Assembly: GCA_031422435.1 (NCBI GenBank)
Contig: JANPLU010000107.1
Location: 1 to 64,000, forward strand
Origin: Acaryochloridaceae cyanobacterium VAR_48_metabat_390
Lineage (GTDB): Bacteria > Cyanobacteriota > Cyanobacteriia > Thermosynechococcales > Thermosynechococcaceae
DNA length: 64,000 bases
Direction: 5' to 3'
Part shown: one piece after another, positions 1 through 64,000 of the stretch
Layout of the letters: the number at the start of each line of letters is the position of its first letter
How positions within the stretch are numbered: position 1 is the first letter of the stretch
The notes under the pieces: generated by a model
Seen by the model: only the letters and a program-made list of their open reading frames with translations
Databases searched by the model: none
Told to the model about the DNA's origin: nothing
Program-made: the position numbers and the translations under genes

Positions 1-124
1 CGCCAACGAGTCTCACGATTAGTTCGTAAAACACTTTCCTTCTCCAAAAAACTGGAGAATCATATTGGGGCTATTTGGCTCTTTGTGCATCATTACAATG
101 CATCCTTACTTGTTTAGGACTACC
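1..124 (+). mobile_element. Right end of an IS1-family insertion sequence (transposase C-terminus 1-117 plus terminal IR ending at 124)
   Basis: Frame 1 reads RQRVSRLVRKTLSFSKKLENHIGAIWLFVHHYNASLLV*, typical of IS1 InsB C-termini; ends in ...TTTAGGACTACC (revcomp GGTAGTCC), an IS1-like terminus. Not in the ORF track. Confidence 0.85.
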
Positions 125-127
125 AGA

Positions 128-511
128 ATGAAACCAGCGATTGAATTTTTTGAACGAGTGAAAGAGCATTGTGGTGACTATGACCCCGATACAGCGTTTG
201 CAATAATCAGAACATTGTTTGAGATGGCACCGACGCAACAGTTTCGAGATGAACTAACCGCCATCACTGGCACTGTGCCGAACCAGGATCTATCCGAGAC
301 AGAAAAACATGAAGCCGATATTGACTTACAAACGTGGTCAGAGCTTATGACGGCCATAGGCTACCGAGACACGCCCTACGAGGAACTAACCGAATTTGAT
401 CAGGTGACAGACCGGATGGGACTTGAAAAGTTCGAGCAGCTCTACCAACTGTTTGACCCTGCGATGAAAGCTGAATGTCTGGCTATCATCAATAAGAAAT
501 TAGGGCGCTGA
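128..511 (+). CDS. Hypothetical protein (start re-set to ATG 128; may be the 3' remnant of a gene cut by IS1)
   Basis: The ORF-track start at 65 lies inside the IS1 end; the first ATG outside the IS is at 128. Confidence 0.55.
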   Translation: MKPAIEFFERVKEHCGDYDPDTAFAIIRTLFEMAPTQQFRDELTAITGTVPNQDLSETEKHEADIDLQTWSELMTAIGYRDTPYEELTEFDQVTDRMGLEKFEQLYQLFDPAMKAECLAIINKKLGR

Positions 512-516
512 AAGTT

Positions 517-738
517 ATGAAGAAACGCAGCGGAAAACCCAGAACCTACGAACTGAATCAAGACCTTATCCATAAGATTGACAGCGCTTCAAGTGAGCTG
601 GATATCTACCCGAGTGAGTTGGTTAACGTACTTCTAGCTGATGCCTTGCAGCGCTTTGAGTCAGGCGCTCTAAAGCTTTCCACAGAGAGACGGTTAAACC
701 ACCAATTTCGCTCTCACAGGCTTAAGAGTATTGGCTAG
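517..738 (+). CDS. Small ribbon-helix-helix-like DNA-binding protein
   Basis: 73 aa; basic N-terminus, strand RTYEL, then helix-turn-helix pattern DLIHKIDSAS..YPSELVNVLLADAL. Confidence 0.5.
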   Translation: MKKRSGKPRTYELNQDLIHKIDSASSELDIYPSELVNVLLADALQRFESGALKLSTERRLNHQFRSHRLKSIG

Positions 739-790
739 TAAAAGCTGACAAATACTAACATTGAACAACTTATTTACCGTACGGAGGGTT

Positions 791-1416
791 GTCAAAACCC
801 TTGCCCCATAGGGGTTTGACGTGATGACTTAAGGGGCGATCGCCTCAGATAAAAGGGAAAAGTGGCAGTCTGTGGACTGCTGAAATAGACAGATACCTTA
901 CACAGAGCGGTTTTGAGGTGGCAGTTTTTAGCCTAGATCTCAGTATTTCTCAGTATTGAGACCTCGACAGAAGTAAAGACCGTTCAGGGAGTAGTCCGAA
1001 CGGTCGCGCCATAAGGGCGGCAACCTGTGGACGGCTGAAATAGATGAATGCCTTGCTCAGTGTGGGTTAGAGGTGGCAGATTGAGCAGTGATCGCCATGG
1101 ATGGGGTGACGTGTTTTTGACCCTAAAAATAGACCGATACCTTGCCCAGTGTGGGTTAGAGGCGACCGCCATTAATGACCTAGCAGCTTCTCTATGCAGG
1201 GAACGTGGCAAAATGATTGGATTTTATAGATTAGTCCGCACCCCTAAAGTCCTACCCTGCAAAGCTTTTAAGCATTTTAGACAAGGTTAGGTGCGCACCA
1301 TCTTTTTAGCAAATCCGATATTCCGGCAAAGCTCCTAAGCTAAAGGGTTTCAGATCCTATCGCGGCATTCCGCGAAAGCTTTACGGGCTGGGAGTTATGG
1401 GTCTATGTAGGGGTTT
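791..1416. repeat. Non-coding array of about 7 dif/Xer-like dyad sites (6-bp arm, 11-bp core, 6-bp arm), some within ~61-bp direct repeats
   Basis: AAACCC-TTGCCCCATAG-GGGTTT (795), GATACC-TTACACAGAGC-GGTTTT (892), AATGCC-TTGCTCAGTGT-GGGTTA (1047), GATACC-TTGCCCAGTGT-GGGTTA (1136), AAAGTC-CTACCCTGCAA-AGCTTT (1246), AAAGCT-CCTAAGCTAAA-GGGTTT (1328), AAAGCT-TTACGGGCTGG-GAGTTA (1375); direct repeats 864-924 and 1019-1079. Confidence 0.7.
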
Positions 1417-1436
1417 CACTTTTCAGGATTGACCCT

Positions 1437-1471
1437 AAAAAGCCCCTAAGAGTAAAGATCTTAGGGGCTTT
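1437..1471 (-). terminator. Intrinsic terminator downstream of 1517..2032
   Basis: AAAGCCCCTAAGA-gtaaaga-TCTTAGGGGCTTT stem followed by a T-run on the minus strand. Confidence 0.7.
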
Positions 1472-1516
1472 GCTGGTTTATGGGGTGGCTAGAAACCTCC
1501 CCACCGTAGATCGCAA

Positions 1517-2032
1517 TTATGCAGCTACTGAGTCAGGTTGCTTTACGGGTGATTCGGCAAACTTGAGCTTGAACCAGTCCTGACCGCCTTTGAGCGCGTC
1601 CCCAAGGGTATTGAAGTACAGCGCCTTTTCAGGGCTTAAAACCTCAAAATCATTTGACACAATTTTGAAGGTAAACCCAAACTGAGTAAGGATTGGAACA
1701 GCGAACCCTCGACGAAAGGTATTGGTTATTAAGCGGTCATTGTTTGGAATAGTGCAGTAACAATTCTCTCCTTTGTCCCACATCACGTTGGGTATATTGA
1801 ACATGATCCGCGCTTCCTTAAATGTCAGATCATCCGTTACCCCGTCTGGGTTATTAAGTTCATGGATGACTGTTTCTAAATCGCTGCTCAAATCACTAGC
1901 CACAGCAGCAAAAGCATCTGAAATACTTGCACTCTCCTCAAGCCCCAGAAGTGCATGGAAAAGGACTTCTACTCGTTTCTGAATATTGCCTAAGACATCA
2001 AGAGGATGAATCTTTTGAGTTAGTGTAGTCAT
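1517..2032 (-). CDS. Hypothetical protein of the integrated element
   Basis: In-frame ATG (MTTLTQK) at 2032 preceded by GGAG RBS; followed by a terminator. Confidence 0.65.
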   Translation of the reverse strand: MTTLTQKIHPLDVLGNIQKRVEVLFHALLGLEESASISDAFAAVASDLSSDLETVIHELNNPDGVTDDLTFKEARIMFNIPNVMWDKGENCYCTIPNNDRLITNTFRRGFAVPILTQFGFTFKIVSNDFEVLSPEKALYFNTLGDALKGGQDWFKLKFAESPVKQPDSVAA

Positions 2033-2121
2033 GATTTTCTCCAATAGGTAATAAGGTTTCGATTTCAAATCCAAGGGGTGTGGGCAGTAGATGGCACTGC
2101 CCAAGCCATGTAATACACGGC

Positions 2122-2268
2122 CTAGTCGATGGGAAACCCTTTGTAGAGGGTTGGAGCCTTAAGCGGCGCAGGCATGGCCTGACTAAAGCGGCGCTCTACC
2201 TCATCAACCTTTGTGGGCTGGTTTACCGAGACGTTGACGGTCTTTGTTTCTACAGTGGTCTGAGACAT
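2122..2268 (-). CDS. Small 48-aa hypothetical protein (MSQTTVETKTVNVSVNQPTKVDEVERRFSQAMPAPLKAPTLYKGFPID)
   Basis: AGGAG RBS upstream of ATG 2268; co-directional with 1517..2032; below the ORF-track cutoff. Confidence 0.5.
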   Translation of the reverse strand: MSQTTVETKTVNVSVNQPTKVDEVERRFSQAMPAPLKAPTLYKGFPID

Positions 2269-2345
2269 AATGAGTTGCTCCTAGTGAGTAAGACAGCGCT
2301 TTAGATTTTCCGGTCGGGCGCTGTCTTTTTGTTTGACTAAATCTA

Positions 2346-2461
2346 TTATGCCTGTTATCAGGCTTAAAGCCAATAGCTTAATTATCAAAATTATGGCTGT
2401 TAACTGGCTTAACTTATAACCTAAGCTTATGCCTGTTAACAAATACCTTTTGCCTGTAAAC
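2346..2461. promoter_or_regulatory. Four operator-like direct repeats (TTATGCCTGTTAAC consensus) in a divergent promoter region
   Basis: TTATGCCTGTTATCAGGCTTAA (2346), TTATGGCTGTTAACTGGCTTAA (2391), TTATGCCTGTTAAC (2427), TTTTGCCTGTAAAC (2448). Confidence 0.6.
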
Positions 2462-2487
2462 TTGAGGTAGTGAGTTAAGGATAATGA

Positions 2488-2727
2488 ATGCCCAAAGGAA
2501 ACCCTAATCCGGTTATCCCACCGGAGTTCAAGGAAAAGCAGTTTAAACGCAGCGATGGTACGACTGAGCCACTAGCCGAAAAAATCTTAGCCGTGAGGGT
2601 TTCTGCTGAAGTCGATAAGGTTGTGCGATCGCTTCCTCAAAAAGCAGCATGGCTACGCCGCGTCATCACTGAAGCCGCACAGCGTGAGCTGATGAACAAA
2701 AGGGAGGGCGATGGAGCCAACCCTTGA
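2488..2727 (+). CDS. Small RHH-like DNA-binding protein of cyanobacterial mobile elements
   Basis: MPKGNPNP...EPLAEKILAVRVSAEVDKVVRSL..KAAWLRRVITEAA pattern; AAGGA RBS. Confidence 0.7.
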   Translation: MPKGNPNPVIPPEFKEKQFKRSDGTTEPLAEKILAVRVSAEVDKVVRSLPQKAAWLRRVITEAAQRELMNKREGDGANP

Positions 2728-2905
2728 GCAATTAAAAACGTTTTATCGAGTCGTTCGTCAGGCCGTCATCCTTTCGTCTTACATCGCATTTATAGAGCTT
2801 TCCGACGACGGCAACCTGTACGTTCACATTGGTCGATACGACAACCCTCAGACTCGTTTAATTGTCTACGTTACCCCTGATGGCAGGTCAAGCAGCTATG
2901 AGTAA
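2711..2905 (+). CDS. DUF6888-like small protein
   Basis: PTxEQ N-terminus, GNLYVHIG and VTPDG motifs; GGAGG RBS; overlaps both neighbours. Confidence 0.55.
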   Translation: MEPTLEQLKTFYRVVRQAVILSSYIAFIELSDDGNLYVHIGRYDNPQTRLIVYVTPDGRSSSYE

Positions 2906-3107
2906 TCAATTAGATTTGTCTCAAATGACAACTCACCAATTAATCAATCAGTTGTGGGAGGTAAGAGGCACCCCGCAAGCACAACCTCTCTACCAAGAGC
3001 TAAGCAGTCGTCCCCAAAAATTCACTTTGGAATCAGATGATCCTGATTGGGAAGCAAAAATGTCTGAGCATTTGCGCTTTAAGTTAGCCCAACCGAGCGT
3101 GAACTGA
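2898..3107 (+). CDS. DUF6887-like small protein
   Basis: MSNQLDLSQMTTHQL...YQELSSRP pattern; ATG overlaps the upstream stop. Confidence 0.55.
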   Translation: MSNQLDLSQMTTHQLINQLWEVRGTPQAQPLYQELSSRPQKFTLESDDPDWEAKMSEHLRFKLAQPSVN

Positions 3108-3123
3108 TGAAGGATGGTGAGAC

Positions 3124-3207
3124 ATGACTCAACCTAACCGATTAGACCAGCTTGAGTCGGTCATTGAGCGCATAGATCGCGAGCTGGCGTTCTTTCCACA
3201 AACCTGA
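3124..3207 (+). pseudogene. 27-aa coiled-coil-like ORF, probably truncated
   Basis: MTQPNRLDQLESVIERIDRE followed by an early stop; GGTGA RBS-like sequence. Confidence 0.35.
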
Positions 3208-3326
3208 AAGAAATCTAGGGATACTACAGCCCGTAATCTTTGGGCGCTTACCCCGAAATCTACCCCGCTATTTTATTGATAATGCCTGAAAGCTTTACAG
3301 TGTAAACTCTCTAGCTCCTTATGACC

Positions 3327-3373
3327 CTTCACTCGTAATGAAGAAGTCGTGTGTTCGAGTCACATCAGGAGCT
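3327..3373 (+). tRNA. Displaced 3' fragment of tRNA-Thr(CGT), marking the att junction of an integrated element
   Basis: Anticodon arm CTTCA-CT CGT AA-TGAAG, variable loop AAGTC, T arm GTGTG-TTCGAGT-CACAT, acceptor 3' strand CAGGAGC-T; no D arm upstream. Confidence 0.85.
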
Positions 3374-3506
3374 TTAGAGAATGTTTCAGTGCCGGAATAT
3401 TAATTTTCTGATGCTTTTCTGTTCTAGATGTTAGAAAGGTGAATGTATTGAGGGACTGTGTCGAGTGTACTCCTTCACAGCCTTTTTGTTTAAGTCGGCA
3501 ATTTTG

Positions 3507-5945
3507 ATGGATAAAAAAGCGCTCAGCGAAAGCGATATTTGTGCCAAGTTTATTACTCCAGCGGTTTTACAGTCTGGCTGGGATGAGGCGACGCAGATTC
3601 GTCGAGAAGTTTATTTTACAAAAGGGCGAATTATTGTACGCGGTAAACTCGTCTCTCGCGGCAAGGCCAAGCGTGCTGATTATGTGCTGTATTACCAGCA
3701 TTTGGCAATCGCCCTGATTGAAGCAAAAGACAATACCCATGCCATCAGCGACGGACTGCAGCAGGCATTAGACTATGCCACAACCCTTGATATTCCGTTT
3801 GTGTTTTCATCCAATGGGGACGGGTTTCTGTTTCACGATTGTACAGTCACTCAAGACGCGATTGAAACCCCGTTGACCCTCAATGAATTTCCCTCTCCTC
3901 ATACTTTGTGGGCAAAATACCGTGATTGGAAAGGGCTGATTCCAGAGCAAGAAAAGCTGATTTTACAGCCCTATTATGACGATGGCAGCGGCAGGGAGCC
4001 GCGCTACTATCAGCGCAATGCAATTAATGCCGCCACAGAGGCGATCGCCAAAGGGCAAAATCGAATTTTGCTGGTAATGGCGACGGGTACGGGCAAAACC
4101 TATACGGCATTTCAGATCATTTGGAGGCTCTGGAAGGGTGGAAAAAAGAAGCGCATTCTGTTTTTGGCAGATCGAAATGTGTTGATCAACCAAACGATGG
4201 TGAATGATTTTCGTCCGTTTGGCGGCAAGATGGCGAAGCTGAGTACGGCCTCGAATACCATTGAGCGAAGTGATGGCAGTACAGTTGAGCTAACCACGGC
4301 GATCGACAAAAAGCGCCGAATTAATCCGGCCTATGAAATTTATCTAGGGCTTTACCAGGCGATTACGGGGCCTGAGGAGAGGCAAAAGCTGTATCGGGAG
4401 TTTTCCCCTGGCTTTTTTGATTTGATTGTGATTGATGAGTGTCATCGGGGCAGCGCTGCGGAGGATTCGGCTTGGCGTGAGATTTTAGAATATTTCGGCA
4501 CCGCAACTCAGATTGGTTTGACGGCTACACCCAAGGAAACTCAATACGTTTCTAACATCCATTATTTTGGCGAATCGGTTTACACCTACACGCTAAAACA
4601 AGGTATCCGTGACGGCTTTTTGGCACCCTACAAGGTGATTAAGGTGCATTTAGATGTAGATGTGGTGGGCTATCGTCCGAAGCTGGGCGAAACCGATGCC
4701 CAGGGACACGAAATTGCTGATCGCATCTATAACCAAAAGGACTTTGACCGAAATCTGGTGATTGATGAACGCACGAAACGGGTGGCGAAGTGGGTATCGG
4801 ATTTTCTGAAGGAAAGTGGTGATCGCTTCCAAAAGACCATTGTGTTTTGTGTGGATGTAGAACACGCGGCGCGGATGCGTCAGGCGCTGGTAAATGAAAA
4901 TGGGGACTTGGTGCAGCAAAATTCGCGATACGTCATGCGGATTACGGGAGACGATGATGTTGGTAAAGCGCAGCTCGATAACTTTATCGACCCTGAATCG
5001 AAGTATCCGGTGATTGTTACTACGTCTCGATTGCTGTCAACAGGAGTGGATGCCCAAACTTGCCGCCTCATTGTGTTGGAGCGTGAGGTGGGTTCGATGA
5101 CGGAGTTTAAGCAGATTGTGGGTCGGGGGACGCGGGTGCATGAAGACACCCAGAAGTATTACTTCACGCTGATTGATTTCCGTAAGGCCACCAACCATTT
5201 TGCAGATCCAGACTTTGATGGCGATCCGGTACAGATTTATGAGCCAGGGGAAGATGACCCTTTAACCCCGCCGGAGCTGCCGCCGCTGAGTGGCGAAGGG
5301 GAAGATGAAACAATCATAGAAACGCTGCCGCCAGATATTTCATTGCCCTTGGGCATTCCTGGCGTGGCTGAGCCACAGGGAAAATACTACATTCAGGGTA
5401 AACCTGTGCGGGTGCTAACGGAGCGGGTGGAGTATCTAGACGAAAATGGCAAGTTAGTGACAGAATCGCTGCGGGATTATTCCCGAAAGACTTTACGCAA
5501 ACAGTTTGCCAGTCTTGACCAGTTTTTGCGCCGCTGGAGAACGGCGGAGCGCAAGGAGGCCATTATGGCGGAGCTGGCAGAGGAAGGGCTATTGCTAGAG
5601 CCACTCATGGAAGAGGTGGGAAAAGACCTTGACCCCTTTGATTTGATTTGCCATATTGCCTTCGATCAGCCGCCATTGACCCGCCGCGATCGCGCGGAGA
5701 ATGTGCGTAAGCGTGACTTTTTTACAAGATATAGCCCTCAAGCGAGGGCGGTATTAGAGGCGCTGCTGTCTAAGTACCAAGATGAAGGGGTTGTTTCCGG
5801 GCTAGACGATCTGCGTATTTTGCAGATTGCGCCGTTTAACAATATGGGGACTGTGCCGCAGTTGATAAAACAATTTGGTGGTCGCCCTGATTACGAACGG
5901 GCGGTACATGAGCTACAAACGGCACTCTATCAAGATGTCGTTTAG
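3507..5945 (+). CDS. hsdR: Type I restriction endonuclease subunit R (EcoAI/EcoEI type IB-like)
   Basis: ADYVL...IEAK nuclease motif, MATGTGKT, DECH, TATP, QIVGRGTR helicase motifs; EcoEI-like C-terminus. Confidence 0.95.
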   Translation: MDKKALSESDICAKFITPAVLQSGWDEATQIRREVYFTKGRIIVRGKLVSRGKAKRADYVLYYQHLAIALIEAKDNTHAISDGLQQALDYATTLDIPFVFSSNGDGFLFHDCTVTQDAIETPLTLNEFPSPHTLWAKYRDWKGLIPEQEKLILQPYYDDGSGREPRYYQRNAINAATEAIAKGQNRILLVMATGTGKTYTAFQIIWRLWKGGKKKRILFLADRNVLINQTMVNDFRPFGGKMAKLSTASNTIERSDGSTVELTTAIDKKRRINPAYEIYLGLYQAITGPEERQKLYREFSPGFFDLIVIDECHRGSAAEDSAWREILEYFGTATQIGLTATPKETQYVSNIHYFGESVYTYTLKQGIRDGFLAPYKVIKVHLDVDVVGYRPKLGETDAQGHEIADRIYNQKDFDRNLVIDERTKRVAKWVSDFLKESGDRFQKTIVFCVDVEHAARMRQALVNENGDLVQQNSRYVMRITGDDDVGKAQLDNFIDPESKYPVIVTTSRLLSTGVDAQTCRLIVLEREVGSMTEFKQIVGRGTRVHEDTQKYYFTLIDFRKATNHFADPDFDGDPVQIYEPGEDDPLTPPELPPLSGEGEDETIIETLPPDISLPLGIPGVAEPQGKYYIQGKPVRVLTERVEYLDENGKLVTESLRDYSRKTLRKQFASLDQFLRRWRTAERKEAIMAELAEEGLLLEPLMEEVGKDLDPFDLICHIAFDQPPLTRRDRAENVRKRDFFTRYSPQARAVLEALLSKYQDEGVVSGLDDLRILQIAPFNNMGTVPQLIKQFGGRPDYERAVHELQTALYQDVV

Positions 5946-5997
5946 TTACTGTACGATTGCGGACTGATATGTAACCGATTCAAGCGCTGCTTAAACT

Positions 5998-7454
5998 ATG
6001 TCTGTTCGTAATACGGTTAAGTCCATTCAGGACATCATGCGTCAAGATTCGGGTGTGGATGGCGATGCCCAGCGCCTTTCGCAGCTTTGCTGGATGTTTT
6101 TTTTGAAGATTATCGATGACCAGGATCAAGAGCTGGATCTGCTGAATTCTGAATACCGATCGCCCATTCCTGAAACCTATCAGTGGCGGAACTGGGCGGC
6201 TGACCCTGAAGGAATTACGGGGGATGAGCTGCTGAATTTTATCAATATCGATCTTTTTCCAGAATTGAAGGATCTGCCGATTACAGGGAAAAATGCGAAC
6301 CGCTGTCGGGTGGTGCGCGATTTGTTTGAGGATGCCAATAACTACATGAAGTCGGGGCAGTTGCTACGGCAGGTGGTCAATAAAATCGGCGAGGTGGATT
6401 TTAATAATCTGGCCGATCGCCAGCATTTTGGCGATATCTATGAGCAGTTGCTCAATGACTTACAGAGCGCAGGAAATGCGGGTGAATTTTATACGCCCCG
6501 TGCGGTGACGGCGTTTATGGTAGAGGCAATCGATCCAAAGCCTGGTGAGGTGTTGTTTGACCCCGCCTGCGGGACGGGTGGTTTTTTGACTTGCGCCATT
6601 CGACATATGCGCGATCGCTATGTCAAAAAAGTTGAGGATGAACAGGAGATGCGATTGGCGCTGCGAGCGGTAGAGAAAAAGCAGTTGCCTCATATGTTGT
6701 GCGTGACCAATATGCTGCTGCACGGCATTGAAGACCCTAGTTTTGTGCGCCATGACAATACGCTGGCGCGGTCTTATGTGAGCTATGGCGCGGGCGATCG
6801 CGTGGATGTGATTTTGACGAATCCGCCGTTTGGGGGGCGGGAGGAGGGTGGAATTGAGAGCAACTTCCCGAAGCAGTTCCAGACAAGGAGACGGCGGATT
6901 TATTTTTGGCGCTGATTGTGCGCTTGCTGAAGACAAGGGGACGGGCGGCTGTGGTGTTGCCGGATGGTTCGCTGTTTGGGGAGGGTGTGAAGACGCGGCT
7001 GAAGGAGCATTTGCTAGAGGAGTGTAATCTGCATACGATTGTGCGGTTGCCCAATAGCGTATTTAAGCCCTATGCCAGTATTGGCACGAATCTATTATTT
7101 TTTGAGAAGGGGGAGCCAACGCAGGAGGTTTGGTTTTATGAGCATCAGGTTCCGGCGGGGCAGAAGGCGTATTCGATGACGAGGCCGATCCGGCTGGAGC
7201 ATTTTAAGCCCTGTACGGAGTGGTGGGGTGGGCCAAAGCGGGTGAACCGTCAGGAGAGCGAGGTGGCTTGGCGGGTGAGTTTGGAGGATATTAAGGGGCG
7301 CAATTACAATCTAGATTTTAAAAACCCTCACACGGTGGCGGATGACCACGGCGACCCAGACGAGCTGTTAGAGAAGCTAAAGGCGGCGGAACTGGAGACG
7401 GTAATGTTACGAGATCAGCTTAAAAGCATTTTGGCTGAGGCGTTGTTGCGTTGA
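5998..7454 (+). pseudogene. hsdM: Type I RM methyltransferase subunit with a 1-bp frameshift near 6886
   Basis: GEFYTPR, DPACGTGG and NPPF motifs in 5998..6915; C-terminal half continues in another frame (ETADLFLALIVRLLK...); ACAAGGAG lacks one base. Confidence 0.9.
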
Positions 7455-7597
7455 GTGCCAATATTTTTGCAACAGGCTGTTGTAAAAATGCCTTGGGGTG
7501 AGTATTGCGATGCAAATGTGAAACAGCTTGTTTCATCATTGCTTTATAGGTCACAATCAGATTCTAAACAGATCCACCTGCATCGGAGAGGTAATTT

Positions 7598-7927
7598 ATG
7601 CTTAAAGACATTGAGTTACCGATTCACCAAATAGAGACTTTTTGTCATAAATGGCAGGTCGATGAGTTTGCTTTATTTGGATCGGTTTTACGAGATGACT
7701 TTCGCCCTGATAGCGATATTGATGTGATGGTTGAATTTAATTCCCATGCCCATCCGACTTTTGGGAGTTTAGATCAAATGGAAAATGAGTTGAAGTTCAT
7801 TTTTAATAGAGAGGTTGATTTAATTACCCGTAAGGGAATTGAATCTAGCCGCAACTATATCCGCCGTGAAAATATTTTGTCTTCTGCAAAAGTAATTTAT
7901 GCAACGCGATCCTCAATTTCTACTTGA
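7598..7927 (+). CDS. Minimal nucleotidyltransferase (MNT) antitoxin
   Basis: GS-x10-DxD motif (GSVLRDDFRPDSDID) and REVDL. Confidence 0.9.
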   Translation: MLKDIELPIHQIETFCHKWQVDEFALFGSVLRDDFRPDSDIDVMVEFNSHAHPTFGSLDQMENELKFIFNREVDLITRKGIESSRNYIRRENILSSAKVIYATRSSIST

Positions 7928-8216
7928 TATGCTGCAATCAGCAGAATTAATTGCAGCATATACTGATAAAATTTCAAAAGATGAGTTTATCCAAAATGTT
8001 CAACTTCAAGATGCGGTTATTAGACGGTTGCTGGTGATTGCAGAGGCGGCTCGTCGAGTGTCGGAGACAACCCGTCAGGAACGATTTGATATTTCATGGG
8101 CAGAGATTAACGGAATGAGAAATCGTCTGGTTCATGAATATAATGATGTTAATTTCGATATTGTTTGGGATGTTGTGCAGAATGAAATTCCAAGTTTAAT
8201 TGCGGCTCTAAAGTAA
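7899..8216 (+). CDS. HEPN (DUF86/HepT-like) RNase toxin
   Basis: RNRLVHEY = Rx4HxY motif; overlaps the MNT gene. Confidence 0.9.
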   Translation: MQRDPQFLLDMLQSAELIAAYTDKISKDEFIQNVQLQDAVIRRLLVIAEAARRVSETTRQERFDISWAEINGMRNRLVHEYNDVNFDIVWDVVQNEIPSLIAALK

Positions 8217-9922
8217 TGAATGCTGAACGTCTACTCCAAAATTTTGATCACATTTCTGATGCGCCAAATGCAGTCGCCTATCTACGTCGCTTTATTCTAG
8301 ATTTGGCAGTACGCGGCAAACTGGTAGACCAAGACCCCAGTGATGAACCCGCTTCGGAATTACTTAAGCGGATTCAGACAGAGAAAGAAAAATTAATCCA
8401 AGAAGGAAAAATCAAAAATCAGAAACCATTACCAGTTCTAGAGGAATTAGAAATTCCATTCAATATTCCTGAAGACTGGATCTGGGAACGCCTAGGAAGC
8501 ATTGGTGACTGGGGATCTGGTAGCACTCCGCCGCGTGGCAATAGTGAATATTATGATGGCGACATCACGTGGTTAAAAAGTGGTGAATTAGGTGATTGTC
8601 TTTCTTTAAAGGGTTCTGAGGAAAAGATTTCTAATATTGCTCTTCAAAAATGTTCCTTTCGCCTAAATCAGCCTGGAGATGTCTTAATTGCTATGTATGG
8701 TGCAACAATAGGCAAGTTAGCCATACTAGGCGAAACTGCTGTGACAAATCAGGCAGTGTGTGGCTGTACACCATTTAATAGTGTGTTAAATAGGTATCTC
8801 TTTATTTATCTTTTATCTCGTAGAGAGGCTTTTCATGCCCAAAGTGAAGGTGGGGCACAGCCAAATATTTCCAAGATAAAAATAATTCTTTCACCAATTC
8901 CTCTTCCTTCTCTTGCTGAACAACACCGAATCGTTGCCAAGGTAGATGAGTTGATGGGGTTGTGCGATCGCCTCGAATCCGCCCAAAAAAACCGCGAAAG
9001 CCAGCGTGATCGCCTCGTAGCCGCTAGCCTCCATCATCTGAACCAATCTGTTGAGACGGATGAGGGGTTTGGCGATCATGCTCGTTTTTATTTCAATCAT
9101 TTGTCTGAACTGACGGTGCGATCAGAGCATATTAAACAACTGCGTCAGACCATTCTCAATCTCGCTGTGCGTGGCAAACTTGTCGAACAAGATTCTAATG
9201 ATGAAACTGCGTCAGAACTGTTGAGACGGATTCAGATAGAGAAGTTAAGGTCTGAAAAAGCTGGTTTGCTTAAAAAGGATAAATCGGTTTGGGAAGGACT
9301 TCCAAAAGAAGCACCATACACTTTGCCATCGCAGTGGATTTGGACACATCTTCAAGACATCTTTGAAATATCTCGTGGTGGAAGTCCTCGACCTGCTGGC
9401 GATCCTCGTTACTTTGGTGGTTCCATACCTTGGATTACTGTTCGGGAAATCACGAAGGATAGTGGGAAATATCTTTTGAAAACTGAAACTGGCCTAACGG
9501 AAGAGGGATCCACCAGAAGCAGATTTATCAACCCTGGTGATTTACTACTTACAAATAGTGGCGCAACTCTTGGAGTTCCAAAGATCAGTAAGATCAAGGG
9601 CTGCATGAATGACGGTGTTGCTGTATTGCGGCTTTTTCACACAGAAAATGTTAACGACTTTGCCTTTTTATATTTGAATTCCCAAACACAAGCATTTCGG
9701 CAAATTAATCAAGGTATGGGGCAGCCGAATTTAAACACCCCGATCATTGCAGGTTGGTTTTTCCCCCTTCCCCCACTCGCTGAACAAGCTCGAATCATTG
9801 CCAAAGTAGATGAACTGATGGGGCTGTGCGATCGCCTCGAAACCCAACTCAGCACCACCCAATCCAACAGCCGTCGCTTGCTAGAGTCCTTGCTCCATGA
9901 AGCCTTAACCCCATCTACCTGA
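8216..9922 (+). CDS. hsdS: Type I RM specificity subunit with two TRDs
   Basis: Duplicated conserved blocks ILxLAVRGKLVxQD and PLPxLAEQxRIxAKVDELMGLCDRLE flanking two variable TRDs. Confidence 0.95.
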   Translation: MNAERLLQNFDHISDAPNAVAYLRRFILDLAVRGKLVDQDPSDEPASELLKRIQTEKEKLIQEGKIKNQKPLPVLEELEIPFNIPEDWIWERLGSIGDWGSGSTPPRGNSEYYDGDITWLKSGELGDCLSLKGSEEKISNIALQKCSFRLNQPGDVLIAMYGATIGKLAILGETAVTNQAVCGCTPFNSVLNRYLFIYLLSRREAFHAQSEGGAQPNISKIKIILSPIPLPSLAEQHRIVAKVDELMGLCDRLESAQKNRESQRDRLVAASLHHLNQSVETDEGFGDHARFYFNHLSELTVRSEHIKQLRQTILNLAVRGKLVEQDSNDETASELLRRIQIEKLRSEKAGLLKKDKSVWEGLPKEAPYTLPSQWIWTHLQDIFEISRGGSPRPAGDPRYFGGSIPWITVREITKDSGKYLLKTETGLTEEGSTRSRFINPGDLLLTNSGATLGVPKISKIKGCMNDGVAVLRLFHTENVNDFAFLYLNSQTQAFRQINQGMGQPNLNTPIIAGWFFPLPPLAEQARIIAKVDELMGLCDRLETQLSTTQSNSRRLLESLLHEALTPST

Positions 9923-9954
9923 GACAAACACCATCATCAAAACCGAAAAAAATC

Positions 9955-10206
9955 ATGCATACCTTATCCCTACCCTACCCCGACGACTTACTCATAACCT
10001 CCGGCAAATCGCCCCAAGAACTAGAAGCAGAACTCGCATTCTTGCTAGCCGCCAAACTCTTTGAACTACGCCGTCTCTCCCTCGGCAAAGCCGCCACCCT
10101 CTGCCACATGAATAAACTAGCCTTCATGTACGAACTAGGCCGCCTTCAAATCCCCATCATCAACCTAGACGACGACCAAGTCGCCGACGAACTGCGCGAT
10201 GAATAA
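9955..10206 (+). CDS. UPF0175-family protein (putative antitoxin)
   Basis: LAAKLFELRRLSLGKAATLCHM pattern. Confidence 0.8.
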   Translation: MHTLSLPYPDDLLITSGKSPQELEAELAFLLAAKLFELRRLSLGKAATLCHMNKLAFMYELGRLQIPIINLDDDQVADELRDE

Positions 10207-10234
10207 CCCCATCATCATTGCCGACGGTTTCTAA
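10199..10234 (+). pseudogene. N-terminal stub of a PIN/DUF3368-like partner gene
   Basis: ATG overlapping the UPF0175 3' end reads MNNPIIIAD then stops right at the 3' end of the Rpn gene. Confidence 0.5.
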
Positions 10235-11182
10235 TTAAGTTGAACCAGGCTGGTAGACAAGGCGTAGTTCCTGTAAAGTCGTCACGCGCCTCAAAGCCTC
10301 CTGAACTGCTTTTAGAACTTCAACCTCTTCAATTTGAGAGACTTCAGACAATACCTCTAAGCCTTCGATCCCAAACTTTAGCTCTAAGCAAAGTTCAATT
10401 CCTTCGAGTAAGCCTTGTCTGAGTCCGCGTTCTTCAGCTCTGCGTTCAATGCTAGTAACGTAAGGCATTTGATTTTCCCTTTCAAAGCGTTCTAAATCAG
10501 CTTTAAACTCATCAGTTAGAGACGCAGGCAAGGTTAGCACCCAGTCAATGAACCGAAATAAATTGAGGACATCCTGGCGTTTATAACCTTTTTCGTAGAG
10601 GCGACGAGTCAGGTTAAATTTCCAGTCTTTACGCTGTAACTGCTTGCCCCTGGTTTCTAGAGCCTTGAGATGCGCCATTGTCACCATTGCAAAAGGATTG
10701 AGACTTTCCTCAAGCATTTGCCATTGCTGCTCATAGTCTAGCAATTTAGCAATTGGAAACCGAAAGTGGATTTCGCAGCCCCACAGTTCCGATTGAAATT
10801 CTTGAGGCCGCCAACTGGGGCGATCATCCGTCAGAATAGCGAGACTGACCACCGGATGGTCGTAGCGATCGCGCAAACGATAGTTATACACAAACATACG
10901 CTCAGGGAAAACAGTCTCTCGGCTGTTTTGAACCTCAACATGAATCAGAACAAATAGCGCCTCACCATTAGAGCGCCAGACCTTCACCAACTTATCGGCA
11001 AAACGCTTGCCCAGTTCAGCATCTCGGACAATCTGCTGAAGCTCGGTGTCCAAAAACTCATAACCCTTGCTCCAATCCACAGCCACGTGGATATCTGGAA
11101 AGAAAAAGGCGAGAAAGTCGTTGAAATACGCCTCAATCATCTCCTTCCAGGGACTATCAAATTCAGACCGTTGCTCAGCCAT
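10235..11182 (-). CDS. Rpn-family (RpnA/YhgA-like) PD-(D/E)xK nuclease
   Basis: DSPWKE..., ADKLVKV...IHVEVQ, RMFVYNYR motifs; C-terminal MPYVTSIERRAEERG region. Confidence 0.8.
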   Translation of the reverse strand: MAEQRSEFDSPWKEMIEAYFNDFLAFFFPDIHVAVDWSKGYEFLDTELQQIVRDAELGKRFADKLVKVWRSNGEALFVLIHVEVQNSRETVFPERMFVYNYRLRDRYDHPVVSLAILTDDRPSWRPQEFQSELWGCEIHFRFPIAKLLDYEQQWQMLEESLNPFAMVTMAHLKALETRGKQLQRKDWKFNLTRRLYEKGYKRQDVLNLFRFIDWVLTLPASLTDEFKADLERFERENQMPYVTSIERRAEERGLRQGLLEGIELCLELKFGIEGLEVLSEVSQIEEVEVLKAVQEALRRVTTLQELRLVYQPGST

Positions 11183-11301
11183 TAAAGCTCCTGTGGCTTA
11201 AAAACAGATCGGAGTAGTGAGCAATATAAGATAGTTAGGATATTACGACGTCCACATGGCAATTACCTGCGCAGTATTTTAGGTATAAGGGTTGAAGTTT
11301 A

Positions 11302-11895
11302 ATGAGTAGCGAAATTCAGTCCATCACAGGCACAGGCATCCCCTTAGTGGGCAACGACGTAGACACCGATCGCATTATTCCAGCGCGGTTTCTCAAAAGC
11401 ATCACCTTTGATGGGCTAGGCGAGCAGGTCTTTACTGACGATCGCACCGCCGCCCAAGGCCAACACCCCTTCGATTTACCTCAGTATCAAGGCGCAACTA
11501 TTTTAGTCGTCAACAATAACTTTGGCTGTGGCTCCTCGCGCGAACACGCACCCCAGGCGATCGCCCGTTGGGGCATCCAGGCAATCGTGGGCGAAAGCTT
11601 TGCCGAAATCTTCTTTGGCAACTGCGTCATGCTTGGCATCCCCTGCGTCATGGCAGAGGCTGATGCTATTACTAAGCTTCAGCAGCACCTGCAATATAAT
11701 CCTCAAGCGACACTCACCGTTGACTTAGAAACCATGCAGGTGAATTATGACGACGTCTCTACACCTGTCACGATGGGCGATGGACCACGCCAAACCTTGC
11801 TAGCAGGTACTTGGGATGCCTGCGGTCAGCTTCTCGCAGGGGTTGATTCCATTCGTGAAACCGCTACAAAACTGCCTTACTTAGCTTGGCGCTAG
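11302..11895 (+). CDS. leuD: 3-isopropylmalate dehydratase small subunit
   Basis: [25 protein letters not shown]. Confidence 0.95.
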
Positions 11896-11956
11896 AGCTT
11901 GATATTAGAATAAAGAGCAGGTTTCCAATTCGGTTTAAAAATAGGGTAACTGTCTG

Positions 11957-13261
11957 ATGAGCGATAGCTACGCACCAAGAGTCCGCACCCCACCCTACAA
12001 AGTCACCATCACCGATGCCGGCGGCGAAGCCCAACTGCCCATTTTAGAAGGCACCCTGGGACCCAATGCCGTAGATATTCAGCAGATGTATGCCAAGCAT
12101 GACCTGCTGGCCTACGACCCAGGCTTTCGCTCAACGGCCTCTTGCAAAAGCGCTATTACCTTTATTGATGGCGAAGCAGGTGTGCTGCTGTATCGCGGGT
12201 ACCCAATTGAAGAGCTAGCAGAGCACAGCAATTTTTTAGAAGTGTCTCATTTGCTGATGTTTGGGGAACTGCCCAACCCTCAAGAAGCCGAGCAGTTTGA
12301 AAATGAAATTCGTAACCACACCCTGCTGCACGAGCAGGTGCTGAACTTTTTTAGAGGGTTTCGGCGAGATGCCCACCCTATGGCAATTATGGTCGGCGTG
12401 GTAGGGGCGCTGTCTGCCTTTTATCACGACGATATTGACCTAAAAGATCGCGATCTTCGCGTGCGGGCAGCCATTCGTCTGGTGGCAAAAATGCCCACCA
12501 TTGCCGCTGCCAGCTATACCTACAGCATGGGTCGTCCCATCCGGTATCCGTGGAATAGCTTTGGATATTCGGGCAATTTTCTGCAAATGCTGTTTGGGGT
12601 GCCCAGTGAGCTGTATGTCGTTGATCCGGTCTTAGCCAAGGCGATGGATCTGATCTTTCTGCTCCACGCCGACCATGAGCAAAATGCTTCTACCTCAACC
12701 GTGCGCCTAGCGGCCTCCTCTGGAGCCAATCCGATCGCCTGTGTTGCCGCTGGCATTGCCAGCCTGTGGGGACCCGCCCACGGCGGAGCCAATGAGGCCG
12801 TTATCCGAATGCTGAAGGAAATTGGCAGCGTTCAGAATATCCCCAAGGCGATCGCCCGGGCGAAAGACAAAAACGATCCCTTTTTGCTGATGGGGTTTGG
12901 GCATCGGGTTTATAAAAATTTTGACCCGCGCGCGCGGGTGATTCAGCGCATGGCAAAGGATGTTTTAGAGCATCTGGGTATTGACGATCCGCTGCTAGAT
13001 ATCGCCATGGAGCTAGAGCAAATTGCCCTCAAAGATGAATATTTTGTGGCGCGAAAGCTCTACCCCAACGTTGATTTTTACTCTGGCATTCTGCTGCGGG
13101 CAATGGGTTTACCCACCAATATGTTTACCGCCATTTTTGCCCTCGCCCGTACCGCTGGCTGGATCAGCCATTGGCTAGAGCTAACCGAAGATGCCCACGG
13201 CATTGACCGCCCCCGACAGCTTTATATCGGGCACCCCCAGCGCTCGTATCCAAAAGGCTAA
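11957..13261 (+). CDS. gltA: Citrate synthase (long proteobacterial/type II form)
   Basis: [53 protein letters not shown]. Confidence 0.95.
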
Positions 13262-13280
13262 ATCTACGACCTTATTAAGG

Positions 13281-14276
13281 TTATGCCGAACAAACTTGAT
13301 TGATGCAAGGTTGCCCCTCAGCAAACACTGTGATGTTAGCCAGAGTAGTTTCGGCAATATTTTTAAGCGCATCACGGGTAAAAAACGCCTGGTGAGCCGT
13401 AATCAGAACATTCGGAAACGACTGCAAAAGCTGAAACGTGTCGTCCTGAATCACCGTATTTGATAAATCTTCAAAAAAGAGCGCTTCTTCTTGCTCATAG
13501 ACGTCAATCCCCAGATAACCCACCTTTCGAGCCTTGATGCCCTCAATCACCGCAGTCGTATCCAGCAGCGCACCACGACTCGTATTAATCAGCATGACTC
13601 CAGGCTTCATTTGCCCTAAAGATTCTGCATTGATTAAATGATGATTGGCGGGTGTGAGCGGACAATGCAGTGACACAATATCTGACGCAGCTAACAGCGC
13701 AGGCAGATCTACATAAACAACCCCTAACTGTTGGCAAACCTCATTGGGGTATGGGTCATAGGCTAACAGCCGACATCCAAATCCGTGCATAATTTGGGCA
13801 AAGCACTGACCCACTTTACCTGTGCCTACAATCCCTACCGTCGAACCATGAAGGTCAAAGCCCAGCAGCCCCTCTAAGGCAAAATTATCATCGCGCACTC
13901 GATTGTAGGCGCGGTAGATTTTGCGGTTCAGTGCCAAAATTAGCGCTGTGGCATGTTCTGCCACGGCGTAAGGGGAGTAGGCTGGCACCCGCACGACCAT
14001 TAGCCCTAGTTGAGCTGCAATCTTTAGATCTACATGATTAAACCCTGCCGATCGCAGCGCAATTAGCTTAACTCCGTGGGCGGCGATCGCCCGTAACGTC
14101 TTGCCATCCACGGTGTCATTGATAAACACGCAAATTGCTGCGTAACCTGATGCTAAGGATGCTGTTTCGTAGGTTAAGCGAGGTTCAAAAAAAGTTAGCT
14201 CATGACCGTGAACCAGATTTTCGGCTTCTAAAAACTGACGATCATAGGATTTAGAGCTAAATACGGCTACCTTCAC
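13281..14276 (-). CDS. ldhA: D-lactate / 2-hydroxyacid dehydrogenase
   Basis: RVPAYSPYAVAEH, GTGKVG, INTSRG, TAHQAFFT. Confidence 0.9.
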   Translation of the reverse strand: MKVAVFSSKSYDRQFLEAENLVHGHELTFFEPRLTYETASLASGYAAICVFINDTVDGKTLRAIAAHGVKLIALRSAGFNHVDLKIAAQLGLMVVRVPAYSPYAVAEHATALILALNRKIYRAYNRVRDDNFALEGLLGFDLHGSTVGIVGTGKVGQCFAQIMHGFGCRLLAYDPYPNEVCQQLGVVYVDLPALLAASDIVSLHCPLTPANHHLINAESLGQMKPGVMLINTSRGALLDTTAVIEGIKARKVGYLGIDVYEQEEALFFEDLSNTVIQDDTFQLLQSFPNVLITAHQAFFTRDALKNIAETTLANITVFAEGQPCINQVCSA

Positions 14277-14293
14277 AAAATCTCCCGATGAAC

Positions 14294-15424
14294 CTATTTT
14301 TTGCCGAATCCTTTGCCTCTACTCGTCGAAACCACGGCAAGGCAGCTTTCAATCTGCGATCGTAGCTTATCATGGTCTAAATTTTGCCCAATCAGCACGA
14401 GCTGGTTTTTAGGTGCGCCTTTCCACTCATCATCATCTAAAGAAAACCGCTTACCGCTGAGGTGAAACACATGACGCTTCGGGCTTTCGTCAAACCAAAG
14501 CAGCCCCTTCGCGCGAAAGACGGTGACAGGCATTTCGTTGTCTAAGAAATTCTGAAACTTTCGCACCGAGAACGGGCGATCGCTCTCAAAAGACAGTGAC
14601 GTAAACCCATCCACTTCTAAATGGTTGCTGTGGTCATGGGCATGGTGGTCATGATCGTGTTCACAGTGATCATGTTCGTGATCGCAAGCGCTGTGGTCAT
14701 GATGATCTTTATGGTCGTGGTGATCATGCACCGCTTCAGCTTCTGGTGTGCCTTCTGGCTTAAAATACTGATCCGTTTCAAATAGCCCAACGCTCAAAAT
14801 GAGCGGTAGCGGCACCGCACCTTTTACGCTCCTCAAAAGCCGTGCCCCCGGACGCATATCCCGCAGCCGTACTTCTAGCAGATCTAAGTCGGCTTCATCG
14901 ACCAAGTCTGCTTTGTTCAGCATAATAATATCGGCGTAGGCAATCTGGTTTTCTGCCGCCTGACTGTTAAACAAATCAAGGCTGAAGTTGTCGGCATCTA
15001 CTACCGTCACAATCGAGTCAAGCCGCGTCAAGTCGCGTAAATCCGTGCCCAAAAACGTCAGCGCCACAGGCAGGGGATCTGCCAACCCCGTCGTTTCCAC
15101 CACCAAATAATCGACCTTTTCAGGGCGCTCTAGCACCTTGTATACGGCTTCTACCAGATCATTGTTGATCGTACAGCAGATACAGCCATTGCTCAGCTCC
15201 ACCATATCTTCGCCCGTGGTGATCAACAGCTCGTTGTCAATGCCAATTTCGCCAAACTCATTGACCAAAACCGCCGTCTTGATGCCGTCTTGATTGCTCA
15301 AAATGTGGTTTAAGAGCGTCGTCTTACCGCTCCCTAAAAACCCCGTGATAATTGTGACCGGGATGCCGCGCTTATCTGCCGGCATTGCGCTTTGGGGAGG
15401 ATGGGCTGTTGTGGTGTTCGTCAT
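14294..15424 (-). CDS. COG0523/CobW-family metal-chaperone GTPase with His-rich insert
   Basis: GFLGSGKTT, NGCICCT, ETTGLADP, NKAD; His/Asp-rich linker. Confidence 0.9.
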   Translation of the reverse strand: MTNTTTAHPPQSAMPADKRGIPVTIITGFLGSGKTTLLNHILSNQDGIKTAVLVNEFGEIGIDNELLITTGEDMVELSNGCICCTINNDLVEAVYKVLERPEKVDYLVVETTGLADPLPVALTFLGTDLRDLTRLDSIVTVVDADNFSLDLFNSQAAENQIAYADIIMLNKADLVDEADLDLLEVRLRDMRPGARLLRSVKGAVPLPLILSVGLFETDQYFKPEGTPEAEAVHDHHDHKDHHDHSACDHEHDHCEHDHDHHAHDHSNHLEVDGFTSLSFESDRPFSVRKFQNFLDNEMPVTVFRAKGLLWFDESPKRHVFHLSGKRFSLDDDEWKGAPKNQLVLIGQNLDHDKLRSQIESCLAVVSTSRGKGFGKK

Positions 15425-15624
15425 GCCGATGTTACTCGCTTACTGAATCTCGCGTTCATCTTATGGTGCGCCCCAAGCATTACAGCATCAAAGGAAGCGC
15501 GTCACTGCAGCTTGGCTTCGAGATATTTCACCCAGCCGCCTGCTTTTTTCATTATGCCGCACCCAGTCTGCGTTGAATGGATTCAGCGCAAGCAGCTTAT
15601 TTGCTGAGATATAGCCCATCTAGC

Positions 15625-16056
15625 TTACGCTCCACTGGTGGATGAGCGGCGCTTAATGAGAGACAGGCAATTGCGAGTTTTGTCAACGCGTTTGTAGTCT
15701 AATTCATTTGCAATTTTTTGCAGCAGCGTTAGCCCTCGCCCAGAAATCGATGAATCTGTAATTGAAGCTTTACATTGATCGATCTGCTCCATGAGGCTAA
15801 AGGGTGGGCCACTGTCCCAGATCTGCATCTCAATGTGATTGGGGTAAAAATTGAGATCGATTTCAACCAGCGTTTGAGAGGGTAGAGACTGATGGGCGTG
15901 TCTAACTACATTAGTAAAACCTTCTGCCAGCGCAATTTGACACTGCATCCAGTCTTCTGTATTCACCGACTCTTGTTGTAAACCTTGAAACCACTCCAGA
16001 ACCTTGGATAGTTCGTTAAGGTCTGTATTGACATGGATATGCTTAGTTCTTAACAC
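15625..16056 (-). CDS. RsbW-like anti-sigma factor / Ser kinase (HATPase_c_2)
   Basis: LAEGFTNVVRHA, IWDSGPPF, SGRGL. Confidence 0.85.
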   Translation of the reverse strand: MLRTKHIHVNTDLNELSKVLEWFQGLQQESVNTEDWMQCQIALAEGFTNVVRHAHQSLPSQTLVEIDLNFYPNHIEMQIWDSGPPFSLMEQIDQCKASITDSSISGRGLTLLQKIANELDYKRVDKTRNCLSLIKRRSSTSGA

Positions 16057-16439
16057 GGAGTTGCACTTATCATGAAATTAGATGGGCTAACATTGCACTC
16101 AAGCCCCCTGTGCGCCATTTAGCCTTGTAGTACGGCTGACGTAGAAATATCGTGTCAATTCAGTCAGTCTTAAAGCAACAATTTTAGTTAGGGTATGTAG
16201 ATGACGTTGGCTAGTAATTTATTTTACCCAGCGCAAAGCAAATCCTTGCATGGGTACAAGGTTAGAACAAGATTGGCAGAAAGACGAACTTTAGAGTGTT
16301 CTGTATGAGCATTTGATAACTTAATGTCTAATCTTTAAGCCCATGGTCTGATGGGTTAGTCTAAAAAGTGCTCACACTAATGAAATCTTATGCGTGCTAG
16401 GTAGCATTGCTTCCAGTGCGGCATCCGTTAAACAAAATC

Positions 16440-17564
16440 ATGTATTCAATTTTAATTATTGATGACGATCCGGTCACAAAGCTGATGCTCAGGCGCATTC
16501 TAGAGCAGCAAGGCTATACCGTAGACACAGCTCAAGATGGGCAAGAAGGGATTCAAAAAGCCGCTGCAATGCAGCCTGCACTGATCATCTGCGACTGGCT
16601 TATGCCCATTACGGATGGACTGGAAGTATGTCGCTTTGTTAAAAGCAGCGCGAAGCTCTGCACGACGTTTTTTGTGCTGTTAACCTCACGGGTTGATTTA
16701 GAAGATCGCATTGAAGGGCTTAATGCGGGAGCCGATGAGTTTCTTGCGAAACCAATTGATATGAATGAGCTGAAGGCACGGGTAAGGGCAGGGCTTAGGC
16801 TCCATCAGCTCAATCAAGATCTTCAGGCTCAAAAGCAGGTTTTAGAAACGGAGCTATCAGAAGCAGCCAGCTATGTGCGCTCAATTTTACCTGCACCGAT
16901 GGAAACGCCGCTCCGCATTGAGTCGCTGTTTTTACCTTCGCGGCAATTAGGGGGCGATTGCTTCGACTATTTTTGGCTGAACACCGAAAGTCTCGTTATT
17001 TATCTGCTGGATGTCTCTGGTCATGGTCTTGGTGCGGCGCTACCATCGGTTTCAATTTTGAATTTGCTGCGATCGCAGTCTCTCTCTGGCGTACATTACG
17101 ACGAGCCGGCTGAAGTCTTAGCCGCGCTCAACCGAGGGTTTCAGATGTCTCAGCAAGGCGATAAGTACTTCACCATGTGGTACGGCGTGTATCATCGCCC
17201 GACACAAACCCTAAAATTTTCGAGTGCCGGGCATCCGCCCGCGCTGCTGTGGTCTGAATCTAATCAAGGACAGGCGCTGAAAACCCAGGGGTTTCCCATT
17301 GGTTTGTTTCCAGATGAGCAATACAAAAGCGCAACCTGTAAGATCTCAGCTCACAGCACACTCTATTTATTTAGCGATGGTGTGTACGAAGTTCATCAGC
17401 CCGACGGTGAAATCTGGGGGCTTAGTTCACTAGAGTCACTGATGCAAAATAACCCCAGCCACCATACAACACAACTTTCTGAACTTGTGACTGACATTCA
17501 AAGCAATGCCCAATGTAATGGATTTATTGATGATTTCTCTCTGGTAAAACTTCGGTTTCCTTAG
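16440..17564 (+). CDS. Receiver plus PP2C (SpoIIE) phosphatase
   Basis: REC domain (DDD, DWLMP, KP) followed by GGD, DVSGHG, AGHPP, SDG, DD motifs. Confidence 0.9.
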   Translation: MYSILIIDDDPVTKLMLRRILEQQGYTVDTAQDGQEGIQKAAAMQPALIICDWLMPITDGLEVCRFVKSSAKLCTTFFVLLTSRVDLEDRIEGLNAGADEFLAKPIDMNELKARVRAGLRLHQLNQDLQAQKQVLETELSEAASYVRSILPAPMETPLRIESLFLPSRQLGGDCFDYFWLNTESLVIYLLDVSGHGLGAALPSVSILNLLRSQSLSGVHYDEPAEVLAALNRGFQMSQQGDKYFTMWYGVYHRPTQTLKFSSAGHPPALLWSESNQGQALKTQGFPIGLFPDEQYKSATCKISAHSTLYLFSDGVYEVHQPDGEIWGLSSLESLMQNNPSHHTTQLSELVTDIQSNAQCNGFIDDFSLVKLRFP

Positions 17565-17893
17565 TTTTTTTGAGATCCTAAAACCTGCTGCTCAAAATCT
17601 GCACGATCAGCAAAAATAGGGAAAATTCTGCGCGTGTCTGTCAAGTCAAACAGCATACCAACCTGCTTATTGATAGCACAGATATAAAGTTTTTTCCCAG
17701 CCGCTCTAACTATCTTTAAGCCCACAATCATCGCACCCAGGCCAGAGCTATCCATAAACCCTAGGTCATGGCAGTCTGCTAGTATCGCGTCAGCACCGTT
17801 ATCGAGCGCCTGACGAATCTCACCATGAAAAGCACTCGCTTTTGTGCCATCAAACACCCCCGAAAGCTCCATGACGGAGACATTTAAGCTCAT
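17561..17893 (-). CDS. STAS anti-sigma antagonist
   Basis: FMDSSGLG phospho-Ser motif. Confidence 0.9.
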   Translation of the reverse strand: MSLNVSVMELSGVFDGTKASAFHGEIRQALDNGADAILADCHDLGFMDSSGLGAMIVGLKIVRAAGKKLYICAINKQVGMLFDLTDTRRIFPIFADRADFEQQVLGSQKN

Positions 17894-18178
17894 ATTATTT
17901 CTGTAAGTCAGACATCAAAGAATTCTATCAATCATTGTAGGATGGAGCGTGAGTAAAAAATAGGGTTTTCCTAAAAATATTTGGCTCGACAATATAAAGC
18001 TAAACGTTACTTTTTTAGCTATTTTCCACAAGAGATCGGTACGGGTAACTTGCTTTAATAGTATCCAGCAGCACGTTCTCCGTGGTATGGTCTTGGTCTA
18101 TGGTGCCCATGCAGCGGCAATCGCATTAACTTGCGGCAAAATTAAGCTTTAGTATTCTAACGGCCTTAGTGTGTCGGT

Positions 18179-19069
18179 ATGCCTTGGTTGCGGATTGTCA
18201 GTGGAGTGATTGCCATTACCCTTGCGCTTACAGCAACTGTGCTGGGGGGCTGGTACTTCACGGCTGGATTCTGCATTTTGGTTTACTTAGGTCAGACCGA
18301 ATATTTTGACCTAGTAAAGGCCAAGGGTATCGCACCCGCTCGAAAAACGACGCTGGCGGTTAGCCAAGTCATGCTGATTTTGTCAGCGGCCTCTGTGTAT
18401 TTAGAAAATCCAGGGCTGGCGGATGCGGTATTGCCCATTGCCGCAACGCTCATCTGCTTTTATCCCATTTTTTTGCCGAAGCTATCTACCATTGCCGGAA
18501 TTGCCAGCTCGGTGCTGGGTCTACTGTATGCCGGCTATCTCCCCAGCTACTGGATTCGGCTACGGCTTTTAGAAAGCACTCAGGCAACCCAATCACCTCT
18601 AGAGGGCTATTGGCCCAGTGCTTGGCCTACGTTTAGCAGTATGCCCATGGGATTAAGCGTGACGCTACTGGCCTTTTTTTGCATCTGGGCGGCAGATATT
18701 GGTGCCTACACGGTGGGCAGGCTATTTGGCAAAACGCGGCTCTCTGACATTAGCCCCAAGAAAACTGTGGAGGGGGCAATGTTTGGCGTAGCGGGCAGTG
18801 CTGGCGTGGCGATCGCCGGAGCTTGGGTGCTCCATTGGCCCTACTGGATTTTGAGCGGCGCGATTTTAGGGTTACTGATTGGGGTTACGAGCCTACTGGG
18901 TGACTTAACGGAATCTATGATGAAGCGAGACGCTGGCGTTAAAGATTCGGGTCAGTTAATCCCTGGACACGGCGGCATTTTAGACCGTGCCGATAGCTAC
19001 GTGTTTACAGCGCCCCTTGTATACTTTTACGTCACATTACTGCTGCCGCTGTTGAGAGTGCTTCAGTAG
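18179..19069 (+). CDS. cdsA: Phosphatidate cytidylyltransferase
   Basis: SPKKTVEG, KRDAGVKDSG, PGHGGILDR. Confidence 0.95.
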   Translation: MPWLRIVSGVIAITLALTATVLGGWYFTAGFCILVYLGQTEYFDLVKAKGIAPARKTTLAVSQVMLILSAASVYLENPGLADAVLPIAATLICFYPIFLPKLSTIAGIASSVLGLLYAGYLPSYWIRLRLLESTQATQSPLEGYWPSAWPTFSSMPMGLSVTLLAFFCIWAADIGAYTVGRLFGKTRLSDISPKKTVEGAMFGVAGSAGVAIAGAWVLHWPYWILSGAILGLLIGVTSLLGDLTESMMKRDAGVKDSGQLIPGHGGILDRADSYVFTAPLVYFYVTLLLPLLRVLQ

Positions 19070-19210
19070 AGAGGTGTCTGAAATGACAGATTCACCTCAG
19101 AAAGCCGTCCTAAATTAGAAAGCGACAGCTTCAGAATTTAATCTAGATCTGACGTTCACAGGGGCAAGCACTTCAAAGAACCGCTCACCCTAAAGCTTGG
19201 AGAACAGACC

Positions 19211-20113
19211 ATGACAGCCGAGATCAACAACGAAACGGAACCCTCTGAAAAAGTTTCAAAGAAAGACAAAAAGCATAAAAAAGACAAGGCTAAAAAATTT
19301 ATTAGCTACGACGAGTTTGAAGAAAGCGTAACCGCTAAAAAATTTAGCAGTAAATTTTATGATGCTGAGCTGCTGCGCCTCCAGTCAGAGCTGGTCAAAA
19401 TGCAGTACTGGGTAAAGCACACGGGCTGCCGCATTGTGATGATCTTTGAAGGCCGTGATGCTGCGGGTAAGGGCGGCACCATCAAGCGCATTACCGAACC
19501 GCTCAATCCACGGGGCTGTAGAGTGGTGGCGCTGGGCACGCCTAGCGATCGCGAGAAGACTCAGTGGTACTTCCAGCGTTATGTGCCCCATCTACCTGGA
19601 GCAGGCGAAATTGTTTGTTTTGACCGAAGCTGGTACAACCGTGCTGGGGTTGAACACGTCATGGGCTTTTGTACCGACGAGCAGTACCAAGAGTTTATGC
19701 AAACCTGCCCCGAATTTGAGCGGATGCTGGTGCGCTCCGGCATTATTTTGCTGAAATACTGGTTTTCGGTCAGCGATGAAGAACAAGAGCGGCGGTTTCA
19801 GTCTCGCACCACAGACCCCATGCGTCGCTGGAAGCTTAGCCCCATGGATCTAGAATCGCGCGATCGCTGGGTGGAGTATTCCAAGGCAAAGGACATTATG
19901 TTTGCCCATACCAATATCCCAGAAGCACCCTGGTTTACCGTTGAAGCCGACGACAAAAAACGCGCTCGCCTAAACTGCATTAGGCATGTGCTAAGCAAAA
20001 TTCCCTATGTGGATATGACCCCAGAACCGCTGGAGCTACCGCCCCGCAGACCTGCCCAAGACTATGTGCGCCCACCGCTCAATGAGCAGTTTTTTGTTCC
20101 CCATGCCTACTAG
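19211..20113 (+). CDS. ppk2: Polyphosphate kinase 2
   Basis: EGRDAAGKGG, FDRSWYNR, WKLSPMD. Confidence 0.95.
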   Translation: MTAEINNETEPSEKVSKKDKKHKKDKAKKFISYDEFEESVTAKKFSSKFYDAELLRLQSELVKMQYWVKHTGCRIVMIFEGRDAAGKGGTIKRITEPLNPRGCRVVALGTPSDREKTQWYFQRYVPHLPGAGEIVCFDRSWYNRAGVEHVMGFCTDEQYQEFMQTCPEFERMLVRSGIILLKYWFSVSDEEQERRFQSRTTDPMRRWKLSPMDLESRDRWVEYSKAKDIMFAHTNIPEAPWFTVEADDKKRARLNCIRHVLSKIPYVDMTPEPLELPPRRPAQDYVRPPLNEQFFVPHAY

Positions 20114-20125
20114 GTAACAGAGGCG

Positions 20126-20665
20126 CTAACCCTTTGGCGCACCCCTTGAGGCCGTAATCTGCCATTCTTGAATGAGGGTGCTAGGAATGTTGAGCACCCG
20201 TCCTTTTTGGCTTTGGGTAGGAATCACAGCCTGCCAATCTACCGTGGGGTTAAGCTGCGCAACAACTTCTTCCAAGCGATATTGACCCACATGAAAATCG
20301 GGCGAGATCCGATTTTTGGTCAACGCTCCAGGGTCGGGCTGCGCCAAGAATGAGTCCCCTTTTTTATTTTGCAGCACTAGGGGCTGGTCATGGGCAATGG
20401 CAACCATCCCAGGAAAGCCCACTAGGCGTAGATAAACATCGTCTTGGCGACCTGGGTAAACCTGGCGAAAAACAATCACCTGCCAGGAATAGCCATCTTG
20501 ATCAGGCAGGGTTTGCTTTGCCTTAAACAGGATTTGTCCAGGCTTTTCTTCATGTTGGGTAAAGGTTGCAAGGGCGTTAGGTGCTGCCCACATCATGCTG
20601 CTGCTGAGAATGAGCATTAGCATAACGCCGCTGACCATAAGCCGCCTTATCCATTGATGTTTCAT
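20126..20665 (-). CDS. DUF3122-like exported protein
   Basis: Signal peptide; SWQVIVF...LRLVGFPG motif. Confidence 0.7.
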   Translation of the reverse strand: MKHQWIRRLMVSGVMLMLILSSSMMWAAPNALATFTQHEEKPGQILFKAKQTLPDQDGYSWQVIVFRQVYPGRQDDVYLRLVGFPGMVAIAHDQPLVLQNKKGDSFLAQPDPGALTKNRISPDFHVGQYRLEEVVAQLNPTVDWQAVIPTQSQKGRVLNIPSTLIQEWQITASRGAPKG

Positions 20666-20670
20666 GTCGC

Positions 20671-21420
20671 TTAAGAGATTGCCGAGTTAAAAATGGGTAG
20701 CTCAGCTTCTTTGATGGGCTGAAAAGGCCGTAGCCGAATGTCTTGATAAAACTCTTTCTGCTCTAGCTCAATTTTGCTTTGGGCACTCAGCAGCAGCAGC
20801 GCCCAAAATAACCCCACCCGATCATTTTTAATTTGCAGCAATGCCTCAAAATCTAGCCAATGCTCCCCTAGGCAGGTATCCGCTAAGATTTGCTCTAGCT
20901 CTCCTGCCACCTCCGTCATGTTCTCTGCATGGGAGAGCTGAGAAATAGCCTTTATGGACTGGGCACGCGTCGGCCGCACGACCTTCTTGGTTTTGCCCTG
21001 ACGAGACTGGCGATCGACCGCAACAGCAATCAGCTCTAGCTGCTGAATCAGTTCGCCTAGTGTGACTCGCCGCAGTGGGAATGGGTGCGCGACGGGGCGA
21101 CGATGCAGCCGCCGCTCTAAGTTAAGCGGTAGGGTGCCCGTCACAAACTCTACCTCTTCGTCTAGAAACTCAAAAGGTTCTTCTACTAAGTCCTCAGCCG
21201 GATCTAGACCTGCTAAAGACTCCGCCTTCAGCAAAATCAGCATGGAGGCATATAGAAAGGCTTGACCAGAGGTTGCTAAGTCTTGAGAACTCTTAAGCGT
21301 AAGCTCGCTCAAGAACCGATCAAACACTTCAACTACATTGACGTCCCAAGGATCAATCTCGCCACGTTGCGCTAAGTCAATGAGAAGGGTGATCGCATCA
21401 TCTGCAAAAGAATGACTCAT
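20671..21420 (-). CDS. scpA: Segregation and condensation protein A
   Basis: GEIDPWDV, YASMLILLKA, FWALLLL...LEQxEFY. Confidence 0.85.
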   Translation of the reverse strand: MSHSFADDAITLLIDLAQRGEIDPWDVNVVEVFDRFLSELTLKSSQDLATSGQAFLYASMLILLKAESLAGLDPAEDLVEEPFEFLDEEVEFVTGTLPLNLERRLHRRPVAHPFPLRRVTLGELIQQLELIAVAVDRQSRQGKTKKVVRPTRAQSIKAISQLSHAENMTEVAGELEQILADTCLGEHWLDFEALLQIKNDRVGLFWALLLLSAQSKIELEQKEFYQDIRLRPFQPIKEAELPIFNSAIS

Positions 21421-21472
21421 AAGGGAAACCCAGGGTTGAGCCGATTGGACAAGGACAGCTAAGTATTACTAA

Positions 21473-21650
21473 GGATCGTGGATTAAATAACCTAGAGAAT
21501 TGCTTTGCAGCGACGCGCTTTGCACTCCCTCATCCCCTAACCCCTTCTCCCAGGGCGGGAGAAGGGGAACAAGATTCTTACTCTCCTCTCCCGCCTTGGG
21601 AGAGGGGCTGGGGGAGAGGGGCAAAGTTGAGGTTATTTAATCCACAATCC
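21473..21650. mobile_element. MITE of 178 bp with ~21-bp TIRs, TAA target duplication and internal REP-like hairpins
   Basis: Left GGATCGTGGATTAAATAACCT, right AGGTTATTTAATCCACAATCC (1 mismatch); TAA on both sides. Confidence 0.85.
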
Positions 21651-21988
21651 TAAGCATCAATCGTCATTTTAGCGCTCGGCAAAAGACGCTGCTGCTCTTC
21701 AATTTCAGCTTTATAGCGCTCAATGTCTGCCTCTAATACCTCAATTTGCTGATCTCGTTCTTCTAGTTCCTGCTTAGTGCCCAGCACAGACTGAAGTCTT
21801 GTCCAGACGCTAAAGACCCAAGCCAATACTGCCCCAATGCCCATCGCTAAAATTAGCTCAATGGAGAGGGGAGCCTTGAACTCAATTCCCTCAATGATTT
21901 TGATGCCAACAAGCTGGGTGTTTTCAATGCCAAATAAAACGAGAGCCAAGCAAATCACAAAAATAATCGAGAAATTAACCTGCCGCAT
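21650..21988 (-). CDS. LapA (DUF1049)-family membrane protein
   Basis: Two TM helices with ENT motif, then a coiled coil. Confidence 0.75.
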   Translation of the reverse strand: MRQVNFSIIFVICLALVLFGIENTQLVGIKIIEGIEFKAPLSIELILAMGIGAVLAWVFSVWTRLQSVLGTKQELEERDQQIEVLEADIERYKAEIEEQQRLLPSAKMTIDA

Positions 21989-22268
21989 CAGTCAACTCCC
22001 AAAGCTGATAAATCAACATAACCGAAATTAATATAGAAAATTTTGACAGCCATTGTCTGCTTAAAGGGCAAAGTGGCGTAATAGTTAGAAACCTTAATCA
22101 TAAGCGACCACTTCCAGATTCCTCAGAAGTTTATAGATTTTAGGCTAATGGAGTGGTAAACCACTAACTAAAGTTGAGGAACTGAACATCTTCATGACCC
22201 TGGGGGTATGATGACCTAAGTAAGGTTTTGATGTACAGCCTCACAATCCGGTTTAGAGGGTAGATGTT

Positions 22269-22481
22269 ATGAATGCAACGCAAGTCAATCATCCCAATAT
22301 CGCCACTCTGACGGAAACAGATGTTTCCAACCTGGCGCTGCGCCTAGAAGAGGATGATTATGGCACTCCCTTTGAAGCGCTTAACGACTGGCATCTTCTG
22401 CGCGCCCTTGCCTTTCAGCGCCCTGAGCTGGTGGAGCCATATCTGTATTTACTAGATTTAGAAGCCTTTGATGAATCCTAG
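22269..22481 (+). CDS. DUF2555-like conserved cyanobacterial protein
   Basis: RLEEDDYxxPFEALxDWHLLRALAF; usual position upstream of coaBC. Confidence 0.75.
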   Translation: MNATQVNHPNIATLTETDVSNLALRLEEDDYGTPFEALNDWHLLRALAFQRPELVEPYLYLLDLEAFDES

Positions 22482-22514
22482 CCCCTGCCAATGGGTTAAG
22501 GGAACTCAGTTGAG

Positions 22515-23729
22515 ATGAGCGGTTTGCTAGCAGGCAAGCGAATTTTAGTGGGCATTGGCGGTGGCGTGGCGGCCTATAAAATTTGTGAAGTTATTTCTAC
22601 GTTGGCAAAGGCGGGTGCAGAAGTCCGAGCCATTTTGACCAGCGCTGCCCAGCAGTTTATTCCGCCACTCACAGTCACAACCCTCAGCCGTCATCCAGTT
22701 TATACCGATGAATCTTTTTGGGCGGCGGTACACGAACGTCCGCTTCACATTCAGCTAGGCGAATGGGCGGATGTATTTTTAATTGCGCCGCTGACGGCGA
22801 ATACGCTGAGCAAACTGGCGCTGGGGCTAGCAGATAATTTATTGACCAATACGGTACTGGCCTCAACCTGCCCTATTCTGGTTGCTCCAGCCATGAATAC
22901 GGCGATGTGGCAGCAGCCTACGGTTCAGCAGCGCTGGCAAGAACTAACGGCCTTAGAACGGTTTCATGCCCTGGGGCCAGAGGAGGGGCTGCTGGCTTGT
23001 GACACGGTGGGCACGGGTCGAATGGCGGAACCAGAGGATATTGTGCCGTATCTTGCTTCGCTGCTCTACAGTAGAGGGCAGCGAGATTTGGCAAACAAGC
23101 GGATTTTGATCAGCAGTGGCGGTACGCGGGAGTATCTAGACACAGTGCGGTTTATCGGCAATCCGGCAACGGGCAAGATGGGCTTAGCCTTAGCGACAGC
23201 GGCTTGGCACCGAGGGGCTGTGGTGGAGTTGGTACAGGCATCTATGTTAGAGTTTCCGAGCGGCAGCGCCATTACTGTGACCAATGTGGTGAGTGCAGCA
23301 CAAATGCAAGCTGCACTGGTGTCTGCATTCCCTCAAGCAGACTGGACGATTATGGCGGCGGCGGTGGCAGATGTGAAACCCCAGCAGACTGCTGCAACAA
23401 AGCTACCCAAGCATGAACTGCCCACGGCCTTACCCCTTGAGCCAGTCCCTGATATTGTGCAGGCGCTGAGCCAGCTTAAGCGGCTTCATCAGCGGCTTAT
23501 TGGGTTTGCGGCACAGACGGGGGATATTGTGCCCCCTGCCCTAGAAAAGCTAAAGCGAAAAGGGCTAGATGCCATTGTGGCAAATCCGATTGATTTGGAA
23601 GGCAGCGGCTTTGGGGGCGATCGCAATCAGGCCGTTTTCATCAATGCCCAAGGCCATCAAACTCCCATTCCTTACTGCACCAAACTTGAGATGGCGCACC
23701 GGATTTTAGATTTGATTAGCGACGCTTGA
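22515..23729 (+). CDS. coaBC: Phosphopantothenoylcysteine decarboxylase/ligase
   Basis: GGVAAYK, PAMN, LACDxxGxGRM, VRFIGN, GFAAQ. Confidence 0.95.
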
Positions 23730-23760
23730 TTTCTACGCCTTCTATCGAAAGCACCAAATC

Positions 23761-24318
23761 TTAAACCATTAGCGATGCATTAAAGCCCTTAATTAATTCG
23801 ACCGCGTCGTGACCATCGGTTTCTGAGAGAAACACCTTGACTTTTTCATCCCGAGCCGTTGGCAACACCTTACCCACAAAATCTGGGTGAATGGGCAGCT
23901 CTCGGTGCCCGCGGTCAATCAGCACAACTAAATGAATAATGCTGGGGCGACCGTAGTCATGAATTGCATTCAGCGCCGCTCGTGCGGTTCGACCGCTGTA
24001 GATTACATCATCGACCAATACGACGATCTTACCCGTTAAATCTGTGGGCAAATCCGTTTTGCCAGGAGTTCGCACCGTAATTCGGTCCAAATCATCCCGA
24101 TAAAAGGTAATATCCAAAGCCCCCACGGGAACCTGGATTTGCTCCAAATGCTCAATTTGCTGGGCTAAAAGCTTCGCCAAGGGCAATCCATGCGTAAGTA
24201 CCCCCAAAATAACAATCTGGTCAAGCTGACGGCATCGCTCCACAACCTGAGACGCTAAGCGCGTGATGGTGCGCCGTAGCTCTTGGGCACTCAGAATTTC
24301 AACAACATTTTGAGTCAT
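23761..24318 (-). CDS. pyrR: Pyrimidine operon regulator / UPRTase
   Basis: [28 protein letters not shown]. Confidence 0.95.
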
Positions 24319-24512
24319 GGCATTCCATACAGGTGCAGCAGTGGCTTTCGTTAACCCCTGCTAGGGCTAAGTTCTGATTTTAGTGTTCTTAAGAGAAAAA
24401 TAAGAGCGTTTTGGTGACCCATCGCAATAGACCGCAAGAAGTAAGTGGCGCTAAAGTTACCTCTCCGATACGCTAGACCGATAGACTCAGCACAGATGCC
24501 AAACCAGCCCTC

Positions 24513-25385
24513 ATGAATGTTACCGCCGGAACCGCCCTCAACCCCAGCGCAGACTATGCTCGCATTACCAAAGCCATTGCTTTTATGCGGCAAAACTGCG
24601 ATCGCCAGCCCCATCTCTCCGTCATAGCCGATCACATTCACCTCAGCGAGTATCATTTCCAGCGTCTCTTTACACGATGGGCAGGAATTAGCCCTAAGCG
24701 GTTTATGCAGTTCCTTACCCTTGAGTATGCCAAGTCTCAGATTGCTCAGACTAAAAGTCTGCTGGACTTGTCTTTGGATGTAGGGCTTTCGGATCCAGGA
24801 CGGCTCCATGATTCATTTGTCAATTTAGAAGCCATAACGCCGAGTGAATTTAAGGCAGGTGGCGCAGGCCTACAAATTGGATATGGCATCCATGAAACGC
24901 CGTTTGGTCCTGCATTGATTGCAACTACAACGCGCGGTATTTGTAATCTACATTTTTTAGAGGAAGCGGAAGAAGCGGCAGCCGTCCAGCTTTTGCGCCA
25001 GGAATGGAGAAAGGCTGAACTCATGCGAGATCAGTCAAAGACTCAAGAATTGTGTGATCGCATTTTTCCTACAGCCTCCACTTACGCTATTCAAGCGCCA
25101 CTCACGGTCGTGGTCAAAGGCACTCACTTTCAACTTCAGGTTTGGAAGGCGCTGCTTGATCTACCCGTTGGCACACTAACAACCTATCAGACTCTAGCTG
25201 CTTCCATTCAAAAGCCCACCGCTGCCAGAGCAATCGGTAATGCCGTAGGAAAAAACCCTGTTGGCTATCTCATTCCTTGCCATCGTGTCATTCGAGGATC
25301 GGGTGAGTTGGGGGGCTACCGCTGGGGTCTAGACCGCAAAGCCGCTTTAATAGGGTGGGAAGCAGAGTCCATACAGCACCCTTAG
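24513..25385 (+). CDS. AraC-HTH plus methylated-DNA-protein-cysteine methyltransferase
   Basis: HFQRLFTRWAGISPK HTH; IPCHRV active site. Confidence 0.9.
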   Translation: MNVTAGTALNPSADYARITKAIAFMRQNCDRQPHLSVIADHIHLSEYHFQRLFTRWAGISPKRFMQFLTLEYAKSQIAQTKSLLDLSLDVGLSDPGRLHDSFVNLEAITPSEFKAGGAGLQIGYGIHETPFGPALIATTTRGICNLHFLEEAEEAAAVQLLRQEWRKAELMRDQSKTQELCDRIFPTASTYAIQAPLTVVVKGTHFQLQVWKALLDLPVGTLTTYQTLAASIQKPTAARAIGNAVGKNPVGYLIPCHRVIRGSGELGGYRWGLDRKAALIGWEAESIQHP

Positions 25386-25388
25386 CAC

Positions 25389-25424
25389 AAGCAAAGCCAC
25401 AGAAATATTTCTGTGGCTTTGCTT
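25389..25424. terminator. Perfect 36-bp palindrome between convergent genes (bidirectional terminator)
   Basis: AAGCAAAGCCACAGAAAT/ATTTCTGTGGCTTTGCTT. Confidence 0.7.
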
Positions 25425-25456
25425 TGAGATTGAAACTAAAACAAGCCGCTACGGCC

Positions 25457-26467
25457 TTATGCAGCCGCTTTAACCTGCGCTTCAGACTTAGCCATGAGCG
25501 TCCGGTAAGTAGCACGCATTTTTAAGCCTGCCAGAACCTGAAATAACCCCGACCCATTATTAGAACCTGGATAATCGCGGTGCTTGAGCAACAGCTCCGT
25601 CATTTCACCCGGGAAGTCAACCGAAGTGTTGCTGAGGTGGCTCTCAACGTAAAGCATTTCGTCAAGGCGCTCAAACTGACCGTCTACTTCTAAAACAGAG
25701 ACGCTGTTGCCGTAGTATTCGTCAGGACCGTAGAACATCTTGATGCCGGGGTAAGAGCAGGTTAGTTTTCGACCGCAGGGCACCCAATTAATCGTAGACC
25801 CTTCATCGAATAGATACACTGGCTCAAAGTCAGGCACATTATCTTTTTGGACTAGACGCACCCGCAGCAGGCTGCCTGGCTTTTCTTCCTTGGGGACAAG
25901 CTGGGTCGGCAAAATCTGAATGACGACATCAGCATGCTTTTTCTGAGGGTCAATGTAGGCTTCAAAGTCTGGCTTACGGGCGTTGATAGCGGCTAGCACA
26001 TCGTCGTAGGAGTGACCGCGCTCAGCCATATCCCGCTGGATTTTCCAGTTGATTTTAACTTCGTCGCTAATGTCGAGGTAGACACTGAAGTCGATCAAAG
26101 ACCGAACGCGCTCATCATGGAGCGGATGAAGCCCTTCAATGACCACTACGCGGTTGGGTTCCACCAGTTCCGGCGGGTCGATTAACCCCGTCTCATGGTT
26201 GTAGATGGGCTTATTGATGGTTTGACCACCTTTGAGCGCCTTCATTTGCTCGTACATCAGATCAAAGTTGTTGGCGCGGGGGTCTAGCGCCGTAATGCCG
26301 GTTTCTTTCCGTTGATAGCGATCCAGACTGTGGTAGTCGTCCAGGCAGATCACGGTCATAAAATCTTCCCCAAACAAGTCTGTCAGGCGTTGGAGGAAGG
26401 TGGATTTACCGCACCCAGAGTCTCCGGCAACGCCGATCAGTACCACGCGGTCTGGCTTACTGCTCAT
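25457..26467 (-). CDS. prk: Phosphoribulokinase
   Basis: Start MSSKPDR; GDSGCGKST, CLDDYHSLDR, WVPCGRKLTCS. Confidence 0.97.
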   Translation of the reverse strand: MSSKPDRVVLIGVAGDSGCGKSTFLQRLTDLFGEDFMTVICLDDYHSLDRYQRKETGITALDPRANNFDLMYEQMKALKGGQTINKPIYNHETGLIDPPELVEPNRVVVIEGLHPLHDERVRSLIDFSVYLDISDEVKINWKIQRDMAERGHSYDDVLAAINARKPDFEAYIDPQKKHADVVIQILPTQLVPKEEKPGSLLRVRLVQKDNVPDFEPVYLFDEGSTINWVPCGRKLTCSYPGIKMFYGPDEYYGNSVSVLEVDGQFERLDEMLYVESHLSNTSVDFPGEMTELLLKHRDYPGSNNGSGLFQVLAGLKMRATYRTLMAKSEAQVKAAA

Positions 26468-26734
26468 AACTACGGTTCCCTCTTTTATCAATCTTTCAAC
26501 AGCACAGGATTTTGGTCGTGCAAGCAGAATGAGAAAGATTCGCTCATCTTGAATTGCATTGCCCCTTATTGATATTACAAGGCGATCGCCCACTCTGAAT
26601 AGCTATCTTGAGGAATGCTTTTAAGGGTGTTGCTCCGATCCCTCTGCTAGCGTCAAAAGTGGGTCATATCCTGATCCCCTCAGGCCGCCGCTACAGAAAT
26701 ATAAAGGCTGGTGGTAAATGCCTGCTCTGTCTAT

Positions 26735-27055
26735 TTATGTGTTGGAGTTAGGGGGCAAGGCTGGCTGTAGGGCTAACTTAACAGCTAACGCAATTAGACC
26801 AACGGTCACAAGCCCAAAAATTCCGGTACCCATGGTCATGCCGCCAATGACTAAGGTGCGGACGGCAGCGGAGAGGTTCATCACAATGGTGCTGTGAGAG
26901 ACGGTAGGGTGTGTCATCAGGGACTGCACGACCGAGGTGGTTAGGCGATAGAGCAGCATGGTCATGCCCCCTGCGATCGCTGCACCTATGAGCGACCTGA
27001 GCGGAGTCAGCGGCTTATCAGCGATATCAGTGGGGGGCAGAGAAGGTTGATTCAT
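26735..27055 (-). CDS. DUF3082-like membrane protein
   Basis: TPLRSLIGA...SAAVRTLVIG motif; two TM segments. Confidence 0.65.
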   Translation of the reverse strand: MNQPSLPPTDIADKPLTPLRSLIGAAIAGGMTMLLYRLTTSVVQSLMTHPTVSHSTIVMNLSAAVRTLVIGGMTMGTGIFGLVTVGLIALAVKLALQPALPPNSNT

Positions 27056-27270
27056 AAAGACTGTACTGAAATTTAGGAGTGGCTCTAGGGGGACTAGAAA
27101 GGTAGATGAGTCCAACTTGCTTTACCATAACAACCACAGATGTCGGAGCCAAAACGTAGCCCAATTCTGAGAGCTGCCCCCTTAATTTTGAAAGGTTGGC
27201 TTAAAATGTGAGAGGAATATGTAAAATTTTGTAATCTTTCGTTTGAGTATCCGTCAAGATAGCAAACTCC

Positions 27271-28242
27271 ATGACCTCAGTAACCTCCCTCTTTGCGCCA
27301 GTTGAAGCAGACCTTGACCAACTGGTGGAAAACCTGAAACAGCTTGTTGGGGCTAGGAATCCAATTTTATATGACGCCGCCGAGCATCTGTTTCAAGCTG
27401 GGGGGAAGCGAATGCGACCCGCCATTGTGTTCTTGCTCTCGCGGGCGATTTCGAGCGATAACGATATTTCAACGCGTCATCGTCGTCTGGCTGAAATTAC
27501 GGAGATGATCCACACCGCCAGCTTATTCCACGATGATGTGGTAGATGAGGCCGACATGCGGCGCGGCGTAGAGACGGTCAACTATCGCTTTGGCAACCGG
27601 ATTGCCATCCAGGCCGGAGATTTTATGTTTGCTCAGGCTTCTTGGTATTTGGCGAACCTAGACAGCCTGCCCGTGGTTAAGCTGCTCTCAGAGGTGATTA
27701 AAGACTTTGCCGAAGGTGAGATTCAGCAAGGGTTGAGCAGCTTTGACACAGATGTAACTCTAGAAAGCTACTTGGAAAAGTCTTACTACAAAACTGCTTC
27801 TCTCATTGCCAATAGCGCCAAAGCTACTGGGGTTTTAAGTGATGTCTCACCCGATTTACAGGAAGACCTGTATCAGTTTGGTCGAGGGGTAGGCTTAGCG
27901 TTTCAGGTGGTAGACGACATTTTGGACTTCACGGGCACAACGGATGCCCTGGGCAAGCCTGCTGGGTCTGACCTCAAAAGCGGAAATTTAACCGCCCCAG
28001 TGCTGTTTGCCATGGAGGAAAAGCCCTACCTTCAGGTGCTAATTGAGCGGGAGCTGACCGAGCCAGGGGATTTAGAAGAGGCGATCGCCCTTATTAATAA
28101 CAGCCAGGGCATTGAGCGATCGCGGGCTTTAGCAGAATCTTTCTCTGCCCAAGCGCTCCAGCGTCTTGAAAAGCTGCCGTCTTCACCCTCTAAGCAGGCG
28201 CTGGTGGAGCTGACGGACTACATCATTAAGCGACTATATTAG
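27271..28242 (+). CDS. sds: Solanesyl diphosphate synthase
   Basis: GGKRMRP, HDDVVD, FQVVDDILD. Confidence 0.9.
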   Translation: MTSVTSLFAPVEADLDQLVENLKQLVGARNPILYDAAEHLFQAGGKRMRPAIVFLLSRAISSDNDISTRHRRLAEITEMIHTASLFHDDVVDEADMRRGVETVNYRFGNRIAIQAGDFMFAQASWYLANLDSLPVVKLLSEVIKDFAEGEIQQGLSSFDTDVTLESYLEKSYYKTASLIANSAKATGVLSDVSPDLQEDLYQFGRGVGLAFQVVDDILDFTGTTDALGKPAGSDLKSGNLTAPVLFAMEEKPYLQVLIERELTEPGDLEEAIALINNSQGIERSRALAESFSAQALQRLEKLPSSPSKQALVELTDYIIKRLY

Positions 28243-28272
28243 TAGTTTTTCATCTGTAGAGTATCGGCACCC

Positions 28273-28893
28273 ATGACAAAGGAAACAGTCGAGGCTCCAG
28301 TCCCTTCGGCCTCTCGGTGGGGGAGTTTGTGGCGACAGCAAAAAGACAACATTCTTACCATTGTGGTGGCGATTGTCTTAGCAGTGGTGATCCGCAGTTT
28401 TGTGGCGGAGTCGCGCTACATTCCATCGCCGTCGATGGTGCCCACCCTGTACCCAGGCGATCGCATTGTGGTCGAAAAGCTCTCTTATCGGTTTAGAGAT
28501 CCGAAACCCAGAGACGTGGTGGTGTTTTACCCACCCAGCCAACTTCAAGTGGCAGGCTACCCTGCCGATCAAGCCTTTATTAAGCGCGTGATTGCAGTAG
28601 CAGGTCAAACGGTGCAGGTGCATCAAGGCCGCGTATATGTTGACCAAACGCCCCTCAGTGAACCCTACATAGCCGAACCGCCTGCCTATGAGATGCCAGC
28701 AGTAAGAGTTCCCGCAGGGATGCTGTTTATGATGGGCGACAATCGCAACAACAGTAATGATTCCCACGTTTGGGGGTTTTTGCCGAGGTCGAATGTGATT
28801 GGGCGCGCCAACATACGGTTTTGGCCTCCAGGCGAGGCTGGGTTTCTGGCGGATTCTGCACCGCTTAACGCCGTAGCGAACCCATCACTTTGA
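28273..28893 (+). CDS. lepB: Signal peptidase I
   Basis: IPSPSMVPTL, FIKRVI, GDNRNNSNDS. Confidence 0.95.
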   Translation: MTKETVEAPVPSASRWGSLWRQQKDNILTIVVAIVLAVVIRSFVAESRYIPSPSMVPTLYPGDRIVVEKLSYRFRDPKPRDVVVFYPPSQLQVAGYPADQAFIKRVIAVAGQTVQVHQGRVYVDQTPLSEPYIAEPPAYEMPAVRVPAGMLFMMGDNRNNSNDSHVWGFLPRSNVIGRANIRFWPPGEAGFLADSAPLNAVANPSL

Positions 28894-28904
28894 ACTTGAC
28901 GACT

Positions 28905-29870
28905 CTATTTCGACTTAAGCGTTAACTCCATTCTGGTATTTGTGGTCATTTTCATGACCCCAGGTGGGTTGGGTGACTCCATCTCAGAGCGCATCTGAGA
29001 GATCATGCTTGAATTTAGAGGCATTAGGCGGTCAAACTTCACGGTTGCTTGGCCTTTCCCCATGCCAGAGAGAGACTTTAGCATCAAGGTTCTGTCGTTG
29101 GGAAGCCCCGTTGCATTCATCTGCTGGGGTGGAGCTTGCTGCGCTAGCATGACGTTCAGCGTCATTCCGTCCGTCTGAAAGCTCACCAGTTCATAGGTTG
29201 TGATTTGCTGGATGGCGATTCCGTTGAGCTTAGGCGCAGAAACAACCTGCCACTTTGCGCCCACCCCAAGGGCAGGCTCTGGCACAGGAGAAGACAACTG
29301 CTCTACGGAGTGAGTAATTTGCTTGAGCATTTGTTTGCTTGCATTATCGAGTTCCGGCGGTAGGTTAAATTTCCCTGATTTGGTTTGTCCTCGACTATCC
29401 GCCACAACCAATCCCTGAAACCCTTTCAGCTTCTGAAGCTGAGTGCGCAGTTGACCAACCAGAGTAGGGAGCAGTTTACTGGCTCCTACAACATCAACGT
29501 TTGTATACCGAAACTGATAGTGAATATCTCCATCAGGGTCAATCTGATTCACTAGAGTTTCAAAGGTCAGTACCGTTGTGGGTAATTTGTTGATCGGCAT
29601 AGATTTGTTGGCGATCAACAGTCCCATCTCCATGTCCATTGACATTGTGGCAATCTGCTTTGAATTGATGGCAGGCTTGAATCGAATCAGTTGCCGAGGG
29701 GTTGTCCCTGTCGTCAGTAATTTTAAAGTGGGTCGTGGTGTGGGAACCGGAGGTTTAGGAGCTAAAACGGGCTTCTCTGGTGCTAAAGTCGACTGCTGTG
29801 CTTTGGCTGCAATGTATCCAGACCCTACGGTCAGCAGCAGTACAGTCCCGGCCAATAAAGCTCTTTTCAT
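28905..29870 (-). CDS. Exported hypothetical protein (DUF6263-like)
   Basis: Signal peptide, Pro-rich linker, PxPALGVGAKW motif. Confidence 0.6.
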   Translation of the reverse strand: MKRALLAGTVLLLTVGSGYIAAKAQQSTLAPEKPVLAPKPPVPTPRPTLKLLTTGTTPRQLIRFKPAINSKQIATMSMDMEMGLLIANKSMPINKLPTTVLTFETLVNQIDPDGDIHYQFRYTNVDVVGASKLLPTLVGQLRTQLQKLKGFQGLVVADSRGQTKSGKFNLPPELDNASKQMLKQITHSVEQLSSPVPEPALGVGAKWQVVSAPKLNGIAIQQITTYELVSFQTDGMTLNVMLAQQAPPQQMNATGLPNDRTLMLKSLSGMGKGQATVKFDRLMPLNSSMISQMRSEMESPNPPGVMKMTTNTRMELTLKSK

Positions 29871-30002
29871 ACAGTTCCAGTCACAGTGTTCAGCTTAGTC
29901 ACTTTTATTGTCAGGCATTTGCTGCTGCATCATGGCGTAAGTCAGGTGGGAATTTATGGCACAATGAGAAACGCCAGATCATTCTAGAACTCAGGTATTT
30001 CT

Positions 30003-31121
30003 GTGAGCGCAACTGTCAAAACCCCTCAGCGAGCGGTCTATCCTTTCACGGCGATTGTCGGCCAAGAAGAAATGAAGCTGGCTCTCATTTTGAACGTCAT
30101 TGACCCCCGCATTGGCGGCGTGATGATTATGGGCGATCGCGGCACAGGTAAATCCACGACCATTCGCGCCCTGGCTGATTTGCTGCCGGATATTGAAGTG
30201 GTGGCAGATGACCCCTTCAGCAGCCACCCCAGCGACCCAGAAATGATGAGCGATGAAGTCAAAGCGCTCATTGCAGAGGGCAAAACGCCCGCCTTAGTTG
30301 CTAAAAAAGTCCCGATGGTGGACCTCCCATTGGGCGCAACCGAAGACCGCGTCTGCGGCACCATTGATATTGAGAAGGCTCTGTCGGATGGCATTAAAGC
30401 CTTTGAGCCAGGGCTATTAGCCAAGGCCAATCGCGGTATCTTGTACGTCGATGAAGTCAACCTGCTCGATGACCACCTCGTCGATGTTTTGCTAGACTCC
30501 GCCGCCTCAGGCTGGAATACCGTTGAGCGCGAAGGAATTTCTATTCGCCACCCCGCGCGGTTTGTCCTGGTTGGCTCTGGCAACCCAGAAGAAGGCGAAC
30601 TGCGCCCCCAGCTCTTAGATCGCTTTGGGATGCACGCTGAAATTCGCACCGTGAGAGATCCGCACCTGCGCGTGCAGATTGTCGAAGAGCGGACTGGGTT
30701 TGACCAAAATCCCCAGATTTTTCTCGAAGATCATCAGGCTCAGCAGACAGCGCTTCAGGAAAAAATTGTGGAGGCTCAGCAACGCCTGAGTCACGTTGGC
30801 TTAGACCACGAGCTGCGCGTTAATATTTCTCAGGTTTGTTCTGAGCTAGACGTAGATGGACTGCGGGGTGATATTGTAACCAACCGAGCCGCAAAGGCTC
30901 TGGCGGCTTTTGAAGGGCGCACGGAAGTAACCGTAGACGATATTAAGCGCGTGATAACCCTTTGTCTGCGTCACCGCCTGCGCAAAGATCCCCTAGAGTC
31001 AATCGACACAGGCTATAAGGTTCAGAAGGTCTTCAACCAAGTTTTTGGCCTCAGTGAAGACGAAGATGCCGGGCAAAATGGTGCAGCAATGCCTTCTATG
31101 GCTAGTGCAATGAGATCTTAG
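30003..31121 (+). CDS. chlI: Magnesium chelatase subunit I
   Basis: YPFTAIVGQ, GDRGTGKST, YVDEVNLL. Confidence 0.97.
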   Translation: MSATVKTPQRAVYPFTAIVGQEEMKLALILNVIDPRIGGVMIMGDRGTGKSTTIRALADLLPDIEVVADDPFSSHPSDPEMMSDEVKALIAEGKTPALVAKKVPMVDLPLGATEDRVCGTIDIEKALSDGIKAFEPGLLAKANRGILYVDEVNLLDDHLVDVLLDSAASGWNTVEREGISIRHPARFVLVGSGNPEEGELRPQLLDRFGMHAEIRTVRDPHLRVQIVEERTGFDQNPQIFLEDHQAQQTALQEKIVEAQQRLSHVGLDHELRVNISQVCSELDVDGLRGDIVTNRAAKALAAFEGRTEVTVDDIKRVITLCLRHRLRKDPLESIDTGYKVQKVFNQVFGLSEDEDAGQNGAAMPSMASAMRS

Positions 31122-31132
31122 GCTCAAATGTC

Positions 31133-31654
31133 TTAGGGGTTAACGTCAAAAAAGTTGAGATCAATTTCGCTGTATTTAGGGTGTCCCTGTCCTAAAGAGG
31201 GAGATTGAGGAAAACTAGGATATTTTTCGGCAGGTTGCTGCGCAGTTGAGGAGATTAAGGCTTTAGGAGAGCCTGGATCTGTTAAGACAGCCTCAATCAT
31301 TTTGACTAAATCTTTAAGCCGAATGGGTTTAACGAGGTAGTGCAACGTTTCACCTGCCTGCTTAGCCCGAGCTAATGTTGCCTGATCTGAAAATGCAGTG
31401 ATGTAGATGATGGGCACTGAAGCATGATGCTGGATAACCTTATTGGTTTCAATGCCATTTAGGAATCCCTTAAGCATGATGTCCATTAGAATTAAATCGG
31501 GCTGCATTAACCTAATGGCATCAATGGCTTCCTCGCCAGAGCTGACGATCCCGGCGATCGCGTAACCTTTGCGCCGTAGGTCAAGGGCCAAGCTCTCGGC
31601 AACGATGAGTTCGTCTTCAACAATCAGAATAGAAGCAGGCTCTTGGTTCATCAT
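31133..31654 (-). CDS. Response regulator (receiver plus low-complexity tail)
   Basis: ILIVEDE, DIML, KP. Confidence 0.85.
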   Translation of the reverse strand: MMNQEPASILIVEDELIVAESLALDLRRKGYAIAGIVSSGEEAIDAIRLMQPDLILMDIMLKGFLNGIETNKVIQHHASVPIIYITAFSDQATLARAKQAGETLHYLVKPIRLKDLVKMIEAVLTDPGSPKALISSTAQQPAEKYPSFPQSPSLGQGHPKYSEIDLNFFDVNP

Positions 31655-31704
31655 GAGAGGTTGATTGCAAAAAAGAGGGTTTGGTTAAGAGAGAGAAAAA
31701 GGGT

Positions 31705-34029
31705 TTAAAGTCGAGACTCATAGGCTAACTCAGAAAATGTCAGGCAAAAACAAGTGCCTGTTTGGGGGTTAGAAGTCTGTGTCAGCGTTGCCTCGAGCTG
31801 TCGCGCTAAGATGCGTACCAGCCGTAAGCCTAGGGTTGGAGAGTTTTGCCAATCAAGGGATGGCGCAAAGCCAAGGCCGTTATCTTGCACCACTAGATGA
31901 AGCTTGTGGGCATGATGCGTTAGCGTAATTGAGATTTTGCCGAGTCTACCGTCTATAAAAGCGTGCTTAAACGCATTGGTCACTAGCTCGTTGAGAATTA
32001 GCCCGCAAGGCGTTGCGGTTTCTAAATTTAAGGTGATGGGGGCGATATTGACACAAAGCTCAATTTCATGACCTTGAGAAGCCTGACAGGCCGTTTCTAA
32101 ATGGTGCACTAAATCACGCACATAATCGGCAAAGTTTAGTCGGGCTAAATTTTCAGAGCCATAGAGCTGTTCATGGATCAGCGCCATTGTGCGAATGCGG
32201 CTCTGGCTGTCGGAAAACATGTTGATGATTGCCTGATCTGTTGTGTAGCTTGACTGCAGGTTAAGCAGGCTAATAATAATATTGAGATTGTTTTTGACGC
32301 GGTGATGGATTTCTTGGAGCAAGATTTCTTTTTCTGCTAAGGATGCTTTGAGCTGTTCTTCAATTTGTTTGCGATCGCTAATGTCAACGCAGTAGCCAAT
32401 CCACTCTAGGGGTTTGCCACTATCGTCATAGACGACTTTTTGCTGATCGTATAGCCAGCGATAAGATCCATCTTTATGGCGAAATCGGTATTCTTGACTC
32501 ATGAGAGGGCGATTACTCAAGAGCTGAACCGAAGGTCTATCTTCGGGGTGGATACAGTTCTCCCAAAAATCTGGCTCAATGGTATCTAGAGAGCTGTAGC
32601 CTAACAGGGCCGGTAGATTATTGCCAAAAAAGATGCGTTGATAAGAGCCTTGAGCAACTGAGCTGTATAAAATGCCAGGGCTAGATGCCAACACATAGCT
32701 AATTTGCTCATGCTGCACCATCAGCATTTGCTCCGTGCGGTTGCTGACTTCAAGGGCCTGCTGCCGCTTTTGCTGGAGTTCTGCCTGCTCAATGGAAATA
32801 GAAACGTGGGCGGCGACCTGGGTCAGCAACTCTAGCTCAGCAGGTATCCAGTCTCGGACACCGCTACACTGATGAGCAATAATAAATCCCCAAAGGCTGT
32901 CGCCTTGCAAAATTGGAACGACAACCTTTGCCTTAACGCCCCAGTCCCCTAAGACTTGAACCATTTGAGGAACGGTATTACGGTAGGCGATGTCAACATC
33001 CGCCACTGCCCGATAGGGCATTTGACTCAAACCCCGCTGACATTTTGCTGAAAATAGCTCCGCCGAAAACTCAACCCCCAGTAGCGAAGGCCACGGTGCA
33101 AGAACAGACTCCGCAATAATGGTGCCAATCTTATGGGCATCAATGCGACACACGACCAGTCGGTCTACCTGAAGACAGCGCTGAATCTCTGAGGTCGTGG
33201 TGTGAAGGATTTGCTCTAACTCTAGCGACTGCCGAATATTTAAGATAAAGTCTGCCAGAATTTTTGATTTTGCGGTCTGTAACTCAAGCGTGTCGTTGGT
33301 GTGTTCTAGCTCCGCAATTTTATTTTTAAGCTGCGCATTTGCCTGAAGGGTTGAATAATTCTGTTGGTTAACTAAGCTTTTAAGCTGGTAGCTCTTGTCT
33401 TGAAGCATCTGCTCAGAGCGCTGAAGTTCACTAATGACCTTCTGTTGCTGTTGAATCTGAAGCGTGCGCTGAAGGGCGATCGCAGCGTGCCCTGCTAAAA
33501 GTTGACAGCTTTCAATTTCGACTGCCTCCCAAGAATGACAGTGAGTATAGTGATGGGCAACAATAGTACCCCAGTTCTGGCTGTTGATAACCAAAGGTAT
33601 TACTAAACTAGACTTAATTTGTAGCTGCATTAAACGCAGCGTGTCGTAGTCTGTTTGATTGAGTAAAGCGTCTTCAATTCCACCATCACCCGTCTGGAAT
33701 CCTAAGCTAGTGCCTCGCAGATCTCTCTCTCGATCTGCAAGGCACTTCAAATCGCTTAAATTGTTGACCCTTAAACCTAAAAGAGGCTGCCAACCTGACC
33801 TCACATGTTCAGAAATAATAATGTTCTGTCCTATTTCATTTTGCTGACAGACTATGACCCGATCAACCTGTAAAAGGCTTTGTAGTGTATAAACTGTAGC
33901 ATTAAGAATCTCGTCAAAATCCAGCGCTTGTGCAATTTTTAGAGCGCTCTTGAGTATCTGAGGCTCAAGAATAGAGTTCTGCCCATAATGGCTTAGATCC
34001 TGGTTTTCGTGATTGTCCAAAACCTGCAT
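31705..34029 (-). CDS. GAF-GAF-PAS histidine kinase (HisKA_2 type)
   Basis: Two CBCR-like GAF folds, PAS (IHPEDR), [25 protein letters not shown]. Confidence 0.9.
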
Positions 34030-34418
34030 AATAATTCACTAAATTAGGTTCTAAAGGCTGGATATAACGAATTAGTAACGGGCAAAATCTCCTGGCAAAA
34101 ATGATACGCATATAAAGCGGTATCTCTCGGTTAAAAAGAAAAAATATAAGGTGTTAGAAGGGACGAAATCTAAGTTTTTAGAGTGGTAATACAAAAGTTC
34201 AATGCATCCGCTTTATTATTGTGGGGCGATCGCCCAGAATCAACATCCGTGAAAAGCCTGATGTTTTGAGTTTGAAGCTTGAGAAATTGTCCGTATTTGT
34301 GCCAGCGCTAAACCCGTTAGCGGTCACATGGGATAGGATTTGAGAACGTGCATCATAACCTTTGCTGCCGTTTATCACCATTCCATCACTTAAAAATTTC
34401 GTTAAACCACTGCTTCCT

Positions 34419-35810
34419 ATGGCTGACTCCCCCACCATTGCCGTCTCACACCTTGGCTGTGAGAAAAACCGGATCGATACAGAACACATGCTGGGCCTTC
34501 TGGTGGAGGCTGGGTACTCCGTAGATACCGATGAAGAGGTGGCAGATTACGTCATTGTCAACACATGCAGCTTTATTCAGTCTGCCCGCGAAGAGTCGGT
34601 TCGCACCCTTGTCGAGCTGGCAGAAGCCAACAAAAAAATTGTGATTACGGGCTGCATGGCGCAGCATTTTCAAGAGCAGCTTTTAGACGAACTCCCTGAA
34701 GCTGTAGCGCTGGTGGGCACAGGCGACTATCACAAGATTGTTGACGTGATTGAGCGCGTAGAATCTGGCGAACGGGTTAAAGAAGTAAGCGCAGAACCCA
34801 CCTATATCGCCGACGAAAATACCCCGCGCTACCGCACCACCACCGAAGGGGTGGCCTATCTCCGGATTGCTGAGGGCTGTGACTACCGCTGCGCGTTCTG
34901 CATTATTCCCCACCTGAGGGGCAACCAGCGATCGCGCACCATTGAATCCATTGTGGCTGAGGCTCAGCAGCTTGCCGCCGAGGGGGTCAAAGAGCTGATT
35001 CTGATTTCGCAAATCACCACCAACTACGGTACCGATCTCTACGGCAAGCCTAAGCTGGTGGAGCTACTGCACGCGCTAGGGCAAGTAGACGTACCCTGGA
35101 TTCGGATGCACTACGCCTACCCCACCGGACTCACCCCCGAAGTCATTGCCGCCATCCGCGAAACCGAAAATATTCTGCCCTACCTAGACTTACCCCTCCA
35201 GCACTCTCATCCAGAAATGCTAAAGGCGATGAACCGTCCTTGGCAGGGTCGCGTTAATGATGCCATTATCGAACGCCTCAAGGCCGAGCTGCCCAATGCC
35301 GTGCTGCGAACCACGCTGATTGTTGGGTTCCCTGGCGAAACCGAGGCGCATTTTGAGCATTTGTGCGCCTTTCTAGAGCGCCACGAATTTGACCATGTGG
35401 GCGTGTTTACGTTCTCTGCCGAAGAAGGCACCGCCGCCTATGATTTACCCGACCAGATCCCGCAAGAGGTAATGGATGCAAGGCGCGATCGCATTATGGC
35501 GCTTCAGCAGCCTATTTCTCTGCGCAACAACCAAAAACAAATTGGCAAAACCGTCCAGGTTTTAATTGAGCAAGAAAACCCCAGCACAGGCCAGCTTATT
35601 GGCCGCTCGGCGCGGTTTTCGCCCGATGTAGATGGCCTAGTCTACATTCAGCCTAATCCTGAAGCGAACGTTGGCGACGCTCAACCCGCCTTGGCTCGGC
35701 TGGGCACCATGGCGCTCGTGCAAATTACAGACGCCGACCCCTACGATCTCTATGGTCATTTGGTGACAGCGCAAAATCTCTTTAATACGCCCGAAGCCGC
35801 AGCGGTTTAG
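34419..35810 (+). CDS. rimO: Ribosomal protein S12 methylthiotransferase
   Basis: [20 protein letters not shown] radical SAM motif. Confidence 0.95.
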
Positions 35811-35953
35811 GGGTTTTCATAAGGCATAATCGGCTCCAAGGAGAAATCCGTCTCCTCAATGATTGGCTTTTTGTAACGGTTTGTTGCAGAATAGATAAGT
35901 GCCTAATGAGTCATTTATTGGCTCTCATCAAAACGCACATTTTTTAGTGACGC

Positions 35954-36063
35954 TGCTCTGCTGAATTCCAGTTTACGGAAAGATAAGCCAGAAGCACTAG
36001 CCTCTTGCTTCATCTCTGTGGATGTGTCTGCTGTTTGCCTTCTTGGGCGAGTTCTGAGCAGAC
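35954..36063 (+). ncRNA. Candidate structured leader / cis-regulatory RNA upstream of the DEAD-box helicase
   Basis: Stems TGCT/AGCA, CTG/CAG, TTCC/GGAA (35954-35996) and GTCTGCT/AGCAGAC (36026-36063) ahead of an AGGAG RBS. Confidence 0.4.
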
Positions 36064-36114
36064 CTTTTCAAATTTGAGCGGCGGCACATTGTTGACCCGC
36101 TATTAGGAGAATTC

Positions 36115-37515
36115 ATGACCTCATTGTTCAGTCAGCTCGGTCTGTCTCAACAACGCGTTCAATGTCTCGAGACCTTAGGTTTCTCAGAACCGACACCCAT
36201 TCAGGTACAGGCTATTCCAATTCTATTGGAAGGCAAAGACATCATTGGACAAGCCCAAACAGGGACAGGCAAGACGGCTGCCTTTTCACTCCCCATTCTG
36301 GAGCGTATTGACCCCAAATCAAAGGCGGTTCAGGCGCTAATTTTAACCCCTACGCGAGAGCTGGCGCTTCAGGTGAGCCAGGCGATTCAAGGGTTCAAGG
36401 CAAACCCCAGCATTTTTGTGCTGCCCATCTATGGGGGGCAGTCCATTGATCGGCAAATTACGCAGCTTCGGCGCGGTGCCCAGCTTGTGGTGGGTACGCC
36501 TGGGCGCGTGTTGGATCTTCTGAACCGAGGCGTTTTAGTCCTTGATCAGCTTCAGTACTTTGTGTTAGACGAAGCTGACGAAATGCTGAACATGGGCTTT
36601 ATCCCAGACGTGCGGCAGATCTTAAGCAAAGTGCCTGAGACGCGCCAAACCGCCTTTTTCTCGGCAACCATGCCGCCAGAAATTTATCGGTTGACGAAGC
36701 AGTTTCTTAAAGATCCTGTCACCGTCAGCATTAAACAGGCTCAGGCCAGCCCGCTTCAGATTCGCCAGATTGCCTACCGCGTGCCCCGCATGAGCGCTCG
36801 GGCTGCGGTACTGCAAACGGTTTTGGAACTAGAAGACCCCGATACCGCCATCATCTTTGTGCAGACGCGACGAGAAGCCGCCGATTTAACCAATCGCCTT
36901 CAGTCCGCTGGCTACAGTGTGGACGAGTACCACGGCGACCTGAGCCAGAGTCAGCGTGAACGTCTTTTGTGGCGCTTCCGTCAAAAGCAGGTGCGTTGGG
37001 TGGTGGCAACAGACATCGCAGCGCGCGGAATTCATGTGGATGATCTTACCCATGTGATCAACTATGACGTGCCCGACAGCCAAGAAAGCTACGTGCATCG
37101 CATTGGTCGCACAGGCCGCGCGGGTAACGAAGGTGTCGCCATTACCCTGGCACACACCTCTGAGCGCTGGAAGATGCGTCAGATTGAGAACCACGTCCGT
37201 CAAGAGATTCCGGTTCTGCCTACCCCAACCAGGGCGCAGATCGAGGAACGTCGCCTTGAGAAGCTGACGGGTGAAATGCGCGAAGCCCTGATGGGTGAGC
37301 GTTTGGCATCCTTCTTGCCGATGATTTCAACCCTGAGTGAAGAGTTTGATATTCGGGCGATCGCTGCTGCGGCTTTGCAGATGGCTTTTGACCACTATCC
37401 TGCCATCACCACTCAGCTTGAGGAGGAGCTTCAGGCCGCACGACCCATTAAAAATCTTAATAAAGTGATTAAGGTGGATCGCCCTCAGCAGGTTTCTTCG
37501 GGGTCTCAGCGCTAG
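36115..37515 (+). CDS. crhR: DEAD-box RNA helicase (CrhR-like)
   Basis: AQTGTGKT, PTRELA, DEAD, SAT, HRIGRTGR; downstream of rimO. Confidence 0.85.
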   Translation: MTSLFSQLGLSQQRVQCLETLGFSEPTPIQVQAIPILLEGKDIIGQAQTGTGKTAAFSLPILERIDPKSKAVQALILTPTRELALQVSQAIQGFKANPSIFVLPIYGGQSIDRQITQLRRGAQLVVGTPGRVLDLLNRGVLVLDQLQYFVLDEADEMLNMGFIPDVRQILSKVPETRQTAFFSATMPPEIYRLTKQFLKDPVTVSIKQAQASPLQIRQIAYRVPRMSARAAVLQTVLELEDPDTAIIFVQTRREAADLTNRLQSAGYSVDEYHGDLSQSQRERLLWRFRQKQVRWVVATDIAARGIHVDDLTHVINYDVPDSQESYVHRIGRTGRAGNEGVAITLAHTSERWKMRQIENHVRQEIPVLPTPTRAQIEERRLEKLTGEMREALMGERLASFLPMISTLSEEFDIRAIAAAALQMAFDHYPAITTQLEEELQAARPIKNLNKVIKVDRPQQVSSGSQR

Positions 37516-37540
37516 AGCATTAAAGTTCGTTGTGAATTAC

Positions 37541-37588
37541 TAAAAATGGCTAGGGGTCTCATTATTACGGGATTTCTAGCCATTTTTA
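37541..37588 (+). terminator. Intrinsic terminator
   Basis: TAAAAATGGCTAG...CTAGCCATTTTTA stem. Confidence 0.7.
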
Positions 37589-37692
37589 ATAGGCGTGAAT
37601 AAAACGCTTTGAGCTAGGATATTACAGCGCCCTAGTATTGTCTTAAACACTATCTGGCTGGGTATTAATCCTCTGTTTCTGGGTCTGCTCTC

Positions 37693-38298
37693 ATGGAAAA
37701 CTCATCCCCTTGCTTTTGTGAGCTGGCTCCGCTTCATGCCCTTGGAGTACTGAGTGATGCGGAGCGGACTTGGGTAGATGAGCGAGCTACCCAGGATGCA
37801 GATCTTGCCCTTGAGCTAGCGTCTTTTCAAGCAGCAGTGACGAACCTGGCCTACGGGACACCTGAGACACTCCCAGACCCTCAGCTCAAAGCGCGATTAT
37901 TTGAGCGCATCGGTGAACCAATGCCGATCGCTGCCCCTCTTTTAGAACCGCCTTCTTTGTGGGCAATGCAGGCTCAAAACTTATCCTGGCGCAGGCATAA
38001 AATACCAGGCGTTGAAATTGCTGTGATTCATCGAGATTCTTCTACACGTACGGTAGTGGGTATATTCCGAGCGCAGCCAGACGTTAGCTATCCCTTACAT
38101 CGTCATGCTGGGGTAGAAGAAATTTATATGCTGCGGGGTGATTTACAGATAGGCACCACGGTTTATGGCGTAGGAGACTATATACGGTCAGCGCCAGGAT
38201 CGAGTCATCGCCCCACCACCCGCGACGGCTGCGAATTTTTCTTCCGCACATCGTTGGATGATGAGTATTTAGAGATTTCCACGGCACAAGGTGTTTAG
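37693..38298 (+). CDS. ChrR-like anti-sigma/cupin protein
   Basis: N-terminal LAPLHALGVLS anti-sigma helix; YPLHRHAGVEEIYML...H cupin. Confidence 0.8.
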   Translation: MENSSPCFCELAPLHALGVLSDAERTWVDERATQDADLALELASFQAAVTNLAYGTPETLPDPQLKARLFERIGEPMPIAAPLLEPPSLWAMQAQNLSWRRHKIPGVEIAVIHRDSSTRTVVGIFRAQPDVSYPLHRHAGVEEIYMLRGDLQIGTTVYGVGDYIRSAPGSSHRPTTRDGCEFFFRTSLDDEYLEISTAQGV

Positions 38299-38453
38299 GA
38301 CTTCGCTTGAGCAAACCACCACAGCGTCAGCCTTAAACCGATACACTAGAACAGGATTGTGGATGCAGAACTCAACAGCCTATCTGTCGGGTTTTCATCT
38401 CTATCCCGTGAATTCCCAGACGCATTGATTCCCAGACGCATAGGTTCGCAACA

Positions 38454-39860
38454 TTGGTTAGTCAGACATCCCTCGATTCGCAGCCTTGGCAGCAGGATCA
38501 GCTCATTGAAGTCCCAATTGCAGACTTAAGCGCAACGGGGGATGGTGTGGGTCACTGGGGGCCAGACCGTCGCGTCGTGTTTGTGCCCGATGCGGTACCC
38601 GGCGATCGCATTACGGCAAAGCTCACCTTCGTCAAGCCTAGCTACGCCCACGCCTCATTGGTAGAGGTATTAGAACCCTCCACCCATCGCACCAAGCCAC
38701 ACTGTATTGTGGCCGATAAATGTGGCGGCTGTCAGTGGCAGTCGGCGGTGTACGACTATCAGCTTATTGCGAAGCGTGACCAGGTGGTTCAGGCGCTAGA
38801 ACGCATTGGCAAGTTTTCAAACCCTCCTGTCGAAGAAGTGTTGGCTGCTCCCTCTCCGTTTGGCTACCGTAATAAATCGACCTATCCATTGGGTTTTGTG
38901 ATTGATCAGGGCAAGCGTAAGGTACAGGCAGGCTACTACCAAAAGCGCAGCCATCGCCTCATTAACCTCAACCAGTGTCCTGTCCAAGACCCACGCTTAA
39001 ATCCGATTTTGGCGTACCTTAAACTAGAGATTCAGCAGCAGGACTGGTCAATTTATAACGAGCAGTCTCATAAGGGCGAACTGCGTCATCTGTCTTTGCG
39101 AATCGGGCGACGCACAGGGGAAATATTGGTGACGCTGGTGGCGCGGACGGGCAATAACCTGACGGGCATTGAAGAACAGGCCAAGGTTTGGATGAAAGCC
39201 CATCCTGAAATTGTGGGGGTTTGCCTGAATGTGAACGGCGATCGCACCAATCGAATCTTTGGCACCCAAACGCGACGGGTTGCGGGTCAACCTTTTTTGC
39301 GCGAAAGTTTTGCAGGTCTGACGATTCAGGTACACCCCAACACCTTTTTTCAGGTCTATACCGAGCAGGCTGAAGCATTGCTACAGGTGATTTTAGACCA
39401 CCTCAACCTTCAGGGCACTGAAACTGTTTTAGATGCCTACAGCGGCATCGGGACGCTGACTCTGCCCATTGCTCGCGTTGCGAAGTCTTGTTTAGGATTA
39501 GAAGTGCAGACTGATGCGGTTGAGCAGGCCATCCAAAACGCCCAGCTCAACGACATCACAAACGTGGACTTTCAGGTGGGTACCGTAGAGCAAAGCCTTA
39601 TAGACCTAGAGATTCAGCCCGATGTGGTGCTGCTAGATCCACCCCGTAAAGGCTGCGAAGCTGGGGTTTTGCAAAACCTCATTGAGCGTCGGGTGCCGCG
39701 TGTTGTGTACGTGAGCTGCAACGCCGCAACGTTAGCGCGAGATCTTCAGAAACTTTGCCATGAAGGGCCATACCGATTGGTTCGCGTCAAACCTGCTGAC
39801 TTTTTCCCGCAGACGGCTCACGTCGAATGTGCCGCATTTTTAGAGTGTGAGGCAAGCTGA
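38454..39860 (+). CDS. rlmD: 23S rRNA m5U1939 methyltransferase
   Basis: TRAM domain, CGGCQWQ, FFQV, DPPRKG, YVSCN, FFPQTAHVE. Confidence 0.93.
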   Translation: MVSQTSLDSQPWQQDQLIEVPIADLSATGDGVGHWGPDRRVVFVPDAVPGDRITAKLTFVKPSYAHASLVEVLEPSTHRTKPHCIVADKCGGCQWQSAVYDYQLIAKRDQVVQALERIGKFSNPPVEEVLAAPSPFGYRNKSTYPLGFVIDQGKRKVQAGYYQKRSHRLINLNQCPVQDPRLNPILAYLKLEIQQQDWSIYNEQSHKGELRHLSLRIGRRTGEILVTLVARTGNNLTGIEEQAKVWMKAHPEIVGVCLNVNGDRTNRIFGTQTRRVAGQPFLRESFAGLTIQVHPNTFFQVYTEQAEALLQVILDHLNLQGTETVLDAYSGIGTLTLPIARVAKSCLGLEVQTDAVEQAIQNAQLNDITNVDFQVGTVEQSLIDLEIQPDVVLLDPPRKGCEAGVLQNLIERRVPRVVYVSCNAATLARDLQKLCHEGPYRLVRVKPADFFPQTAHVECAAFLECEAS

Positions 39861-39868
39861 CCCTTGCC

Positions 39869-40828
39869 ATGACCGATGCGCTCTCTCATGCCTATGCGTC
39901 TTTATTTCTCTGGGTTGGTTTAGGCGTGATTCTGTTTCGCGTTTTGCCCAATCAGGTGCCTAGACTGCTGGGGCGTGGACTTTTCTGGGTGGGAATGCCC
40001 GTTGAAATTTTTACCCTAGCGCGGCACACCGATTTCTCTCGCCTGGTCTGGCTTGCGCCTGCTGCAACGGTTTGCACACTGCTGCTAGGGCTGGGAATTG
40101 CGCTGAGCCTGCTGCATCTAAGCGAACGCTGGCCTCAAGACTGGCTAGGTTTACACAGTGAACCTCACAAGGGCAGCTTTGTCCTGTCTGCAATGCTGGG
40201 GAATACGGGCTTTGTGGGACTGGCGATCGCCGCGTCTGTCCTTAGCCCAGAAAATTTAGGGCTTGCCGCCTTTTTTACGGTCATGCACAACGCCTTGGGG
40301 CTATACGGCATGGGTGTTTTAGTGGCGCATCACTTTGGAGAGCCAGAGGATGGCGATGATTCTAAACTTGGCGATCGCCCTTGGTGGACTTCGTTGCTTG
40401 CCGTAGTTAAGGTACCGTCTCTATGGGCATTTTCTCTAGGTGCTTCCACTCAATCCATTGCGTTCTCTGAACGAATCGAAGCCACGTTAAGTCAATCTAT
40501 TTGGGTTGTCATTCCCTGTGGATTTTTGCTGATGGGAATGCGGCTTAGTCAGCTCAAAAGTTTACGCAGCCTTGCCTGTGGCCTAGTGCCTGCTGGCGTT
40601 AAAGTGCTGCTTATGCCTGCGATTGTTGCACTAGCCACACCTTTCTGGGGCATTGTAGGTGAACCACGCCTTGCACTGGTGTTAATGGCAGGCACCCCCA
40701 CGGCGCTGACTGCGCTCGTATTGGCAGAAGAATACAACCTTGACCGAGAGCTAATTGCCAGCAGCATCGCGCTCTGTATGCTGGCCTTGGTTCCTCTGGT
40801 GCCCCTGTGGCTAATGCTTTTAGCCTAG
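39869..40828 (+). CDS. AEC (auxin efflux carrier) family transporter
   Basis: GNTGFVG and PTA...LAEEY motifs; about 10 TM segments. Confidence 0.85.
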   Translation: MTDALSHAYASLFLWVGLGVILFRVLPNQVPRLLGRGLFWVGMPVEIFTLARHTDFSRLVWLAPAATVCTLLLGLGIALSLLHLSERWPQDWLGLHSEPHKGSFVLSAMLGNTGFVGLAIAASVLSPENLGLAAFFTVMHNALGLYGMGVLVAHHFGEPEDGDDSKLGDRPWWTSLLAVVKVPSLWAFSLGASTQSIAFSERIEATLSQSIWVVIPCGFLLMGMRLSQLKSLRSLACGLVPAGVKVLLMPAIVALATPFWGIVGEPRLALVLMAGTPTALTALVLAEEYNLDRELIASSIALCMLALVPLVPLWLMLLA

Positions 40829-40873
40829 AAGATAGCTTACCTTCTTGCTTTACGTCACAGAAGTGCGCGCTTT

Positions 40874-43243
40874 TCAGCCCATAGAATCGCTCGACACCAT
40901 TTCGTGAAGGATTTGAGGCTGAAGAAGCCCAGCCTGTTGGCTTAACAGGGTGAAGGCAGCTTCTGCATCTAGGGGCTTAGAAAAATAGTATCCTTGTCCA
41001 ACTTGACAGTAATTCTCGGTGAGAAACTGAAGCTGTTCCTGTGTTTCTATTCCTTCAGCAACAATTTCTAAGCCTAGATTAAGTCCTAAATTGACAATGG
41101 CTTTGACAATCTCGCTATTTTCTGAATTGCTGCCTAAGGATGAAATAAACGATCGATCAATTTTTAGGGTGTGAATCGGAAATTTGTGGAGATAGCTAAG
41201 GGAAGAATAGCCTGTCCCAAAATCATCTAGGGCAACTTGAATGCGCCGTTCGACCAACTGACTCAAGATCTCGGCTGCAGTCTGTGTCTTTTCAATGAGG
41301 ACGCTTTCCGTCAGCTCAATTCTTAAATCATGCGGGTTAAGATTAACCTCATCCAAAATCTGATCAATCTGAGTCATCAAATTAGATTGCGAAAACTGCT
41401 GTCCTGAAAAATTCACGCTCATAAACAAGGGCTGGTGACCGGACAGATAATTTTGCCACTGGCGTAGCTGTTGGCACGCCTCTCGCAATACCCACAGATC
41501 AATGGGAATAATTAAGCCTGTGTCTTCTGCAATCGGAATAAACTCGTCGGGCGAAATTAACCCACGCTCAGGATGCTGCCAGCGCACAAGTGCCTCAAAG
41601 CCCAAAATCTGCTGGGATTTAAGACTCACCATCGGTTGATAGTAGAGCGTTAGCCCTTGGTGTTCAATTGCATGGCGGAGATCGTGTTCGAGCTGAAGCT
41701 GACTCATCACCTGGAAATGCATGGAGGGATCAAACACCTCGTAGGAGCCGCGCTGCTTGCTTTTCGCTCGATACATTGCAGTGTCTGCATCTCGTAAAAG
41801 CTGCGCGGGATGGGTATAGTGCATTGCACTAAAAACAATGCCAATACTGGCTCCTACCATCACCTCATGGTTATCTAGAAGGATTGATGTATTCAGCTTT
41901 TCATAAATTCGATGAACGACATCAATCACGTCGCTCAATTCCCTGATGTCTTCTAGTAAGATGACAAATTCATCTCCCCCCAGTCGAGCAAGAGAGTCTT
42001 CGGCTCTCAGTGCTGACCTCAACCGCTGTGCCACCATTTGCAGCATCTGATCGCCCGCAGCATGTCCAAGGCTATCGTTGATGACTTTGAAACGATCTAA
42101 ATCCAAAAAGAGAACGGCAAATTTATTGGGTTCGAGAAAATATGAATTGAGTCCATGTCGAAGAAAACGCTGAAGCGCATGGTGCAGGCGGTCTAAAATA
42201 AGCGCTCGGTTGGGGAGGTCTGTCAGGGCATCATGGAGTGCGTCATGCCGGAGCTTGCCTTCAATCTTTTTACGCTCGGCTAGCTCTTTTTGGGCGTTTT
42301 GGTAGAGTTCTGCCTGATGGATGGCGATCGCACACTGATCGGCGATCGCCTCCACTAGGGTCAACTCGTACTCTGACCATTCTCGCCGTTGGTCGAAGAC
42401 GTGCAGCTTAATGGCTCCAAGGTACGTTTGCTGGTAGTGGAGCGGCGTAATCACAATAGAGCGAATCGCATAAGCGTTTATCGTTTCTTGAATCTCAGGC
42501 GGTAGACCTGGCTCAGTATCGTGAAGTACAACCTGCTTACCCTGAGTCAAAACATCTTGAAAATGACTAAAAAAGGGGCAGGGTCGACCCAGAAGATTGG
42601 GGATTTTAGGGGTGAGACTACTCACGCACTTGACCCGAAACTGCCCGTCCGTATCGTGCTGAAAAATGAGGCATCGACTGACCTGAAGCGCATCATGAAG
42701 CTCATCTGCCATCGTTTGCAGAACATCATCTAAAACCAGGGTTTCGCGCATCGCCTGAACGATGCGGTTAATGATGGTTTCTCGCCATGCCTGCTGCTGG
42801 ATTTGGGCGATCGCAGCTTTTTGTTGGCGACGCAGCTCAAACTCATCTAAGGCACGCTGCAAAACCATCGGTAGTCGAAAGAGCCGATCTTTTAGGACAT
42901 AATCGGTCATGCCCGCCTTAATAAATTCAACGGCAGACTCTTCCCCTAAACTACCCGTAATTAAAATGAAGGGGATCTCTTTCCCCAAACGCTTGAGGGC
43001 TTTAAACGCCTGCGATCCGTTAAAGTTAGTCAGTCGATAGTCTGACAAAACAACGTCGTAGACGTGATGATCTAGACAGTACTCATAGTCAATGGCTGTT
43101 GAGACGCTGTCATAGGTAAACTGGACATTAGCAGCCTCAAGCGTCATCAAAATCAGCTCTACATCTTGAGAGACATCTTCAATAATGAGGAGATGGAGGA
43201 ATCGGGTCAAACCTGCATCCGTTTTGAGCTTATTCTCATCCAT
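40874..43243 (-). CDS. REC-GAF-GGDEF-EAL c-di-GMP enzyme
   Basis: REC N-terminus, GAF, RAED I-site plus GGDEF, EAL and DDFGTG motifs. Confidence 0.93.
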   Translation of the reverse strand: MDENKLKTDAGLTRFLHLLIIEDVSQDVELILMTLEAANVQFTYDSVSTAIDYEYCLDHHVYDVVLSDYRLTNFNGSQAFKALKRLGKEIPFILITGSLGEESAVEFIKAGMTDYVLKDRLFRLPMVLQRALDEFELRRQQKAAIAQIQQQAWRETIINRIVQAMRETLVLDDVLQTMADELHDALQVSRCLIFQHDTDGQFRVKCVSSLTPKIPNLLGRPCPFFSHFQDVLTQGKQVVLHDTEPGLPPEIQETINAYAIRSIVITPLHYQQTYLGAIKLHVFDQRREWSEYELTLVEAIADQCAIAIHQAELYQNAQKELAERKKIEGKLRHDALHDALTDLPNRALILDRLHHALQRFLRHGLNSYFLEPNKFAVLFLDLDRFKVINDSLGHAAGDQMLQMVAQRLRSALRAEDSLARLGGDEFVILLEDIRELSDVIDVVHRIYEKLNTSILLDNHEVMVGASIGIVFSAMHYTHPAQLLRDADTAMYRAKSKQRGSYEVFDPSMHFQVMSQLQLEHDLRHAIEHQGLTLYYQPMVSLKSQQILGFEALVRWQHPERGLISPDEFIPIAEDTGLIIPIDLWVLREACQQLRQWQNYLSGHQPLFMSVNFSGQQFSQSNLMTQIDQILDEVNLNPHDLRIELTESVLIEKTQTAAEILSQLVERRIQVALDDFGTGYSSLSYLHKFPIHTLKIDRSFISSLGSNSENSEIVKAIVNLGLNLGLEIVAEGIETQEQLQFLTENYCQVGQGYYFSKPLDAEAAFTLLSQQAGLLQPQILHEMVSSDSMG

Positions 43244-43922
43244 ACTCTTTCCTTAAAGGCCTTGATCATTCACAGAGACAGGCCATGGCGGCAGATTATG
43301 CCTTAAGAGGCCATGCTTTTAAGCATATCGCTTCATTTTAATTGAGTCGCTAAGCGCGGGACAAAGTCCTGATGTTTAGCAAAATCATCATCAATCGTAA
43401 AGTGAAAAAAATAATCGATGATGGAGACATCATAAAGTTTATGAATCTTCCCTCCCAAGAGTGTAAACACCAAGCTGACACATCTTATTCTAAAGATAGG
43501 CAATATGAAAATTATCTTAATTTTTTCTAAAACTTAGGGCGCCGGAGAAAGCTTTAGACATTATTACGATCAAGTGCCCTCAATCATTGCAGGGATAGAC
43601 TTTTAGGCTATTCTTTCTCAAACGCTTCCAAAGAATCCTAAAAACTCAGAAGCTTTTTTCTTAGATTGATGCCTCACAGATGAAAGAAAAGTTTTAGCAA
43701 ACAGAGTTAACGTATGTATTTTACGATAAAAATAGTTTGTGAATATACTACTAAGGGTCGAGAAAGACGGTACCTCAAGACTGAATTAAATTGAGGTTAC
43801 AGCGCTGACTAGAACAGCCTTAAATGCTCTAGTCTCAAAGACTTTCACTACTGAGTGCCTCTATTGGGCTGTTTCGAGGCTCGTTGGAATGGACTGAAAC
43901 GAAAAAGGGAAATCTTCATCGG

Positions 43923-46900
43923 ATGTCATCTTCACCTTTTGTCAGCGCAACAAACTTCAACGCAGCGATTGTCCGCGACCCTCTCAAGGTGGCGCCCGAC
44001 ACGACTGTAATGGTCGCAATGGCTTTGATGAGCGGAATGCAGCCCAGCAACACTGCCGAGACTGAGGAAGCATGGGAAGATCTACTGTCTGAATTTCGCT
44101 GTAGCTGTGTACTGGTGGTAGAAAATGATCGCCTCCTTGGCCTACTGACAAACCGTGACATGCTGCGCCTGACTGTGCAGGGGAAAGCCTTAGATAGCCT
44201 GAGGGTATCGCAGGTGATGGTACCTCCCGTTCTCACGCTGCAAGAATCTGAGTGCAGCGATGGATTCTCTCTTGAAAGCCGACTCCAGCAACACAACGTT
44301 CGTCATGTCCCTATCCTCGACGACCAGCATCGCGTGGTGGGCCTTCTGATTCCAGAGCGCGTTCAGCACAAGGGAACGTTTTATGAAGCGTTAGCAGCAG
44401 CCTGTCCCGTGGGCATTTTCAGAACCGATACTGCGGGTTGCTGCATCTATGTAAATACGCGCTGGTGTCAGATCGCGGGGCTTCAGGGCGCGGAGGCCAT
44501 GGGCTTTGGTTGGGTAGATGGGCTACATCCTGAAGATCGCGATCGCGTGATGGCAGAATGGACAGCATCCGTCGAGCACAATCGCCCTTTTGAGCTTGAG
44601 TATCGGTTTCAACATGGGGAAGGGCAAACCACATGGGTTTATGGTCAAACCGTTGCAGAGCGAGACTCTACGGGAGAGATTGTGGGCTATGTTGGCACCC
44701 TTACCGATATTAGCGATCGCCAACGAACCAAACATGCGCTTGAGTTTCAGATTGAATTAGATCGCCTGGTTGCAGGCATCTCTAGTCGCTTCATTCAGCA
44801 CTCTTCCCAAGACACCACGGACAGCATTAACCAGGCTTTGCAGGAGATTGGCGAATTTACGCAGGTAGACAGCAGCTATATCTTTCAATACTCTGAGACT
44901 GAGCCTCTCCACAGCATGACCCATGAATGGGCTGCCCCAGGCGTTATGCCTCAGCTACAAAATTGCCAAAATTTACTGCTCAATATGTACCCGTGGGCAA
45001 CCGCTCTTCTCCAGAACGGTGAGATTGTATATGTCTCAAATTCTGACGTGCTGCCGCCAGAAGCGGCGATCGATCAGCAGAGCTTTGAGCAATTTGGTAT
45101 AAGGTCATCCCTGGCTATTCCCCTCATTGCTCAACATCAAGTGAAGGGATTTGTAGGCTTTGTCTCCTTTCAAAAAACACGTCTCTGGTCAGAAGACAAC
45201 ATCCGACTGCTCAAAATTTTTGCCGATATCTTAATGAACACCCTGAAACGGCAGGAGGTGGAAGCCGAATTAAAGACGAGCGAAGAACGCTTACGCCTTG
45301 CGCTAACGGCCACTAATCTAGGACTCTACGATCTCAACCTCAAAACGGGTGAAGCTATCGTGAACCCCGAGTACGCCACGATGTTGGGGTACGACCCCAT
45401 CACCTTTCGAGAAACCAATGCGAAATGGACAGCGCGGCTGCACCCCGAAGATCAAGCGCGTGCTGCCCATGTTTATCAAGCCTATGTTGCGGGGGACATT
45501 CCAGACTATCAAGTGGAGTTTCGACAACGAACCACAAATAACGATTGGAAGTGGATTTTTTCTATCGGCAAAATTGTTGCCTGGGATCAGGAGGGTCAGC
45601 CCTTACGAATGTTGGGTACCCATACCGATATTAGCGATCGCAAGCAGGCAGAACTCAGCCTAAAAGAAGCCAATCAGCAAATCACAGCGATTTGGGAGAG
45701 TATGACGGATGCCTATGCCACCCTAGACCGCGAGTGGCGGGTCACTTATGCCAATCCAGCGGCAACGCAAATCATTCTTGCTCTAACCAACTTAGGAACT
45801 GAAACCTTTCTGGGAAAAAACCACTGGGAGCTTTTCCCCTTTTTAGTCGGAAAAGAGCTTGAACGAGAATATCAACGGGCGCTTGACGAGCAGATTGCGG
45901 CTCATCTAGAACTATTCTATGAACCCAGTGGAAATTGGTTTGAGATTCACGTTTATCCCTCAGTCGCAGGTTTGGGGCTTTACTTTAGAGACATTAGCGA
46001 TCGCAAACAGGCCGAAGCTGAGCACTTACGCGCAGTACACATCCAAGATGAACTTAAGCTGTTCGAGCAAATTCTTGACATTGTTTTAGCAGGATATTGG
46101 GACTCGCATATCCCAAGCAATCAAGAATACTTAAGTCCCGGCTTCAAACAGATGTTCGGCTATCAGGATGAGGAGTTGCCTAACCGACGCGAAACCTGGC
46201 AACGCCTTATTTTTGCAGAGGATTTACCTAGCGTATTGGACTGTTTTGAGCGTCATGTCCAGAGCCACGGAGAAGTGCCCTACTACAACGAAGCGCGATA
46301 TCGACACAAAGATGGCTCAACGGTTTGGGTGATTTGCTGTGGCAAGGTCATTGAGTGGGACACAGCGGGAAATCCTATCCGCATGATTGGCTGCCATATC
46401 GACATTACCGCTCGCAAACTGGCGGAGGCAGACTTAATCCAAAACCGAGATTTACGAGAAGCTATCTTTAATGAGCTAGCAGATGCGCTGTTTTTGGTGG
46501 ATGTAGAAACACTGCTCACCCTAGACTGCAATCAACGGGCAGTAGAACTGTTTGGCGCAGCCGATCGAGCTGAATTGATTGGCATTGAAGGACATACCCT
46601 TCAGCGCTATCAATTTTCTGATGAGGTGTTAGCTGACATTGCCGACCAGATTCAGGTGCAGGGCTTTTGGAGCCAAGAACTTGAGTTTGTGACCCGTCAA
46701 GGCAATTTTTTCTGGGGCAATATTGCTGCTAAGCCCATTGTGGTTGCTGGAAACACGATGAACTTGGTGAGAGTAAGCGATATTAGCGAAGCGAAGCGCA
46801 ACGAAGTTGTTCGCAAACGGGCAGAGACGACCCTTCAGCAAACTGCAATCCAGCTTGCCGCCACCAATCGTGAGTTAGAGTCTTTTTCTTACTCGGTTTC

Positions 46901-47579
46901 CCATGATTTACGCGCCCCGTTGCGTCACTTGAGCGGCTTCGTGAATGCGCTCAGACAACAGCTCGCAAATCATCAGATTCTTGAAGATCAAAAAGTAGCG
47001 CACTACTTAGAGGTGATTGAAGACAGCAGCACCAAGATGGCACAGCTGATTGATGGTCTTCTCTCTCTCTCTCGCATCGGTCGTCGCCCTATGGATTGGC
47101 AACCCGTGTCTCTCCCAGAGTTAGTAGAAACAGCCATTGCCTTGAATCAAACTGAGTTTGACGATCATCGCCCGTCTGTTGAATTTGTCATTGGCGAACT
47201 GCCGATGCTAGTGGGTGATGTAACGCTGCTACAGCAGGTTTTCCAGAACCTCATCGACAACGCCATCAAATTTAGCCGCAATGCCGCCGCCCCTCGCGTT
47301 GAAATTGGCAGTGAGCCAGATGGCACCGTTTGGGTCAAAGATAATGGCGCAGGCTTTCAGATGGAATATGCCGACAAATTATTCAGTGCGTTCCAACGCC
47401 TGCACACCCAGGCTGAATTTGAAGGAACCGGAATTGGTTTAGCCATCGTGCAGCGGATTGTGCAGCGACACGGCGGAACAGTTTGGGCTGAAGGGACTCC
47501 CCACCAAGGTGCAACCTTCTATCTCAAGCTAGGAGCGCAAAATTTTAGTTTGCATCAGGAGCGTAAGCGCGTAAATTAG
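43923..47579 (+). CDS. CBS-PAS-GAF-multi-PAS histidine kinase
   Basis: CBS pair, several HPED-type PAS/PAC repeats, FSYSVSHDLRAPLR H-box, NAIKF, DNGAGF, GTGIGL. Confidence 0.92.
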   Translation: MSSSPFVSATNFNAAIVRDPLKVAPDTTVMVAMALMSGMQPSNTAETEEAWEDLLSEFRCSCVLVVENDRLLGLLTNRDMLRLTVQGKALDSLRVSQVMVPPVLTLQESECSDGFSLESRLQQHNVRHVPILDDQHRVVGLLIPERVQHKGTFYEALAAACPVGIFRTDTAGCCIYVNTRWCQIAGLQGAEAMGFGWVDGLHPEDRDRVMAEWTASVEHNRPFELEYRFQHGEGQTTWVYGQTVAERDSTGEIVGYVGTLTDISDRQRTKHALEFQIELDRLVAGISSRFIQHSSQDTTDSINQALQEIGEFTQVDSSYIFQYSETEPLHSMTHEWAAPGVMPQLQNCQNLLLNMYPWATALLQNGEIVYVSNSDVLPPEAAIDQQSFEQFGIRSSLAIPLIAQHQVKGFVGFVSFQKTRLWSEDNIRLLKIFADILMNTLKRQEVEAELKTSEERLRLALTATNLGLYDLNLKTGEAIVNPEYATMLGYDPITFRETNAKWTARLHPEDQARAAHVYQAYVAGDIPDYQVEFRQRTTNNDWKWIFSIGKIVAWDQEGQPLRMLGTHTDISDRKQAELSLKEANQQITAIWESMTDAYATLDREWRVTYANPAATQIILALTNLGTETFLGKNHWELFPFLVGKELEREYQRALDEQIAAHLELFYEPSGNWFEIHVYPSVAGLGLYFRDISDRKQAEAEHLRAVHIQDELKLFEQILDIVLAGYWDSHIPSNQEYLSPGFKQMFGYQDEELPNRRETWQRLIFAEDLPSVLDCFERHVQSHGEVPYYNEARYRHKDGSTVWVICCGKVIEWDTAGNPIRMIGCHIDITARKLAEADLIQNRDLREAIFNELADALFLVDVETLLTLDCNQRAVELFGAADRAELIGIEGHTLQRYQFSDEVLADIADQIQVQGFWSQELEFVTRQGNFFWGNIAAKPIVVAGNTMNLVRVSDISEAKRNEVVRKRAETTLQQTAIQLAATNRELESFSYSVSHDLRAPLRHLSGFVNALRQQLANHQILEDQKVAHYLEVIEDSSTKMAQLIDGLLSLSRIGRRPMDWQPVSLPELVETAIALNQTEFDDHRPSVEFVIGELPMLVGDVTLLQQVFQNLIDNAIKFSRNAAAPRVEIGSEPDGTVWVKDNGAGFQMEYADKLFSAFQRLHTQAEFEGTGIGLAIVQRIVQRHGGTVWAEGTPHQGATFYLKLGAQNFSLHQERKRVN

Positions 47580-47629
47580 ACCTCTTGCCTCAATTCTATC
47601 CTCCTCATCTGTTTCTATGTAGCAAAAGG

Positions 47630-47708
47630 CCTTACCCTTCTTCCTAATGGGAGAAGGGCTAACTCCAGCGCCCCTCGACCGTTCTAGGCAAGGGGCGGGG
47701 AAAGAGGG
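47630..47708. repeat. Degenerate REP-like double-hairpin repeat related to the MITE interior
   Basis: CCCTTCTTCC..GGGAGAAGGG followed by CCCCT..AGGGG, resembling about 21537-21621. Confidence 0.55.
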
Positions 47709-47763
47709 TCATATTCATGCACAAGGTCTAGTGTTTCATATCTGCTGCTTGCTAAAGGTATGA

Positions 47764-48216
47764 CTACTCTTGAAGCGGCTGCTGATTCAACAGCATCCAG
47801 TAAAACCCAACCTTTCGGCATACTTCGACAAACTGTTGAAAGTCTAAAGGTTTGACGATGTAGCTGTTTACCCCCAATGCATAGCAATCCTGTAAATCCT
47901 GGTTTTCTGCAGAAGACGTCATCACCACTACCACTAAGTTTTTGGTGCGAGGATGACTGCGAATCGCTTCTAAAACCTGAATGCCATTAACTTTAGGTAA
48001 TTTTAGATCTAGCAAGACCATCCGAGGCAATGGTTGCGTGGAGGGTTCACCCTCACGTCCAATCAGATAGTGAATTGCTTCTTCTCCATCGTAAGCAACG
48101 CGCATATCATTGGCAAAATTGTAGTTTTCTAGCGCTAGCTGAATCAGCTCGACATCATTAGGGTCATCTTCAATGAGTAAAAGACTCATTTGCTCCAACT
48201 TTTTTATTTGAGTCAT
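47764..48216 (-). CDS. Single-domain response regulator (Rcp1-like)
   Basis: LLDLKLPKVNG, MTSS, CYALGVNSYIVKP, YW. Confidence 0.9.
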   Translation of the reverse strand: MTQIKKLEQMSLLLIEDDPNDVELIQLALENYNFANDMRVAYDGEEAIHYLIGREGEPSTQPLPRMVLLDLKLPKVNGIQVLEAIRSHPRTKNLVVVVMTSSAENQDLQDCYALGVNSYIVKPLDFQQFVEVCRKVGFYWMLLNQQPLQE

Positions 48217-48433
48217 CTTTTTACTCTGCGCTGAAAGGATTTAAAGATAAACTTTCGACCATTTTATTGAGAAATCCTGAAATTGATTGTCTGAAAATGC
48301 TCCGATCCTTTGGGATTAAGAAAAGGTTAGCCTCTCATTAAAGTTAAAGCCTGGTAACAGATGTCTAAAGGTCGAGTGGTAGGATTAAGTCTGAAAACAG
48401 AGCTAAGATCAAGCCCCTATTGAGTTGCAGTGT

Positions 48434-49198
48434 ATGCTGTCCACAATGGAATCCACCTTTAATAAGCCTTCATCAGCGGAGACGTCCACCGGTCATATTT
48501 TGCTGGTTGAAGACGAAGAGACCATTCGAGAAACCATTTCCCTCACCCTCCGCAGCGAGGGCTATTCTGTCGTAACGGCAGCAGACGGGCGCACCGCCCT
48601 GGATCTCATTCGCTCTTATGCTGAGCATCCCCCAAAGGGAGATCTGCCGCCCTTAGACCTTATCATTCTAGACGTCATGCTTCCTGGCATCAATGGCTTA
48701 GATCTGTGCCGTTTTCTGCGTCGTGAAGGTGCAGTGATTCCGGTGCTGATGCTGAGCGCCAAGGGTACAGAAGGCGATCGCGTGGTGGGTTTAGAGGTAG
48801 GTGCAGATGACTACCTGACTAAGCCCTTTGGTATGCGGGAACTCGTGGCTCGGTGTCGTGCCCTCTTACGACGGCAGCGACTGCTCAATAGCGAGTCAGC
48901 CAACGTGATTCGGTGCCGCGATATTGCGCTGTATCCTCAAGAATGTCGGGTAACGGTTCATGACCAGAACGTAAATCTTTCACCAAAGGAATTTCGGATT
49001 CTAGAGCTGTTTATGAGCTATCCCCGTCGCGTATGGCCTCGTGAGCAGCTACTTGAAAAAATCTGGGGACCCGACTTTATTGGCGACAGTAAAACCGTAG
49101 ACGTTCACATCCGCTGGCTGCGTGAGAAGATCGAAAAAGACCCCAGTAACCCTGACTATTTAGTGACGGTTCGCGGGTTTGGGTATCGCTTTGGATAG
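48434..49198 (+). CDS. sphR: OmpR/PhoB-family response regulator (SphR-like)
   Basis: REC plus wHTH, KTVDVHIRWLREK; paired with a PhoR-like kinase. Confidence 0.8.
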   Translation: MLSTMESTFNKPSSAETSTGHILLVEDEETIRETISLTLRSEGYSVVTAADGRTALDLIRSYAEHPPKGDLPPLDLIILDVMLPGINGLDLCRFLRREGAVIPVLMLSAKGTEGDRVVGLEVGADDYLTKPFGMRELVARCRALLRRQRLLNSESANVIRCRDIALYPQECRVTVHDQNVNLSPKEFRILELFMSYPRRVWPREQLLEKIWGPDFIGDSKTVDVHIRWLREKIEKDPSNPDYLVTVRGFGYRFG

Positions 49199-49232
49199 CC
49201 AAGTAGATGATAAATGGGATCACTAAAATGCT

Positions 49233-50597
49233 GTGGTAGCAATCAGCGCGGGGGGGTTAGGGTTTGTCGGCGGACTGTCCGTTGGGTTAGGGCTGTGGTG
49301 TTGGTCTTCAGTGCGATCGCAGCGGCAGTTGAGTCGTCTTGTGCGTCTATTTCCATCCCAGTCCTACAGCGCTACGATGCCTCTCCAGGTGCGGCTGCAA
49401 AAGGCAGTGCAGTTTCAGCAGCAGTCAGAGCAGTCTTTGCACCAGCGTCTGAGCATATGGCAAACCATTTTGCAATCTGCTCCCGTTGGCTACCTTGAGG
49501 TTGACGAAGAAAATCATGTGTACTGGCATAACGCCAAAGCTGCCGTTCTCCTGAATATTGAGCCGCATCGTCATGCCTTCACTCTAAAGCGATCGCTGCT
49601 TCAGATAGTGCGCTCCTATGAGCTAGATCAGCTCATAGAGTCTGTCCGTCAGCATCAAACGCCCCAATGTCAGGATTGGACAGTCCATGCACTTCAACCT
49701 CAACAGCAGACCAAAGATTTGCCCCTGCGCGGATCGGCAATTCCGTTAAAGGAAGGTCACGTTGGCGTATTTTTAGAAGATCGCTGGGAAGCCGTACAGT
49801 TAGGACAAGAACGCGATCGCTGGACATCCGACGTCGCCCACGAGCTAAAAACGCCGCTAACTTCAATTCGCCTCATTGCCGAAACCCTTCAGCCCAGTAT
49901 TGCCCCTTCATTAAAGGGCTGGGTGGATCGGCTGATTCAAGAAACCATGCGGTTGAGCGTTTTGGTACAGGATATTTTAGAGCTGAGCCAGATTACGTTT
50001 CAGAACCCTAATGTCTTAAAGCCGACAGAAGTAGACGTACCCAAGCTGATCCAAAATGCCTGGGTGACGTTAGAGCCATTAGCGCAGCACAAAAACCTGT
50101 CGCTCTACTACGAAGGCCCAGACCATCACTTTTTATGTGCAGATGGCAATCGGCTGCTGCGCGTGTTTCTAAACCTGATCGACAACAGCATTAAATTTAG
50201 TCCGGTGGATGCGGCGATCGCCATTTACCTGCGTCCCAATGTTCAGATTCCAGCCCCCACGAATGCGCAAATCACCCAGGAGTGGGTGCAAATTGACGTC
50301 ATAGACGCAGGTTCAGGATTCCCTGAAGAAAGCCTGAATCACGTCTTTAAGCGATTTTACAGAGCCGATCCGGCGCGGGGTCGTGCAGCATCTGAGGTGT
50401 CCGAAAACCTGCCCACCGGAGGCGGGAGTGGACTGGGACTAGCGATCGCCCATCAAATTATTACAGCCCACGGGGGCACCATTGAGGCCAAAAACCATCC
50501 CCATCAGGGCGGCGCGTGGATCAAAATTTTGCTGCCCAATACGCGCTTAAAAATATCTTCATCAACGCATCAATCGGTACCTGATAAACTACAGTAA
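49233..50597 (+). CDS. sphS: PhoR/SphS-like histidine kinase
   Basis: N-terminal TM, VRSYELD PAS-like segment, SDVAHELKTPLTSI. Confidence 0.8.
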   Translation: MVAISAGGLGFVGGLSVGLGLWCWSSVRSQRQLSRLVRLFPSQSYSATMPLQVRLQKAVQFQQQSEQSLHQRLSIWQTILQSAPVGYLEVDEENHVYWHNAKAAVLLNIEPHRHAFTLKRSLLQIVRSYELDQLIESVRQHQTPQCQDWTVHALQPQQQTKDLPLRGSAIPLKEGHVGVFLEDRWEAVQLGQERDRWTSDVAHELKTPLTSIRLIAETLQPSIAPSLKGWVDRLIQETMRLSVLVQDILELSQITFQNPNVLKPTEVDVPKLIQNAWVTLEPLAQHKNLSLYYEGPDHHFLCADGNRLLRVFLNLIDNSIKFSPVDAAIAIYLRPNVQIPAPTNAQITQEWVQIDVIDAGSGFPEESLNHVFKRFYRADPARGRAASEVSENLPTGGGSGLGLAIAHQIITAHGGTIEAKNHPHQGGAWIKILLPNTRLKISSSTHQSVPDKLQ

Positions 50598-50648
50598 GGC
50601 GTTGTCGCGCCTTGAACGCTTAATAACCTTCAGTTTGGCGAAGCCGAT

Positions 50649-51167
50649 ATGCCCCGTTCTCAACGCAACGATAACTTTATTGATAAGTCTTTTACAGTCA
50701 TGGCAGACATGATCTTAAAGGTTCTGCCCGCCACCCATCGCCAAAAAGAAGCCTTTGCCTACTATCGTGATGGCATGTCGGCGCAGGGCGATGGCGAATA
50801 TGCCGAAGCCCTCGATAACTACGAAGAAGCCCTCAAGCTAGAGGATGATGATTATGATCGCGGCTATGTTCTCTATAACATGGGGCTAATTTACGCCAGC
50901 AATGGAGACCATACCAAGGCGTTAGAACTTTATCATCAGGCACTTGAGCTGAACGGTCGCCTGTGTCAGGCGCTCAATAACGTTGCCGTCATTTATCACT
51001 ATCAGGGTGAGCAAGCCGCTGAAGAAGGTCGCCCCGATGACGCAGATGAGCTATTTAACCAGGCCGCCGAATACTGGAAACGCGCGATTCGCGTGGCTCC
51101 TAATAACTACATCGAAGCCCAAAATTGGCTAAAGACGACCGGACGCTCCACGATGGATCTGTACTAA
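50649..51167 (+). CDS. ycf3: Photosystem I assembly protein Ycf3
   Basis: [13 protein letters not shown]...YYRDGMSAQ...[10 protein letters not shown]. Confidence 0.97.
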
Positions 51168-51179
51168 AAGCACTCTCCC

Positions 51180-51473
51180 ATGATTGATCAAGCCCAAGTT
51201 CATAAAGTCGCTCTGCTGGCGCGTCTTGCGTTAACGCCAGAAGAAGAGATACAGTTTACAACCCAACTCGGCGGCATCTTAGACTACTTTGAGCAGCTCA
51301 GTGAGCTAGACGTCACCCATGTAGCACCGACCACTCGCGCCATTGACGTTAGCAATATTACCCGCGCGGATGATCTGAAGGTTTGGGGCGATCGCGATGC
51401 CATTTTAGACAATGCCCCTGACCAAGACGGTGACTTTTTTAAGGTTCCTAAAATTATGGAAGACGCAAGCTAG
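51180..51473 (+). CDS. gatC: Asp/Glu-tRNA amidotransferase subunit C
   Basis: VALLARL...FFKVPKI. Confidence 0.93.
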   Translation: MIDQAQVHKVALLARLALTPEEEIQFTTQLGGILDYFEQLSELDVTHVAPTTRAIDVSNITRADDLKVWGDRDAILDNAPDQDGDFFKVPKIMEDAS

Positions 51474-51488
51474 ATCTAGCGTCTTCCA
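51457..51488 (+). terminator. Stem-loop at the 3' end of gatC
   Basis: TGGAAGACGC...GCGTCTTCCA. Confidence 0.45.
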
Positions 51489-51841
51489 ATAGGGTACTTT
51501 ACTGATTTCAGATTGGGGCACTAACCTTATCTGTAGACAGTCATCTTACTCATTAGTACGGGTAATTGCGGATAGACTATCCGCTCTAGACGTCACAAAA
51601 TCCGTGAATTTCCCCATGTGAAAGTAAGATGCACTGCTCATAATAAAGCTATGAGCAAGTTCATTCTCTCCTCAAGATCTACGATAGAAAGGCAAAATTA
51701 TGTTGTCCTTACTTGAGTCTATTGAAATTCAAACGATCTGTATTTGGGCAATTTGTTTTCTGTTTGGTTTTTACTTCTCCCTTAAAGAATCTCATTAAGG
51801 CTGTGTCTTAATCCTTTAGGGCGCTGCTTTCCTGGTTTTTA

Positions 51842-52180
51842 GTGTCTAACACCATGATTAATGCAACAAGCGCTATTCTTGCTTCAAAACAGTTTTTGTT
51901 AACGAGAGTTTCTTTGAGAGACCTTCTTCAAAGGCTATCTAACCCTGCACTTAATCAAATCAACCTGAATGATCCCCAGACGGCTCGGTTGATTTGTCGC
52001 TTAATTCCTAACAATTGCCCTTTTGAACGCGATGTATTTTTGCTAGGCCGAAAGATAGGCCACATTCCGGCACTATGCAAACTCAACCCTCTCTACGAAC
52101 AGTTTATAGAGCTGCGGTTTAAGGCGTTAACATTTTTGGCTGATGAATGCGGTGAGGATGTGACGCCCTACTGTCAATAG
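51842..52180 (+). CDS. Mo-dependent nitrogenase C-terminal domain-family protein
   Basis: ICRLIPxxCPFERD...HIPALCKLNPLYEQ...LRFKAL. Confidence 0.8.
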   Translation: MSNTMINATSAILASKQFLLTRVSLRDLLQRLSNPALNQINLNDPQTARLICRLIPNNCPFERDVFLLGRKIGHIPALCKLNPLYEQFIELRFKALTFLADECGEDVTPYCQ

Positions 52181-52211
52181 CCAATCCAGTTTTGCGATCT
52201 CTCCTATTGCT

Positions 52212-52245
52212 AATGCTGATGATGTTTACACCATCAGCATTTTTT
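52212..52245 (+). terminator. Intrinsic terminator between convergent genes
   Basis: AATGCTGATG...CATCAGCATT followed by a T-run. Confidence 0.7.
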
Positions 52246-52255
52246 ATGAGTTGTT

Positions 52256-53248
52256 TTATTTATATTCAATGAGAGCGCTGCGATCGCCCCTCAGTCGATT
52301 GATATGAAACCATAGCTGACCCTGAAGCTCTGGAAACTTTGCCAGCGTACAAAACAACCCGTAGTAAAACGCGACAGATCGACCACATTGGCGACGGGTT
52401 TGTCGATAGGTTTTAAGCATCAGCACAGGATACAGAAGCCCGAGTAAACCACTCCAGAAATGCGTCATAGGCAATAGCACAAAGCTTAAGAGCGGCACCC
52501 CTGCACCCCAGATCCAAATTCGACGGCTTTCTCTTTGCCAAAATCTTTCAGCCTCATGCCGATGGAGCCAGGACACTTCAGCATAGGCATGCCCCCCCCG
52601 AATAGCACGCCGCCACCACTGCGAAAAGTACAGCATCTGGGCATCATGCCAGGTCATGTCTTGATCAATTCGCATAATGCGCCATTTCTGCCGCCGCAGT
52701 CGCAGACACAGTTCGGGTTCTTCCCCTGCAATGAGCTGCTCAGTATAGCCTCCTGCTTTTTGAAACGCGGTAACTCGCATTAGCGCATCGCCGCCGCAGG
52801 CCAAGGCTTCGCCGATGGGCGTATTCCATTCAAGGTCACAAAGGGCATTAAACACAGAAACGTTCGGGAATCGCTCTCGTCGTCGTCCGCACACGACGGC
52901 AATGCTGGAGTCAGCCTGAATCGCGGCTAAAGCGAGATCGAACCACCCTGCCTCTAGCACACAATCTCCATCCACAAACTGGACATAGCCCAGACTGGGA
53001 TAAAGCTCCAGCAGCCTTGCAAAGCCGATATTACGGGCACGAGCAGCGGTAAAGGGGATTGATAAATCTAGCTCAATCACCTTAATTCCCAGAGTTTTTG
53101 CAGACATTACGCTGCCATCCGTAGAGCCAGAATCGACGTAGATTAGGTGCGATGACTGGGCGATCGCAGAATTGAGACAGGCCATGAGGCGATCGCCCTC
53201 ATTCCGTCCAATCACCACAATGCCAAGCCCACTAGATTCACTCGTCAT
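52256..53248 (-). CDS. Glycosyltransferase family 2
   Basis: VVIGRNEG, DSGSTD, FVDGD, IAGEEPE. Confidence 0.9.
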   Translation of the reverse strand: MTSESSGLGIVVIGRNEGDRLMACLNSAIAQSSHLIYVDSGSTDGSVMSAKTLGIKVIELDLSIPFTAARARNIGFARLLELYPSLGYVQFVDGDCVLEAGWFDLALAAIQADSSIAVVCGRRRERFPNVSVFNALCDLEWNTPIGEALACGGDALMRVTAFQKAGGYTEQLIAGEEPELCLRLRRQKWRIMRIDQDMTWHDAQMLYFSQWWRRAIRGGHAYAEVSWLHRHEAERFWQRESRRIWIWGAGVPLLSFVLLPMTHFWSGLLGLLYPVLMLKTYRQTRRQCGRSVAFYYGLFCTLAKFPELQGQLWFHINRLRGDRSALIEYK

Positions 53249-53804
53249 TGCGCGACCATTCCTGCGACTTTAAAATCCGAGCCGGAATACCCACCGCCGT
53301 CTGACCTGCACCAATATCAGTCAACACAACGGCATTAGCGCCAATATTGACATCATCCCCCAGGATAACGCCGCCCAAAATCTTAGCCCCTGCCCCCACA
53401 TTGACCCGATTGCCCAAGGTTGGAGCCTCTAGGGGACGATCTAAATAACGATTGCCCAGCGTAACGCCCTGACGCACAATGCAGTCATCTCCAATGCGAC
53501 AGTGACCGTGAATGACGATCGCACTCTGATGCTCAATCACAACGCGACGGCCTACCTGCACCGTATAGGGTAAGTCAATGCCGTAGCCATTGCGAACCTT
53601 ACGATAAATGGCTTTGTACAGCACACTGAGGGGCGCACGCAGCGCCTTGGGCTGCACCTGCATCCGCCAAACCCCAAACCGATGAGCTGCCACTGCCCGA
53701 AATCCTGGCTTTGTCCAGTCTCGCCCATGAGCCACCCAATCTTCCTGGATTTGCGCCCATAGCCCCAGCCTTGCGTGAGAGGAATCCGTCACGACAGCCC
53801 TCAT
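53238..53804 (-). CDS. Hexapeptide-repeat acetyltransferase (serine acetyltransferase-like)
   Basis: IGDDCIVRQGVTLG, VGAGAKILG, IGANAVV. Confidence 0.88.
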   Translation of the reverse strand: MRAVVTDSSHARLGLWAQIQEDWVAHGRDWTKPGFRAVAAHRFGVWRMQVQPKALRAPLSVLYKAIYRKVRNGYGIDLPYTVQVGRRVVIEHQSAIVIHGHCRIGDDCIVRQGVTLGNRYLDRPLEAPTLGNRVNVGAGAKILGGVILGDDVNIGANAVVLTDIGAGQTAVGIPARILKSQEWSRNDE

Positions 53805-54802
53805 TTAACCCCAATACTGTTGCAAAAAAAATCCCATAAAAAGTAGGGCGGATCGGTGTCGGGTTTTCTAAACAGCCAGCGCCGGATCCGCCACAGCGAA
53901 AACCCCGTCATCCAAAACAAATCAGCAAGGGCAGCATAGAGGGCACCATGAAACTTCAGAAAATAGCGATGACGAGATTTAAACCAGTATTGCGGCATTC
54001 TTTGGGGCGATCGCCTGGTATCGGTTACGCCCGTACTTTGCCCCACCAAATGCACCACTCGACTTTTGGGCACATACCAACACTCCCAGCCAGCCAGCCG
54101 CGCCCGATGGCAAAAATCGACTTCTTCAAAGTATAAAAAGTAATTCTCATCAAATAAGCCTGCTGTCGCCAACACCTCACGGCGAATCATTAGGCTGGCA
54201 CCTGCCAACCAGTCAGAAGGACAGGGTTCTGAAGTGATGGGCATTGCCAATTTGCGGTGCGCGATGAGTCGAGACACCGCGCCCAAACGTAGCCCATGAT
54301 CTAGCTCGCTCCAAATCGACGGGAACCGGAACGCCGAGGTCTGCGGGGTGCCGTCTGGGTCTTCCAGGCGGCTACCCACTAAGCCTACGGTGGGGTTTTC
54401 ATTTAAAAACTGAATGAGGGGGGCGATCGCCCCTTCACGTACCGCAGCATCCGGGTTCAGCAGCAGAACATAGTCAGGGGGATGTTGAGATTTCAACGCC
54501 TGTTGCAGCACAACATTATTGCCGTACGCAAACCCGCCGTTTTTCGGCAGCGGCTCCAACCGAATCCAGGACGGATTCTGGCGCGCTATAAGCCCTTGGC
54601 GCAATATCTCTAAAGACCCATCTCCTGAGGCATTATCAACAATCACCACCGACATCTGAAGGCCGCGCTGCTGCTCTGCAATCAAAGACGTAATGCAGTC
54701 TAGTACCAAAGATGCGGTCTTGTAGTTCACAACAACAACCCAAAGCGCCGCCGAGGGAAAGCTTTGCAGGTTTAGCCCTTCGGATAGATTGGCTGTCGGC
54801 AT
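53801..54802 (-). CDS. Glycosyltransferase family 2 (WbbL-like)
   Basis: VVNYK, DNAS, NGGFAYGNN, LLNPD, FLYFEEVD. Confidence 0.9.
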   Translation of the reverse strand: MPTANLSEGLNLQSFPSAALWVVVVNYKTASLVLDCITSLIAEQQRGLQMSVVIVDNASGDGSLEILRQGLIARQNPSWIRLEPLPKNGGFAYGNNVVLQQALKSQHPPDYVLLLNPDAAVREGAIAPLIQFLNENPTVGLVGSRLEDPDGTPQTSAFRFPSIWSELDHGLRLGAVSRLIAHRKLAMPITSEPCPSDWLAGASLMIRREVLATAGLFDENYFLYFEEVDFCHRARLAGWECWYVPKSRVVHLVGQSTGVTDTRRSPQRMPQYWFKSRHRYFLKFHGALYAALADLFWMTGFSLWRIRRWLFRKPDTDPPYFLWDFFCNSIGVK

Positions 54803-55121
54803 AACGGTATTGAATGGATTGTAAAAGACGCCCAACGCTCATTCAAGAGACTGAAGACCGCGCCATGATAAGACCATTATGCCCAGCGATAGCACCAAAG
54901 AATCCTTGCTTGCGGCTCTTCTCTAAGGGACTCAAAATCGGTAGTGTCGGCGACAAACATCAAACAAGTTTTTCATTATGCTCACATCATGCCAAGAGTT
55001 GTCTACACTCTTAGGGATAGCCTTTACAAATCTCAGCAAAGTGATGCAGTATTTCTGGTCTGTTCACACGCTTCCTTCGGTAAAGGTGACTGAATTAACT
55101 TCCTTTGCTCTGAGCGGAGAA

Positions 55122-55337
55122 ATGACGATGAATCAGCTCAAAACTATAGCGCCTCAAGTTCCTGCTTTTCGAGCAGACGGAAAGTACTGGAGTGAGCTTC
55201 GACAGGCTATTTCTAACACATCAGGCTTTAAACGATGGGTGCTAGATCGAAAAATCGAGCCTAAAAGCTCGGAAGGGACGCTAGATGCGATGGTTCAGCT
55301 CTATCTGCGCCAAACGCTTGAAACGCTGGCCTATTAG
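55122..55337 (+). CDS. Conserved small cyanobacterial hypothetical protein
   Basis: GGAG RBS before MTMNQ; ISNTSGFKRW...YLRQTLETLAY motif. Confidence 0.7.
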   Translation: MTMNQLKTIAPQVPAFRADGKYWSELRQAISNTSGFKRWVLDRKIEPKSSEGTLDAMVQLYLRQTLETLAY

Positions 55338-55392
55338 GTTCAATCAGCGCTCAAAATTCCTCTGACCTCGTGCGTTTTTGCTGTACGCCCTT

Positions 55393-55421
55393 AAGCTGCT
55401 GTCCTCGGATAGCGGCTTTTT
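55393..55421 (+). terminator. Intrinsic terminator
   Basis: AAGCTGCTGTCC-tc-GGATAGCGGCTT plus T-run. Confidence 0.65.
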
Positions 55422-55616
55422 ACATTTGGATGTTGTTAGAGCCATCTTGACTAAAGTGCCTCTCACCGCACACAGGAGGCGGTATTATGCCCCCAACCCC
55501 TCCTGTAATGTTTTTCATTTATGTTCTACTGTCTAAGTCGTAAAATGATGTTCGGGCATTTAAGTAATGTTACTTAGCCGAAAATGCTAATGCATGTTCC
55601 TTAAAGAATCAACAAA

Positions 55617-56174
55617 ATGGCTAAGTTTTATACAGACTTATCGCAGTCTTTAGTCGAATTTATTCAAGCACAGTCTCTCTTTTTTGTGGCAACGTCGCCC
55701 CAAGAGGGACGCATTAATTTATCTCCTAAGGGCATTAATACCTTTCGATGTTTGGCTGCCAACCAAGTGGCTTACCTAGATTTGACTGGAAGCGGTAATG
55801 AAACAAGCGCCCATCTTGAAGAGAATGGGCGTTTAACCATTATGTTTTGCAGTTTTTCCGATGAGCCGCTGATTCTGAGGCTGTACGGTCAGGGACGTGT
55901 GATTCGTCCTTATGCACCTGAGTGGAATGACTATGCTGCATCGTTTGACCTACTGCCCGGAATGCGCCAAATTATTGTGCTAAATATCGAGCAGGTGCAG
56001 ACATCCTGTGGCTTTGGGGTACCGCTGCTAGACTACCAGGGCGATCGCCAAACCCTTCTAGACTGGGCCAAGGCCAAAGGAGAAGAGGGGATACGGCAAT
56101 ATCAGCATCAGAAAAACCAGCGCAGTATCGACGGGTTGCCCACTTATCTGCTGGAAGGTTCTGAGCGTCCCTGA
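55617..56174 (+). CDS. Pyridoxamine 5'-phosphate oxidase-like FMN-binding protein
   Basis: NLSPKG, YLDLTGSGNET, QTSCGFGVP. Confidence 0.88.
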   Translation: MAKFYTDLSQSLVEFIQAQSLFFVATSPQEGRINLSPKGINTFRCLAANQVAYLDLTGSGNETSAHLEENGRLTIMFCSFSDEPLILRLYGQGRVIRPYAPEWNDYAASFDLLPGMRQIIVLNIEQVQTSCGFGVPLLDYQGDRQTLLDWAKAKGEEGIRQYQHQKNQRSIDGLPTYLLEGSERP

Positions 56175-56249
56175 ACCGCCTAAAATGATGGGGATCTCTG
56201 ATTGTTCAGAAGTGCTGGTCTTCCCTTTTTCTTTATTGATAGAGACGTC

Positions 56250-57617
56250 ATGACGCAGCGACCCAAAATTATTGTGCTTGACGACGATCCCACCGGATCC
56301 CAGACGGTTCATAGCTGTTTGCTGCTGACGCGCTGGGATGTGGAAACCCTGCGAATTGGGCTAGCCAACACCGCACCGATTTTTTTTATTCTGACCAACA
56401 CCCGTGCCCTCGCGCCAGAGGCAGCCGCGCAGGTGACGCGGGAAGTTTGTGAGAACTTAAAAGTGGCGATCGCTGCGCACCAAGAATCCGCTAACGCATC
56501 TACTCCAGATTTTCTGGTGGTTAGCCGCTCTGACTCAACATTGCGTGGTCACTACCCCCTCGAAACAGACGTCATTGCCGAAGCGCTAGGGCCGTTTGAT
56601 GGTCACTTTTTGGTTCCTGCCTTCTTTGAAGGGGGACGCATTACCCGCGACAGCATTCACTATTTGATAGTGGACGGTGTGCCCACACCAGTCCATAAAA
56701 CCGAGTTTGCCAAAGACTCTGTGTTTGGATACAGCCATAGCTACTTACCCGACTATGTGGCAGAAAAAACAGCCGGTAAAATTGCCGCTGAGAATGTAGA
56801 GCGCTTTGTGCTGGCAGATCTGCGTGCGGGGAGTTTAGAGCGGCTGCTCAAGCTCTCTCATAATCAGTGCGTTGTCGTGGATGCAGAGCAGCAAAGTGAT
56901 TTAGACCAATTTGCCCAAGATGTTTTAGCGGCGACAGTAAAAGGAAAACGCTTCTTATTTCGCAGTGCGGCTAGCCTTTTGACCGCCCTGGCTCAACTGC
57001 CCCCTCAACCCGTTGCTGCCGCCCAAATGGCTCGGTACGTAAAAGGTCAGCAGCCTGGCGCTTTTATCGTTGGCTCTCACGTCAAAAAAACCACTGAGCA
57101 GCTCTCTCACTTGCTGAAGGCAAACGGCATTACTGGGATTGAAATCCCAGTCAGTCCCCTACGAGATACTGCAGATGCTTATGCGACGCTGCTTCAGGAA
57201 ACCTTAGTAAGGGTGCGAACTATTCATAGACAAGGGCAAACACCCGTCGTGTACACCAGTCGGACAGAACTTCAGTTTGACGACCCTGAAACGCGGCTTC
57301 AGTTTGGCGAACGGGTCTCGGCACTGCTGATGGACGTTGTGAAAGGTTTACCCCCTACCCTCGGCTATTTGGTCAGCAAAGGCGGCATTACGTCTAACGA
57401 TGTGTTGAGTACCGGACTTAACCTCAGAACAGCTTGGCTGCTGGGTCAAGTGATTCCAGGCTGTTCAGTAGTTCAAACCACTTCAGAACATGCGCTATTT
57501 CCGAATCTCCCTGTGGTGCTGTTTCCAGGAAATGTGGGTGATGAAGAGGGTTTGACGACCGTTTATCAGCGCTTTAATGTAGCTCAGCAATTTCCCATGA
57601 CCACAACGCCTCCCTAA
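56250..57617 (+). CDS. Four-carbon acid sugar kinase family protein
   Basis: LDDDPTG, RSDSTLRGH, KGGITS, FPGNVG. Confidence 0.88.
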   Translation: MTQRPKIIVLDDDPTGSQTVHSCLLLTRWDVETLRIGLANTAPIFFILTNTRALAPEAAAQVTREVCENLKVAIAAHQESANASTPDFLVVSRSDSTLRGHYPLETDVIAEALGPFDGHFLVPAFFEGGRITRDSIHYLIVDGVPTPVHKTEFAKDSVFGYSHSYLPDYVAEKTAGKIAAENVERFVLADLRAGSLERLLKLSHNQCVVVDAEQQSDLDQFAQDVLAATVKGKRFLFRSAASLLTALAQLPPQPVAAAQMARYVKGQQPGAFIVGSHVKKTTEQLSHLLKANGITGIEIPVSPLRDTADAYATLLQETLVRVRTIHRQGQTPVVYTSRTELQFDDPETRLQFGERVSALLMDVVKGLPPTLGYLVSKGGITSNDVLSTGLNLRTAWLLGQVIPGCSVVQTTSEHALFPNLPVVLFPGNVGDEEGLTTVYQRFNVAQQFPMTTTPP

Positions 57618-57665
57618 TAGACGTGGCATAATGAGGCGTCACCTCTCAAAATGCTGCTGTTGGCT

Positions 57666-58739
57666 ATGGCTCCTGTTTCAGACCCACCGTCCATTCTCAT
57701 TCAGCCCCTTGCGGCAAATCCCGAAAATTTGGAGCTTCAGCTTCCCGATCCTGAGAATGAAGACTTAACGGATTTTGACTTCTTAGAGCAGGTGGAAACG
57801 GTCTGGCAAGTCTGCGATCGCTTTGACCTACAAACCGAAATCTGGCGCGGGCGAATTTTGAAGGCGGTGCGCGATCGCGAAAAACGCGGCGGGGAAGGCC
57901 GAGGGATTGGGTTTCTTAACTGGCTGCAAAATCATGAGATTAGCAAAACTCAGGCTTATCGCCTGATGGAGCTAGCCAACAGTGCCGATAGCCTTTTGGC
58001 GGATGGCAAACTAGAGCCAGAGTCGATGAACCTTTTTAGCAAATCGGCCTTTTTAGAAACGGCTCAAGCCGAACCAGAAGTGCAGCAGATGATCACCGAA
58101 GCCGCCCGAGACGGCAAGCGAATTACGCGCCGTGAAGTACGTCAGCTCTCTGACGACTGGACGGCAATGTCTTCTGAATTAATCCCCGCCGAAATCAAAA
58201 CGAAGGCGGCAAACAATACCATCCCTAGTCGCTATCTTGCTCCCCTGGCCCATGAGCTAGAAAAGCTTCCGCCCGAACACCAAACGATACTGCAAGCAGA
58301 ACTGACAGAAAGTCCTGATATAGAGACGCTCAAACAGGTCACGGCTGAAGCTAAATATTTAGCCAAATATCTAGACTCTTCTGCTCATGTTCAGGCACTA
58401 GAAGACAGCGGGATTGACCTAGAACAGGCACTAGAAGAAGCCCTGCGGATCGGCTGTCTCAACACCGCAGCAGATTTAGTGCATCAGGCTGCCCAGCTAG
58501 AGCAGTGCATGGCAAAACTTCATATGACCTGGAAGCGCCTAGGCAAACTTTCAGAGCGTCTTTATGTTGATAGTGGCACGAGTACGCCTCAACTGCGGCA
58601 GCTTTTGCAATCTCTCGAAAAACTCACCACCGACACGCTAGAACTAGACTGGGGATCTGGAGAGAATAACCTACATCCTGTTCTGATTCGTTTTAAGGTT
58701 TTGACAGAAGACCATGAGCCAGACGCCGCTACACCCTAA
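57666..58739 (+). CDS. Conserved cyanobacterial hypothetical protein
   Basis: CDRFDLQTEIWRGRIL...FLNWL motif; helical. Confidence 0.75.
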   Translation: MAPVSDPPSILIQPLAANPENLELQLPDPENEDLTDFDFLEQVETVWQVCDRFDLQTEIWRGRILKAVRDREKRGGEGRGIGFLNWLQNHEISKTQAYRLMELANSADSLLADGKLEPESMNLFSKSAFLETAQAEPEVQQMITEAARDGKRITRREVRQLSDDWTAMSSELIPAEIKTKAANNTIPSRYLAPLAHELEKLPPEHQTILQAELTESPDIETLKQVTAEAKYLAKYLDSSAHVQALEDSGIDLEQALEEALRIGCLNTAADLVHQAAQLEQCMAKLHMTWKRLGKLSERLYVDSGTSTPQLRQLLQSLEKLTTDTLELDWGSGENNLHPVLIRFKVLTEDHEPDAATP

Positions 58740-59886
58740 GAACAGCAGACAGTGGAATGTATCTGATCCAGGACTATATCTCCTGCGCTGGGGTACCCTG
58801 GATTTCTATCTTCTGAAGGCATTGTGTCTGCCGTTTTTGTTTGGTGTCAGTACGTTTTTAGGGATTAGTCTCACCCTAGGTTCCCTGTTTGATTTGCTGC
58901 GGCAGGTGAGTGAAAAAGGGTTGCCTCTCAGTATTGCCCTTCAGGTTTTAGGCTTACAAATCCCGAGCTTTTTGGTTTTGGCGTTGCCGATGGCAATGCT
59001 GTTGGCGTGCTTGGTAGTGTATAACCGCTTGGCGCGAACCAATGAGATTACGGCATTTCGGAGCTTAGGGATTAGTTCTATTCGGCTTGCAGTCCCTGGC
59101 TTACTCTTGGGTTTATGGGTCACGGGCTTGACCTTTATGCTGAGTGAGTTTGTGGTGCCTACTGCCAATTTACAGGCGGCGCAATTAATGAGTCAGGCGA
59201 CTAATGCGCCTAAACCTGCGTTTAGAGATAAAAATATTTTTTATCGAGAATTTGAGAAAGACTCACTTTCCCGCGTGTTTTATGCCCGTCACTTTGATGG
59301 TGATCGGATGCAGGATCTCACCATCCTAAGCTTTACCCAAGGAATGCTTGCGCAAATTTTGGTCATAGATACAGCGCGCTGGAACCCCATAACCCAGGTT
59401 TGGGATTTAGTAAATGGTACCGCCTATGCGCTAAGTGCCGATGCTCAAACCTATCAGGCCATTAATACGTTTGCAAAAACAGCCTTCCATTTGTCTCGTG
59501 GCCCCTTAGATTTAGCCACCGAAACGCGCACTGCGGATCAAATGGGTATTACTGATACCTATCAGTACTGGCGTTTAATCAAAGGCACAGGAGAGGTTAA
59601 GTATACGCGTCAGCTTGCGGTGCGGCTTCAGACAAAAGTGGCCTTTCCATTCATTTGTGTGGTGTTTGCATTGATAGGAGCGGCAATAGGGATACAGCAG
59701 CGACAACGCTCTAGCTCAAAAGGTTTTGGTCTCAGCCTAGTCATTATTTTTGGGTACTACACCGTTTCGTTTACCACGCGCTCCCTTGGAGAAGCGGGAG
59801 TTGTTTCGATTTTTGTGGCAGCTTGGGTTCCCCTCATTTCGGGACTATTAATTGGGGGTAAGCTGCTCTATGATGCTAATCGTTAA
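58714..59886 (+). CDS. LptF/LptG-family permease
   Basis: LARTNEITAFRSLGIS; 3+3 TM layout; AAWVP. Confidence 0.88.
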   Translation: MSQTPLHPKNSRQWNVSDPGLYLLRWGTLDFYLLKALCLPFLFGVSTFLGISLTLGSLFDLLRQVSEKGLPLSIALQVLGLQIPSFLVLALPMAMLLACLVVYNRLARTNEITAFRSLGISSIRLAVPGLLLGLWVTGLTFMLSEFVVPTANLQAAQLMSQATNAPKPAFRDKNIFYREFEKDSLSRVFYARHFDGDRMQDLTILSFTQGMLAQILVIDTARWNPITQVWDLVNGTAYALSADAQTYQAINTFAKTAFHLSRGPLDLATETRTADQMGITDTYQYWRLIKGTGEVKYTRQLAVRLQTKVAFPFICVVFALIGAAIGIQQRQRSSSKGFGLSLVIIFGYYTVSFTTRSLGEAGVVSIFVAAWVPLISGLLIGGKLLYDANR

Positions 59887-59895
59887 AGTTCATTA

Positions 59896-60651
59896 TTACG
59901 GTGCGTCGATGGCGGTACTGCCAAAGCGGTAACCTTTGCCGTAGATAGTGTGGATGAGCGGTGCATCTTGAGGTGCCTCAATTTTGCGGCGCAAGAGGCG
60001 AATATGAGCTGCTAATACATTGCTGGCTGGCTTTTCTTCTGTGGGCCATACCTGCTGATAAATTTCTTCGTGGGTTAAAAGCTGCGGGTGCTGCATTAAA
60101 ACGGCTAGCAGCCGACATTCTTTTTCAGAAAGGGCAATCATACGCCCATTGCGGTAGGCCATCTGATCTTCTATATCTAGCTCTAGCCCTTCAGCGCTGA
60201 TGCGGAGGCTAAGGGTCGCGTCTTCTTCTGGGGGTTTGGCCCTTAATAGATCGCTCCGACGCAGTAGCGCTCGCACCCGTGCCAACAGTTCGCGTAACTC
60301 AAAGGGTTTTACTAAGTAATCGTCCGCGCCAGCATCTAACCCCTGAATACGGGCATCTAGAGTATCTTTTGCTGTCAAAAATAAAACAGGGGTCGTATCT
60401 CCCTGCGATCGCAGCTTTTGACATAGCTCAATCCCAGATTGCTTGGGTAACATCCAGTCTAAAATCAGCAGTTCATAGGGTACCCCTACGTTACCCTGGT
60501 GGGTCTGGATCATTTGCAGCGCTGTTTCACCGTCGTAGGCCACCTCTACGGTATAGCCCTCCCGCTTGAGCGCACGGCACAGCGGCGCTGTTAGTTCAAC
60601 CTCATCATCTACTAAAAGAATCGACATACGCTCTTGGCGATCGCCCTCCAT
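59896..60651 (-). CDS. OmpR-family response regulator (RppA-like)
   Basis: DWMLP, GADDYLVKPF, SNVLAAHIRLLRRKI. Confidence 0.88.
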   Translation of the reverse strand: MEGDRQERMSILLVDDEVELTAPLCRALKREGYTVEVAYDGETALQMIQTHQGNVGVPYELLILDWMLPKQSGIELCQKLRSQGDTTPVLFLTAKDTLDARIQGLDAGADDYLVKPFELRELLARVRALLRRSDLLRAKPPEEDATLSLRISAEGLELDIEDQMAYRNGRMIALSEKECRLLAVLMQHPQLLTHEEIYQQVWPTEEKPASNVLAAHIRLLRRKIEAPQDAPLIHTIYGKGYRFGSTAIDAP

Positions 60652-60758
60652 CGGTCTAAAGTCTGTCTGAGGTCAGAACGCCTAAATCATAGGATAATTG
60701 TACGACAGGCACTTAGAATGGCTTGTCCTAGGCACAATAGACTTTTCTGAAATCACCC

Positions 60759-60950
60759 ATGCAGACCAGCAGCTACGGCTTTATTGGCAAGTTACTCGTT
60801 GTTTCAGCCATCCTGTCAGTCGGCATTAAAGCAATGGGTCCTCAGCTTGCAATCCCCGCTACGCAGCCTATTATTTTAACTCTAGTGCTGCTGCCTACGA
60901 TGCTAATGGGATTAGTTTTGGGCTTGCAGTATCGTTTTAAGCGCCATTAA
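60759..60950 (+). CDS. Small two-TM membrane protein
   Basis: FIGKLLVVSAILSVGIK..P..IPAT pattern; 3' overlap with the HAD gene. Confidence 0.6.
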   Translation: MQTSSYGFIGKLLVVSAILSVGIKAMGPQLAIPATQPIILTLVLLPTMLMGLVLGLQYRFKRH

Positions 60951-61658
60951 GTCAGAAATCTGGAGCACAGCAGCAGCAGAATCTGCCCTCAGATTTGACT
61001 TGGGGAACTCAGCGCCATTGCGGTTTAGCCAAACGCCCTGTAAACCAGCACAGACAGATCCTTCATAATCTTCTGCCCAGCTATCGCCAACATGCCAAGC
61101 TTGACCGGGGAGGTACCGATGTTTGGCGATCGCTGCCTCAAAAATCTCAGCCTCTGGTTTTGCTGCACCCACCTGGGTTGAAATAGTAACGGATTGAAAG
61201 TAGTAGCCTAGCTCTAATGCCTCAAGAACAGCATAGAGACGGCTATCGAAGTTAGAGATAAGGGCAAGCTCAATCTCAAACGTCTTAAGCTGAGCTAGCA
61301 CTTTCAGCGTCTCTGGGTACAAAATCCAGGGATCTGCCGTTTCAAAGTAGGCAAACAGGGGCTGAAAAAATGTGTCGAAGTCTGGCAGTTGCTCCAGCGC
61401 ATCTACTGTTTCAAAGCTTTGCCAAGCGACAGTTCGCCACCAGTCATACTCTAGGCGCTGTAAATCTTGTGGCGCTGCCTGGGCAAAGGCGGCGCGTGGT
61501 GCGGCTCTAAAGCTTTTAATAAAGGCCATATTAAGCTGCTGGGCATCCAAATTAAGCCCTACCTGCTGCGCAAACTGAGCATAAATTTCGCCGACAGTAC
61601 CGCGTACCCCAAATAAAGTGCCGACAGCATCAAAAAAAATAATTTTGGGGAAAGCCAT
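60912..61658 (-). CDS. HAD-IA family hydrolase
   Basis: DAVGTL, SNFD, KP, HVGDS. Confidence 0.9.
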   Translation of the reverse strand: MAFPKIIFFDAVGTLFGVRGTVGEIYAQFAQQVGLNLDAQQLNMAFIKSFRAAPRAAFAQAAPQDLQRLEYDWWRTVAWQSFETVDALEQLPDFDTFFQPLFAYFETADPWILYPETLKVLAQLKTFEIELALISNFDSRLYAVLEALELGYYFQSVTISTQVGAAKPEAEIFEAAIAKHRYLPGQAWHVGDSWAEDYEGSVCAGLQGVWLNRNGAEFPKSNLRADSAAAVLQISDLMALKTILQAQN

Positions 61659-61819
61659 GAGGTACCACGAAAAAGATAATAGAACATCGACTGTAAGATA
61701 GGAAGTTATTGTCAGTCTGAATACAGTTTTAGGTTGTACTTCTTAACGCTACATTAAATAACAATTGCTGAAGCAGGAGATCGCTGTTTCTGAAAACACT
61801 TCGTACCTAATTTATAAAC

Positions 61820-62026
61820 ATGCCATTATGCCCCGCCTGCAGACAGCCTCTGCACCGAACGCAGCGTAAGCCCTTTGAGAGATCGCTAAGCTACATCATT
61901 CCCGTGATGCGCTATCAGTGCTTTAATTCTGCTTGCCGCTGGCGGGGTCTTCGCTTCAACCTAAAAGCGCATCCTTTACTGGCCTCAAGAGATAGGGCGA
62001 AAAATTCAGATCGCCCCTCTACCTAG
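61820..62026 (+). CDS. Small basic zinc-ribbon-like protein
   Basis: CPAC...YQCFNSAC. Confidence 0.55.
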   Translation: MPLCPACRQPLHRTQRKPFERSLSYIIPVMRYQCFNSACRWRGLRFNLKAHPLLASRDRAKNSDRPST

Positions 62027-62133
62027 GATGGTGTCTAAGCGTATGGAAGGGCGGGTTTAGCGGATACTACATTGGAAAACCTTAGATTTATCGGCGAGGC
62101 TCACTCCTACAAAGCCAGAGTGTTGTTTTATTC

Positions 62134-63105
62134 TTAGTCCGAGTCTAGTAAGGCTTTTGCGGCTGCAATACTTTGGCGAATGACAGCCGCAGAGCTGTGA
62201 AGTGCAATCTGCTCCGCTTCGAGCAAGTCTAGCTCTAAGACTTGACCGACTCCGCTGCGCCTCAGACAGGCTGGAACGCCAATAAAAATATCGGAAAGAC
62301 CATATTCACCGTTTAAGTACACCGCAGCGGGCAAAATGCGGGCGCGGTCGTAGAGAATAGACTCCACCATGGCACAGGCCGAAGACGCGGGGGCAAAGTA
62401 GGCGCTGCCTGCCTGCATTAGGCTCACAATTTCGGCTCCGCCATTGCGGGTACGCTCTACCAATCGTTCGATGGTAAGTCCATCCATTAGTTCGGTGATG
62501 GGGATGCCGCTGACGGTAGAGTAGCGGGGCAGCGGCACCATCAGGTCGCCGTGGCCGCCCAGTACCATCGCGTTTACGTCCATAATCGAAACGTTTAGCT
62601 CTAGGGCAATAAACGTGCCAAACCGAGCAGCATCCAGCACCCCTGCCATACCTAGAACTTGATGGGGCGGAATGTCGGCGGCTTCCCAGGCTAGGTAGGT
62701 CATGACATCTAGCGGGTTTGTGACCATGAGAATGATGGCGTTAGGCGATTGGGCGATCGCCTGTTTCACCACATTCACGACGATATTGGCGTTGGTTTTG
62801 AGCAGGTCATCTCGGCTCATGCCAGGTTTACGGGCAATGCCAGCGGTGATGACAATCAGGTCAGAGTTTTGGGTGTGGGCGTAGTCATCGGTGCCAATGA
62901 TGGTGCGATCGTGGCGCTCAACGCCACGGGCTTCCATAAGATCTAGCGCCAATCCCTTGGGGCGACCAGGCTGGATATCGAGCAACACAACATCAGCTAA
63001 GTTTTTTTCGACTAGGCGCTGACCCAGTGTGCTGCCTACGTTGCCCGCACCAATAATGGAAACGCGAGCAGACTGTGAACAGTGAGAAACGGCTGCGGTC
63101 ATCAT
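62134..63105 (-). CDS. mdh: Malate dehydrogenase (LDH-like)
   Basis: GAGNVG, ARKPGMSRDDL, TNPLD, GGHGD. Confidence 0.93.
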   Translation of the reverse strand: MMTAAVSHCSQSARVSIIGAGNVGSTLGQRLVEKNLADVVLLDIQPGRPKGLALDLMEARGVERHDRTIIGTDDYAHTQNSDLIVITAGIARKPGMSRDDLLKTNANIVVNVVKQAIAQSPNAIILMVTNPLDVMTYLAWEAADIPPHQVLGMAGVLDAARFGTFIALELNVSIMDVNAMVLGGHGDLMVPLPRYSTVSGIPITELMDGLTIERLVERTRNGGAEIVSLMQAGSAYFAPASSACAMVESILYDRARILPAAVYLNGEYGLSDIFIGVPACLRRSGVGQVLELDLLEAEQIALHSSAAVIRQSIAAAKALLDSD

Positions 63106-63160
63106 TGCAATCACCCCAGAACAATGGATTGAATAAACGCAGGGACTGAGATACCTAGCG

Positions 63161-63373
63161 CTATTTCGCAGCCTCAAGCTGCTCTACCGCCAACCAAACG
63201 GTGGAGGTGGGAACCAAAAATTTAATTTGGGCATAGTTACCGCTCAGCTCCACCACTTCTCCAGTGCCGTCAAAAACGTAGGGCGGAAGACGGCGATCGC
63301 TGGCCTGAGCCTCAATGCTGTTCTCAAACTTTTCGCGCAGGAGGCGAACTAAATCACCTTTTTTGATTGCCAT
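63161..63373 (-). CDS. ndhO: NDH-1 subunit O
   Basis: KKGDLVR...[16 protein letters not shown]. Confidence 0.9.
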
Positions 63374-63490
63374 AGAGTTTGTTCGGTATTAGGCTGTTTT
63401 CTGTCTCTATTGTACTGCTACTCGCTCTGCTGCCCTCACAATCTAAGCATTTCGCCTTAGGTCATGGCCTTGTGATGCTTAATCCCTAGG

Positions 63491-63985
63491 CTAGGCCATG
63501 CCTGTCCGCGCCGCAATCACAATTCGGGCACAGGCTTCAGCGTCAGAGAGTGCCTGGTGATGCACGAGGGGAATGTTGAGGTAGTCGCAAACATGGGGCA
63601 GTTTGGTGGGGTGAAGCTTCCAGGTTTGACGGGCAAGCTGCACGGTGCATAAAAACGGGTGAGATGGTCTGTCAATGCCGTAAGCATCGCAGCAGGCATA
63701 CAACACGCCTTTGTCAAAGGACGCATTATGGGCGGCGATCGCCTCAGCCCCTTCAAAAAGCGTCTGCATTTTAGGCCACAGTTCCCCAAAGGTGGGTTCT
63801 GTGGCAACGTCTTGCCAGCAGATGCCGTGGATATCGGTAAATTCAAATTCTGGCTGTACAGGCCGAATGAGGTAGTGCGCCTTCTGGACAATCTGATCAT
63901 TCTCAACGCGAATGATGCCAATGGAGCAGGCGCTCGTCCGGCTTCGGTTGGCAGTCTCAAAATCAATAGCAACGAAGGTTTTCAA
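63491..63985 (-). CDS. DEDDh 3'-5' exonuclease (DnaQ-like)
   Basis: AIDFETAN, AHNASFD, HHQALSDA. Confidence 0.9.
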   Translation of the reverse strand: MKTFVAIDFETANRSRTSACSIGIIRVENDQIVQKAHYLIRPVQPEFEFTDIHGICWQDVATEPTFGELWPKMQTLFEGAEAIAAHNASFDKGVLYACCDAYGIDRPSHPFLCTVQLARQTWKLHPTKLPHVCDYLNIPLVHHQALSDAEACARIVIAARTGMA

Positions 63986-64000
63986 AGGGCTTTAGGCAGA

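Follow-up and report, generated by a model that had tools for sequence, protein, structure and literature searches.

The element and its ends

The DNA analysed here, which we call the window, comprises the first 64,000 nucleotides of contig C107 (JANPLU010000107.1), part of a 3.7-Mb cyanobacterial assembly that contains 3855 HIP1 octamers. Near its left end lies a non-coding block (positions 791 to 1416), preceded by the remnant of a terminase-small-subunit-like gene and a small gene for a probable ribbon-helix-helix protein, and followed by two further genes and the right end of an integrated element (Table 1). The first 124 nucleotides are 100% identical to the start of contigs C84, C77, and C29. 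Behind the intact tRNA-Thr(CGT) gene on contig C25 come, in this order, a dyad, an arm-type repeat pair, and genes for a tyrosine integrase (367 aa) and a DUF3987 protein; the last of these is cut by the contig end, and the 3′ end of the element's own rep gene is missing. Judging from the att pair, C25 and C107 appear to carry the two ends of one element whose middle is unassembled.

A sister element on C85 encodes a DUF3987 protein, two terminase small subunits (TerS), and the same 73-aa protein (99% identical). Its 182-aa protein matches the PHROG terminase small subunit (6e-15), positions 291-777 of the window are 89% identical to C85, and cargo genes lie on either side of the block there. 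With att, integrase, and DUF3987 on C25, a TerS remnant in the window, and Rep plus TerS on C85, the family looks PICI-like, and the block would occupy the variable slot of the element. The 79-aa protein that marks the family has six copies in the host and matches in 22 of 191 genomes.

The same element arm stands behind five host tRNA genes (Thr on C25, Ala on C45, Pro on C85, and Val on both C102 and C112), and many remnants of the family occur in the host genome. Three 15-bp repeats at 2345-2445, which separate the leftward gene from that of the 79-aa protein, are probably operators; other repeats take their place on C125. To the right of attR, a Type I restriction-modification locus extends over 3465-9922. 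A frameshift near 6906-6915 apparently splits its methylase gene, and hsdS is preceded by a nucleotidyltransferase/HEPN-like two-gene pair (all names assigned from the sequence).

Table 1. Features of the left part of the window, with coordinates, strand, and remarks.
Feature	Coordinates	Strand	Remarks
IS-like end, truncating the element and cutting contig C107	1..124		Probable IS
Terminase-small-subunit-like gene, 3′ remnant	128..511	+	45% over 38 aa to the 182-aa protein of C85
73-aa protein, probable ribbon-helix-helix	517..738	+	RHH_1/RHH_3 feature neighbours at 0.92-0.93, a lead only
Dyad 1	795..817		19.6 bits
Repeat R1: GTGGCA/GTGGAC hexamers, dyad 892-914, GTGGCA	864..927	+	Dyad 8.2 bits
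Module A, direct repeat of 10-bp period	937..955	+	Common to C85 and G007; 19/19 identical
Inverted repeat, terminator-like on the minus strand	978..1005		Absent from the run X6 variant
Repeat R2 with dyad 1047-1069	1019..1082	+	Dyad 15.7 bits
Partial repeat R3 with dyad 1136-1158	1127..1162	+	Dyad 10.6 bits
Module B	1166..1214	+	Common to C85 and G007; 76-78% identity
Dyad 5	1246..1268		17.9 bits; left flank resembles the origin arm of locus L102
Module C with dyad 1328-1350	1299..1353	+	Dyad 15.9 bits; in all four related elements, 84-85% identity
Module D with dyad 1375-1397	1361..1418	+	Dyad 10.7 bits; common to C85 and G001, 88-93% identity
Palindrome and 13-bp hairpin, terminator-like, closing the block	1419..1471		Holds a 13.5-bit dyad, 1439-1461
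Orphan gene, common to the C125 element	1517..2104	-	
79-aa protein marking the element family near attR	2488..2727	+	No Pfam match
Probable integrase arm-type repeat pair	3248..3268	+	Same pair on C25 between tRNA-Thr and integrase; putative role
Weak dyad between the arm repeats and the att core	3289..3311		6.1 bits
attR core, duplicated 3′ part of tRNA-Thr(CGT)	3327..3375	+	49/49 identical to C25:4949-4997; Rfam tRNA fragment

A cluster of 23-bp dyads

An earlier note on this DNA had described the block as a gene-free array of at least seven dif/Xer-like dyads separated by unique spacers. To avoid circularity, we trained a dyad matrix outside the block, using a seed-free symmetric search of width 23 on the tails of DUF3987 (rep) genes. 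Thirty such loci were taken, 22 had a readable 3′ end, and 16, all from other genomes, were used; the host's own and five without a clear repeat array were left out. The motif returned from the 16 tails, AAACCC-TTG-N5-YAA-GGGTTT, is the very dyad that the note had picked out.

With this matrix the block contains seven sites, starting at 795, 892, 1047, 1136, 1246, 1328, and 1375 and scoring from 8.2 to 19.6 bits. Seven, six, and four of them pass thresholds of 8, 10, and 13 bits, against means of 0.37, 0.13, and 0.02 in shuffled sequences. The note had staked its claim on a density above that of shuffled sequence, and the observed count was reached in 0 of 2000 dinucleotide shuffles, which held three sites at most. 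Moreover, no other 630-bp stretch in the genome is as dense in sites (six of at least 10 bits here; next best, four). The cluster is real and non-random. A total of seven is right when degeneracy is allowed, as the matrix does, but the literal pattern fits only three distinct sites (795, 1136, and 1328), and a further site proposed to end at 1416 falls below 4 bits. The related site just before the att core is present, although weak (Table 1).

The 61-bp direct repeats (864-924 vs. 1019-1079) are identical at exactly the 48 of 61 positions counted by hand in the note; they belong to a 64-nt family (R1 and R2, 78% identity), whose third, partial copy at 1127-1162 was also confirmed (86% over 36 nt). 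A REP-like reading of R1 was dropped because the hairpin is broken in R2. As stated in the note, no credible gene lies in 791-1416: neither of two overlapping ORFs (75 and 80 aa) has a Pfam match. No homologue of the 75-aa ORF was found, and a decayed repeat-protein gene was rejected on that ground. In the C85 block, a 126-aa ORF gave two matches in unrelated repeat proteins (E 3e-4 to 6e-4), which we judged to be due to chance.

Contrary to what the note had suggested, the geometry of the dyad is not that of dif. It measures 9+5+9 bp, with a 5-bp centre scoring best, whereas dif is laid out as 11+6+11 bp (PMC9226527). When the block sites are read with a spacer of 6, six of the seven give at most 6/11 inverted matches, and all seven dyad centres differ. 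Unlike centres would block exchange by a tyrosine recombinase. XerD exceeded the TIGR02225 cut-off in 0 of 31 cyanobacterial genomes, and the host gave no match at E ≤ 1e-30; of the eight tyrosine recombinases of the host, five were examined.

Modules of the block in sister elements

We searched 61 genomes for the block, and four showed a match, counting the host and one weak match. Among the genomes searched, the modules were seen again only in C85, G001:C153, and G007:C539. Contrary to the note, the spacers are not unique, since 937-955, 1166-1214, 1299-1353, and 1361-1418 are present in sister elements. Modules B, C, and D are collinear across the sisters and module A is displaced; the window lacks a 50-bp piece that separates modules C and D, and repeats R1 to R3 are absent from all three sisters. 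One inter-dyad stretch of C85 holds modules B, A, and C, which the window has in three different intervals, so the breakpoints lie off the dyads. In the alignment of elements that the note had proposed, modules are therefore gained, lost, and displaced, but at points off the dyads.

Contigs from public sequencing runs add to this variation. Runs X1 and X2, which belong to a single study that may itself be the source, contain a second allele of 730-850 that changes three bases of dyad 1 while keeping the motif. A contig from X2 (6.5x) joins 947 to 1103, an uncertain junction whose short side counts only 23 letters, and pieces resembling R2 and module B have other flanks in runs X3 and X6 (two other studies). 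All this would fit duplication and deletion at short shared words.

Outside the family, comparison of 740-1500 with plasmids gave no match, and with phages only two 25-bp chance matches. Viral contigs searched with four DNA patterns and two proteins yielded nothing useful. Only two of 18 genome-contig matches to a module C pattern were cyanobacterial, and three metagenome matches were unrelated. Among 350 other genomes, the R1-R3 region had matches of only 22-45 bp, in 12 of them, which we took for chance; module A, with one mismatch allowed, was matched in 21 of 400 other genomes, all lacking the block.

The dyad in rep tails, att arms, CRISPR leaders, and upstream of hup

The dyad is not particular to the block; it is a general cyanobacterial 23-bp dyad. 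Most DUF3987 3′ ends carry two dyads between mirrored hexamer arrays. Within 400 bp, the two arms repeat a single hexamer 5-17 times, and this hexamer varies from gene to gene. Such a layout probably represents an iteron origin. The PICI/SaPI and P4-like satellites share this trait (an iteron origin in the rep 3′ end) with the present family, along with a tRNA integrase, a primase-helicase-like Rep (DUF3987), and TerS. Loci L079-L108, each with its own hexamer (at least 11 types), constitute a natural set for the study of Rep-iteron specificity.

At the ends of elements, a dyad starts 8-9 bp behind five of the 40 host tRNA/tmRNA genes, namely those followed by the element arm, and all eight att arms picked by hand have one (6.1-12.1 bits). 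For CRISPR leaders, 30 cas2 loci provided 25 with a detectable array. Sites of at least 6 bits start between -142 and -125 in 17 of the 25 and near -35 in six, compared with 0-2 of 25 in the other non-overlapping leader windows. The CRISPR1 leader of Synechocystis 6803 has its highest-scoring site at -140 (10.5 bits, p 0.026). This falls inside the -180 to -100 segment whose removal cut spacer uptake in an E. coli assay (PMC6607411). Since cyanobacteria lack IHF, the authors of that study invoked an unknown host factor, and left open which factor replaces IHF at the leaders. Our site resembles this type I-D motif II region in its position within a needed segment; the paper names no binder. PMC13769266 cites IHF-like motifs for 56.5% of leaders across all types, so the leader result is not wholly new. 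No similarity between the block and CRISPR leaders was detected past the dyad. The host has cas2, although no CRISPR array came up there in a crude scan for repeats.

Sites of at least 13 bits lie upstream of hup in 11 of 29 cases from different genomes but in only three of 116 flanking segments. For comparison, a site precedes 58 of 2512 genes in the host, a control taken from the host genome only and not from the hup genomes. In loci L113-L141, which span many cyanobacterial families, a conserved variant of the dyad stands about 200 bp (about 120-240) upstream of hup, which suggests autoregulation by HU. We found no description of the dyad or of such blocks in the literature covered, which excluded most subscription papers. 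The dyad may serve as a marker for locating element ends, origins, and leaders in cyanobacterial genomes.

HU as a candidate binder

In Proteobacteria, IHF works at att arms, in origins, at CRISPR leaders, and upstream of a gene of its own family. As the dyad occupies these same places in a phylum lacking IHF, HU is its likely binder. Some host architectural protein very probably reads the dyad, and we consider it rather probable, by analogy with IHF, that HU homodimers bind it and bend the DNA. Several traits expected of a DNABII site were found: fixed positions at att arms, in origins, and in CRISPR leaders, together with the protein in the hosts (31 of 31 genomes) and a site upstream of its gene (11/29 vs. 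58/2512). The host itself has three HU copies (on C70, C34, and C72), and one of these paralogues has an Ala/Lys/Pro-rich tail.

The resemblance to the IHF sites of lambda attP and of the E. coli type I-E leader lies in the dyad between arm repeats and att core, in the fixed place within leaders, and in the occurrence in origins and upstream of a gene of the protein family. The IHF consensus is one-sided, unlike the symmetric candidate dyad. Lambda attP 27753-27775, which we take to be the H′ site, is in register with TTG-N5-CAA but scores a weak 5.9 bits, no better than other stretches there, and no informative site appeared when lambda cosB was scanned with the matrix. A point against HU as the binder is that Thermotoga HU showed no preference for its leader (PMC13769266). 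What the analysis chiefly adds is a defined motif that can be tested as the possible cyanobacterial equivalent of the IHF site; if true, a dyad-reading HU would challenge the view of HU as sequence-blind.

Possible role of the cluster

For the cluster of these putative host-protein sites, our best guess, at roughly 40%, is an auxiliary docking region for the replication proteins of the PICI-like element, on an HU-bent scaffold, in the manner of P1 incA or P4 crr. HU homodimers would bind the dyads of the block and bend the DNA; units of a short oriented hexamer and a dyad, resembling origin arms, would bind Rep away from the true origin; and the docking would tune copy number or incompatibility, as the auxiliary iteron regions P1 incA and P4 crr do. 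Changes in the block would arise from duplication and deletion at short shared words instead of the capture of cassettes at specific sites. The docking region became the best guess because two relatives, G009 and G055, carry iteron-plus-dyad units, clearer than those of the window, in the same slot before the leftward genes. We regard the cluster as an unusual form of satellite cis-region with a putative role.

In G009 (L187:13690-14180) a single scaffold carries two origin-arm-like units that differ in their repeats, and no rep gene is apparent; in G055 (L192:10830-11170) there are four units, each of an inverted repeat, a hairpin with compensatory changes, a dyad, and GCGGCAA. The G055 unit repeat is one base away from the iteron of its own Rep and is thus near-cognate. 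The G055 slot shares a 26-bp piece with the window (1420-1445, 23/26, E 0.07), and the orientations of G[CT]GGCA split 6:0 in the window, against 4:1 in G055. Like P1 incA and P4 crr, the block has repeats away from the origin; unlike those regions and PICI/SaPI, its hexamers are mixed, low in copy number, and each beside a dyad, and its function is putative.

A second proposal of the earlier note, in which the block would serve a satellite-like element as replication origin or recombinase-loading platform, survives in part: the element looks PICI-like and the dyad stands in the predicted origins of the family, but the iterons are too few. A full DUF3987 origin was rejected, the best non-dyad hexamer of the block having at most four copies in 626 bp, all in one orientation. 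Only two of the 14 flanks in the window look like those of origins (p about 0.025), among them the left flank of dyad 5 (11/16 matches to the L102 arm, p uncorrected). No close homologue of the C25 Rep with a readable tail was found in 10 genomes. Arrays in the slot seem uncommon. At least three sites within 630 bp occur in six of 45 family loci, three of which had been chosen beforehand. Among 40 loci fetched blindly, three have a cluster, none a clear slot array: one is seemingly a rep 3′ end severed by an IS, one lies within a gene, and one has no repeats.

It is rather unlikely, but worth weighing, that the block is in decay. Successive recombination between co-resident elements would then have left a patchwork of origin arms, att arms, and operators, in which the dyads still bind the host protein and the cluster is idle. 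The element is indeed cut by an IS, modules have been lost at short shared words (in the X6 variant, and module F in the window), the origin arms of G009 could be relics of a rep gene, and most related loci lack a cluster. Decay sits poorly, however, with modules C and D, which keep 84-93% identity despite unrelated upstream genes (TerS genes, a tape-measure gene, and a recombinase fragment), and with the second allele, where dyad 1 is altered and its motif preserved.

Less probable still is a cos/pac-like packaging platform, on which a terminase small subunit would sit on the oriented hexamers while HU bends the DNA, much as IHF bends it at lambda cosB. The block follows TerS-like genes in the window and on C85 and a tape-measure gene in G001, but G009 and G055 have slot arrays and, on inspection of their ORFs, no apparent TerS.

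We give little credence to the idea that the block, lying between two convergent operons, controls transcription or encodes a structured RNA. Folding z-scores of -2.0 and -4.1 (20 shuffles each) and the terminator-like hairpins at 978-1005 and 1439-1471 would suit it, as would a 13-bp palindrome of the sister blocks that recurs upstream of element genes; yet much of the folding is explained by the dyads and palindromes, and neither an Rfam family nor a sigma-70-type promoter was found inside the block.

Origin arms of several iteron types might, with a slightly smaller likelihood, act as decoys that sequester the Rep proteins of rival satellites. In the G009 slot, arms of two types share a scaffold; GTGGCA, GTGGAC, GTCCGC, and a CTCAGT pair occur together in the window; and the C85 block, which lacks the iteron of its own Rep, is not cognate to it. 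Single or double copies bind weakly, however, the similarity of the flanks to origins is not significant, and the host yielded no rival Rep that would match. A broader conjecture, about as improbable as the RNA region, would have HU read the palindrome and replace IHF in CRISPR adaptation, integration, and satellite replication alike, with satellites banking HU-scaffolded arms that sequester rival Reps as a DNA-only form of exclusion.

A cassette array driven by Xer or an integrase, the first reading offered for this DNA, appears largely refuted and is scarcely credible now: several symmetric dyads with variable DNA between them do recall dif/pdif XerCD arrays, modules are gained, lost, and displaced, cargo genes flank the C85 block, and XerD is reported to bind at dif-like sites without XerC (PMC9226527), but the sites are 9+5+9 with unlike centres, breakpoints lie off the dyads, no genes stand between sites, the spacers match neither plasmids nor phages, and XerD stays below the cut-off in all 31 genomes.

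Should the block act on replication, it would show satellites tuning or blocking this process with non-coding DNA. Finally, two other dyad clusters were noted in the host genome, one before a large helicase/methylase-like ORF (C124:1735-2825) and one before a toxin-antitoxin-like pair and a tyrosine recombinase (C61:11561-11715).
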